In this document: piece by piece, positions 1 through 64,000 of the stretch
Layout: each line of letters starts with the position of its first letter
Position numbering within the stretch: position 1 is the first letter of the stretch
Source of the DNA: Squalus acanthias
Lineage: Eukaryota
Length of the DNA: 64,000 nt
Assembly (NCBI GenBank): GCA_030390025.1
Contig: CM059432.1
Coordinates: forward strand, 20,648,001-20,712,000
Direction: 5' to 3'
Program-made: the position numbers and the translations under genes
The notes under the pieces: model-generated
What the model was told of the DNA's origin: nothing
What the model saw: the letters and a program-made list of their open reading frames with translations, nothing else
Databases searched by the model: none

Positions 1-33
1 AGTTACAAGTTCTCCAAGGTTAGAACAAGCTTA

Positions 34-464
34 AATATAAACAGAAAATGCTGGAAATACTCAGCAGATCAGGCAGCATCTGTGAGCCTTGCCTCACTGA
101 GATAATCTTCCATATAATTCAACCCATTGAGCACCTATTTGTGATTGCAGTATCTGCTATGTTTGTTCCCACATCCTCCTTATTTTCTGATTCTCCTAAA
201 ATGCTTCATCTTTTAGTTTTCAGTTCTAAAGATGGGGTCCACTCAAAACATTAACCTATCTTTTCTCTCTCAAGGTATTGACTGACCTACTGTGCAATTT
301 TCATTTTAGCATTTTCTGTTTTTCCTTCATTTTTGACGAAAGGTCACTGACCTGAAACGTTAACCCTGTTTCTCTCTCCATAAATTCTGCCGACCTGCTG
401 AGCATTTCCAGCAATTTATGTTTATATTTCAGATTTCTAGTATCTGCAGTATTTTGTCTATGTA
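34..464 (+). mobile_element. Penelope-like element terminal insertion with inverted 5' piece and two degenerate hammerhead-like units
   Basis: Flanked by a 14-bp direct repeat TTAGAACAAGCTTA (20-33 and 465-478). 34-87 is an inverted copy of ~380-430. Hammerhead-like core ttgacga-a-aggtc-act-gacct-gaaa-cgtt at 333-361, and a more decayed unit near 221-257. Confidence 0.65.
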
Positions 465-479
465 TTAGAACAAGCTTAG

Positions 480-890
480 CCAGGCGGAGGAGGGTGGTGG
501 AGGATGGGGACTGGTTGGGTTGCTGTGCAAGGGAGCCTGGAAATCGCCATGGCAAGGGATGGAAGTGCAGAGTGACAGTGTGTCCATGGTAAAAAGGACA
601 CAATTGGTGCTGGAGAACCTGAAATCATCAAAGTAACAGAAGGCATCAGAAGAGTCACAGGTGTGGGTGGATAGAGACTGGACAAGGGGGAAGAATAGAA
701 ATGAAATAAGAGGAAATTAATTTGTTGGTACAGGAGCAAGCTGAAGCAGTTGTTTTACTGGGACAGTCCTATTTGTATGTCCTGGAGGTAGAAGTGGCAA
801 TGTAGGGTTGGAGAATTACAAGGTTAGAGGGGGCAGTTCTCCAGATATGAGATGTGGAATAGTCTTGAGAAATAATGCTTTACTGTTTGG
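480..890 (-). mobile_element. Degenerate Penelope-like reverse transcriptase fragment
   Basis: Minus-strand hand translation gives PLVQSLSTHTCDSSDAF...LFTMDTLSLCTSIP, resembling the Penelope RT motif region (..TMDVxSLYTSIP). Confidence 0.65.
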
Positions 891-1828
891 TAGAACAGGC
901 TGGAGTTAATAGCTCAAACTAGGGTTTATACTGTGCTTTCTGCATCCATACAACATGAAAGCTGCGCCTCGTTGCAAAACTGCGGTATAACTGGCCTGTT
1001 AACACTTCGAGCAAAAGCCCCGAGTGCAACTGAAGATGAAGATTTTGACATGTTTCTTTTACTAATACATTCCCTCGTCTTCTGTGCCCTCTTCCCTTTC
1101 TGTCAGAAATAAGAGAGCTGCAAACTGTAGGGATTCAATACTGTCCATTAATAAAACGCACAGGTTAAATACTCCCTGTCTAAAGGGATGAATGAAAAAG
1201 ATATATTCAAACCGTCTGTATTGGAGAGAGGTAACAGGACGCCGAGTCGGCAGGATTACCACTTCACCGAAGCCAGCACTTGGCCTTTCATCTACAAGGG
1301 CGAAAGTAACACAATATTTCAGCGACTTTCTGTGGGAAAGTGAGACTCGTTTCCTCAGCGACTTACAGAAGGATTTCAATTTCAGGTCCCTCCGCCGGTA
1401 ATAACTTCTGCAGAATGTATTGATCCAAGAATCCAACAGACATCAGGACCTTGTTTGGGGAACGTTAGGGCCATCCGCTACATTTTTAAAAAAATAGACA
1501 GAAGTCAATAACTAAATGGTCGACCTGAATGTGTTAGTCGCCTCCATGAATCGTCTCTCGTTCTGGACTGGAAACTCCAAGTGCTTGAAAATACGATTTT
1601 AAATTGCTGTCTGGTCGCCTGGATTATAGCGACGGTGGATCTTAACCATTTTGGAAGAAACGAAAGTGATATCAAGTGGATCGTCTCCCCAGTCCTCAAG
1701 ACAACGCGATCTTGTCACCGTTCACAACCCATCCCCATCATATTCACACTGGACTTGGGAACACATTGCCAGTTAGTAGGCGTCTTTGGATTCCCCTGCG
1801 TTGCATAGTTGAATGGGAAACGGAATAT

Positions 1829-2737
1829 CACAGAATCATAGAAATTTACGGCACAGAAGGAGGCCATTCGCCCATCGTGTCTGTGCCGGCGGACAAAGAG
1901 CTATCCAGCCTAATCCAACTTTCCAGCTTTTGGTCCGTAGCCCTGTCGGTTACGGCACTTCAAGCGCATATCCAAGTACTTTTTAAATGCTATGAGGGTT
2001 TCTGCCTCTACCACCCTTTCAGGCAGTGAGTTCCAGACCCCCACCACCCTCTGGGTGAAAAAAGTTCTCCTCAACTCCCCTCTAATCCTTCTACCAATTA
2101 CTGTAAATCTGTGTCCTCTGGTTATTGACCTGTCTGCTAGGGGAAATAGGTCCTTCCTATCCACTCTATCTGGGCCCCATATCATTTTATACACCTCAAT
2201 TAAGTCTCCCCTCAGCCTCCTCTGTTCCAAAGAAAACAACCCCAGCCTATCCAATCTTTCCTCATAGCTAAAATTCCCCAGTCCTGGCAACATCCTCGTA
2301 AATCTCCTCTGCACCCTCTCTATTGCAATCACATCTTTCCTGTAATATGGTGACCAGAACTGTACACAGTACCCTAGCTGTGACCTAACTGGTGTTTCAT
2401 ACAGTACAAGCATAACCTCCCCGCTCTTATATTCTATGCCTCAGCTAATAATGAAAGTATCCTGCATGCCTTCTTAACCACCATATCTACCTGTCCTACT
2501 ACCTTCAGGGATCTGTGGACATGCACTCCAAGGTGCCTCTATTCCTCTACATTTGTCAGTGTCCTACCATTTATTATGTATTCACTTGTCTTGTTAGCCC
2601 TCCCCAAATGCATTAAGTCACACTTTTCTGGATTGAATTCCACTCGTCACTTTTTTGCCCACCTGATCAGTCCATGGATATCTTCCTGCTGTCTACAGCT
2701 TTCTTCCACACTATCAACCACGGGGCCAATGTTTGTG
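1829..2737 (-). mobile_element. CR1 LINE 3' fragment
   Basis: ORF 1910-2413 has the CR1 ORF2 C-terminus (YCVQFWSP, LEQRRLRGDLIEVYK, FFTQRVVGVWNSLP) followed by a 3' tail. Confidence 0.9.
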
Positions 2738-2984
2738 CATGTGGGGCAGTGTGTATCTGTTAGATGAGTGAAACTGCATGAATGCTGGAAATCTGAAATA
2801 AATATAGAAAAATAAAAACCCTGGAAATGCACAATAGGTCCACCGTTATCTGAGCGAGAAAGATAGCTTAGAGTTTGGGGAGTGAACCTTCATCACACTT
2901 GGCACTTCTGTGCATTTTCAGCATTCTATCTGTATACTATACTATAAACGTTGTTTCTGCTTTAAGTTAAATTATTCCAAACGC

Positions 2985-3208
2985 CAGGGAGTTCTCCCCA
3001 TGTCCTGGCCAATATTTATCCGCCAACTAATATCACGAAAACAGATTATCTGGTCATTATCAAATTGCTGTCTGTGGGAGCTTGCTGTGAGCAGATTGGC
3101 TGCAGCGTTTCCTGCATTACAACAGTGGCTACACTTCAACAGTACTTCACTAGCTGAAAAACGCTCTGGGACATTCCCGAGGTCCTGAAAGGAGCTATAT
3201 AAATGCAA
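2985..3208 (+). mobile_element. Deu-domain SINE (SacSINE1-like), 3' part
   Basis: Matches the body and tail of the full copy at 56103-56576 (gtcctggccaatatttatcc...gctatataaatgcaa). Confidence 0.75.
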
Positions 3209-3209
3209 A

Positions 3210-3300
3210 TAAAAAACAGAACATGCTGGAAACACTCAGCAGGTCAGGCAGCATCTGTGGAGAGAGAAACAGAGTCAACGTTTCAGGTCTTCGTCAATAA
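3210..3300 (-). mobile_element. Penelope-like terminal repeat with a deleted hammerhead-like motif
   Basis: Same repeat as 13775-13869; stem II is partly deleted. Confidence 0.6.
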
Positions 3301-6300
3301 CTTGCCTATAAATGCACGTTCTTTGATTATGGACTCCACTAAATGACAATGTAGCAATTTAAAGCTGCGGTATCTTTTAAAACGAAGCACATGTACACGC
3401 CCCTCAGAAACTTATTTTGACCTGCAAAATAATCATGACACCGGATTAAAACTCAGTCAGATACATTTGAATTATACAAATATATATTTAAAGCAACATT
3501 CTATTCGGTCTGGTTAGTCGGAGCCAGCGTATAACATGCAGTTCACACCAGTCAGATTGTTTCCAACTCGCAGACATGGACGCGGGTCGCTGTGGTACAT
3601 GTAAATATTCCGAACTGATATTTCGACTGACACTCAAAATAACAGATCCGATCTGTTTCAGCCCAGTTGGCATAAATCAGAGCGGCTAGAACTTCCAGAT
3701 ATATATATATGTATTTTATATATTGAAAGGGACGGAAGGGCTACAGGCTCGCGGTTGCTTTGCTTTGAGGATTACAGTAACTAACATGATCAGAAGCGGC
3801 GTCGCTGGTTGCACAGAAGGAAATTGCTCGCTCCCTTTGAGTGGGTGTTTGAACAGTGATAGGGACGGGTACAGGCTGGGAGGAAAGGCGGGGGGTCTAT
3901 ATTACCTGGGAGTGAGTGACTGCACACGCCACCGCAGCTTGAGTCTGTTTCCCAGAGAGGTATGTGTCCACAAATAGCGGATGGAGCTGATATTGAAGAG
4001 ATGTCTGGAAGCGGCAATTGAGAACACTTTGGGAATTCGGGCTGCGCCGAATCTTTATGTCAATAAAGTCATTTGGGGGAAACAGTAAAGGATCTATACA
4101 GGAACATAGCGTCTTTTTTTTGGCTTTTAAATCTCTGTCTATATATTCAGAATGCATCCTTACAAACTATCACTAGATAGACATTTGTAAAATCCCGATT
4201 CTGATCTGCTACTGGGAAGGGAGTCAGACATGAGTCTGAATCAGATAGGCTACAAAAATATATCAATATTCAATTTGTATTGTACTCCCATTTAAAAAAA
4301 TGAAGTGCTGGATGGACGATAGTAAAGGATGGCACTGCGCCGGGATTAGAATATAAATTGTCTCAGGTTTTGCTTGTTTATATTTTACACACAATCCGTT
4401 AACTCCAAGTTATTTCCATTCCATGCCCGCATGTGGCAAAATAACAAAGGCATGTCGAAAAGGCGACTTAAACACAGGCTGGACTGGCGACACAAAGCGC
4501 CAGCAAACTGATTATTTAGAGAATTTTAAAAAAAAACACCACCCGGGACTGCGGTGTGAGGATACTGCAGCAGAGAAGGAAGTGTCTGACAGGGGGCTTC
4601 CTCGCTTCTGGGTGCCTCAGAGCAGCTCATTGCTCGAATCCTCTGGGGTTTTTTTTCTCTCTCTCTTGGTAGAGCTCTCCCCCCTCCAACGTGCGACCAG
4701 GAAAGCCTGACGTAACTAATGCGCTCCTGGCTACAACGCTCTGGCTTCAGTAGGTGGGACATCAAGAGGAGAGAAGGACGTCTTGCCAGATCTTTTGCAA
4801 CATCACCGCCACTTCCACCTTCCCCCACCCCCAACCCCCCCTCCCCTTCCTACAGCACATTACTTTACCACAAGGATGCACCAAGAGGCAGTATCTCCAT
4901 ACTCGAGAGACCAGTAAGGACTCGTTCTTCCTTGGATCTAAACTCCCAGGCTCTTGGCTGTTACAGGTTTTCCCCTCGGATTAATCAAAGAACGGTCTGT
5001 TTTCTGTGCATCAGTGATTTTTTTCCTCGTTCTTTTAAAAAAAAACAACCTTCCCTTCACTCCTGCCGGTGTGTGTATGTGGGTATCCCAGCCGCAAACT
5101 ATGGTCGCCACCGCCTTGCCATTTACGCTTTTTTAAAGCTGGAGTCTTTTTTGGGGGGTGTTTGCAAAGGAGCGTGAGAGGAAAAGTGTAATTGTATGCT
5201 TAGAAACTTTGAGGTAAGGATGATATTGCATCGGAACCCAGTTGCCTACAAGTGATTTATACGTGTGTGTGTTTTCTCTCTCTCTCTCTCCAATGTAAAT
5301 CTACTTTATACAGCGTGCACCGTTGTTTGGGGGCTGAGTAAAGAGCTGTAAATCGCTCCGAGACCCTGCACACCGAACACCTTTAATGGGAAACCGGGCA
5401 GGTGGCACGCTCTTGTGCCTGGTGAGATCGGGGCAGCTCCACAGAAGCTGGTGCTCGTTTCAAGTACAGATAGCGGCCAGATTTAGACCATCTCCTTCTC
5501 AATAGTTACAGAGGAGAGGCTTACCTGGTGTTTTGGGAGAGCGACAAAGCGCAATACCCTGTCGCGTTTTAAGCGCATTGCTTTTAATCTATTGACAAAA
5601 AAACGGTATCTTCGAGGCCCCGGGTGGATTAATGGTGCCATTCCGAGCTCTGGGGGGTGTTAGTTTTTGGCTCGGTTGGCTCGATGCTGTATTCGCGTGG
5701 CGATGGCAAATGGGCGATGCGGACAAGGTGCCGAGTCCGTGGGGAATACCAGATTCCAGCATTGGCTCGCCAGGAATGGGACCGGTGCCCGTTGAAAATA
5801 CGAGCTCGCGAATGTCTCCGCGCACCTAGCCGTTTATTTAAGACAATCCGCCGGCCAGATCACAGTAACGGGGGGGAATGGGAAAGTGGGAGGGCGTTCT
5901 CATTTCGCTCCACCCTGCCCTTTTTCTGCTGTGTACATTTGATCCCAATTATTAAAACACGCGCGTCCTTTCTCTTGTTTCCCACCTTTACGACTAGCTG
6001 GATCGGTTTGGGTGTAAAATATCATTCTGTATTCCACTGTCGCCAGCCGCTTGAGTCTGTTCCATGATGAATTCGGCAGCGACAAGGTTAATCACATATG
6101 GTTAGTCGCAAGATCTGATCCGTCTCAGTTCTTCCAACTCCGGCTGTACAGTGGGTGTCACTGATTCCGCTTTTTTTAACACCAAATTATTATGGTTAAT
6201 AAATCTTAACTCATTGGCAGCGAATTAATCTGACGCCTTCGGATGCCAGAAAGCAGAACCTTGTAGTTTTTACAATAGGGAGAAAACTGGATCAGGCTGC

Positions 6301-8955
6301 AAACCTGTTTAGACATTAGTTGTGATGCATCAGGCAAAAGGGATCCCCCAACTACCTCTTACAATGGAGTCGTTTCTTAGTAACTGACGAGACCAACGCT
6401 TTACACTGCGCTGGAATCAAATAACTCGGGGTAATTACACAGCAATTAACAACCCCCAAGGCAGAACGTGACGCTCAGAATCTTTCACCGAGTTTGAATC
6501 ACTTCCACATCTATTAACTCCTTCGCCATTCAGAGGATGGTGAATGGGTGCGAAGCGGGGACATCACTTGAGCGTCTCGGCAGCCGCCCAACGGGCTCGT
6601 CCAGGGTACCAAGGAGGAGAGTGAAATCTCCGCTAGAAGTAATGTACCTTTAAGGGCTGGCTGGCTGCCAGCGATTGGAAAGGCAAGCTTACCGCAAATA
6701 AAATAAAAATACATGAATAAAAGCAAGCGGGGGTCTGATGATTGGGCTCCGCTCAGGCAGTCCTTACCACCCGCGCACAACACGCTTCTCCAGCAAGCAG
6801 AATGCCCCTGGCCTCTCCAAGTGCAGGCAGGACCAGAATCAGCGCCTGCCTTCATTATCAAGGGGCTCTGTCCATTCTCGACTGGAATTTGCTATTTTAT
6901 TTAAAACAAGGTTTTGTGTTTGCTACCTTGAATAAACACATTGCACAGAATCCTCCCGCCCCCCCCCCCCCCCCCCCACACACACACACAAATTAGGCAA
7001 AGGGAAGAACATGTTCTCCTGAACCAGTGGGCAGCCTTAATAATGCGCCCACGCCACACGCCAGCGCCAATCCTGCCACCTTTCTCTGCCTCTTCCCTGT
7101 TTCAGCTGGCACAGATGGCTTTGTTATAAGACCGTAACTTTTAACAATATGTTGATGCATTATGAGTCAGACAGTGCGATCTGTTTCGGCACCTCGCCCC
7201 ACACTGTATACATTCCATGTTTGACACCCTTGCTTCCTTTGCGCTGTGAAGTTTGAACACCCGTCGATCAAGGTGGGGCGCTCCAAGTGTCCTGTCCTGA
7301 TCAGCGACGGTCCCTTATCCCGGCCGGCCGGCGTCCAGTAACCTCCCCCCCCCCCCACTCCCGTCCCTTCATTCCCCCCCTTGCCCAGTTACAACGCGCA
7401 GTTGAAAGGATAAGCGCGCGGTCATTGCACAGGCGTGATTCGGATCCTGGAAGATGAAATGCAATCAGTTGTGGGAATGCTGAACTCCTGATGGATAAGT
7501 TAGCGTGCAATTCCCGGCGGGAAGTGCCATAAGGGGAAGCGGTGCGTCTTGATGTGAGCCCGCCAGCTGATGTGCAACAAGAGAAATGGGCAGCTTAAAA
7601 TGGACAACCGAACGACTCGTAGACCCACTCTCTCACAGGTCCGGTAGGTTGTGTACCTGTCCCGACATTTATTGCCCCCCCCCCCCCCCCACACACACAC
7701 ACACACTCTTGGTAAGCGACGATGGTTTGTGACTTGCCATTAATAGGTTAATGTTTCCTTCATACATGCCGCGTCTCAAACCAGGGGGAGAGAGAGAGAG
7801 AGAGAGCTAAGGGGACCACAGGCTCCTGTTCATGTCACAAGGCAGCAGCAATGAGAGGCCGGCATGGCACTGGACTGAGCGAACAGGATCCGAACAAGCA
7901 CAGTGCGTAAAGAAGATGCAAGAATCCTTTCTTTTGGAAGAAAGCGCATAATATGGAAATACATGTAGGAACATTCATTCTCACACGATTGTCAAACACA
8001 GACTGACCATACGGGCGTTAAAATGGGGCAAAACTTCAATGAACTGGAACATATTACAATCTTCCTCTACCCCGAGACAAAATAGGAAATCCGTCAATAA
8101 TAATACGATTAATCTACGCGACAGTTCCTTTTAAAAACGCAGATTGATGCTATTCATCAACGTGTAAAGCACAGGAAGGTTAATCTATGATTGCTGGCGG
8201 TGTAGCATTGTAGGAATGCACACACAGAAACATAGCATTTTCTTCAGAATGGTGCATTTTTACCCTAGAGAGTTTACAGTGGAAGACTCAAATTGTACTG
8301 AAGTGACTGTAGTCTAATAGCTATTAAAATGCATCTCTGCTAATCCAGTTAATTGTCAATTAGGAATAATCTGTTCTAACTCTGGAGGCCTTGGTTAGTG
8401 AAGTTCTGTCACCTTTTAGTGACGGGGCGAGCACTCGGGTTATTAGCATACTTTGTGTGGGCTATTAAATGCGTTATTTTAAACAGTTTAAGGCTGCAAT
8501 GTGCAAATCACTAAATGGCAATTAGTTTTGGGGTGTTTATCCGATCATCAGGAGAGAAAAGCTGCATTTTAATTAGCGTTAATTACCAAAATATTTGAGT
8601 TTGTGTGAGGATGTGTGGTTTTTGCAGGCTCGACTGAAAACGCAGCCGAGTCTTTTTAAAGCACCTGCGTGATAATAAGTTTCCAACGTCTGCATGTTTT
8701 TTTTAAAAGTTGGCCGGCACTGAAACAGAGGAATTAAGCAGCAGGGCGCGTTTGATCTGACACTTGAAATCATAGAAATGCCACAAGCTCCCGGGGGCTC
8801 GATCGAGTGCAGCTCACTTGCTGGCAGGAAATAGAAGCAACAAAAAAAAATCGATGAAAGGCCATATCAAAGATGGCTTTAAGTAAGAGATGATGCATGT
8901 TTATGTCATCAAGGGTATTAAAAGAAAGTGATACCTATCCTTTTTATCATTTCAG
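3300..8955 (+). promoter_or_regulatory. ADGRB1: CpG-rich, repeat-free promoter / non-coding first exon(s) / first intron of ADGRB1
   Basis: Many CpGs and no recognisable transposons. Consensus-like donors GAG|GTATGT (3960), GAG|GTAAGG (5214) and TTG|GTAAGC (7712). The TSS cannot be determined from sequence. Confidence 0.5.
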
Positions 8956-9307
8956 ATTCAATTCTGACCGTTGCGACGTCCGCCTGAAGCGCTGCAGAGA
9001 TTTGATATGTATAATTTATTTATAAAGTAATTCCCGTGCATTCCGAATAAACTCGGACCTCACACAGCGTTGGAAGGGGACAACAATTACTACTTCGGGA
9101 CTCACAGGGTTATTCTTGATATATATATATATCTATAAAAAATCAATTCCGGGAATGTACCACAAGGGGGAGACCTAGGACAAAACTACAAAGATTGCAA
9201 TGAAATCATCTCCAGGTCTCTTTCTCTAAAAAAGTCGATCCTGTTATGTCCATGGTCTGGGCTCTTGCTGCTATTTCCTTGGCGTTTCTTGGGACAACTG
9301 ACCTAGG
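8956..9307 (+). other. ADGRB1: Putative 5'UTR part of the first coding exon, with uORFs
   Basis: Polypyrimidine tract plus acceptor cctttttatcatttcAG ending at 8955. uORFs at 9007-9030, 9155-9178, 9200-9229 and 9246-9311. Confidence 0.55.
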
Positions 9308-10040
9308 ATGAGGATCACTGAAACCGCGGTGATTGTGATATTTGCCGCCGCGCTGTGGACCGTTAGCGGGTTGGAGGTCGGGCAACCCCCTTGCACCACT
9401 CTGGTCCAGGGGAAACTATTCGGATACTTCTCTTCCTCAGTGGTCTTCGCTTCCAACAACTCGGTCTGCTCGTGGATTATCCAAAACCCCGACCCCAGGA
9501 GATACACGCTGTACATGAAAGTGGCCAAGACCAGCAATATCTGCGAGCGCCACCAAATCCGCACCTACCAGTTCGATTCCTTCTTGGCAAGCACCCGCAC
9601 CTATTTGGGGATGGAGAGCTTCGACGAAGTGCTGAAGCTCTGCGACTCCTCCGCCCGTTATGCCTTCCTGCAGTCCAGCAAGCAGTACCTTCAGATGAAG
9701 CGGATCTGGCCCGGGGACGGTGTCCGGCCAAGGGGCAGAGGCGGCCGGGTCAAAGACAAGGAGTTCTCTGCGGAATACCTGGTTGTGGGCAACAGGAACC
9801 CCAGCAAAGGGGCTTGCCAGATGCTCTGCAAGTGGCTGGAGACCTGCTTGGCCATCAGCACCAGCGCCCGTCCCTGTGGCATCATGCAGACCCCCTGCTT
9901 CTGCTCGAGGGGCGAGAGCATGGGGCAGTCCACCGAAATGTTGGGGTTAAATAAAAAGGGAGACAGCTGTTTGAAAGACGGCGTCTACTTGGAGAATTGT
10001 ATCAAGAGCCCAAAGGAAAGCAGCGACGCGGATTCCGCCG
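9308..10040 (+). CDS. ADGRB1: Adhesion G protein-coupled receptor B1 (BAI1), first coding exon: signal peptide and N-terminal CUB-like domain
   Basis: Translation contains BAI1-typical blocks [62 protein letters not shown] and PCGIMQTPC. It ends at donor CCG|GTAAGT (10041); 733 nt gives phase 1. Start context has A at -3. Confidence 0.95.
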
Positions 10041-11324
10041 GTAAGTGAACAGAACGGCTGTAGACTTCTCGAAGCCTTTGCTGCCTTCGTTATGAACAAA
10101 AGCACCCACAGAGTCCCTGAGATTTCATGTTTTAGCTTGAAAGAGCGCGCCCACTGTTCTTTTTAAAAAATTACCTGCTGCGGTGTTTTTGTACATTTTT
10201 TTTAAAAAAAAGGAACCTTATTACCCACTCGACTTGAATTGTTTCTATAAACGAGGCGTTTCTGGCCGGCCCTGATTGTGACCCACAATTCGTCTGGAGG
10301 TTAAAAAATTGACATGTAATTGACCGGCGATCAGCTCGGGAAACCGACAGGGGCGCGAATGTTGGGTTTAATTCAGAATTGCCAGTGGGTTTCTCGCCGG
10401 TTTATGACCCAGCAAGCAGGAAGCATTTTGACGAATATCACTCATTCCTTAAGCGATTTCGAATAATTAAACTAAACCTTTCATTGTTTCCACGCTTTCC
10501 CACTAAATCCCTACTAACATTTTTTTTTGCAATCCGATTGCAATCCGAGTTCACTCGAGTTCTGTATATCCAATGACTAGTTTTAAGTGCAACTTTCCGA
10601 GCGTTATAATATACTTGTTGATTCTTTTGCAGCCCTGTCTCTCACGATAAAACCGACATCATCTGTTTTTTTTGGAGTGGGGGGGGGGGGGGGGGAGGTG
10701 TTGCAATAATTTGAGAGCAATTGTGCATTTTTTTTTCAATGAAATGATTATTTCGGTTTGTTTTCTGCTTGCCTGTCCTAGCCTCGCTTCTCAAGCAGCT
10801 TAAGCGCAGAAGGGTTACTGGATTCTGAAAATAATGGACCGCCTTGCTTGTAGAGCTATGAAATTCCTGTGCACCTTTTGAAATGCGAAACCGGGTTTCG
10901 AAATGACGCTTGTTCACAGCCAGTTCCTACCCAGGGGTGGCGTACAGACACAATGCAGTACACAGCATTCAGTAGAAGCAAAGATCAGTGTCCGGTGTCT
11001 TTCCCCTAATAAAGTTCATTTCCTCTCAGTTTAAACATACATGTTCTTTCAAACGCTGCAACTTCCTCACTATTGGCCATTTTAAATCGCTCATCTCTTG
11101 ATGAGGATGCCCGTTTCTTCCCTGCGAGTGTTGGCCCTGGCATTCCCTGGGATCTACGCCATTGTCCTGTACCAATACTGTTATAGCAGGAGAAACGTGT
11201 CAAACTGTGCACGGTAAATGTGTGCAAAAACAGAAAGCACAGCGCTGCAGATTCTGCAACTCTCAGACAGAAAACGCGCGAAACACCCAGCAGATCAGGC
11301 ATCATCTGTGGAGAGAACAGGCAA

Positions 11325-11360
11325 AGTTAACCTTTCAGGTGTGGACCCTTCATCAGAACT
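11325..11360 (-). ncRNA. Minimal type I hammerhead ribozyme-like motif in a Penelope-type terminal repeat (11262-11365)
   Basis: Minus strand reads AGTT-CTGATGA-AGGGTCCACACCT-GAAA-GGT-T-AACT: intact CUGANGA and GAAA cores and stem I AGTT/AACT. The stem III palindrome ACGT of sibling copies is AGGT here. Confidence 0.55.
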
Positions 11361-13774
11361 GAAAGAAATTACGACGAAGACCATCTTAAAAAGGAACAGA
11401 ATAATGGGAAAGAGGGAGGGACACACACACACATAGAAAGAAATAGAACGACCTGTAGAGTGTTTTAATTAGACAACGGACGATGATTAGATGGTAAAAG
11501 TGCTCTAAAGCGTCGTGATAAATGTTTTTGATAAAGTAGACGTGGATTAAGCTTGCAATATATACAGCATTTAAATCTTTTTGCAGTGTGTTGTAATCAT
11601 ATTTTATAGTCTTCTGAAAATGATTATAGTCTCAGTTTGACTTGTTGAGTGCTCCAGTAAGGGACCATCTAATTGCCATTGTTTTCACAGTACTCTGCGG
11701 GAAAGGGGGATGGGTCCATGTGCGCTGCTATATATCTACAAAAAAGTCACATTTTCTTCCTTTTTCGCTGTTTGCCTTGGGATGCATTGAACGAATGCTT
11801 TTGGATTCTTATAAGAAGGATAGCAATGGCGAATGGCTCACTTTTTCCACAGCTTAGATGTGATTTTGTAGCATGTATGCTTGGTGCTGTTACTTGTCAA
11901 CATAAGACATGATGATTTATAGCATGTACAGAACAATAGTGAATTAGGAATGTATTAGGAGTCTCACTGCAACACATTTTGGGTGGGTGACAATATCATA
12001 AACTACCAAAGTAAAATTGGCTGGCTTGTATTGACATCGAGCTGTCTACTTTCCCTTAGTATAAAAAAGTTTTACTATTTTCTTATATTATGTTCTTATT
12101 TGGCTTGTATCTTTGTCGGTCATCTTTGGTTGCTAGGCATGTCACCAAACTATTCAATATCTTTCACATATGGTAGGCATTTAGTAAATAAATGGTGAGG
12201 TTCACAGCATTTATCTAGTGGGCGCATAAAGCGATGGTTTACAGTCGGTACTGTGCAACTGACAGTCGACTTCTGGTGCAAGGTGTCATCTCAAAACACC
12301 GGAGATTGGTTCCAATGGAAAAAGGCAAATGGTCATTGCAGCTGCACCAGACCATCCCCAGATCTTAATGGCTGAGGTAATTCACAATTATTGGGAGCTT
12401 TAAACAAAGTATGTCACTGTCAGGTGACTGTTCTACAATATGTGGATCGTCTAATAGAGAGGGCACCATGAATGATGTGTACCAGAATGAATGTGTGACA
12501 TATAACAAGGTGCTTGTTTTGGAATAGATCCTTTATAAATGATGGATATCACAAAGTGTTACTGTGAGGGCATGTGTCATACAGAAGGTATAATTAGGTA
12601 TCCAGGAACAACATATAAGTGGCAGCAGTGAGCGCTGCATCATGGAGTGAATGTATTTGAGAGATTTTCCATGCTTTTTGATAATCCTGCAGATTATCAA
12701 CTCGAGACTGATGTAAAAACAGGACTATATGGCAGGGGAGGGGGAAGGGAGATCATGAAATAAAACACTCATGTTGATGAGTGAGATAATTCATATGCCA
12801 ATTATATAGTATAATAGCTCTCCAGATTGTATTATAATGCTCTTTTGTTCTCAGAACTACAAAAACTGAACTATACAGAAAGTAATGTTAAAAAGTGTAT
12901 GAGCCTCATAGACAGGCAAGTAGTGCAATGCATTAATCTGTCAACACTCTGCAGTGGAGCACTCGGACTCAGACTGATGAGGCATGATTCTCCCTCTTAT
13001 CAGGACCACTGTGTGTGTGTGTGTGTGTGTGTGGGTGGGGGGGGGGGGGGAGGAGAAGTGGGTGGTGGGGGGGGGGGAGGTGCCTCAGTTGTGCACCCCC
13101 TTAATCAGGAATTACTGTGTGGAGAAGCATTGGTGTGAAGCCAGTGAGACAGAGAAGATCAGAGGGGTTGAGCTCACTCTCGGGTACCCTCATGCATTTG
13201 CAGAACACGGTGACTTGAATCCTTTTCAGATTATAGGAAGGTAATTTGTGGAATTCCCCCAGTTAGGGTTGAATAATGCACATTGCAATTATATGTCGGA
13301 GCTTTCACTCAGTTACTCTTGCAGGGAAATATTTCAGTTTCCTCCTTTGACCTTTTCGGAAAATTAAATAACTTGGGATAAGTCCATCAATTGTGAATTA
13401 AATGCTATTGATTGGAAGGAGCGGCCTCAATTGGCTGAATGGATTTTCTTGTTCCATACTTAAGTTTACGTAAGTGATTTGATGTGCAATTTTAAATAAA
13501 AATCCTGAGGATGGGGGGGGGGGTGGTGGAGAGGGGGGGTGCAGTCAGTGGAAACACTTGAGTGGATCACAGCAATAGCAAATCATTTGCTGCAACAAAT
13601 CAGCTGCCCTAAGTATGTTCTAGTGGCCAGTGACAGATGCTAAGGCCTGTGATCTAGTCACCTGGCCACTCAGTTAACCATGTTATATGATGCTTAAAAG
13701 GCTACCGAAGAGCAGCGGAAAAATAGCACAAAAGGAGGGGTTTTGGGGAAAGGCTCCAGTATATTTATGTTATA

Positions 13775-13869
13775 AAAACAGAAAATGCTGGAAATACTCA
13801 GCAGGTCAGGCAGCATCTGTGGAGAGAGAAACAGAGTTAACGTTTCAGGTCGATGACCCTTTGTCAGAA
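13775..13869 (-). mobile_element. Penelope-type terminal repeat with hammerhead-like motif (G8 mutated)
   Basis: Minus strand reads CTGACAA-AGGGTCATCGACCT-GAAA-CGT-T-AACT. Confidence 0.65.
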
Positions 13870-14164
13870 TATATACAGAATAAAGTATATTTATGTTGTT
13901 GATCTATACAGAATGAAAGCTTACTGAATTTTATTTTACCTAAGATTTTAGTTCAGAATTGGAAACATGCAGTGCAAGGCTTGCTTTGGAAAGAGCAATG
14001 ATTCTCCTTATTTATAGATCTCGTAAAAATGATCAATGTCATGCAAATTTAATGTATAGCGATTACCTAACTGCTGACTCTGAGTTACGGTGGCCCTTTC
14101 CTGAACATAGAAGCTTCATAACTCATGAGTGTTTTTTTTGGACATTAAGGGATATGGGGATAGG

Positions 14165-14275
14165 GCGGGAAAGTGGAAGTGAGGTAAAAGATCAGCGGTG
14201 ATCTTAGTGAATGGTGAGCAGGCTCGAGGGGCCGTGTGGCCCATTCCTACTCCTAATTCTTATGTTCTTATGTTG
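14165..14275 (+). mobile_element. CR1 3' tail
   Basis: 3' stem-loop region followed by (ttcttatg)n. Confidence 0.75.
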
Positions 14276-14379
14276 CAGAAATGGGTGAGTTGTGAGGATC
14301 TTTGACAGGAGTGAGATAACGCCTCCAATTCACTGGCACTGTTTTGTTTTTATCAGTGGGATTTGTAACTTATTTCGGA

Positions 14380-14616
14380 GCTGCCTCCCCAAGCTCTGGA
14401 ATTCCTTCCCTAAACCTCGCCACCTCTCTCTCTCCTCCTTTAAATTGCGCCTTTAAAACCTACCTCTTTGACCAAGCTTTTGATCACCTGTCCTAATAGC
14501 TCCTTCTTTGGTTAGGTGTCAAATTTTGTCTGATAAGGCTCCTGTGAAGCACCTTGGGACATTTTACTATGTTAAAGGTGCTATATAAATGCAGTTAAAT
14601 AAAGTTGTTGTTGTTG
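14380..14616 (+). mobile_element. L2-like LINE 3' end
   Basis: ctctggaattcc...aaaacctacctctttgaccaagcttt...ggtgctatataaatgca...(gtt)n; reverse complement of the 55563-55780 region. Confidence 0.7.
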
Positions 14617-15409
14617 ACTTTTCTTTATTAACAGGATTCAATTGAAGCGAACTATCAGATTACTGAGCAATTGAAGCCAGGGCAATGATAGCTGACATTC
14701 AGTCAGAAAATCCCCATAAAATGAGTTTAGAATATTTGAATATTAGGTTACATATATTTATATAGCATCTATCTCATTGACAACATAAGTGATTTACATA
14801 ATTTATATTTTGGAACGACTATTGTGTTTCAAAGTGGGAGGATGAGTTGACAAAACTATACAAATAAATACACAAGATCCTAACTTTTATAAATAAGGGA
14901 ATAGAGTGCAAATCAGCTTAAGTTTCAATCAGTTTTAATGTACATATATTTTTCTTACCTACTGTATAATTTTTTTAAGTGATTTGAACTTGAGGTGTGT
15001 GGGTGTAATGTGTTTCATCATGTCAGTAATTTGGATTTGACATTGTCTTATTCTGACAATGTGCGATGTTCTAACCCCCTCCCCTGCTAGTATGTCTCAT
15101 TTTATTATTGCCATCATAATATACTGAAAAAAAGTCTTCTAAGTCCCCTCCTCCTGCATTGTTTAATGTACCATTCTTTAGCTGTCAGCTGCTCTATCCA
15201 GTGATTCCTGCTAGAATGTAAAAGTGTGTGGGTCTTGGGCAAGCACAGTATCAGGCTCTGCTCTGATGCCCTCCATGGTTGAACAGCCTACTGACTTTCA
15301 ATGTCCAGCAATGAATGACTAATTGAATGCTTGGTTCCTGTGGAACAGATGCCAGCATGAGTGAGAGTCTTCAGATGAACAGGGAATTTTAAAAAATGAA
15401 CTTCATTTT

Positions 15410-15808
15410 ATACCACTACGTGCAGTACTTACCATTGGCGTACCATGGTTGCAGTGTGTACCATCTACAAGATGCACTGCAGCAACTCACCAAGGCTTCT
15501 TCGACAGCACCTCCCAAACCCGTGACCTCTACCACATAGAAGGACAAGGGCAGCAGGCGCATGGGAACACCATCACCTCCAAGTCCCCCTCCAAGTCACA
15601 CACACCATCCTGACTTGGAAATATATCGCCGTTCCTTCATCGTCGCTGAGTCAAAATCCTGGAACTCCCCTTCTAACAGCACTGTGGGAGTACCTTCATC
15701 TTATGGACTGCAGTGGCTCACCACCACCTTCTCGAGGGCAATTAGGGATGGGCAATAAGTGCTGGCCTTGCCAGCGACGCCCATATCCCATGAACAAATA
15801 AAAAAAAG
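15410..15808 (+). mobile_element. Non-LTR retrotransposon 3' end (CR1-group family with A-rich tail)
   Basis: Encodes YRRSFIVAESKSWNS (RT C-terminus type) and ends gcccatatcccatgaacaaataaaaaaa. Other copies at 21526, 30455 and 59935. Confidence 0.75.
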
Positions 15809-16164
15809 TACTTGTGTTGATGTATGTCGGTGGCAGCATCCCATTCAGAGGTGTGTTAAAAGAATTGCCTTCAAAAATAATGTAAAATGTAATAAGGGCC
15901 TTTTGCCCAGTCAATCTAACTATTAAAAATAAACACAGCTCTGTTGGTTTTTAAGGAATGTTTAACACATCAAGATGAGGTATATTTCAGATTTCCCAGC
16001 ATCCGCAATATTTTGCTTTTGTATTGAAGTATATTAGTATTGGGAACTGAAGGACTGTCCCATTTTGGGCATCCAATGTCAACATTAAGCACAATTATAA
16101 TACAAAATCAAGACCCCTCTACTTGGCTTCAATGATATGCTTTACTCCCAACTTCAGAAGACCA

Positions 16165-17115
16165 ACAGCAACAATAGTAACAATTTGCATTCATGTAGCA
16201 CCTTTTAACATATGAAATGTCCCAAGGTGCTTCACCAATAGGTGTAAGAATAAAGTATGCTGAGCTGGAAAGGAGAGCTTAGGATGGAGTAACTAACGCT
16301 TGGTCAAAGAGATGGGTCTTGACAAGTGGCAAGACAGTGGTGTGAAATTAGGTTCAAGGTGGCTGAACGTTTTGTGCTGAAGATCAGAGTAAGAGGAATG
16401 GAGCATTCAGGAGGGGAACTGGAGGAGATTGTAGAGATTAGGTGTGGCAAGGCCCTGGAGGGATTTCTTTTTAGATGGCAGTGATTATTTTATATGATGT
16501 ATTGAGGGACCATGAACAAGTGTAGGGCAGTAAGGATAGGGATGATGGATGTGTGTTAGTGCAAGACAGGATCTGTGCAGCAGAGTTTTGGACAAGTCGA
16601 GTTTATTGAGGGAAGGAGGGCTCAGCAAGTGCAGCCTTGGAGTAGTCAAATCTCAAAGTAATGAAGGCAAGCACAAAGGTTACTGCAGTGCAGGGGCTGA
16701 GGTAGTGGCCAAGGCAGGCAGTGTTGCGGAGGTGAAGATAAGTGGTCTTGGTGATGGATAGAATGTGGGATTTAAAGCTCAACTCAGAATTGAACAGGAT
16801 GCCAAGATTACGGGCAGCCTGGTTCATCCTGAGAGAGTGGCTGGGGAGGGGGCGAGAATTAGTGGCAAGGGAGCAGAGTTTGTGGCGAGGGCTGAAGATG
16901 GCGACGAAGGCAATGGCTTTGGCCTTCCCACTTTTGAGTTGCAAGAATTTGAGACTCGTCCAAGATTTGATGTCAAACTGGCAGTGTGCCAATATGGAAG
17001 GGGGGGGGGGGGCGGTCAAAGGGTTTGAGAGAAGTAGTGGAGAGGTAGAGCTGGGTATCAACAGCATACAAGTGAAAGCTGACCTCAAGCCTGCAAATAA
17101 TTTCAAGGGGCAGTA
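16165..17115 (-). mobile_element. L2-like LINE fragment (decayed)
   Basis: ORF 16603-17157 contains FLQLKSGKAK, ARNLGILF, ITKTTYLHLRN and RFDYS, typical of the L2 RT C-terminal region. Confidence 0.75.
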
Positions 17116-18930
17116 TGTAGATAAAAAAAAAGAGAAAAGACATTGATCATTCCCCACACAGTCATCTGAGTGAGATTGTCAATTACTGCCAAATGAATGT
17201 CAGTTTTAGTGCTGTGTGTTGCAGCTATCCAGGAACTGAGTTGAAACTGTCCAATCTCATTTCACATAGAACCCTTGCTGCTACCAGAGGGGGGATAATG
17301 CTATCTCATTAGTCTGGGCTGGTTCGGAACCTAAGTTTTAGAGGTGTTTAACCCATTATATCACCCAGTCCCCAACATTATTTATTATATATCAAAGGGA
17401 TTGTGTATGCACGGCGAATGTTGTGTCATTAAAGTAAAGGAAGTCAGTGCTGAGGAATCAATCATTTTTATACTTTTGCCAACTACTCTTTGTATCAAGT
17501 GCTTGCACTGCTGTAGGATTGGTTGCCGAGGGTTTCCCTGGGGATTCTCCCGATCGGTACGGTAACTTTGGAAGATCATCGGAAACCACACAAAAACTGC
17601 AAGAAAATGTGTTTTGGCCGATCTTCCGCTGAAGTTACGGCGGCCGTTCAGGAAAAAAAAAACCGAGAACATTTCCAGTGAATGTTCCCTCTGTTCTACC
17701 TCAACAATGCGCTTTAACCTCAATGTTAGAAATGTAGCTCCTTCACCAGTGTGACATTTCCATTTCCCAGACAGCCATGCTTGACGTTTCTTTGAATGAG
17801 GCATCCAGTTAGTGCCAAATCACTGACATTTTAGCGCAGAAGGGGGCAGTTTCCATTCTGCTGGTATCAGCTTCACATCAGAGCCACCTGCTCTAATCCC
17901 ATCTCCAAGCACTCTTAAATATTTGTCTCTTGAATACATTGATCGACTCAACTTCAGTATTTAATTGGCTGTAGAATGCCCTGAAGTGGTGAAAGGCGCT
18001 ATAAAAATGCAAGTATTTCTTTTCAGTCTTCATTTTGAAAACACATTCCAAATTCTAATCATCCCTTGCATGAACAGATTTCTTCCAATCTCCACTTTAG
18101 GCTTTAATCATATTAACCTTATGCCCTCTTGTTATTGATTGGTCCGACCAGCGGAAGTCACCTCACGTTATTTATCTTCTCACACTCTTACACAATTTTG
18201 AACTTTTCTGCTCCAGTCATCAGAGTACTGTTTTTTCAAGTCTCTCAATATAACTGTATCTTCTCATTCCTAATATTATTGAAATTATAGACAGTATTTT
18301 ATCGATGCCATTGAGACCACTGATAGCAGCTTGAATCGACAGCCCCGAATTTACTTCACTTCGAACTCTTAAAACCAGCGGAGACAGGAGAGAAGACTTT
18401 AATTTCCTTCCAAATACTGTAACTCTGCCAAACAAAAGCTTGAGTTATTTGTAAGATCAACCCAGACGTGACTTTAAAGCAAGCGAGGCTAGTAGAACAA
18501 CAATTGTAAATTTGCAAAAGTGAATTCAAAACAGACACTAGAACGGATCTCTTTAAGTACAGAGTGATAAACATTTAGAATAGTCTTTCATGTACTGGGA
18601 CATTCAAAATGCAGCTGGATGCTAGGCTGGGAGAGTTAGGATACGCGAGGGATGAGGTTCAATGGGATAAATGCCCCTTTCTTTTTTTTTGTCCCTATGT
18701 TGTTGTGATACAAAGCTCCTCTCCTTCCACACGAAAAAAAGGCTTGACCCCAAAAGATGGGTATGGTAGGCTTGTAGTGCTATTGTCCTATCACTTCCAC
18801 ACCAGTGCTGAGCATTTTTGGATGTGTGCTAATCTCTGGCAGTGGACTTCTACTTGGTCATCTTTCATCACTTGGAGTTTGCACTGGGGGTTGTAGAACT
18901 CACAGTCCAGTGTTTTAAAATGTCCAATTA

Positions 18931-19097
18931 CATAAGAACATAAGACATAGGAGCAGGAGTAGGCCATTTGGCCCTTCGAGCCTGCTCCACCATTCAATAA
19001 GATCATGGCTGATCTTCTACCTCATCTCCACTTTCCTGCACTATCCCCATATCCCTTGATTCCCTTAATATTCAAAAAATCTAGCGATCTCTTTCTT
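18931..19097 (-). mobile_element. CR1 3' tail
   Basis: (cataagaa)n followed by ggagcaggagtaggccatttggcc stem-loop. Confidence 0.8.
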
Positions 19098-19589
19098 CCT
19101 GGACCTCCTGGGAACATTTTAAACGTCGTACGGAATTTTTAAATTTTAGGAGATAAGCTCCCTTCCTACTGTCTCCTAATATTTACAATTAGCTGCCTGG
19201 GGAGCTCAGCTATGTCAGTGAGATCAGTACAACATGCAGTGAGGTGTAGCCAGCAGCAGCATTCAAGTTTGCTGGCTGGCCCTCTCCCTATCTAGAAATA
19301 CTGGTTACAGACTGGTATTTGTAATATATTGGCATTCTAACACAGCAGCAAATGAGAAATATTTTGTGCAGTTAATTTAACACTTTGCAGTTCTAAGTTA
19401 CATAAGCATTTCTAAATTGGACAATGTAAGGTGAGCAGTCTGCCCCATACAGTGCAGGAGAAAACAGCAAGGGAACTGCATTCCTTTCCAGTTCAGAGGC
19501 AGCTGTAAATTGAAGAATGATTATTTTATAAAGCAGTTGCCTTGCGGGTTCTACATTTTTCATTCATACTTCTGATTTGAATGTATTGT

Positions 19590-19925
19590 TAGCTCCTGTG
19601 ATGGTCCAATGGGTAAAGACACCCTCTGGTGTAATATTGAGCCAGATAAACCAGAAGACCAGTTTCAGGCCCTGGTCTATACTGAGTTAACAGTTCTCAG
19701 CCATTGCTCCAATTGGCTTTATTTCTCCTGGACTAGCGAATGCTTCTGGCCACTAGCTAGTGTGAGTGTGAGGATGCGCAGGTGAGAATAGATTGTTCGA
19801 GCTTTTGATGTTCTGTGCAGTTGACAGGCTGCTGATGTTGCCTCGGCTGACATTTAAAGAATGATTACTTGGGCAAGGTTACTGAAAAGCTACCAGCACT
19901 CATGAAAGTAAGAGGAAAAGTGACA
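19590..19925 (+). mobile_element. Old tRNA-type SINE (AmnSINE2-like), decayed; relatives near 15190-15390, 28520-28730, 36280-36640 and 61140-61460
   Basis: Shared degenerate blocks (gagttag..atctcagc, caattggc, atggccacttgg) between these loci. Family name is from recall only. Confidence 0.4.
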
Positions 19926-21525
19926 ATATTGGAGGGAAACCCAATAAAAAATGGTGTTTAAAATAATAATTGTTTGCTCAATGACAAGTTACATTTACGC
20001 AGAGCGCCTTGTTTCTGCAGGAGGTCAAAAATTCAAGCAAGTATTAGCCTGAGTACATAACTAGGGCCACCTGACGCAAGCTACAAAGACAGCCTGGCTG
20101 TGTTCAGGAGTAGCAGAAATAAAGAATGCACAGTAGAGTAGATACCGTGTCTGTTTTGAACAGATGAGGCAACATATTGTGTGTTAGCTCTGACTGTGAA
20201 TAACATTCCCATTTACCTGAGGGCCATCGAGTTCCTTTTTCCTTATTGAGGCAGGTCTCTTTTGGAATACATTACCAGTATTGAAATACAATGTCAGATT
20301 GAGGTTTACACAGGGGGCGCGGGGAGACGGGGAGCGTTGGGAGGCTCTGAGGCAATTCATGAGCACCTGTAATCTCCAAATTGCAATTGCAGAATCCTAA
20401 TTACATTAATATCCCTAATACATTTGTTCTGTTTAAATCAGCAAGGTAGTATAATACACTGATTGCTGTGTGTTTAACTCTGTATTATGAATGATTGTAA
20501 TCTGAAATAAAACCAGACAGTGCGTGGAAAAACAAATCAATCAGTATCTGAAAGACCAAAGGTGGGCTGAATGTTTGAAAGTGACTCCTTGTCAGAACTG
20601 GTCTGCTCAAGCTCGAGAAGCTGATTTCTTGGGGATGGAACATGACCAATCAGGACATAACCAAGAAGTAGAAGAGAAAACAACAGGCAGTGGCCAAGAA
20701 TTCAAATCAACAAACAGCTCTGATGATCTATTAAAAGATTTTGAAGAGTTAGAAAGAGAGATGCAAAATACTGCGCACTGTCTAGAGGTCAGTTTAAGTG
20801 ACTGGATATATATGTGGGGATTTGAAAGACAAAGGAGCAAGACACACGTGGTTCATAAATGGAAAGGTAAACAGCAGAATATTATTGGCATCTGCTGGGA
20901 AAATATATTCTGGGTTGTTGCGCAGTTTAAAAATGCTCACACTCTACGTATCGAAGTGAAACTTCTGATCAGTGCAGTTCATGTATGAACGTTTATTGCA
21001 TTATTACTCAGTCCTGTGTGCACGATTGTTGCATAGGCATTAAATGGGTTAACATCTGTGTCAACATAGTACACACAGGAATGTAGTACAATCACATTAA
21101 ATACTTGTACATAAATGTCTCCAATCAGAAGTTCTGCTCTATAGATTTTAATATGGGTGACTCAAAGTGTATGTGCCCTATTCCACCATATCTTCAAATA
21201 AATGGGCGAAGGGACAACTATTTTCAGCGGTTTATGTGGAAGTGTCATCTCGTGACATTATGCAGGTTAGGCTTAAGATTCATGGAAGGATTGCAATTGA
21301 TATTCGTTTGGGCTCTGACTTACACTGATATCATTGCTACAGTGATTTGGAAGCAATGCCCAAGCACAATTCAATGATGTCACTCTACCTCTGGCAACTG
21401 CAACCTGTGTAATAAATTTAAACAAAGCCATGGAGCAACCCACGTTACATTCCTCCATCCATCACTTTGAGTACAGCAGAGTGCAGTCAGCAGCTTGTGT
21501 GATATTGTCATATCCAGTACACCTT

Positions 21526-21905
21526 TTTTTATATATTCGTTCCTGGGATGTGGGTGTCCCTGGCAAGGCCAGCATTTATTGTCCATCCCTAATTGCCCTT
21601 GAGAAGGTGGTGGTGAGCCGCCTTCTTGAACTGCTGCAGTCCGTGTGGTGAAGGTACTCCCACAGTGCTGTCAGGGAGGGAGTTCCAGGATTTTGACCCA
21701 GCGACGATGAAGGAATGGCGATATATTTCCAATTCAGGGAGGTGTGTAACTTGGAGGGAAACTTGCCGGTGATGGTGTTCCCATGCGCCTGCTGTCCTTG
21801 TCCTTCTAGGTGGTAGAGGTCCCGGGTTTTGGAGGTACTACCGAAGAAGCCTTGGCGAGTTGCTGCAGTGAATGTTTAAGGTGGTGGACGGGGTGCCAAT
21901 CAAGC
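21526..21905 (-). mobile_element. Non-LTR retrotransposon 3' end (same family as 15410)
   Basis: Reverse complement of 15470-15808. Confidence 0.8.
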
Positions 21906-21930
21906 TGACAGAATACACACAAAAGATTGT

Positions 21931-22378
21931 GGGGATCATTTTAACCTAACCCTTGTTATGATCTGGGATGCACTGTCTGAAAGGGTTGTGGAAGCAGATT
22001 TAATAGTAACCTACAAAAGGAAATTGGATAAATACTTGCAAAGGAAAAATTTGCAGGGCTATGAGGAAAGAGCAGGGGACTGGGACTAATGGGATAGCTC
22101 TTTCGAAGAGTTGTCGCAGGCACAATAGGCCGAATGGCCTCCTTCTGTTTAGTATGATTCTATTATTCTATGGTTCTATGAACCCGCCCGGTGGAAAGCT
22201 GACAGGATTGAGGACGGCCGCCTGTTTTGCACCCTGACCGATTTTTACACCCCACCTGAGTTTTACACACCTCCCGAGATTTGCTCTCCATTTACTTCAG
22301 TGGCGAGTAAAATCAAGCCGAGTGTAAAACAGGCAGCTGATCCAAACTCTCCCAAGGAGTTAGGTTAAAATCACCACC
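21931..22378. mobile_element. Harbinger-like MITE interrupted by a CR1 3' fragment (21953-22180, +)
   Basis: 20-bp TIRs GGGGATCATTTTAACCTAAC / GTTAGGTTAAAATCACCACC with 3-bp TSD TGT. The nested CR1 piece is flanked by AACCC (21948-21952 and 22181-22185). Confidence 0.75.
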
Positions 22379-23114
22379 TGTGTTTCAGGTAAGTTTGTTG
22401 CTTCTGATGCTTACAGGCGGGAAATGCTTAGGGAAACAGTTTCCTGAATTAGACATGAATTGGGTTGTGCTGCCTTAAAATAGGTTTACTAATTAATAAA
22501 TTGCAAGAAAAAAAGCTGATCCGTTCAGAACTTGGCTCACAGAGCCTGGTAACTGGGGAATTGTGTAGTATTTATTGTTTGTGTAACATTTGAAATAGCT
22601 AGGGAGGAGTGCTTCTTTAATCGTAAGATCCCTGGATGCATACATAATAGTTGCTCATTAAACTTACTTTATCCGTTACTAATGAAAGAAACACATTCTG
22701 TAACATTTGCAAGATGACATTTTTTCTCTGACCCAGATTTATGCAACAGATTTCCATTATGTACTTTGATTGGTCTCTGCTTTTTCCATTAGAGCTAACA
22801 ATTGATGTAAATTTTAATGTGTCTATGTGGCCAATGGTACTTGTTCTAGATTGAGGGTTGTTCTCATTAGGTCAGTGAACATAAGAACATAAGAACATAA
22901 GAAATAGGAGCAGGAGTAGGCCAATCGGCCCCTCGAGCCTGCTCCACCATTCAATAAGATCATGGCTGATCTGATCCTAACCGCCAATCTACTATCACAG
23001 AACCATCTCCTGAACCTAACAGAATTGGACACACAAAATAGGAGCAGGATCAGGCTACACGGCCCCTGGGCCTGCTACGCTACCCACAGGGCCATGACCG
23101 ATCCGAACCTAGAC

Positions 23115-26113
23115 TCATGTCCAAATTCCTGCCCGCTCCACATAACCCTTAATTCCCTTTACTTCTAGGAAACTGTCTATTTCTGTTTTAAATTTATGTA
23201 ATGATGTAGCTTCTACAGCTTTTTGGGGCAGCATATTCCATGGGCCTACCACCCTCTGAGTGAAGTAGTTCCTTCTCATCTCAGCTTTGAAAGAGAAGCC
23301 CCTTATTCTAAGACTATGCCCCCTAGTTCTAGTTTCACCCATCATCGGGAACATCCTCCCCGCATCCACCCGATCCAACCCCTTCACAATCTTATATGTT
23401 TCAATAAGATCGCCTCTCATTCTTCTGAACTCCAATGAGTAGAGTCCCAATCTATCCAACTTCTCCTCATATGTCCATCCCCTCATCCCCGGGATTAACC
23501 GAGTGAACCTTCTTTGTACTGACTCGAGAGCAAGTATGTCTTTTCTTAAGTATGGACACCAAAACTGTATGCAGTATTCCAGGTGTGGTCTCACCAATAC
23601 CTTGTACAACTGAAGCAATACCTCCCTATTTTTATATTCTATCCCCCTAGCAATGAAAGCCAACATTCCATTGGCCTTCTTAATCACTTGCTGCACCTGC
23701 ATACTAACCTTTTGAGTTTCGTGCACCAGGACCCCCAAATCCCTTTGTACTTCAGTACCTTCCAGTTTCTTGCCATTAAGATAATAACTTGCTCTCTGAT
23801 TTTTCCTGCCAAAGTGCATAACCTCACACTTTCCAGTATTGTATTCCATCTGCCAAATCTCGGCCCACTCACTTAGCCTGTCTATGTCCCCTTGCAGATT
23901 TTTTATGTCCTCCTCACTCACTACTTTCCCTCCCATCTTAGTATCATCTGCAAACTTTGATATGTTACACTCGGTCCCCTCCTCCAAATCGTTAATATAG
24001 ATTGTAAAGAGTTGGGGACCCAGCACCGACCCCTGCGGAACACCACTAGTTACTGATTGCCAGTCTGAGAATGAACCATTTATCCCAACTCTCTGCCTTC
24101 TGTTAGATAGCCAATCCTCTATCCATGCCAGAATATTACCCCCAATCCCGTGATTTTTTATCTTAAGCAATAATCTTTTGTGTGGCACCTTGTCAAATGC
24201 CTTTTGGAAGTCTAAATACACCACATCCACTGGTTCCCCTTTATCTACCCTGTATGTTACTTCCTCAAAGAACTCCAGCAAATTTGTCAAACATGACTTC
24301 CCCTTCATAAAACCATGCTGACTTTGTCCTATTAAATTATGATTATCCAAATGTCCCGTTACTGTCTCCTTAATAATGGACTCCAAAATTTTACCTACCA
24401 CAGATGTTAGGCTAACCGGTCTATAGTTTCCAACCTGCTGTCTACTGCCCTTTTTAAATAAGGGTGTTACATTAGCAGTTTTCCAGTCTGCCGGGATCTT
24501 TGCTGAGTCCAGGGAGTTTTGGAAAATTATTACCAATGCATCCACAATCCCTACCGCCACTTCCCTCAAGACCCTAGGATGTAAGCCATCAGGTCCAGGT
24601 GATTTATCCGCCTTGAGTCCCATTATTTTACCGAGTACCACTTCCTTAGTGATTTTGATCGTGTTTAACTCCTCCCCCCCTATAGCCCCCTGTTTGTCCA
24701 GTGTTGGGATATTCTTAGTGTCCTCTACTGTAAAGACTGATACAAAATATCCATTCAGTGTATTTGCCATCTCCATATTTCCCACCATTAATTTCCCGGT
24801 CTCATCCTCTAAGGGACCAACATTTACTTTAGCCACATTTTTTCTTTTTATATAGCTATAAAAACTCTACTATCTGTTTTTATATTTTTTGCTAATTTAC
24901 TTTCATAATCTATCTTCCCTTTCTTAATCAATCTTTTTGTTATTTTTTGCTGTCTTTTAAAGTTTTCCCAATCCTCTATCCTCCCACTAGATTTGGCTAC
25001 CTTATAGGCCCTTGTTTTTAGTCGAATACTATCCTTAATTTCTTTACTTAGCCACGGATGACTGTCTTTTCTTTTACACCCTTTTCTTCTCAGTGGAATA
25101 TATATTTTTTGGAAGTTGTAAAATAACTCCTTAAATGTACACCACTGATCATGTATCGTCTTACCCTTTAATCTATTTTCCCAATCCACTCTACTCAATT
25201 CCGCTCGCATACCTTCATAGTCTCCTTTATTCAAGCTTAGCATGCTTGTTTGAGATCCAATCTTCTCACCCTCTAAGTGAATATGGAATTCAACCATGTT
25301 ATGGTCACTCATTTCAAGGGGATCCTTTACTAGGACATTTTTAATTAATCCTGTCTCATTACACAGGACCAGATCTAAGGTTGCTTGCCCCCTGGTCAGT
25401 TCAGTTACATACTGCTCAAGAAACCCATCCCTAATACACTCAATGAACTCATCCTCAAGGCAGCCCTGCTCAATTTGATTTGTCCAATTAATATGATAGT
25501 TAAAATCCCCCATAATTATAGATGTTCCCTTATTACAAGCCTCAACTATTTCCTGATTGATACTCCGTCCAACAGAGTTGCTACTGTTCGGACGCCTATA
25601 GACTACGCCCACTAATGTTTTTTTCCCCTTATTATTCCTTATCTCCACCCAAACTGTTTCATTATCCTGATCTTTTGATCCAATATCATTTCTCTGTATT
25701 ACAGTGATTCCTTCCTTTATTAACATAGCTACCCCACCTCCCCTTCCTTCCTGCCTGTCCTTCCTGATCGTTAAATAACCTGGTATGTTTAATTCCCAGG
25801 CATTGTCATCCTGCAGCCATGTTTCTGTAATGGCCACAAGATCATACCCATATGTAGTTATTTGTGCCATTAACTCATCTATTTTGTTACGAATGCTACG
25901 TGCATTCAGATAGAGAACTTTTAAATATGTTTTGTGACACTTAGTTCCCGCTTTTGCCCTTTTTATTACTTTACCTTTTACTCCATACCTTCTGCCCCTT
26001 CCTGACACACTCTGGTTTTTAATTTCCCCACTGCTACCTAAGTCTATGACCTTCTCTTTTGTCAATTTTATTATTTGCTCTCCAGGAACCTCCCCCCCAC
26101 TAGTTATTTTAAA
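23115..26113 (-). pseudogene. CR1 ORF2 (AP endonuclease + reverse transcriptase), split by one frameshift near 24860-24870
   Basis: APE motifs YLNARS, ITETW, MGDFN, LDLV, SDHN; RT motifs NYRPVSL, DFQKAFDKV, GVPQGSVLGP, FADD. The two ORFs 24848-26065 and 23115-24836 are adjacent in different frames. Confidence 0.92.
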
Positions 26114-27030
26114 GCCCTCTCTACAGCCCTAGTTATATGATCCGCCAGGACTCTAGTCCCAGCACTGGCCAAGTGAAGCCCGTCCCAACGGAACAGCTCC
26201 CTCCTGTCCCAGTCCTGGTGCCAGTGTCCCAGGAAGCAAAACCCATTTCTCCCACACCAGTCTTTGAGCCACTCATTTAACTCTCTAATTTTATTTGTCC
26301 TAGCCAAATTCGCTCGTGGCTCAGGTAATAATCCAGAGATTATTACCCTTGAGGTTCTGTTTTTTAATTTGACCCCTAGCTGCTCATACTCCTTTAACAG
26401 AACCGGCTTCCTTGTCCTATCTACGTCATTTGTACCAACATGGACCACGACAACTGGATCCACCCCCTCCCACTGCAAATTTCTTTCCAGCCCAGAGGAG
26501 ATGTCCTTAACCCTGGCACTGGGCAGGCAACACAGCCTACGGGACTCTCGCTCTCGGCTGCAGAGAACTCTATCTATCCCCCTAATAATACTATCCCCTA
26601 CCACTACAACATTTCTATTTACTCCCCCCTCTTGAATGGCCCCCCGTTCCACGGTGCTGTGGCCAGGTTGCTCATCCTCCCTGCAGTCCCTGCTCCCATC
26701 CCCACAGGGAGTAAGAACCTCGAACCTGTTGGACAAGAGCAACGGCTGCGGCTCCTCCAACACTACCTCCTGGATCCCCGTACCTGCCTCACTCGTAGTC
26801 ACACCGTCCTGTCCCTGACCATGGGCTACATCTGAATTAATTAACTTCATAGGTGTGACCACCTCCTGAAACACAAAGTCCAGGTACTTCTCCCCCACCC
26901 TGATGTGTCGCAGTGTCTGAAGCTCAGACTCCAGCTCATCAATATGGAGCTGGAGTTCCTGTAGCAGCAGACACTTGTCACAGATGTAATCACCGTGAGC
27001 CTCAATGGGGTCCACCGGCTCCCACATCAA
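26104..27030 (-). CDS. CR1 ORF1p: partial zinc finger/coiled coil and SGNH esterase domain
   Basis: Motifs CDKC, LSNRFEVL, VVVGDS, HVGTND and WDGLHL. The N-terminal CxxC is missing, consistent with 5' truncation. Confidence 0.88.
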   Translation of the reverse strand: MMWEPVDPIEAHGDYICDKCLLLQELQLHIDELESELQTLRHIRVGEKYLDFVFQEVVTPMKLINSDVAHGQGQDGVTTSEAGTGIQEVVLEEPQPLLLSNRFEVLTPCGDGSRDCREDEQPGHSTVERGAIQEGGVNRNVVVVGDSIIRGIDRVLCSRERESRRLCCLPSARVKDISSGLERNLQWEGVDPVVVVHVGTNDVDRTRKPVLLKEYEQLGVKLKNRTSRVIISGLLPEPRANLARTNKIRELNEWLKDWCGRNGFCFLGHWHQDWDRRELFRWDGLHLASAGTRVLADHITRAVERALK

Positions 27031-27467
27031 CCCAGTTCCAGAATGATGGATGTCCACATCAGGATGACTCTGTTCTAGAATAGAAATTATTCACATCAGG
27101 ACAATAGCCTTCATTCTGGAGTAAGTGTTGCATGTTCCTCTTATGCATGTTCTCCAGGTTAGAGCGCTGTAGATTCCAAATAATAGATAATGCAGGTAAC
27201 TGTAAACTAATGAGTGAGTTTTGATTTGATTCAATTTAAATTAATGCTCATTTAATAACATTTGGTATACCCATTTTTCTTAGCTTATGAAGAGACTGAG
27301 AGAGAATCTATTCCAACTTATGAGTGTGCTGAACCTTGGTTGCTCAGCTACTACATTAAATATTCATTCTGAGTTTAGCACTTGGTGAATGTTCTGATAA
27401 GATCTGATCCTTAGTCTGGGTTGAGTCATCTGATCTCGGGCACAAAACCAGTCTATGTTTGAGATCA

Positions 27468-28289
27468 GTATAATGTGGGAAAGTGTGAGGTTATCCACTT
27501 TGGTAAGAAAAATAAAAAAGCAAATGATTATTTAAATGGAGAGAGATTACAAAATGCTGCAGCACAGAGGGACCTGGGGGCCCTTGTGCATGAAACACAA
27601 AAAGTTAGCATGCGGGTACAGGAAGGCAAATTGAATGTTGGCCTTTATTGCAAGGGGGTTGGAGTATAAAAGCAGGGAAGTCCTGCTACAACTGTGCAGG
27701 GTATTGGTGAGACCACACCTAGAGTACTGCGTACAGTTTTGGTCTCTTTATTTAAGGAGGGATATACTTGCATTGGAGGCAGTTCAGAGAAGGTTCACGA
27801 GGTTGATTCCTGAGATGAAGGGGTTGACTTATGAAGAAAGGTTGAGCAGGTTGGGCCTATACTCATTTGGAGTTTAGAAGAATGAGAGGTGATCTTATTG
27901 AAACAAATAAGATACTGAGGGGGCTCGACAAGGTAAATGCAGAGAAGATGTTTTCCCTCGTGGGGGAATCTGGAACTAGGGGGCATAGTTTCAGAATAAG
28001 TGGTCGCCCATTAAAAACTGAGATGAGGAGGAATTTTTTGTCTCAGAGGGTCGTAAATCTGTGGAATTCTCTGCCCCAGAGAGCTGTGGAGGCCGGGTCA
28101 TTGAATACATTTAAAGGTGGAGATAGACAGATTTTTGAACAATAAGGGAGTGATGGGTTATGGGGAGTGGGCAGGGAAATGGAACTGAGCCCAAGATCAG
28201 ATCAGCCATGATCTCATTATATGGCGGATCAGGCGCGAGGGGCCAAATGGCCTACTCCTGCTCCAATTTCTTGTGTTCTTATGTTCTTA
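27468..28289 (+). mobile_element. CR1 3' fragment
   Basis: Frameshifted RT C-terminus (RPHLEYCVQFWS, EFRRMRGDLIE) and 3' tail. Confidence 0.9.
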
Positions 28290-28299
28290 TCAGCTAATT

Positions 28300-28470
28300 C
28301 ATAGAATTACATAGAATGTACAGAATAGAAACAGGCCATTCGGCCCAACTGATCCCTGCCGGTGTTTATGCTCCACACGAGCCTCCTCCCCTCTCCATCT
28401 AACCCTATCAACATAACCATCTATTTCTTTCTCCATAATGTGTTTAGTTAGCTTTCCCTTAATGCATCAA
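28300..28470 (-). mobile_element. CR1-type 3' tail, different subfamily
   Basis: catagaa repeats followed by aggccattcggccc hairpin. Confidence 0.6.
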
Positions 28471-29094
28471 CACATTAGGTATGTGCTATAATTGTCCTCA
28501 GTACCTTTGGGCTAAGGAAGGAGAGGAAACTCTAGGTTCCCATTTCTGAGGACTATTCAGTAACCTGTTGGAAAATGGATAAGCGTGGACATGGGTAAAG
28601 GCAAAATCAGGCCCACACCCTCCTCCCTCAAGGTTTAATGGACTGCCAACACTTATATTGTCTATCAGTTCAAACATGAATAATGGCCTGGGCAAGGTAC
28701 AGGAAGGTGGCCATGAGGGGAGGGGCAGAAATTAGAAGGGCAAATAAAATGGAATCATATACGAATGCACTCACTGAAAACACTCTTCCACTTTTCAATT
28801 ATTTTTACAGGTTTTCCTTTTGTGCAATTCCTTTCAGGTAGAACGATGGCTGAGGAACTGGGTAAAAGTTTTTAAATTAGTTTGAGCAGCCTCAAATCAA
28901 TTCTCCTTGAACACAATTCACAGAATTGTCCTCAATTCAACAATAATTGTGTAACTGACCTTCAAATGTGATGACAAAAAATGAATGTAATATTCCAAGT
29001 GCACTAGCAGGAGAAATGTAGTAAAAAGAAGCCTAAGTATTGATATACAAGAAATTCTGGACTTATCTGCAATTTTAGTAATAATTGCATCTTA

Positions 29095-29940
29095 GGGGGC
29101 GATTTTGCCAGCCCTGGGGAGGCGGGTATGGAGGCGGGACTGCCGGGAAAATGGCAGAATTTGGGGGCGGGTGCCCAACCCGCCCCCAACCCGCCTACGT
29201 GCCATCTTGCCAGGAGGCAGGTGGCCGACCCGCGCCGGGTCCCATCTCCTTGGAGGCGGGAAGGGGATTAGTGCCACTTATCTGCCTGTTAACAGGTAGT
29301 TAACAGGCAGATAAGAGGATTATCCCCATTTTCAGACCTGAAGTGCGGGCTTCCCGAAGGTTGCGAACCCCGCCAGGGTCACCGAGGCGAGCAGTGGGTC
29401 TGTGGAGGTCGGAGGGGTGCAAAAGTGCACTGTGAAGGTAAGTGATGGGTGCAAGTGTGGAGAGGTGAGTATGTGAGGTAAGTGGAAAGTGTTAGTAAAA
29501 GTGTACTTACCTTTGTTTCTTCCTGCAGGCTAAAAGAGTTGGGGATGCGGAGAGTCTCGCACCTCCGCGGCAGAGTTGACAGATGGCTGTTGCATTCTCC
29601 AATGCAAGAACCATCTAATTTCTGCAAAAGAAAGAGGTTTGATGAATCTTGAATTCAAGAACTCATCAAACTACAGAGAATGTCAGTGTTTGACAGCTTC
29701 ACAGAGCTGTCAAACGATGACAAATCATCTGTCAAAAATTTTTGACAGATGAAACGTCATACGTTGACGTTCTCTGCAACCGGCTTTCCCTTAATTGGCC
29801 TGCTAAACCCGCTGGACGGGCTTAACAAGGTCAAACAAGGGAAAATAGCGTGGGTTGGCCAGAAGTTGATGGAGGCGGGACTGAAACCCGACAAGTGGGA
29901 GTCCCGCCTCCAAAAGCTCCCCATTGGCAAAATCCAGCCC
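29095..29940 (+). mobile_element. Non-autonomous PIF/Harbinger-like element, subfamily A
   Basis: 16-bp TIRs GGGGGCGATTTTGCCA / TGGCAAAATCCAGCCC, flanks TTA/TAA. Inverted sibling at 53042-53886. Confidence 0.8.
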
Positions 29941-29959
29941 TAAGTATCTATCATTGTTT

Positions 29960-30150
29960 TAAAAAAAATCATTCTCAGGATGTGACATCACTGGCAAGGC
30001 TAGAATTTATTGCCCAGCTCTAGTTGCCCTAAGAAGATATTGGTGTGCCGGTCCAGTGGTTGGATACAACTGAATGGCTTGCCGGGCCACTTCTGAGGGC
30101 AGTTAAGAGTCAACAGCAGCGTGGGACTGGTGTCACATACAGGTTCCAGT
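29960..30150 (-). mobile_element. SINE 3' part (family of 54088-54472)
   Basis: gggcagttaagagtcaac and the gcaataaat tail are shared with the 54088 copy. Confidence 0.6.
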
Positions 30151-30454
30151 GCCAGTGAATACCGCTGGTTTCTCCCCAGAGTTATGGTGGGAGATGGGTA
30201 GAACCCCAGAAAAATTTGGGGGCCAGTGTTTGCAAGGGGCAGTGCTTCCAACACTGTGGAAAGATGGCATCAGCTGGATAGGGCATGGAACTTTCATCAG
30301 CCAGCAGGGATCCACGTGTCGCTTAAAACGGGTGGAGTGTGTGAGTGACCAGCTGTGATGTGGTGGGTTCCTGGCTGTCATTAGCTGCCTCAGCCTAATC
30401 AATGAGACCCCTATAAGAAGAGAAAGGGAGCTCTTTTTTTTAAACAAGGGTTTC

Positions 30455-30790
30455 AGGAATAACTCGCCAAGCTTCTTCAACAGCACCTCCCAAACCTGCA
30501 ACCTCCACCACCTAGAAGGACAAAGGCAGCAGGCGCATGGGAACACCATCACCTCCAGGTTCCCTTCCAAGTCACACCCCATCCTGACTTGGATATATAG
30601 CACCATTCCTGCATCATCACTGGGTCAAAAACCTGGAACTCCCTCCCTAACAGCATTGCAGAAGTACCTTCACCACATGGACTCCAGTAGTTCAAGAAAG
30701 TCCACCACCATTTCTCAATGGCAACTAGAGATGGGTAATAAATGCTGGCCTTGTCAGTGACACCCACATCCCGAAAATGAATTCAAAGAA
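30455..30790 (+). mobile_element. Non-LTR retrotransposon 3' end (same family as 15410)
   Basis: Colinear with 15485-15800. Confidence 0.8.
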
Positions 30791-31564
30791 AACCTTCTAA
30801 AAGAGATGAGATGGCAATAGATTGTGTTCTGTTGCTCATTCCTTCGTACTGTTGACACAGGTGTGCTCTCACCCCAGGTGAGTGAAACCCTGCTATTCCA
30901 CAGCTGTTATAAAGCGGAGCTAAAAAGCGAAATTTTTAAATAAAAGACCATTCTTTGCACTTCTTTGTTTCATGATGTGAAGGCATTAATTATTGCGGTT
31001 GTTATATGTCGATGAACTTTCATCAGTAGCAAAGTAAATCTCAGCCCTTAAACCTCAACTCCACTCTCTGCCCTGTCTTAATCTTTGTTCAGTTTTGGCT
31101 TTGGCATAAATTGGCAGCTTTAAGGGAAGTGTGTCAGTAAGCTTTCGGAATTCACTGTATGAGAGCAAATGGTCTCTCTGGACCATGTATTAATTAAGGC
31201 CTAGAGGGCAGACTTGCTCCTTTGCCTCAATCACATACTGTAGCTTTGAACCAGGTGAATAAGAACAGTCCAGGATGATTATCTCACTCCTGTTATTTTT
31301 CCTCCCTCCATTTGGGGGAACTGACTAGATGTCTGCTGGACAAACATTTGAACTGCAGGAAAAAGTGATTGATTATTGATGCACTGTATAGCAAGAAGAA
31401 TGAATAATGTTGCTGCATATGATATTATTGGCAAGGAATCAAATTTGCTGTTATTTTTATCAGCAAAAGCAGACATCTAATTTTGTCACTGCCACTTCAT
31501 GTGATGCAGTAGTAGAAATAAACCACATTTTTGGTCTTGAAAGGGGGAAGCACCATGTTAGAAA

Positions 31565-32243
31565 CATACATAGAAACATAGAAGATAGGAGCAGGAGTAG
31601 GCCATTCGGCCCCTCGAGCCTGCTCCGCCATTCGATGAGATCATGGCTGATCATCCAAACTCAGTACCCTGTCCCTGCCTTCTCCTCATATCCCTTGATA
31701 CCTTTAGCCTTAAGAAATATATCTAACTCCTTCTTGAATATATTTACTGACTTGGCCTCAACTGCCTTCTGTGGTAGAGAATTCCACAGGTTCACCACTC
31801 TCTGGGTGAAGAAATTCCTCCTCATCTCTGTCCTAAATGGCTTACCCCTTATCTTTAGATTGTGACCTCTTGTTCTGGACTCACCCGCCATCGGGAACAT
31901 CCTTCCTGCATCAAGTCTGTCAAGCCCTGTTAGAATTTTATAAGTTTCAATGAGATCTCCTCTCATTCTTCGAAACTCCAGCGAGTATAAGCCCAATCGA
32001 CCCAATCTCTCCTCGTACGTCATTCCTGCCATCCCAGGTATCAGTCTGGTGAATCTTCGCTGCACTCCCTCCATGGCAAGAACATCCTTCCTCAGATAAG
32101 GCGACCAAAACTGCACACAATACTCAAGGTGTGGTCTCACCAAGGCCCTGTACAGCTGCAGCAAGACATCCTTGTTCCTGTACTCAAACCCTCTCGCTAC
32201 GAAGGCCAACATACCATTTGCCTTCTTAACCGCCTGCTGTTAC
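31565..32243 (-). mobile_element. CR1 3' fragment with uninterrupted ORF2 C-terminus
   Basis: ORF 31661-32212 plus (catagaaa) tail. Confidence 0.92.
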
Positions 32244-32285
32244 TGCATGTTGATGAGACTTGTGTCCAAATTCCATCACACCATT

Positions 32286-33530
32286 GCAAGGAAGAAACTC
32301 CTAGTGGTGGGCTACACAGCAATATTAGGGGTAAGATGACTGAAAGATCTACAACAGATGATGAGTTAAAAGAGCGCATGGTGTGTGTGGGGAGATAGGG
32401 CTGGACTAAGTTGCAAAGGTAGGAAGGTGAGAGACTGTCAGGGGAAGGGGTGGGGAAGGGAGGTGAAGACGAGGATAAGAATTTTGAAATCAATTGCCCG
32501 AGGAAACAGGGTGTCAATGCAGGTTTGCAAGGATTGGGGTGATAGTTGAGCCAGATTTTGCGCATGGGTGGCAGAAGTCCTAGATGAATTGGAGTTTGTC
32601 AGGTAGAGCTCAGGAGGCCACTGAGAAGGAAATGTGGAATCTAGAGGTTTTGGATGAGCGTTTCCGTGCAGTGAGGATGAGTTAGGCGTAGAGACAGGAG
32701 ATGTTTTGGAGGCAGAAGTAGGAAGACTTGGTGATGGGCTGAAAGTAGGGGTTAAGCCAGACTCAGTTTTAACCCAGAGCACGAATCAAGTGGGTTGGGG
32801 GAGGAGGCCAGTTGAACACCAAACCCCCCGCAACCTCAGCAGCGTGAGGCCTGGGCAATTTTAACCGACAGAAAGTGGGAACTGGCCGGTGGGCAGTATC
32901 AGAATGTCAAGTAACAGGAGGCGACTAAATGAAGGAACAGTCGTCTGGCCTTGGGTAAGTCATGGGGAGGGGGTTTTGGAAGGGTCTCAGGTTCGGAAAG
33001 TGGGGGGGGGGGGGGGCAGTGCCTGGGACATGGGAGGTCTAAACTTTCCTCGTAGGGCCCGGAGGAGCCCATTCTTCCTGGCCACACAAGGAATGTAAAA
33101 AAAACGTTTTTAAAAAAAACGTTCCTTGTTTGAGCCTTTTCCTGCTGTCTGCACCTGGCGAGAAAACCGCAACACTTTCCCCACTCAGGCAACGAGTCAA
33201 AATTGCAGTTGGGCCTCAATGACGTCATCAGACCCCGATCTGCTTATTTAAAGAATGACCTTACTGGCTTCAGGTGGCTGTCCTTGCTGTCTGCTCAGAA
33301 GTGCAGGTTAAAATAGAAGAGAGTGGGAACAGTGTGGGACATTGGAGGAAAGTCTTCTGGACAATTTTAATTGCCCACCCATCCAGTTTCCACTAGGTGG
33401 GTAGGCTTAAAATAGCCCCATAAGATTTTGTACCATTGGATTAAATTTGGCAGGTGTAAAAAGAATGGCTTTGGTCTTGCCAATATTGAGCTGCAAGGAA
33501 CTCTGGCACAACCACAAGTCGATGCTACAT
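32286..33530 (-). mobile_element. Decayed L2-like fragment interrupted by an old Harbinger-like element (~32760-33419)
   Basis: L2-like peptides IDFKILILVFTSL and LQLNIGKTKAILF lie on either side; right terminus ttaaaatagcccc. Confidence 0.45.
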
Positions 33531-33955
33531 TGTATGTCTTTTCCCTTAATTAGCACTGCAGGTTTCAAAACGTTAAAAACATTTTTTAATAGCTTTCCGT
33601 GTCTATGTTTGAACAAATTGCCTGCAGGTCAGTATTAACCTATATTTAAGTTTGCTTTGTTGTATTTTATTTTTCGGTGCAGTTAACAAAATGTCACCGC
33701 TGTGCAGCAATCTAAGAACAGAGAACGTACACAGCAGATGGTCTTCAGTAAATACTTTTTAGCAAACAATTTTTAAATATTCAGTCAGTTGTTAAGAGGA
33801 AGGGAATTTCATCTGCGGGCTGGTAATGTAAGTGACGGCATTGTTTCCCACTTGTCCAAATGGTGGTGATTCTATGTCCCTGGGCTGCCAGGCACTCAAA
33901 TTCTGCCTGCTGCAGTTAGGGTGGGCTTTCCAACAGGATATTAGATGGGGTCATA

Positions 33956-34804
33956 GGCTGGATTTTGAAGTTGGAGTCGTGTTGGGGTCGGGAATCACAC
34001 ATTCTGGCTTGTGAACCCGCCTCCATCGAGATGTGGCCAACCCACTGTATTTGCCCTTGATTGACCTTGTTGAGCCCGCCCAGTGGGCTCAGCAGGCCAA
34101 TTAAGGGCCACCCGGCAACAGGTGACGTCACAGACTGACATTTCATCTGTCAAGAGCTTTTGACAGATGAAATATCAGCGTTTGACAGCTCTGTGAAGCT
34201 GTCAAACACTCACAATATGATTTCTAACTTCAGTCCTTCCTTTCAGGCTGAGTTAGAAATCATTACAGCACAGAAAACAGAAGGCTGCTGTTTTTGACAG
34301 GTCCACGGCTTTCCTGCTTTCTGTGCCGGTGAGATTTCTAACTCCCGAGAACTGAAGGGCTGACACCTGCAGGAGGAAGTTAAGGTAAGTAAAACTTTTT
34401 CCAACACTTAGCACTTACCTTACACACTTACCTCTGCACACATGCACCCATCACTCACCTGGCCACCGGACATATCGACCCCTCCAACCCCTGCAGACCC
34501 ACGGCCTGACCCGATAACTTGGAGTGTTTGCCACCTGTCGGGAAGCCCACACTTTTGTTTTTAAAATAGGGATTATGCAAAAAACTGTCTGTTAACTACC
34601 TGTTAACAGGCAGTTAATTGTCACTAATTCCTTCCCGCCTCGGGGAGTCGGGTCTCAGAGCACGTCGGGTACCCGCCGCCAGAGAAACTGGCATGGAGGC
34701 GGGTTGGAGTCGGGATGGGGTCGGGACCCCCTAATCTGCAACTTTAACCCCCCCCCTCCCCCTGACTCCAAACCCGACTCCATGGGTCATTCAAAATCCA
34801 GCCC
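33956..34804 (-). mobile_element. Non-autonomous Harbinger-like element, subfamily B (left palindrome arm)
   Basis: TIRs GGCTGGATTTTGAA / TTCAAAATCCAGCCC, flanked by ATA/ATA. Confidence 0.85.
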
Positions 34805-34815
34805 ATAGAGTCATA

Positions 34816-35663
34816 GGGCTGGATTTTGAATGACCCGTGGAGTCGGGTTTGGAGTCGGGATGGGGGGGGGTTAAAGTTGCAGATTCGGGGGTCCCAACCT
34901 CATCCCGACTCCAACCCGCCTCCATGCCAGTTTCTCTGGCGGCGGGTACCCGACCTGGTCTGAGACCCGACTCCCCGAGGCGGGAAGGGATTAGTGACAA
35001 TTAACTGCCTGTTAACAGGTAGTTAACAGACAGTCTTTTGCATAATCCCTATTTTAAAAACAAAGGTGTGGGCTTCCCGACAGGTGGCAAACACTCCAAG
35101 TTATCGGGTCGAGCCGTGAGTCTGCAGGGGTTGGAGGGGTCGATATGTCCGGTGGGCAGGTGAGTGATGGGTGCATGTGTGCAGAGGTAAGTGTGTAAGC
35201 TAAGTGCTAAGTGTTGGAAAAAGTTTTACTTACCTTAACTTCCTCCTGCAGGTGTCAGCCCTTCAGTTTTCAGGAGTTAGAAATCTCACCGGCACAGAAA
35301 GCAGGAAAGCCGTGGACCTGTCAAAAACAGCAGCCTTCTGTTTTCTGTGCTGTAATGATTTCTAACTCAGCCTGAAAGGAAGAACTGAAGTTAGAAATCA
35401 TATTGTGAGTGTTTGACAGCTTCACAGAGCTGTCAAACGCTGATATTTCATCTGTCAAAAGCTCTTGACAGATGAAATGTCAGTCTGTGACATCACCTGT
35501 TGCCGGGTGGCCCTTAATTGGCCTGCTGAGCCCACTGGGCGGGCTCAACAAGGTCAATCAAGGGAAAATACAATGGGTTGGCCACATCTCGATGGAGGCG
35601 GGTTCACAAGCCAGAATGTGTGATTCCTGACCCCAACCCGACCCCAGTTTCAAAATCCAGCCC
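34816..35663 (+). mobile_element. Non-autonomous Harbinger-like element, subfamily B (right palindrome arm)
   Basis: 15-bp TIRs GGGCTGGATTTTGAA / TTCAAAATCCAGCCC, TSD ATA. Confidence 0.85.
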
Positions 35664-36180
35664 ATAGAGTCATAATGGCACAGAAGGAGGCCATTTGGCC
35701 AATCGAGTCCGTGCCGGCTCTCTGTAGAGCAATCCAGTCAGTCCCATTCCTCCGCTCTATCCCCGTAGCCCTGCAAGTTTATTTCCCTTAAGTGCCTATC
35801 CAGTCTCCCCTTGAAAACATTGAGTGTCTCCGCTTCCACCACATCCGTCGGCAGCGAATTTCAGGTCATCACCACTCGCTGCGTAAAAAAGTTTTTCCTC
35901 ACGTCCCCCCTGTATCTCTTGCCCAAAACCTTAAATCTGTGTCCCCTAGTCCTTGTACCATCAACTAGTGGGGTCAGCCTTTCGCCGACTAGCCTATCCA
36001 AACCCGTCATAGTCTTGTACACCTCTATCAAAACACCCCTCAACCTCCTTTGCTTGAATGAAAACAAATTCAGCTTCTCCAACCTGTCCTTGTCGCTGAG
36101 ATCCCCCATCCCCGGAACCATTCTGGTAAATCTCCTCTGCACTCTCTCAAGGGCCTTCACATCCTTCCTAAAGTGTGGTG
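35664..36180 (-). mobile_element. CR1 3' fragment whose (atagagtc)n tail hosts the two elements above
   Basis: ORF 35861-36160 (ALERVQRRFTRMVPG...FFTQRVV). Confidence 0.9.
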
Positions 36181-36704
36181 TCAGTGATAGAGAAAGGTAT
36201 ATTGAACGGGATTTAATCCCTGTTTACTTGAAAAGTGTGAATGACACAATTGAGCTTAATGCCCCTGGAGGGTTCTATTGGTGAGTGAACTGCCCAGTGT
36301 GGAACTGAATTATACAGACAAGGAAGGTCTCAGATTTAACCCCAAATGAGTTAGTTGATCTCAGCTGAGGGTGATGGGGAAATAGGGTTGCTGATGCTGG
36401 GCTCATCACCCCTTGGCCAGGGTTGAGACAAAATCTGTCTGGAATCCTGTTCCTAATTACTGTTGTGCATATATGTGGATATTGGAGTGAGGCCCCCTCC
36501 TCCAGATAAGTTGAATAATTTTTTAATTGTCACTACTTGTGCTCACACATAGGAAATGGCCACTTGGCAAGGGACTGGAGATTAGTTGGCACCGTGTAAA
36601 CATATGCTAGCATGAGTCATTGGCTTCAAGAGAAGGGGGGGGGGGAGAAAACTGAGAAAAAAATATTGAGAGGAAACAGCAGAGCCTAGTCAGCTCAGAC
36701 TATT

Positions 36705-37575
36705 CATAGAATCATAGAGATTTACAGCATGGAAGGAGGCCATTCGGCCCATCTTGTCCGTGCCGGCCGACAAAGAGCTAACTACCCTAATCCCACTTTC
36801 CAGCACTTGGTCCGTAGCCTTGTAGGTTATGGCACTTCAAGTGCATATCCAAGTACTTTTTAAATGTGATGAGGGTCTCTGCCTCTACCACCCTTTCAGG
36901 CAGTGAGTTCCAGACCCCCACCACCCTCTGGGTGAAAAAATTTCTCCTCAACTCCCCTCTAAACCTCCGACCAATTACTTTAAATCTATACCCCCTGGTT
37001 ATTGACCCTTCTGCTAAGGGAAATAGGTCCTTCCTATCCACTCTATCTAGGCCCTCATAATTTTAAACACCACAATTAAGTCTCCCCTCAGCCTCCTCTG
37101 CTCCAAAGGAAACAACCCCAGCCTATCCAATCTTTCCTCATAGCTAAAATTCCCCAGCCCAGGCAACGTCCTCGTAAATCTCCTTTGCACCCCCTCTAGT
37201 GCAATCACATCCTTCCTATAATGTGGTGACCAGAACTGCACGCAGTATTCTAGCTGCGGCCTAACTAGTGTTTTATATAGTTCAAGCATAACCTCCCTGC
37301 TCTTATATTCTACGCCTCGGCTAATAAAGGCAAGTATCCCGTATGCCTTCTTAACCACCTTATCTACCTGTCCTGCTACCTTCAGGGATCTGTGGACATG
37401 CACTCCAAGGTCCCTCTGATCTTCTGCACTTCTCAGTGTCCTACCATTTAATGTGTATTCCCTTGCCTTGTTAGCCCTCCCCAAATGCATTACCTCACAC
37501 TTCTCCAGATTGAATTCCATTTGCCACTGTTCTGCCCACCATACCAGTCCATTGATATCTTCCTGCAGTCTGTCT
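36705..37575 (-). mobile_element. CR1 3' fragment (same subfamily as 1829-2737)
   Basis: ORFs 37047-37625 and 36787-37041. Confidence 0.92.
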
Positions 37576-37857
37576 ACTATTGTAGACTCTTGTTGTCCCT
37601 TGCCCCCTGCATGCTTTGGGCCCAATCCTGTCGCACATGCCAGTTCTTAGGCTGAGTATAGCAGTCATGTTCTGTACCCTTCCTAGCCCCAGTGTACACC
37701 GCAACTAAACCCTTCCAGTTTGTATCAGCAACTCCATATGAGTTGTTGACCCTCTGAGCTATTTTGCAACATGATGTTCTGTTTTCCTATCTGAATGTTT
37801 ATGTATTAACATTTCTTCATTGTCAAGTGACATTTCCTTCTTTCTGAGTAGCACAAT

Positions 37858-38378
37858 TTTGAAGAAGAGCAGAGGAGTTTGCCCCGGTGTCCTGGAAATA
37901 TTTATCCCTCAACCAACATCACTAACACAGATGATCTGGTCATTATCACATTGTTGTTTGTGGGAGCTTGCTGTGTGCGAATTGGCTGTCGAGTTTCCTA
38001 CATTACAACAGTGATGACACTTCAAAAAGTATTTAACTCAATGTAAAATGCTATGGGATGTCCTGAGGTCATGATAGGCGCTCCAGTGCAGTGCTGAGGG
38101 AGTGCTGCACTGTCGGAGGTGCCGTCTTTCGGATGAGATGTTGAACCGAGGCCCCATCTGCTCTCTCAGGTAGACGTAAAAGATCCCATGGCACTATTTC
38201 GAAGAAGAGCAGGGGAATTATCCCCGGTGTCCTGGCCAATATTTATCCCTCAATCAACATAACAAAAAAACAGATTATCTGGTCATTATCACATCCAAAA
38301 GTACTTCATTGGCTGTAAAGCACTTTGAGACGTCTGGTGGTCATGAAAGGCGCGATATAAATGCAAGTTCTTTCTTTA
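37858..38378 (+). mobile_element. Two tandem partial Deu-domain SINEs
   Basis: gaagaagagcag...cccggtgtcctgg occurs at 37861 and 38201; tail ataaatgcaagttctttcttt. Confidence 0.75.
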
Positions 38379-39689
38379 CTAATCTTTAATCATGCACTGT
38401 GTTGGAGAAGTCAAACAAAGGGTTAAAAGAACACCCCTGCATGCTTTGGGCCCAATCCTGTCGCACATATCAGTTCTTAGGATGAGTACAGGTTAAAAGA
38501 AACCGCAAATGAGAACTTTAAGTAAGGAATGTTCACACTTAAGATGTCGCCAGAAAGCTTTAGGAAAAGAATTCTGAAAGCTGGGGTGCCAAATTGATGC
38601 AGGATTGTAGGCATTTGATGAATTGCACCAAGGGAGTGATTGGTTGTGGATTCGTAACTGCAGAATCCAGGTGCACAATAAGACCTCAATCTCAGCAGCA
38701 CTTGAGTGCCAAGGGACAGGAAAAAAAATGAATGAAAAACGGTCAGATATGGAAACACAAATTTCACGTGAATTTTAAAATTTAATGGCGCATACTCGGA
38801 GCTTTCTGGTTAACTGCTGTACCAGCGAGAAGATGAAAGGAATCTAACACCAAATCAAACTTTCCATAAATAATAAGAAAGAAAAATCACAAAGGCTTTG
38901 CAAAGCTGCTAACTGGAGACATACCCGAGCAGCAAAGTTTGCACACTCAGTTGATATCCTTAATGTTTTATGAACAGCGACAGTTCATGAGGAACAAGAA
39001 TTTGATAAAGACCTGTATGAAAAATTGTTTTAATTTTGAGCTGTCTGACACAGGACCATAATGGCTTGCTGGCATTCAATTTCATGGACTATATGGAGGC
39101 AGTGTTTAAGGTTAGAGTTGCATTAGATTTAAAGCTGTTATTATAAGGATCAGCTCAGGATCCAATTAAAATTCCTAAATAGTCTGACTTTGACTACTTT
39201 AGGAGTGCATTCACAGTCCAACTGTAGCATGAGAGCAAAGTGGTTTGGCTTCGCACTAATGCTGCAGCTGGAAGCTGGTATAGGGGCTTGACCTGACAAT
39301 GGAATGAAGCTGAGTGAGATAAACTGGAGGAGGTAGTCTAACTCCACTTAATCTGGATAATCATTTCTGGCCTTGGCACCTGATTTGTGCTCCAAGTTTA
39401 GCATCTCCGTGATGTGGTTTCAGCTAAATGTGTGGAATGTGAAAGCAGCCGAAGAATATTTGCAAAGACCAGATTGTGTCTTAGTATGAAGCATGTTGGG
39501 CACGTCTTCGTGAGTTGCTGTCCTCGTGCTGCAGTTTATTGTTCTGTGGCTGCGATCAGAGCAACAAGTCGATTTTAAAGAAGAAACATTTTACTTTTAC
39601 ATTTCGTCAGCGATGGTAAGAGGGAATGTGTGTTTAGAAACTGGTCAGCTGGAAGGTGAGCAACTTTAATGCTCTTGTGATGAATATAA

Positions 39690-41065
39690 ATCCAGGTGAG
39701 TGGAGAATATTCCAGCACATTCACCACTTGTGCTTTCTAGATGGTGGAGAGGCTCCGAGGGGGACAAGAAATGAATCAGCCATCGCAGAATAACTGACCT
39801 CTATCCTGCTTTTGTAATCAGAATGTTGATATTGCTTCTCCATTTTAGTTTCTGGTCAATGGTGACCCCCCCCCCCCCCCCCCCCACCCATCCCACCCCC
39901 AAAGATATCCATGGTGGGGGACTGGATGAGGGGGGTAATAATAAAGATCAAGAAGAAGGCTTTTAATTTTTGAAGACAATCATTACCAGACATTTGTCAG
40001 TCCAAAACCTGGATGTTATCCAGTTCTGGCTATAAGCTGGCATGGACTACTTTATTACCAGACGAGTTGTAATAGAGCTGAACACTGTGGAATCACTGGG
40101 AAACAGTCCATTCCTGATCTTATCATAGAGGAAAGATCATTGATAAAGCAACTGGAGATAGTTTGCCACAGGACATTTCCCTGAGGAACTCCTGCAGTGG
40201 TGTTCTGGGGATATAATGATTGGCCTCTGTTGATTGGCCTCCAATAACCATCACCATCTTCTTTTGTGTCAGATATGACTCCAGCAACTAAAATGTTTCT
40301 CCCTTGATTCCCATTAACCACTCTGTGAATGTCGTCTCAATGTCTAGGACAGTTGCTCTCACTTCTACTGTGACATTCAGCCTTTGTCTCTGTATCTGGG
40401 TCAAGGCTGTGATGAGGTCTGGAATTGTTTGATTCTGGTGAATCCTGAACTGAGCAATTGCAAGCAGTTCATTGGTGAGTAGGTGTCACTGGATGGCACA
40501 ATTAATGACTCCTTCCATCACCTTGCCGATGATTGGGGAGAGGCTGATATCATGTTAATTAGCTGATCTAGGTTTGTCCTGTTTTTGATGGATAGGACGT
40601 CCTTGGGCAGTTTTCCACATTGTTGGGTAGAGGCCAGTGTCATAGCTATACAGCTTGTCTAGTTGGGTGGTTAGTTCTGCTACACAGGTCTTCAACACTA
40701 TGTCTAAGGTTTTGTCAGGGCTTATAGCCTTCACTGTCCACTTGGCACTTCTGAATGAAGACACTTGCAAACACTTCAGCTTTGTCTCTTGCATGTGTGC
40801 TGGGCTCCACCATGATTGAGGATGGTGATGAGCATGGAGCCTCCTTTCCCCAATAGTAGCCTGATCATTCTCCAACATCCCCGATGTGGTAGGACTACGG
40901 AACTTTTCTCTGATCCGTCGATTGTGTGACCGTTTAGTTCTGTCTATAGTCTGCTTTTTGTGCTTAGCATGCAGGTAGCCTTGTTATACCTTCATCAGGT
41001 CGGCACTTCATTCTAAGTTATGCTAGTGCTGCTTTTGGCACACCCTTCTGCACTTTCCATTGGAC
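39690..41065 (-). mobile_element. Old LINE ORF2 internal fragment
   Basis: Peptides TAGVPQGNVL..FINDL and LKTCVAEL...PTMWKTA..PIHQK. Confidence 0.7.
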
Positions 41066-42349
41066 CTAGTCTGATGTCATACATCTGTCCACCTGTGCCA
41101 AACAAGCTGAACTGTTTCTTTCTTTTCCACGGAAGCAAAGTTTTGTAAATCTTGTGGATTAATTCAGTCTCCATCCTGGATCACCAGATGTCAGGTCTGA
41201 TATCAAGCTGAGCACATCTGTCCCTATTAAAGAAGTAAAGTTGCATTGGGATGAAATGAAGTATCACAAATGTAATGAAATTTAACCCAGTATGATCAGC
41301 GGTGTGTCAATAAAGAATAAGCTTTGGTTCATAATCTTAATGAAAGTGTACAGCTTTTTTTATATAGGTGAAAGGGGTATGAAGATGGTGCAGGACAAGA
41401 GGGCGTTTGTAACGAGAAAGAGGAAGGAGGAGATAGATCAAGAAATAATGATTAGGGGATGCAAGCTTGGGTTTTCAAAGTCTATCAATTATTGGAGGGA
41501 GGGAGGGAAGAGTGAGGGACGTAAGAAATTGACAATGTTTAGGTCCTGAAAAGAATAAATGAGATATGTATGAGTCGTGGTGGGCCTAGGGACTGATTGG
41601 TTTATAAACCATTCCTAGTTTTGGTACATAAACATACCAAATAAAGAAGTTAGAGTGAATAAATAGCTGAGACAAAATCGCTAGTATGTTTAATGTTGTC
41701 ACAGACATTTGTAGCCCTCTGATATTCCTAGCTCGCACAAGGGTTTGAAGACCTTAAAAAACACTAATGTCGGAAGGTGATGAAAAGTACTCTCTAAAAA
41801 TTAAATACAAATCACAAATTCATCTCCTTTCTGCCCATTGGCATTTCTCCCTCGCCACACTTGCACATTGGGACAATGAAATTGCACTGCTGGTAATTGG
41901 AACAGCTTTTGTTGTGAATGTGGAATCGTGAAAATTGGACATCACTAAATAAATTCATTTTCTTAACTTCTAAGAGTCAACCCCGTTTTTCATTCTATGT
42001 TTTCTAATGTGATTCTAAAGCAACTGAACACTGTTGGGACCCGAGTTAAAATCCATCACACACTAATGATATAAAAGTCTTCTCGTGAAGTGTTATAAAT
42101 GAAATTAATTTGGAGCAAGGGCCTAGCACAAAACTGCCACAATTTGACATTGATTAGCATTCAATTGATATCCTCAGTCAACCTGGTTTGAGAAAGGAAA
42201 AATTTAATGCAGGTTTAATAGAGTGTGCTCTTGAGGTTAGGTTAAGAAAGAATATGGAAGGATATCGTCGAAGGAGCTTTACTCTGCTGCTGACCACATG
42301 CCATATTTGACCTGGTAGTGCTCAGTGCAGACACAGGATAATCAAAGTG

Positions 42350-42645
42350 GGAAGGTAAGGGGTCGGCCATTTAGGACTGAGATGAGGAGAAATTTCTTCA
42401 CTCAAAGACTTGTGAATCTTTGGAATTCTCCACCCCAGAGAGCTGTGGATGCTCAGTCGTTGAGTATATTCAAGACAGAGGTCGATGCATTTTTGGGAAC
42501 AAAGGGAATTAAGGGATATGGGGATAGTGCGGGAAGGTGGAGTTGAGGTAGGAGAACAGCCATGATCTTGTTGAATGGCGGAGCAGGCTCGAAGGGCCAA
42601 ATGACCTACTCCAGCTCCTATTTCTTATGTTCTTATGTTCTTATA
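42350..42645 (+). mobile_element. CR1 3' fragment
   Basis: RGRPFRTEMRRNFFTQRLVNLWNS plus (ttcttatg)n tail. Confidence 0.9.
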
Positions 42646-43424
42646 TTCTAGTCCTCACTGATTGATATCCTTACCTTTTTTTACATGCAAAAGTCATCTC
42701 AAACATTTTTTAAAAGAGCTCACTGCTTTGACTGTCTGATTTTCCCCTAATTAGGCTTGAATGAAACAATGATTTCACTGCAGTTAGACTGCCTATCAGA
42801 TGCGTGCTGATGCTCATTGACCTAATTTGTATGTCATACACACATTTGACATCTTTGATTTATGTCCAAGAGAAGTAATGATTTTTCTAGGAACGTTCAA
42901 ATTGCATCGAGATGCATTTGACCTGCTCTGAGATGTGGAATATATCTTCAATCAATGAACGATTGAGCATTTGAATGTAGAAAATGACATCTTCTCCATT
43001 GAAATGATTTCTGCTGGGTGATGGTAAATGATGGGAAATCATTAAAATGGTGATTTTTTTTCTTTATTTCGCCTGTTCTCTCCTTCCTCCGCCACCCCCC
43101 TGAAACTATTGACTATGCCGGCGTATGGTTCCACGGGCGGTGTGTAGCATTGTACGATCTTAAAGGTATATCTTTCATTCGACCAGATGGTTACTAATAA
43201 GTCATAGAAAAGTAAAATTATGATAAAACTGACTGGATTTGTGCATGCCAATGAAAGTTTACCAGTAAAGTATTTATACGTCCTTTGTCTGGGGAGTAGA
43301 GCTCAGAACCGCGGGGTGATCAAATCCTTTAATCTTGGGAAATGGTCGACGCGTCGTTCCTTCCTTCTTCACTAGTGGCTTCTTCTTTCTCGATCCTGGA
43401 TACCACCCGATTCTTATACTCTTT

Positions 43425-44694
43425 GGGCCTGAATTTGCGGTCGGAGGCTTCCCGCGGGGAAATGCCTCCGATCCGCAAATAAAATCCACGCCTACCTTCT
43501 GCCTCGGGACCCACGGAGACTCGCGCTCCTGGGCCGGCCCAACCAATGAAAGAAGCGGGATCCCCATTCATGCTTATGGGGATTCCGTACGTACGGAATC
43601 CTCATAAGCATGAATGGGGATCACATAAAAAGCACAATTACATACCAAATAAATAAATAAAAAATTACATGTTTAAAATTAATTAAAATACAATTTAATT
43701 AAACATTTAAAACAAAAATTTAAATTTTTGAAAAATAAATGTAAATGTTTTAAAGCGGCTAAAAATAACCGTAACTTATTTTACAGGTGCTTTAATATTT
43801 AAATAATTGAAAAAAATTTATTTTTATATTCACTTAAACTCTTAGGGGTAAAAATTCAGTTGGTTGCGCCTCCCGTTAGCACCTTAAGAGGGCGCTAATG
43901 GGGCGCAAAGCCGCTAACGCCCGGGCGCAGCGATGTTTGCGCCGTTTGAGAACTTAACTAGACATTGTGCGGCGGCGCTAAACTTTACCGCTGCGACCAC
44001 CTGCGCGCGCAGATTGTGACGTCATTCCATGGTACAACGCCCTTGTGGCGCCCCGGAGCGGAAATTGAGTGGCGCCCCCTGCCTTACCGCCTGGCGCATC
44101 CAACGACCGGAAGACTGGAACGCTATCAATCGCTGTGGGGCTGGGGGGGGCGCTATTTAAAGGGGGCCTCTTCCTGTCTTTTTCTGTGGTTGACATTTTT
44201 GCACCACTCGTTCTGAGAGAGAGAGAGAGATTCGGAGAGAGAGAAAGAGAGACTTCTGCATTGACTCAACGCTTTGTGAGGTAGTTTTGCCTACTGATCC
44301 TAACAGTTGGCCCGCCCCGCTTTAAGAAGTGGCCGGCGCCAGTGTGTCTGTGTTCCCTCGCTAACTGGCAGCAGCTGCGCTGCGCTCGCGCTCTGAGTTA
44401 GCGCCTCACTGCTCGGCCTTTGCGCCTTAAGACAGGTGTGCAGCGCCTGATTTAGCGCTCCACTCACCTCCCGGGGCGGTAAAAGTGAAGTTTCCAGTCA
44501 GTGGCGATAATTAGCGCCAGGCGCTAATATTTGCGTCCAGACGATATTTGCGCCCCAAATGGGGCGCGACCTAATTTTTCCCCCTTAGGCTGGTAAAAGC
44601 AGGCCTTACGCGCGCAAAATCCCGGAACTTGCGGGCCCCTTATGGGCGCGTACGCACCACGTACCCACCCATAGGCACCGGAAAATACAGGCCA
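43425..44694. mobile_element. Non-autonomous DNA transposon (Harbinger-like) with internal 64-bp palindrome and AT-rich core
   Basis: Imperfect TIRs GGCCTGAATTT / AAATACAGGCC and CpG-rich ends. TSD not resolved. Confidence 0.6.
43845..44584. mobile_element. Nested Harbinger-like MITE
   Basis: TIRs GGGGTAAAAATT / AATTTTTCCCCC, perfect TSD TTA (43842-43844 and 44585-44587), many GCGC motifs. Confidence 0.8.
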
Positions 44695-45569
44695 ACGTCT
44701 CCATTTTCATGTGTACAGCATAAACCCTAGTTCAAAGGGGCTAGGCTGAAGCTTTCTGTTCCTGTGTACAGCATGACCCCCAGTTGAAAGGCTGAATCTT
44801 GCTGGACAATTGTCCCGTCCATTCTGCTCAAGTTAACCTGATGTTTGTTCCAGTACGGCCTTTAATTTGCTCACTCAGTTCCCTTTTTTGTATGCAGCTA
44901 TTGTCTGGTAACCTCCTTACTGATTGAACCAGTCCCAGGTTCCTTCAGTGAATAAATGACTGACCAGGTTCCTTCACCATCTCGCGCTTCAGTTAAGTTG
45001 CCATGATTCATCTCTGTGTCTAGACAGTGAGTGTTCAATGGCTATTTAACAATCATAGTCAAGCCAGAACATTTCCTCATGCATGCCCATCAAGCAGGTA
45101 CTTGTAGATCAGGACTGATGTCAGGAAGCACTCTTCAACACAATAGAGTCCTAAATGTCTGGAATATTCTCCTGGGTAGGGCAGAGGAGGCAAAAACTAG
45201 AGATCAATTCAAGAGGCAGTTAGATGCGGTACAGGGAGATGTGTAATCAAGTTTTCAGAGCAGGCTGCTCCTGGGTGTCCCAGAAACTGAACCTGCTTGA
45301 AGCCCCCACCCCCACTCCCCCAAAGAGGAAAAGTCCCTTTAGCTACGTAAGTTAATAGTTGGCTGAGTTTTATCCTGTTCACTGTCCCTTCTCTAATACC
45401 CTTATAATGATAGTGCTGAAGATTTTAATAGGATTTTGAAGTGGGTCCAATGGGACAAACTGCAAATGAGAGGCCAACAGTGAAGCTGTCGTCTGCACTT
45501 GGGCTGTTCGATAAAACTGAGCTGCAAGCAGGCTTTTATTGATTGGTCTGGAGTCTGGTAAATGGCTGG

Positions 45570-48500
45570 CGAATAACTTGGAGTGGGAGGGGGAGGATCC
45601 AGTTGTCGTGGTCCACGTAGGAACCAATGACATAGGTAGAACTAGGAATGAGGTTCTGCTGAGGGAGTTTGAGGAGCTAGGATCCAAATTAAAAAGCAGA
45701 ACCTCAAAGGTAATCATCTCTGGATTGTTACCTGAGCCACGTGCAAATTGGCATAGGGACAAACAGATTAGAGGTTTAAATGCGTGGCTGAAAGAGTGGT
45801 GTGGGAGGAAGGGGTTTCAGTTCATGGGGCACTGGCACCAGTACTGGGGAAAGAGGGAGCTGTTCCGTTGGGACGGGCTCCACTTAAACCGGGCTGGGAC
45901 CAGTATTCTGGCAAACCGAATAACTAGGGCAGTAGACAGGGCTTTAAACTAATGAGGGGGGTGGGGTGGGAGGATTCAGGAAAGAATAAATTTAAAAGCA
46001 GCGAGAGAAATGTCAAGGCTCTAGAGCACAGTAGAGTTTTGGGTAAAAATAAGCAGAGTGGGTCAGGAAGGGACAGAGAGAATAAGAAAGGTAATAAGGC
46101 ATCAATGACTAAGGTGATATCAGGGAAAAATAGAAATAAGTCAAAGCTAAAGGCACTATATCTGAATGCGCGAAGCATTCGCAACAAAATAGCTGAATTA
46201 ATAGCGCAGATAGAAATTAACAGGTTTGATCTAATAGCCATAACGGTTACATGATTGCAATGTGGCCAAGGTTAGGAACTAAATATTCCAGGATACTTAA
46301 CTTTTAGAAGAGATAGGCAAAATGGAAAAGGAGGAGGGGTAGCCCTGATAATAAAGGATGGGATAAAGACAGTAGAGAGAAAGGATCTTAGCTACGAAAA
46401 TCAAGAAGTAGAATCAGTTTGGGTGGAGCTAAGAAACAGCAAGGGGCAGAAAACATTGGTGGGAGTTGTTTAAAGGCCCCCAAACAGTAGTTGTAATGTA
46501 GGACAGAGTATAAATCAGGAAATTAAAGGCGCATGTAACAAGGGTAATACAGTGATCATGGGGGACTCTAATCTACATATAGACTGGGCAAACCAAATTT
46601 GCAGTAATAGTGTGGAGGACGAATTCATGGAATGTATGCAAGATAGTTTTCAAGATCAGTATGTTGAGGAACCAACGAGGGAACAGGCTATTTTAGATCT
46701 AGTATTGTGCAATGAGAAAGGGTTAATTAATAACCTTGTAGAAAAGGGGCCTTTAGGGAAGAGTGACCATAATATGATAGAATTTTATATTCAGTTTGAA
46801 AGCGATTTAGTTAAATCTGAAACTAGGGTCTTAAATCTAAACAAAGCAAACTACGTAGGTATGAGGGGTGAGTTGGCAACAGTAGATTGGGAAACTCGAT
46901 TAAAAGGTATGACAGTAGACAAGTAATGGCTAGCATTTAAAGAATTAATACATAATTTACAACAAATATACATTCCTTTAAGGCACAAAAAACCCACAGG
47001 AAAAGTGGTCCAACCGTGGCTAACAAGAGAAGTTAAAGATAGTATTAGATCAAAGGAAGAGGCTTATAATTTTGCCAACAAGAGTAGTAAACCTGAGGAT
47101 TGGGAGGATTTTAGAATTCAGCAAAGGAGGACCAAGAAATGGATAAAGAAAGGGAAAATAGAATATGAGAGTAAACTAGCAAGAGACATAAAAACAGACT
47201 GTAAAAGATTCTATAGGTATGTAAAAATTAAAAGATTAGCAAAAGTAAATGTGGGTCCCATACAAGCTGAGACAGGAGAAATTGTAATGGGGAATAAGGA
47301 AATGGCAGAAAAATTTAAAAAATACTGCAGGCTGGATTTTACCAGCCCTGAGGAGGTGGATTTGGAGGCGGAACTGCTGGGAAAGTCAAAAAGAATGGGA
47401 GCGGGTCCCGAACCCACTCCAAACCCACCTCCAACCAATCTTCCCGGGAGTCGGGTCCCCGATTTGCGCAGGGAACCGACTCCTAGCAGCGGGAAGAGAA
47501 TTATAGCCACTTAACTGCCTGTTAACAGATAGTTAACAGGCAGTTAAGAGGCTTTTTCCAATTTTTAGACTTCTGCTGCGGGCTTCCCAATGTCGGGGAA
47601 CCCCGCCAGGGTAAGTGAAGCGTGCTGTGGGTCTGTTGTACTGTTGGTGTACAGATGACAGCTGCAGAAGTGGTGTGAAGGATGCAATGGGACACTCGTG
47701 AATATCAGAGGTAAGGAAATGTTGTGAAAGTTATTTTTAATGTGTTTAGATTTTTCTGTAGGTGACAAGCTTTGAAGTGTTTGTGTGGCCTCACCTCAAT
47801 GGGAGAAGTGACAGATCACTTCTGTACCCTCACCTGCAGCTGCCATCTGTTTCATCCTAAGGAGAGAGTCATTGGAGAGCCTGGGTGCAAGGGCTGACCT
47901 TTGTACAGTGATTGTCAGTATTTGACAGCACCTCAATGCTGTCAAACACTGTCAAATCATCTGTCAAAAATTTATGGTTCATGTGCTTTTAAGAAAGCTG
48001 GCGGATGAAGCGTCATCAACTGATGTCATCTGACACCGGCTTTCCCTTAATTGGCCAGCAAGCCCGCAGGGCGGGCTTAACAAGGCCAATCAGGGGAAAA
48101 TAGTGTCTGTGCGTCGGACGTCGCTGGGGGCGGGACTAGAACACGGAAGGCAGCAGTCCCGCCCCCAACTCGTCTCGGTGAGTAAAATCCAGCCCAAAGA
48201 GTCTGTTTTCATGAAAGAAGACGCAAAAAGCTTCCCGGAAATAATGGAGAACCAAGGCTCTAGCGAGAATGAGGAACTGAAAGATATTAGTATTAGTAAA
48301 AAAATAGTACTGGAGAAATGAATGGGACTGAAAGCCAATAAATCCCCATGACCAGATGGCCTACATCCTAAGGTTTTGAAAGAGGTGGCTATAGAGATAA
48401 TGGATGCATTGGTTGTCTTCTTTCAAAATTCCATAGATTCTGGAATGGTTCCCGCGGATTGAAAGGTAGCAAATGTAACCCCACTATTTAAGAAAGGGGC

Positions 48501-49925
48501 GAGGGAGAAAATGGGGAACTACAGACCAGTTAGCCTGACATCAGTAGTAGAGAAAATGTTAGAATCTATTATTAAGGACGTGGTAACAGGACACTTAGAA
48601 AATAATAATAGGATTGGGCAGAGTCAACATGGATTTATGAAAGGGAAATCATGTTTGACAAATCTGTTAGAGTTTTTTGAGGTTGTAACTAGCAGAATAG
48701 ATAAGGGGGAACCAGTGGATGTGGTGTATTTGGATTTTCAGAAGGAATTCGATAAGGTGCCACACAAGATGTTATTAAACAAAATTAGGGCTCATGGGAT
48801 TGGGGGTAATATACTAGTATGGATTGTGGATTGGTTAATGGACAGAAAACAGACAGTAGGAATAAACATGTCTTTTCAGGTTGGCAGGCTATAACTACTG
48901 GGGTACCACAAGGATCAGTGCTTGGGCTTTAGCTATTCACAATCTACATCAATGATTTGGATGAGGGGACCAAATGTAATATATCCAAGTTTGCTGATGA
49001 TACAAAGCTGGGTGGGAATGTAAGTTGTGGGGAGGATGCAAGGAGGCTTCAAGGGGATATAGACAGGCTAAGTGAGTGGGCAAGAGTAAGGAAAATGGAA
49101 TATAATGTGGAGAAATGTGAAGTTATCAACTTTGGTAGGAAAAATAGAAAAGCAGAGTATTTTTTAAATGGTGAGAGATTGGGAAATGTTGGTGTTCAGA
49201 GGGACCTGGGTGTCCTTGTACACGAATCACTGAAAATTAAAATGTGGGTACAGCAAGCAATTAGGAAAACAAATGGTATGTTGGCCTTTATTACAAGAGG
49301 ATTTGAGTATCAGAGTAAAGACATTTTACTGCAATTATATAGGGCCCTGGTGAGACCACACCTGGAGTATTGTGTACTGTTTTGGTCTCCCTACCTAAGG
49401 AAGGATATACTTGCCATAGAGCGAGTGCAACGAAGGTTCACCAGACTGGTTCCTGGGATGGGGGGATTGTCCTATGAAGAGAGATTGAGTAGAATCGGCC
49501 TATATTCTCTAGAGTTTAGAAGAATGAGAGGTGATCTCATTGAAACATACAAAATTCTTTCAGGACTTGACAGGGTAGATGTACGGAGGATGTTTCCCCT
49601 GGCTGGGGATTCTAGAACCAGGGGTCACAGTCTCAGAATAAAGTGTCATCCATTTAGGACTGAGATGAGGAGAAATGTCTTCACTCAGAGGGTGGTGAAT
49701 TGTTGGAATTCTCTACCCCAGAGGGCTGTGGAGGTTCAGTCGTTGAGTATATTCAAGCCAGAGATCGATAGACTTTTGAATATTATGGTACTCAAGGGAT
49801 ATTGGGACAGTGCAGGAAAGTGGAGATGAGTTAGAAGATCAGCCATGATCTTATTCAATGGCGGATCAGGCTCGAAGGGCCAAATGGCCTACTCCTGCTC
49901 CTATTTCTTATGTTCTTATATTCTT
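45570..49925 (+). mobile_element. Long degenerate CR1 LINE (ORF1 esterase C-terminus and disrupted ORF2), interrupted at 47329-48195
   Basis: Motifs HVGTND, WDGLHL, YLNARS, SDHN, NYRPVSL and FADD; several stops and frameshifts; 3' tail present. Confidence 0.93.
47329..48195 (+). mobile_element. Non-autonomous Harbinger-like element, subfamily C
   Basis: TIRs AGGCTGGATTTTAC / GTAAAATCCAGCCC. It interrupts CR1 ORF2 and shares internal hairpins with subfamilies A and B. No clean TSD. Confidence 0.8.
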
Positions 49926-50214
49926 ATTCTTCCTCCTTTGAAAAATTCAGTGTGTAACTGCGGAAAAGCTCAGAGCTCAGCTGCATCCATTTTGGTGTTG
50001 CTGACTTTGACACAGTCATTTCTACAAATTAGTTCTGGTTGTGAGTTCAAGTAAAGGTTCAACTCGATCCATACAAAGCTGAAGATCTCAACAGCCTCTG
50101 TCGCAGAAATGAATACAATTAAGTCAACGTCTGTCCAGGATATTTTATGAATGTCGTCCTGGTCTGTCTTCTGAGCGCTCAAGCACAGAAAAACTATGTG
50201 GGATGACACACAGA

Positions 50215-50700
50215 ACCTACAGCACAGAAGAAGGTCATTTGGGCTATCGTGGCTGTGCCAGGTCTTTGAAAGAGCGATCCAATTAGACCCACTCCCCTGC
50301 TCTTTCCCCATAGCCCTGCAATTGTTTCCTCCAATTATTTAAGCCATTCCCTTTTGAAAGTTATTATCGAATCTGCTTCCACCACCCTTTCAGGCAGTGT
50401 ATGCCAGATCATCATAGAAAGCAAATGGTATGTTGGCCTTTATTACAAGAGGATTTGAGTATAAGAGTAAAGATGCCTTACTGCAATTATATAGGGCCCT
50501 GGTGAGACCACACCTGGAGTATTGTGTACAGATTTGGTCTCCCTACCTAAGGAAGGATATACTTGCCATAGAGGGAGTGCAACAAAGGTTCACCAGACTT
50601 TAAAAAAAAAAAGTGTTTCTTTTGCCAATTATCTGAAATCTGTCTCTGGTTATCGACTCTCCTGCCAGCGGGAGCAGTTTCTCCCTATCTACTCTACCAA
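50215..50700 (-). mobile_element. CR1 3' fragment containing a + strand internal RT fragment (~50417-50598)
   Basis: ccaccacccttt caggcag-type 3' region lies on both sides; the insert is colinear with 49265-49447. Confidence 0.65.
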
Positions 50701-53041
50701 AACACATAGCTGCGTTTAACGCTTCTCTGCCTTAATACTGTGTCTAATACTTCATTAAATTATTTGTAATTGTAAGAATGTGCTGCAGTCCCAGCCAACA
50801 ATCCAGTTACATTCTAATGAGATGAGATTAGATTCTAATGAAGTACCAGACACAGCGTTCAAAATGGAGGTGCAGGGACTGGGCATTAGCACAACTATGT
50901 CATTCCATATCATCATCGAGCACCAGAGTGTTCTGAAAATAAGTCTGGGATAACACCAGTGGAGACAATGATTAGGATCTGCATAGAAGCCATTGGGGAA
51001 ATAAAAATGCTAATTTAATAAAACTTGAAGATTTATGTGTGAAAAACCTATAGAGGCTGTACTTGGGCTCACTAATCTATATTTTGTGAGGTCTTCCCAG
51101 AGGATTACTTAATAATCAGACAGTAACAAGGAGCTTGCTTTGCAAACGGCTGTCTACCACTGAACGGAGTAAACAATAGGGGAGCTGCCATTACAAACTG
51201 GTTTGGATCTAACGGAGCAAATGTTAAAATGATAGCCCAACGCATCAAATTGATTCTGAGGAGGTCTGCTTGCTAATGTTGACCTGCAAGTCAGTTGACG
51301 TGGGCTTTTTATTGTTTCTGTAGCTTTCTCTGCTAGTCAGATTTGGGGAGAATGGTGTTACACTGGAGTCCTGGAATTGGCCTTCTGGTCGGATTCCTAT
51401 CTGGTGCTGTTTCCTATTAGACACCAACTGCAAATGGCATCAACTTGAAAGACCCAGAAAACGATTGGGTATACATTGTGTGTTTTGGAGTCGGCTGAAT
51501 TGCTATAACATTACGATGTGATAGAATTGAACTAACCCACTCACTGAGCTTCCTTGAGTTAATTACTATCTAGTGATGTTAATCCAGCTCCTTCACACTA
51601 TCGGCAGAGCTCACTGATTGAACGGAAGTGATTTGAAAAATACGTCAATAGGTAGAAAGAAAAGGGATGTTACAGCCAATTGTATTTATTTTGTAACTGC
51701 AATATGTTAAAAGGTGTTGGATGGTAAGATCATCTTAAAGGCACACTGTGGAATGAAAGGACACATTTGGAACAGCCAACACGACATTTTCATCATACTG
51801 TTGTCAGCAGCAAGCAACGCAATGGCATTTTTACAAATCAGTGACATATTTTGATGCAAATTTTGCCATCGTGTCAGTGTTGCGCAGAACTTTTTCTTTA
51901 ATTATTTGCCAAACCGTTCCCATAAGGACAGTGCTCCTCTAAGTAAAGCGGCAGCTGATCGAGATTTGCTCCATATCATGTAAGAAGTGTGTGTGGCTGA
52001 GAGATGAGCAGCCGGGAAACTAATTGGATTTCCTTTGATTTGAGCTGCCCTACATGCACCACTGATGCTTTGTTTAGTGTTAACACGGGCCTTGGATTCC
52101 CTTCTGAGTTCAATCCTATCAGAATTGCTGGTTGTGTGAAAGCTGCCTATTTAAACTATAGGCCAATTGTGGAGCTGGCCAGTCAGCAAAAACACAATCA
52201 TGGCCTCCCTCACTGCTCCTTGCTTCCTGTGGCTGGTTTATAGTCCTACATAATGCTTTTTTTCCTAACTTGGATGCTGTGCCAGGAAGAACTAAAGAAT
52301 TTTTAAAAATGCACATGTATAAGCACTCTGCACAACCATGGAGTGCAGCTGTGTGTGAAGTGTTCCTTTTATTTAAAAAATTGTTCTCGGGACCTGGGTG
52401 ATGCTGGCAAGGCCACATTTCCCATCCCTATCAGCCCTGAAAATCTTACTTTCTGAAAGACACAAGTGAAGCCTGGGGAATGCTTGTTCTTCGCAGTGTA
52501 GCCTCTTTAGCAGATACATCTTAAATCAGAACACCAAGATCCGCTAGTCTCTTCAGCATGAAAATGTGCGAGCAAATGATAGCACGGATTGCCTGTGAGA
52601 CTCCATTACACACACCTAAGCAGTCCACAAAGACAAAAAAGCTTGAACGCTCCGACTCTAATATGTTAAAGGAAATCTCTAATGTAATTCTGAAATATGA
52701 CTCTGTGCTAATTGCTAAGTTTAAAAAAAAAAGAAAAATCACAGCAGGGTTCACATACTAGCACCGAATTGATAATTTTGTTCAGTGAAGAGGGGACAGT
52801 TCTGATATGTTTCATTGTCATTTTCTTCATTGTTATCACATCAAACTCATTATTTATGAGTGAAGAAGTACAAATTACTGGTGATTGTGTATCAGAATTT
52901 TATAGCACAACTGCAGGCCATTTGGCTCATTGTGCCCTCACTGGCTTGATGAAATTATTATTTCCTGCTCTTTCCCCATACCTTTTTTAAATTTCACTTT
53001 CAATAGTGTAGCCATACCCTTTTAAAGCTATATCAGATTAT

Positions 53042-53886
53042 GGGCTGGATTTTGCCAATGGGGAGCTTTTGGAGGTGGGACTCCCACTTGTCGGGTTTTA
53101 GTCCCGCCTCCATCGACTTCTGGCCAACCCACGCTATTTTCCCTTGATTGACCTTGTTAAGCCCGTCCAGCGGGCTTAGCAGGCCAATTAAGGGGAAGCC
53201 GGTTACAGAGAACGTCAGCGTATGACGTTTCATCTGTCAAATATTTTTGACAGATGAATTGTCATCGTTTGACAGCTCTGTGAAGCTGTCAAACACTGAC
53301 ATTCTCTGTAGTTTGATGAGTTTTTGTATTCAAGACTCATCAAACCTCTTTCTTCAGCAGAAATTAGATGGTTGTTGCATTGGAGAATGCAGCAGCCATC
53401 TGTCATCTCTGCCGCGGAGATGCGAGACTCTCCGCATCCCCAACGATTGAAGCCTGCAGGAAGAAACAAAGGTAAGTAAACTTTATCTAACTCTTTCCAC
53501 TCACCTCACATACTCACCTCTCCACACTTGCACCCATCACTTACCTTCACAGCACACTTTTGCACCCCGCAGACCCCCGCAGACCCACTGCTCGCCTCAG
53601 TGACCCTGGCAGGGTTCGCAGCCTTCGGGAAGCCCGCACTTGTGTGGATAAAATGGGGATAATCCTCTTATCTGCCTGTTAACTACCTGTTAACAGGCAG
53701 TTAAGTGGCTGTAATCCCCTTCCCACCTCCAGGAGACGGGACCCGGCGCGGGTTGGGTACCCGTCTCCTGGGAAGATGGCACGGAGGCAGGTTGGGGGCG
53801 GGATGGGCACCCGCCCCCAGATTCTGCCATTTTCCCGGCAGTCCCGCCTCCATACCCGCCTCCCCAGGGCTGGCAAGATCGCGCCC
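53042..53886 (-). mobile_element. Non-autonomous Harbinger-like element, subfamily A
   Basis: TIRs GGGCTGGATTTTGCCA / TGGCAAGATCGCGCCC, TSD TAT. Reverse complement of 29095-29940. Confidence 0.85.
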
Positions 53887-54087
53887 TATGTTTCCACTAC
53901 TGTTTTTGTTAGGGTGTTCTATATCCTAATAATCCTTAAAAAAAAACTAACTTTTCCCTTTGTTGTTTTGGTCATTTGTGCTCCATATCATTTTGCACAC
54001 CTCTATCAGATCGCCACTCAACCTACTAAAATAAAATTTAGGGAATACATTGCTTGTGGTAGCTCTCAAATTGGTGAATACATGAAC

Positions 54088-54472
54088 ATGTGGTTATGTT
54101 ACTGGACTAGTAACCCAGAGGCCTGGACTAATAGTGCGAGTTCAAATCCCACCATGGCAGTTTGAGAATTTGAATTCAGTTTAAAAAAAAAAAATCTGGA
54201 AAAAGAAAAGCTGGTATCAGTAAAACAAAAAGTGACCATGAAGCTATCGGATTGTTGTAAATACCCAACTGGTTCACTAATGACCTTTTAGGGAAGTAAA
54301 TCTGCTGTCTCTGCCCAGTCTGGCCTTTACGTGACTCTAGTCCCACACCAATGTGGTTGACTCTTAACTGCCCTAACAAGTTGTATGAAACCATCCAGGG
54401 AGACTGGGGATGAGCAATAAATGCTAGTCTGGCCAGGGACGCCCACATGGTAAGAATGAATTTGAAAAAAAA
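54088..54472 (+). mobile_element. tRNA-derived SINE with LINE-derived tail
   Basis: B-box-like GAGTTCAAATCC at ~54138. The 3' end gcaataaatgct...gacgcccacat matches the 15410-family LINE end. Confidence 0.7.
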
Positions 54473-55562
54473 ACTGGAGCTCCCCCTTTCCCTTTTCCTG
54501 CCTCTCTGCTTTTTAATTTTTATTTCTTTGTCACATTTCAGGATTTCTGACAATGCTGCTACAGGGGTGGGTTAACCTGGTATAAAATGTTAAAAAATTT
54601 AGTATTAAGTTAAACTGAACTCTCAAGGGGGTAACCTGACAGGGCCACAGGGCCTGACCAATGATTATTAAGCAGCAGATGATGTGTCTGAACCAGCGTG
54701 CTTCAGAAAATGAGAGCTAGTTTGGACTTTTCAGTGATCATCCACACCTATTCTGGTCGAGGTGACCTGATTCATTTGAGCTCAGCAGGCATAATTGGCA
54801 GATTAGTCCGGTGAGATTCCACTGGGACCAGAATGTAAGAAAAGGACAGAAAACCCCATCGTTCAGACCCAGCAAAGGCTGCAAGAAGGCAAGTGTTGGC
54901 TTGAGGTGGGAATTAAGGTACAGCAGCTAGCATCTGATCTGAAAGGAAATAAAAACCAAAAGAATACGCTGGCTGCTGTTTGAGAGAGCGGAACATGTTT
55001 TGTTGCTTTGTGCCGTTACAGGAAGTTTTAATAAAATCTGGAATTGTCAGTTTTGTTCAGTCACGCATATTCTGAAAAATAAACCAGCTTCTTCATTTGT
55101 CATGAGTCCTGTCTTACCAAGCTGTTCATTGGTTCTGCCGGGTAATGGTAACATAGAGGTAGATATTGGGCAGTGTCAGTTAACTCCGGAATGCAAGTCT
55201 GCTTATGGGAGTAACATGCCACTAAACCCGAATTTGTAACACTGTATTCCTCTTCCAAACCTGCCCTCTCCCCAATATAAACGCATATTTGGCAGCGAGA
55301 AATAACAGGTAACATTTTCTTATGTTCTGGGAGATTTTTTCGTGGATTCAGGAAGCAAATCTCCTTTTATGAATTTTGACTCCGAAGATTTTTTTAAACT
55401 GGGGGTTTATTTAAAGAGCGCGTGAGTCAAAATAAAACTGAGGCTCTGCAGCCCGAATAGTAAAAAGGAAAAAATAATACATCAATAGCAAATTGGTGAC
55501 GACAGCTGGGATTTCAAAATACCCAAGAATATGATATATGAAATCTGATGGAAAAGCACAAA

Positions 55563-56745
55563 ACAACAACAACTTGTATTTATCTAGCTCCTTTTAATGT
55601 AATAAAATGTCCCAAGACGCGTCACAGGAGTGTTATCAAACAAAATTTGACACCGAGCCACATAAGGAGTTATTAGGGCAGATACCAAAAGCTTGGTCAA
55701 AGAGGTAATTTTAAGGAGCGTCTTAAAGGAGGAAAGAGAGGTCGAGAGGCGGAGAGGCTTAGGCAGGAATTCCAGAGTTTAGGGCCTCGGCAGCTAAAGG
55801 CACGGCCGGAAATGGTGGAACAACAGGCCAGAATTGAAGGAGCGCAGTTATCTCGGAGGGTTGTAGGTCTGGAGGAGGTTACAGAGATAGGGAGAGGTGA
55901 GGCCATGGAGGCATTTGGAAACAAGGAGGAGAATTTTTAATTCGAGGTGTTGCTCACCCGGGAGCCAATGTACATCAGCGAGCACAGGAGGTGATGGGTG
56001 AACGGGACTAGGTGCGAGTTAAGACACGGGCAGCAGAGGTTTGGATGAGCTTACGTTTACGGAGGGTGGAAAATAGGAGGCTGGCCAGGAGTGCGCTGGA
56101 ATAAAAGAAAGACTTGCATTTATATAGCGCCTTTCACAACTACCTGATATCCCAAAGCCCTTTACAGCCAATGAAGTACTTTTGTTGAAGTGTAGTCACT
56201 GTTGTAATGTAGGAAACGCATCAGCCAATTTGTGCACAGAAAGCTCCCACAAACAGCAATGTGATAATGGCCAGATAATCTGTTTTTGTTATGTTGATTG
56301 AGGGATATAATATTGGCCATGACACCGGGGATAACTCCCCTGCTCTCCTTCGAAATAGTGCCACGGGATCTTTTACGTCCACCTGAGAGAGCAGACAGGG
56401 CCTCAGTTTAACGTCTCATCTGAAAGACGGCACCTCTGACAGTGCAGCACTCCCTCAGTACTGCACTGGAGTGTCAGCCTAGATTTTTGTGCTCAAGACT
56501 CTGGAGTGAGACTTAGAACCCACAACCTTCTGACTCAGAGGCGAGAGTGCTACCCACTGAGCCACTGGCTGACACTAAATAGTCCAGACTAGACGTAACA
56601 AAGTCATGGATGAGGGTTTCAGCCACAGATGAGCTGAGGCAGGGGTGGAGTCCGGCGAAGTTATGGAGGTGAAAGTAGGCGGTATTAGTGATGGTGTGGA
56701 TATGTGGTCGGATGCTCATCTTGGGGTCAGATACGACACCAAAAT
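55563..56745 (-). mobile_element. L2-like LINE 3' fragment interrupted by a SINE
   Basis: (aac)n tail; peptides GRAFSCRGPKLWNS and AETLIHDFVTSSLDY. Confidence 0.85.
56103..56576 (-). mobile_element. Full-length tRNA-head Deu-domain SINE (SacSINE1-like)
   Basis: Minus strand has A box TGGCTCAGTGG, B-box-like GGTTCTAAGTC, a Deu-type body and tail gcgctatataaatgcaagtctttctttt. Short AATA duplication at the flanks. Confidence 0.85.
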
Positions 56746-57314
56746 CATTCTGCATCAAGGGAACATGAAGAAAATACAAGCTAGACCAGGCTGGGCTGGG
56801 CCAGGATATATTTGGCTGCTCTTGGGAACGAAATACTAAATTAAACAATTCAAGCTGGGACCAACCTTTGAACTTCTTTACTGAAGTATAAATAATCGGC
56901 ATGTGTCATACTTTATTCCAACTCACAGTGCAGGTCATAGTAACTGAAATTGACCCATGTTAAGGTGTCCAGGCCAAGATGATGCTAATAGTAGTTAGAA
57001 AAGGAGACCAAAGTTAATTTCTGTGGACAAACTTGGCATTGTTTAGAATGTGCAAGGAAATTTAAACTGGCTGGAATTTAACAGGAGCATTATTCCACTA
57101 TAGCAGCTATTCAGACTGCAGCTATAATCCAAGGTAAAAAGCACACTTAAGTTGTAATTTGATTACTTGTGGCATATTCTATGAATTAAATTCAAAATAT
57201 GCACTGAGAAGTTGAGGTACAGTTGATTTATGGGACTGCCATTGTTTCTGTACTTTGGAGAGATTTTTTTTAAGTCTATTAGTACGTGATAGTTTAGTTT
57301 TTAGCAAGTCATTG

Positions 57315-57467
57315 ACCCGGAATTTCCTCAGATCCGATCCTGCTTTCCCGCCGTACCTTCACCAGAAGTGCGGTGGAAACCCTGTTTTACGCTTAGACGA
57401 GATTTCTGTCAGCCTTCCGATGAAGGTGCAGTGGTGGAGCAGGAGCAGCTCTGAAGAAATTCCTGGC
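57315..57467. mobile_element. Short palindromic MITE (similar decayed copy near 17535-17680)
   Basis: ggaatttcctcaga ... tctgaagaaattcc; the arms pair imperfectly over most of the length. Confidence 0.55.
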
Positions 57468-57533
57468 TGTTGTTCTTTTCCTTGATATACAGGAGAAGCT
57501 CAATGTCAAACATACCTGCCCAACATATTCATT

Positions 57534-57948
57534 AAGAAAGACATTGTATTTATATAGTGCCTTTCTTGACCAAAGCGCTTTACAGACGATTCATTTGAAG
57601 TATAGTCACTGTTGTAATGCAGGAAGCGCACAGCCAATTTGTGCACAGCAAAGTCTCAAACAGCAATGAGATGATGACCAGATAATCTGTTTTAGTGATG
57701 GTAGTTGAGGAATAAATATTCACCAGGACACCAGGAGAACTCTCCTGTTCTTCAAAATAATGTCATGGGGTCTTTAATGTTCACCTGTAGAGGGCAGGCT
57801 GGGCCTCTGTTTAATGCCTTATCTGAAAAACAGGACCTCAGACAGTACAGTATTCCCTCAGTACTGCACTGGAGTGTTAGCCTAGATTTTGAGCTCAAGT
57901 CTCTAGAGTGGGACTTGAATCCAACGACCTTCTGACTTAAGAGGCGAG
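57534..57948 (-). mobile_element. Deu-domain SINE, older copy (tail-only pieces also at 58080-58170 and 60935-61078)
   Basis: Colinear with 56103-56545. Confidence 0.8.
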
Positions 57949-59686
57949 TCTATCGTTCTTCACATAGATTTAACTGTGACAAATGTATTTTCTGTCATCT
58001 TCTGGTTCTGCCAGCAACCACTCTTGTACTAGCTTAACAACTGCAAGCAGACAGCATCTCTGGGCTAGCAAAGTCAATCTGGCATATATATAGTGCCTTT
58101 CATGACCTCAAGATGTCCCAAAGCGCTTTGTAGGCAATGAATTACTTTTGAAGTGTAGTCACTGTTATAATATTGTAGTGTAATGCTGTTAAGAGAGTCT
58201 ACTCATGATTATATTGCATGGAAAAATCACATACAAATCAAAAGTAGTTTCAACTTTTGGATCCCTGATTCTTGTTTTCTCACTACAATTGGAACCTATC
58301 AGCTTTGTTTATTCACCCACAATGACAGCGCTGACGTGCAATGATGTGACATGTTGGTGCAGTGCCCAATGTAGTAGGAAATCTGCCTCAACGTGCAATT
58401 TTCTTCACAGCAACCCCAGTCATAGATGTAGCACCAGGGCAGTGCTAAATGGAACACAGGAGGTGCTCAACAGGCAGGTGGGGGAAAAGATCAGATGGAT
58501 GAACACTTCCTGTTGGCAAAGGTCAAGTGCTGCATTCAAAGATCATCTGTCTTGGATGGAGAGTAGCATGTGGTCCAGGGAGATCTAAAGATGAAGGTAG
58601 AAAATTAAAATAGAAAGGAATGGAATGTGGTAGCAATGATAGATTGATGGACTGATGGATTGCCAGTCAGAATGGGCTCAGAAACTTCTAAAAGAACATC
58701 TTATTGAAGACAGGGATTACAATTACTAGATGAGAATCCAACACGCGGTGCTATCAGGTTTTCAATTCAATAAAGTACAGTTCTATTCCCTTGTGGACGT
58801 TCCACTTCATAATTCACAAGTCGGACGAAAGGAGCCTTGCTCCCAGATTGATGATGTGTCACAGCACTCTTTTTCTCAGTTACATACGAGAGGCATTCTT
58901 GAGGAAGTTTTGCTCTTGTGGAACATTTCTGACGGACAGACTTGGCAAGGTTCACTGCTCATGTGAATGGAATACAACTTTCAACCAATTACAGAGACAA
59001 AATTAGACTTGCACCTCATTTTCTTTCTTTTCTTTTAAAAGCATATCTCGGGCAAAACACTTGAGGTGAAGCTGTGTGGCCTACCACATGAATTAGGGAT
59101 ACGTCAAAGGCCCATCTTTGGTATGACTCTTCAAGCAATGTTAACTGTTGGCGAATTAAATGCTATTGGACAAAAGAAAGTATATCAGGTTCCAATTGAG
59201 GACCTGTCCTTCTCTGAGCTGTGCTTTCTGCATCACTGTGCATCTATTATGGCTATTGAATTACAATTTGTATTCATGAGTTTCTATTCCAGATTCATAA
59301 TATATAGCTTTTAAACTAAACATCGTATTTATTGCAATTTCCCCTTCATTGCTTGAACTGTTGGAGAATGCCAATACCATTATGGTATCGATAATATTTC
59401 CTCCAATCCAGAGGCAAAACTACAAGGGGAATGAGGAACATGTCTCCCTGTCAAAATTGTTGTCGCCATGGGTTATGTTCCTGTTTTAAATCCTGGAATT
59501 GCACCAAATGTCTCCCAACCCTTTACACATCGCTACATCTCTGCTCCAAACAGCTCAGCTATCAATCTGCTGAAATTAAAGGACACCGAACAATGATGTT
59601 TCAGTATTCATGGATGTCGAGCCTGACATGGTACTTCCCATTCATAAATAATACATTTCAAATTGCTTGTCACAGTCGGTGATCTA

Positions 59687-59734
59687 AAGTATTTGAGTAT
59701 AAATCTACAAGTATTTGAGTATAAATCTACAAGT
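59687..59734. repeat. 22-bp perfect tandem duplication
   Basis: aagtatttgagtataaatctac occurs twice, followed by aagt. Confidence 0.9.
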
Positions 59735-59784
59735 TGGTCTCAACTGAGGAAAGCTCAGTAGTCATAATTGAGACACTTGAGGCA

Positions 59785-60300
59785 GGTTTGGGGGTACTAA
59801 CAGCACAGTATTTTGGGGGTTATTAAGAACACAGTATTTTGGGTACAAACAGCACAACATTTGTATATTAACAGCAAAGTAGTTGGGATATTAACAGTGC
59901 AGTACTTTGAACATTAGCACTTATTTGGAGTTTTAAAAAATTTGTTTATGGGATGTGGGCGTCGCTGGCTAGGCCAGCATTTATTGCCCATCCCTAATTG
60001 CCCTTGTGAAGATGGTGGTGAGCCACCTTCTTGAACCGCTGCAGTCCGTGTGGTGAAGGTACAGAACAGTGTTTGAAGAGTATTAGCAGCAGAGTATTTT
60101 GTGTATTCACTGCATCGTATCTGGAGGGCACCATCCGCACAATATTTGGGTACATTAACAGCATAGTATTTGGATGGTTATTAAAAGCACAGTGCTTGGA
60201 GATTTATTAACTGCATCATATTTGCAGGGCATTTTAAGCAGGAGGGGTATTATTAACACAGTATTTAGTGGGCATTATAACTAAACAGTATTTGTTGTAT
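59785..60300. repeat. Degenerate ~22-26-bp minisatellite interrupted by a LINE 3' end (59935-60062, -)
   Basis: Recurrent unit resembling tttggg.tattaacagcacagta. Confidence 0.65.
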
Positions 60301-62324
60301 TTAAAAAAAGTGTTGAACTGAAATGTAAAACTTCTCCAAGTTGGATGGAAAACTTTACTTTTGCGTGCACTTTCTCCCCCCAATTCTTGCAACAACAGGA
60401 AAAATAAGTTAACCCTCGGCATCATCTTGCAGTCTGATCCAGCCTATACTATATTTAATGAGATGGATGTATGCTGAATTAGATTTTTCCAGCTGATTGC
60501 TGTATTCCTGGGAAGTAAAGCAGTTCATCATACTAATGAAGGGAAACAATGTCCCACTTTATTATTCAGTGTATTTCTCAACATGAAGATATATCACACC
60601 CACGAAAAGAAATACAAAATCTTATAAACTTGCTTCAAGACCAGAAGGCCACAGATTCGAGTTTTAGAGATGACTAATTTGCATTTCATGAGCTTTGTCA
60701 ATTTGCAGACATGCAAGTGGAGCAGCGATGTGGAAGATAGCACCCCAACACCCAATATAATTTAGAGGCACTGTGGCCCAGTAGAGGGCAATTGACAAAA
60801 CTTTGTAATGAGTTCAATAAAATCATTCATTGATGGACCCATGGCTTCTGAATCGCAGACTTCATTGGTTCAGTAAACACACCAGACCTGACTTGAACAG
60901 AATATGTCGTGTTGCAAAAACAGAAAAAATAGAAAAGAAAGACTTGCATTTATATAGTGCCTTTCATGGCCTCATGACACCCCAAAGCGCTTTACAGCCA
61001 ATGAAGTACTTTTGAAGTGTCGTCACTATTGTAATGTGGGAAACACGGCAGCGAATTTGCGCACAGCGAGGTCCCACTTTCTTACTTTCTTCTTTGCTTA
61101 ATTGTTACATCTGAAGTTGGTTTGGAAAAAATGGTGGGCCATGCCACTGGCACAGTGGGCAAATGCATCACGTGGCATGATACTGAGTTATACAGGCCTG
61201 GATTGTCTGATGCTTTGTTTGCAGCGAGTTATCAGCTGGGAGAATGGTGGTGCTGCTACAATTGGCCTCGGTGTTCCTGATTTTGGCAGGACAAAAATTC
61301 AGCTAGAGTTCCCTTTGTGTGTGCAGTGACTCCTGCTGCAAAGGCCATATGTGTAGACATCAATGGGCTTGGCTGTGATACTCCAAATGCTCAAATAGTC
61401 TGCTGATGAATGCTGACAGTAGGCTAGGCTCAAGCTTATCCAGCTGTAAAGGCGAGGCTAGCAGTGCACAACTCACCATCTTCAGAAGTAAAAGGAACAA
61501 ACAATTGTTGGGGCAGGAAGAGTTAATAAAAACAAAACCATGGGAGATCAAAAACTTAGAACCCCTTGTAAATAAAAATCAGTGTCCTTGCAGACCAAAA
61601 TGAGCAGAGATTAGAATTGGTTAGGTCCAGTTCTCTTGGTTATGCAGCATATCAAGAGGAGGTTAACGCTCCCAATAAAAACGAAAGAAATAAGTCTCCT
61701 AGGTTATTGGCATTGTATCTTTAACTGGAAGAAAACAAAGCCTTGGTTTCTGTATTTCTATTTATCAAAGAGCTCTGGATGCTTAATGTCAGTCAGAAGA
61801 AACTACACTCTTTTCAATTAAATAATTCAACAGTTTTAGTATAAGATGGATCTCCTCCCATTGGCAAATTGAGAAAATTATCTGGCATGTGCTTTAATAT
61901 TACTGGCAACTTACCAAGGCAATTAAATATTCATTTTTTAATTAACATACACCAACTTTACTTAAGCTTAAAAAAAAATTGCCTCTGGTTTGCAACTTTA
62001 ATTTACTCAGTAGGAATTTTTGCCTTTGGAATCAGAAACTTTACTTTTGCTTCTATTTATTCCTGTTATCTCAGTTGTGCATGAAAGTAGCCAGAAGGCA
62101 CTGGAGCTCCTGCGTTTTGACATCAGTGGAGCTCAGTTAGCTTTGTACGTAGAACGTAATGTGAATAATATAGTTCCTAAAATTGTTAGAGAACACTGAA
62201 CCCAAATTTACTAATTAAATTCCGTTCAGTCCAGTAGTGTTTCATTTCCCTGCTAGCTCTGTTGCTAAGTGCATCTTTCAAAGTAAAGCACTTACCAACT
62301 GCAACAGTTGGCACTAACCCTCCA

Positions 62325-62575
62325 TAAACTTCAGCTCATCCAAAACTCTGCTGCCCATATTTTAACTTGCACCAAGTCCAGTTCACCCATCATCTGTGCT
62401 CTCTGACCTATATTGGCTCCTGGTCTGGCAATGCTTCAAATGTAAAATTCTCATCCTTGCATTGAAATCCCCCTGAGGCCTTGCCCCTGCCAATCTCTGT
62501 AACCTCCTCCAGCCCTACAACCCTCGGAGATCTCTGCGCTCCTCCCATTCTGACCTCTTCCGCATCCCCGATTTG
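62325..62575 (+). mobile_element. L2-like fragment
   Basis: Reverse complement of the 55830-56060 region (caaaactctgctgcc...tgtaacctcctccagccctacaacc). Confidence 0.75.
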
Positions 62576-63119
62576 GCGATTTGACATTTTCCAATTTGCA
62601 AGTTTCCCCAATATCTCACTAGCTTTGTAAGATTTTGGTTTAGTGCATCTCATTAAACTGCGTATGGAGATGGTGTCTGATGTGGTCGGTATTGTTTTAC
62701 TTGTTACTCCTGTGCACTATCAAAACATCAAACAAGAGATGATTAATATAATTTCATGTACTTACAGGCAGTTCCCCCATGGGTGATGCTGATGGTAAGG
62801 CAGAGGATACTCTGTCTTGTAACCGTATACCCTGTGGCACATAATGTATATTCTGCTTTTAAAGCCACATGGTCCAATTGCTGGGTCTTCCTAATGTCAA
62901 TTAGAGTCTAATTATTCTTAAACAGATCCTGAAGTAAATTAAAGGTTGAAAGAAACCATCTGGTAGTGACTGGCTTTCTTTCTTTTTATTCTACTTATTT
63001 TTAAAAAGTGTGACACAGAAGCTTGCATCTGTGTCAAAGAATGGTAACTGAAGTACACACAATGCCTCAAAGCTTTGACATATGCTAGCAGAGCCCCATG
63101 GCATTTTTCACAAGTGAGT

Positions 63120-64000
63120 CATAAGAACATAAGGACATAAGAAATAGGAGCAGGAATAGGCCACTTGGCCCCTCGAGCCTGCTCCGCCATTCAATAAGAT
63201 CACGGCTGATCTTGGGCTCAAAGCCACTTCCCTGCCCGCTACCCATAACCCTTCACTCCCTTATCTTGCAAAAATCTGTCTATCTCCACCTTAAATGTAT
63301 TTAATGACCCAGCCTCCACGGCTCTCTGGGGCAGAGAATTCCACAGATTTACGACCCTCTGAGAGAAGAAATTCCTTTATTCTGAAACTATGCCCCCGAG
63401 TTCTAGATTTCCCCATGAGGGGAAACATCCTCTCTGCATCTACCTTGTTGAGCCCCCTCAGTAACTTATATGTTTCAATAAGATCACCTCTCATTCTTCT
63501 AAATTCCAATGAGTATAGACCCAACCTGCTCAACCTTTCTTCATAAGTCAACCCCCTCATCTCTGGAATTAACCTAGTGAATCATCTCTGAACTGCCTCC
63601 AATGCAAGTATATCCTTCCTTAAATAAGGAGACCAAAACTGTACGCAGTACTCAAGGTGTGGTCTCACCAATACCCTGTACAGTTGTAGCAGGACTTCCC
63701 TGCTTTTATATTCCAACCCCCTTGCAATAAAGGCCAACATTCCATTTGCCTTTTTGATTACTTGCTGTACCTGCATGCTAACTTTTTGTGTTTCATGAAT
63801 AAGGACCCCCAGGTCCCTCTGAACTGTAGCATTTTGTAGTCTCACTCCATTTAAATAATAATTTGCTTTTTTATTTTTCCTGCCGAAGTGGATAACCTCG
63901 CACTTTCCCACATTATACTCCATCTGCCAAATATTTGCCCACTCACTTAGCCTGTCTATATCCCTTTGCAGATTCTTTGAGTCTTCTGCACAACTTGCTT
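63120..64000 (-). mobile_element. CR1 3' portion running off the window end
   Basis: ORFs 63582-63923 and 63291-63560 plus (cataagaa)n tail. Confidence 0.92.

Follow-up and report, generated by a model that had tools for sequence, protein, structure and literature searches.

Introduction

A 3-bp target duplication and an extended target preference are the defining traits of PIF/Harbinger transposons (PMC2836001, PMC9179366), whose terminal inverted repeats (TIRs) are usually given as 25-50 bp long (PMC9179366). As described in the accounts consulted, Tourist-like MITEs, mPing and the zebrafish Harbinger3N_DR are non-coding, with short TIRs, a 3-bp duplication, an extended palindromic target, repeated subterminal motifs and high copy number (PMC2836001, PMC9179366, PMC9710019, PMC3016246). 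For Harbinger3_DR, a Myb-like protein is reported to bind a 9-bp subterminal motif (PMC9710019), and the extended palindromic target is given as AAACACCWGGTCTTT (PMC3016246). Two further vertebrate cases come close: Harbinger-N12A_XT of Xenopus tropicalis, a Harbinger MITE with TIRs and palindromic internal repeats (PMC12676858), and the short variants of Harbinger-Snek in sea kraits, which are explosively amplified non-coding derivatives that keep terminal motifs and duplications and often lie in introns (PMC8437027). Among cartilaginous fishes, Harbinger went undetected in the elephant shark, and other species were said to need checking (PMC9179366). Separately, template switching is described as creating and mending hairpins, a process known from RNA genes under selection (PMC8794818).

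Here, we describe a family of elements from a 64,000-nucleotide stretch of Squalus acanthias DNA (hereafter the window) which shares the traits listed above for Tourist-like MITEs, mPing and Harbinger3N_DR. Unlike those PIF/Harbinger elements, it is ~850 bp long with 60-70% of its bases in predicted pairs, carries motif clusters mirrored ~192 bp from its ends as well as an intron-like cassette, and is flanked by ATA or TAT duplications rather than strict TWA. Harbinger-N12A_XT differs in being 342 bp long and in that some of its copies are proposed enhancers (PMC12676858), while for the Harbinger-Snek variants, compared by description only, hairpins do not figure in the account consulted (PMC8437027). 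Template switching can give paired changes and new perfect stems, each in a single mutational event and on either strand alike (PMC8794818); the carrier here is, however, a DNA transposon, for which arm-to-arm copying would be the corresponding event. A search of the literature returned no account of this family, nor any of covariation among Harbinger MITEs of vertebrates; the family may already be catalogued in Repbase or Dfam.

Results

Five copies in a repeat-rich, probable intron

BLAST and alignment recovered five collinear full-length copies in the window (Table 1), as the earlier note had counted them, in the same three subfamilies and with the start of B1 placed at 33955. In pairwise alignments of these five, identity is 93% between A1 and A2, 97% between B1 and B2, and 61-71% between subfamilies. 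All full-length analyses thus concern five copies, i.e., three independent lineages (A, B and C), from a single 64-kb window. The two B copies (33950-35700) also form a surviving 850-bp inverted repeat, 97% identical with an 11-bp spacer, in successive ATAGAGTC units of the LINE tail.

Table 1. Coordinates of the element copies and of the features annotated in copy A1, in window positions.
Feature	Position	Strand	Description
Copy A1	29095..29940	+	846 bp; non-autonomous element; flanks TTA / TAA
Copy A2	53042..53886	−	845 bp; 3-bp duplication ATA/ATA in element orientation
Copy B1	33955..34804	−	850 bp; inverted, in the same repeat tail as B2, 11 bp away; TAT/TAT duplication conditional on loss of the final TIR base
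Copy B2	34816..35663	+	848 bp; duplication ATA/ATA; sits in the ATAGAGTC repeat tail of a LINE presumed to be CR1-type
Copy C	47329..48195	+	867 bp; within an ORF2 presumed to be CR1-type; without intact duplication; 24-nt insertion splits the 28-bp palindrome
Left TIR of A1	29095..29110	+	family form GGGCTGGATTTT plus an extension differing by subfamily
Left M1 array	29118..29260		eight GG[AG]G[GT]CGGG-like copies in both orientations
H1	29277..29315		palindrome around TTAA, its right half repeated in tandem (11 bp), giving three TTAACAG sites; T at 29281 near-private to A1
Putative intron-like cassette	29438..29528	+	GT donors at 29438, 29465 and 29478; branch-like TACTTAC at 29504-29510; pyrimidine tract; AG acceptor at 29527-29528
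Diverged middle	29540..29680		48-57% identity between subfamilies; hairpins differ: 29637-29671 in A1, 35355-35401 in B2, 47804-47823 in C
H2	29688..29715		two inverted TTGACAG (M2) sites, 6-nt loop; invariant save the loop-closing pair in C
28-bp palindrome	29725..29752		two further M2 sites; right CTGTCAA 193 nt from the right end, mirroring the CTGTTAA of H1 191-196 nt from the left end
Extended H4 stem	29785..29844		core 29804-29824; sole clean subfamily-level compensation (A-T to G-C in B)
H5	29870..29912		pair of M1 sites in inverted orientation close to the right end; stem disrupted in B
Right TIR of A1	29925..29940	−	inverted repeat of the left end

The surroundings are repeat-rich vertebrate DNA with many LINE fragments carrying RVT_1 and GDSL-type frames, which we take to be CR1-type. 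One LINE (23115-27090, minus strand) is near full-length, with a GDSL-esterase ORF1 and a 583-aa open reverse transcriptase stretch, and the fold z-score of the tile at 26351-27200 is −6.6. The N-terminal domain of an adhesion GPCR B (PF19188, E = 1.6e-67; BAI/ADGRB) is encoded by an exon at 9302-10048, and the elements probably lie in an intron 3′ of it.

Abundance of the family

To gauge abundance we used public contigs of four runs (X5, X8, X15 and X17, the latter two guessed to be RNA) mapped onto the stretch; the mapping carries no strand, end or level information. In X5, contig depth is 21 in the flank versus 0.29-2.2 million summed across the element, with sharp edges: it leaps from 21 to more than 1e5 at 29095, where loose ends (125/404) pile up. 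The depth ratio, of order 1e4-1e5, cannot be read directly as a number of copies, but as a rough figure it indicates tens of thousands. Parts of the stretch are present in public runs from six organisms, and in several related species the family reaches a very high copy number. Exact-pattern scans of public metagenome, viral and prokaryote genome contigs gave no matches, neither to the element nor to an autonomous partner.

Ends, duplications and coding capacity

A G-rich TIR start is a trait of Harbinger families. The TIRs here are near-perfect over 12-16 bp and start with GGG (family form GGGCTG in the X8 loose-end contigs), with an imperfect extension to ~45 bp in B and C; these extensions, although 820 bp apart, change in pairs between subfamilies. 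Exact ATA/ATA duplications flank two of the five copies (A2 and B2) and near-matches another two (B1, with TAT/TAT after a one-base TIR loss, and A1, with TTA/TAA, two of three bases), C having none; they depart from the strict TWA of plant elements. Around the insertion, C stands at −1 and a purine at +1 in all five copies, A at −4 and T at +4 in four. The loose-end consensuses, built from 125 and 404 contigs with low overall agreement (0.36-0.37), finish AGAGAC-TAT and CAGAAAC-TTT, in agreement with this flank motif and resembling the extended palindromic target described for Harbinger3_DR (PMC3016246).

The PIF/Harbinger assignment made in the earlier note is upheld by TIRs that are short and begin with GGG, by duplications of three A/T-rich bases and by a target motif extending beyond them. 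Judged from these sequence traits, the family is likely a non-autonomous member of this type, Tourist-like in its working. Zator elements have a 3-bp TWA duplication and GG ends. Membership in Zator was rejected on the duplications, which are ATA in A2 and B2 and TAT in B1 rather than strict TWA. Coding capacity is slight: the longest stop-free frames span 72-91 aa, B has none, and the four of five frames scanned gave no Pfam matches; a coding relic was rejected.

Hairpin density and predicted folding

All stems quoted in the earlier note are present at its coordinates. Perfect stems of at least 7 bp number 9-13 per copy, versus a shuffle mean of ~2 (maximum 5-6 among 40 shuffles). Against shuffles, the fold z-score of A2 is −17.2 for one strand and −21.2 for the other, and local folding of all ten copy-strand combinations gives z from −6.4 to −20.0, compared to a median of 0.2 and a minimum of −6.6 for 64 other 850-bp tiles of the window. 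The antisense z-scores are the stronger ones while absolute energies favor the sense strand; this is not strand evidence, since the G-rich sense strand makes its own shuffles fold better and the mismatch test described below is even.

Conservation is unequally spread. Invariant columns make up 80-83% of the 30-column bins holding the H1, H2 and H4 cores versus 27-43% in the middle, where hairpins stand at similar places in the subfamilies with different sequence: the 16-pair stem of B keeps three pairs in A and six in C, and the 9-pair stem of A keeps one and two. At 29700-29746, several contig joints pass over 32-44 nt between recurring CTGTCAAA/TTTGACAG sites and so represent variants in which part of the M2 cluster is deleted.

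Two other Harbinger-like non-coding elements lie in the window. One (43425-44693) has GGGCCTG...CAGGCC ends, a 64-bp palindrome that is 97% perfect (43559-43622), and fold z-scores of −9.5/−11.1. The other, of a third family, is nested within it (43845-44584) and has GGGG...CCCC ends, a TTA/TTA duplication and a repeated GGCGCWAA-like motif. The nested element is not hairpin-rich (z −1.5/−1.3), which means that this transposition mode does not by itself produce dense hairpins; with the surrounding element rich, hairpin richness is family-specific.

The named compensations

The earlier note had proposed that all subfamilies keep the same inverted repeats with paired differences between them. 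Its copies, coordinates and hairpins hold, whereas the uniform set of repeats does not: H1, H5 and the 28-bp palindrome are incomplete or broken in some copies, and its four showcase compensations are weaker than claimed, with only H4 clean. At H1, the T-A pair occurs in A1 alone, A2 having A.A and both B and C A-T, and B pairs at only 13-14 of 17 positions. The base at 29281 is A, not T, in 99% (X5), 97% (X8), 95% (X15) and 94% (X17) of contig depth. B-like contigs contribute 68% of X5 depth at 29277, so that T among non-B contigs is still just ~3% in X5, with a larger remainder in X8. The T is thus nearly private to A1, the sort of single-copy change which had been named beforehand as counting against the covariation reading. 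The H2 change exists but concerns the loop-closing pair of the single C copy, beside a loop that differs at three of six positions. At H5, the pair is A-T in A and G-C in C, but both B copies have A.C at the supposedly compensated position and pair at 7-8 of 13. The 28-bp palindrome is perfect in A1 only. By contrast, the A-T to G-C change of H4 is genuine and common to both B copies. One further “compensation” (columns 653/654) involves adjacent bases at a palindrome center, unable to pair in a hairpin.

Motif arrays and end symmetry

The conserved stems are composed of two recurring motifs, M1 and M2, which occur as direct repeats too. M1 (GG[AG]G[GT]CGGG) is found in its strict form 4-7 times per copy, versus 0.03 per 850 bp elsewhere, and in both orientations; the left end has about eight sites, the right end two or three. 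M2 (TTRACAG) occurs 7-8 times per copy versus 0.5 elsewhere. H5 amounts to two M1 sites, and H2 plus the 28-bp palindrome to four M2 sites.

In subfamily B, a G-to-T change in M1 affects the two outermost sites at each end plus two or three inner sites (~80-89, 151), while the local hairpin partners of the changed sites (100, 123, 161 and 779, four in all) keep G. The M1 change in B thereby follows end-to-end symmetry better than local hairpins. The M2 clusters are likewise mirrored: every copy has a CTGTYAA at a distance of 191-196 nt from its left end, and four of the five have one 193 nt from the right end. Motif arrays, end-mirrored spacing and strand symmetry together favor the branch of the earlier interpretation that proposed dyad-symmetric protein sites, which on these sequence patterns may be the better one.

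Is pairing itself conserved?

The claim that pairing rather than primary sequence is conserved is not supported by a count over the five named hairpins: among their 61 pairs, 39 never vary on either side, six are doubly changed and 13 depart solely by mismatches. These stems are thus strongly conserved in their primary sequence. Six doubly changed pairs are reached in 11 of 500 shuffles, for a structure picked post hoc and only three independent lineages.

An unbiased test took in every perfect stem of 6 bp or more that is present in one subfamily or another, with eight gapped pairs set aside. The end regions hold 69 invariant pairs, 56 single breaks, eight compensations and five broken doubles, so that 8 of 13 double changes are Watson-Crick (p = 0.039, uncorrected, against a baseline of 0.34 derived from the transition fraction). 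The middle holds 15 invariant pairs, 77 single breaks, 12 compensations and 29 broken doubles, and its 12 Watson-Crick cases in 41 double changes (p = 0.79) are what chance would give. Strand-biased G-U tolerance, proposed as a check for RNA, did not appear: single breaks include 25 G.T versus 24 A.C, favoring neither strand, and a directional count gives 35 versus 33. Differences between same-subfamily copies fall within stems in 16 of 61 and 5 of 28 cases, compared with stem fractions of 0.31 and 0.23, and inserted copies therefore show no clear stem protection. RNAalifold on the five copies returned a covariation term of +15, i.e., a penalty. The whole window had no Rfam match at gathering thresholds, and a sigma-70/terminator scan, with models irrelevant for this host, stayed at chance level.

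A lineage test nevertheless gave a different kind of signal. Real letters were compared with permuted ones, in a Watson-Crick-only fold, at the positions that set a single lineage apart from both others (50, 119 and 160 sites). The lineage-specific letters fold more stably (z = −3.0, −5.4 and −3.2; 0 of 60 permutations each), although these z values would be inflated if several of the changes arose together as a block, as they may have. In 18 neutral simulations that started from a structured ancestor (three root positions), z ranged between +2.2 and −2.8; no simulation equaled the three lineages together, or B at −6.0. The simulated sets contained fewer B and C sites than were observed, making this an approximate control. 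By region, the signal is found in the middle (z = −4.3, −4.0 and −2.1) and in the left subterminal array of B (−3.1) and C (−4.0; +1.6 in A), and is weak around H2-H5 (−0.8, −2.2 and −0.7). Lineage-specific double changes are few (2, 5 and 2); one change pairing with an invariant base is commoner (2, 17 and 19). Overall, there is a real tendency for lineage-specific changes to maintain Watson-Crick self-complementarity beyond what chance would give, and most of it lies in the diverged middle. The one-arm-rewritten signature of template switching was examined on 11 helices, and the idea that A and B rewrote opposite arms found no support there. A loop inversion at H2, looked for by eye, was absent.

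An intron-like cassette

The putative cassette (Table 1) lies at the element center and is complete in all three subfamilies, with branch and pyrimidine sequences in C that differ yet fit the consensus. Each of the five copies has the acceptor at element position 433-438, and together they contain 18 of the 32 AGGTRAG matches in the window. No splice-junction joint was seen among the 15 of 240 contig joints listed.

Discussion

Taken together, we find it somewhat probable that the conserved hairpins are pairs of oppositely oriented protein sites acting on double-stranded DNA, and that the subfamily-specific hairpins come from arm-to-arm copying, in a non-autonomous element of Harbinger type. 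Strand symmetry, recurring motifs that include direct repeats, end-paired TIR changes, the CTGTYAA spacing and the adjacent-base “compensation” all count for this reading. Against it count the position of the M2 clusters and the cassette far inside the element, where transposition sites are unexpected, the mild Watson-Crick excess among end-region double changes, also expected from selection on pairing, and the duplications of C (none) and A1 (two of three bases). The steps might run as follows. A full-length partner would supply a Myb/SANT-like helper and a DDE transposase that excise and insert the element, and M1, possibly also M2, would be sites for this helper or for host factors needed in mobilization. 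Sequence would be selected only in copies that go on to transpose. Once short inverted motifs are present, template switching could mend or rewrite their arms during DNA synthesis, and this would produce occasional paired changes as well as new hairpins in the unconstrained middle. Inserted copies would then decay irrespective of stems.

If mutation alone were at work, the interior would be functionless and nothing but the TIRs and the subterminal sites closest to them would matter; a palindrome-rich ancestor would keep regenerating hairpins through template switching, whether in replication or in the repair of excision gaps. A strand-symmetric signal, a pair-preserving tendency strongest in the least conserved middle, where hairpins differ by subfamily, and a near-private H1 change that perfects a stem all agree with this, and the mechanism itself is documented (PMC8794818; see also PMC5453318 and PMC8604942). 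We nonetheless regard it as unlikely: it leaves unexplained the primary-sequence conservation of the H1, H2 and H4 cores, the end-symmetric M2 spacing and a near-constant length (845-867 bp), and the H2 loop inversion was not seen. Similarly unlikely, in our estimate, is that the ends are simply inherited control regions, that is, promoters and a spliced leader of a full-length Harbinger, with motifs that are host transcription-factor sites and owe their conservation to the parents, not to the short element. By name, the candidate motifs would presumably be GC-box-, CCAAT-, CRE-, TALE- or E-box-like, and a complete cassette retained in all three subfamilies, with C fitting the consensus through different sequences, is what such an origin would leave. 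However, the subfamilies are collinear end to end and of equal length, suggesting one deletion derivative that diverged later; the listed contig joints include no splice junction, and the GGAGTCGGG of B deviates from a GC box.

The earlier note had itself leaned toward conserved pairing and left room for a structured cargo, an element selected to fold as RNA or single-stranded DNA (e.g., in gap repair) and whose pairing aids its spread. Its Harbinger typing and its protein-site branch are supported, while pairing over sequence and the cargo are not. Extreme folding in all ten copy-strand folds (z −6 to −20), lineage-specific changes that favor pairing in all three lineages, middle hairpins at similar places despite different sequence, the Watson-Crick share of end-region double changes and the splice-like signals would fit a cargo. 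Yet G.U pairs show no strand bias, single breaks outnumber compensations by 56:8 at the ends and 77:12 in the middle, middle double changes are at chance, stems are broken in whole subfamilies, changes between copies do not clearly avoid stems, Rfam is silent, and TIRs with 3-bp duplications indicate a double-stranded cut-and-paste route; we therefore rate a cargo as improbable. An equally improbable reading is that the interior is selected for foldability itself, the transposing lineage turning over its hairpin sequences while holding self-complementarity and length because folded molecules do better when single-stranded, be it in repair of the excision gap or as a spliced RNA recruiting the helper.

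Under the preferred reading of protein-site pairs plus arm copying, the element is of an ordinary kind with an unusually legible anatomy, i.e., candidate helper-binding motifs, end-mirrored spacing and hairpin turnover. The family bears on the remark about Harbinger in cartilaginous fishes cited above (PMC9179366). Should the single-strand reading be true instead, it would add an unrecognized single-strand step and change how Harbinger amplification is understood. With its many copies and many subfamilies, the family offers a natural data set on why MITE interiors are often hairpin-rich, whether through selection or through template switching.
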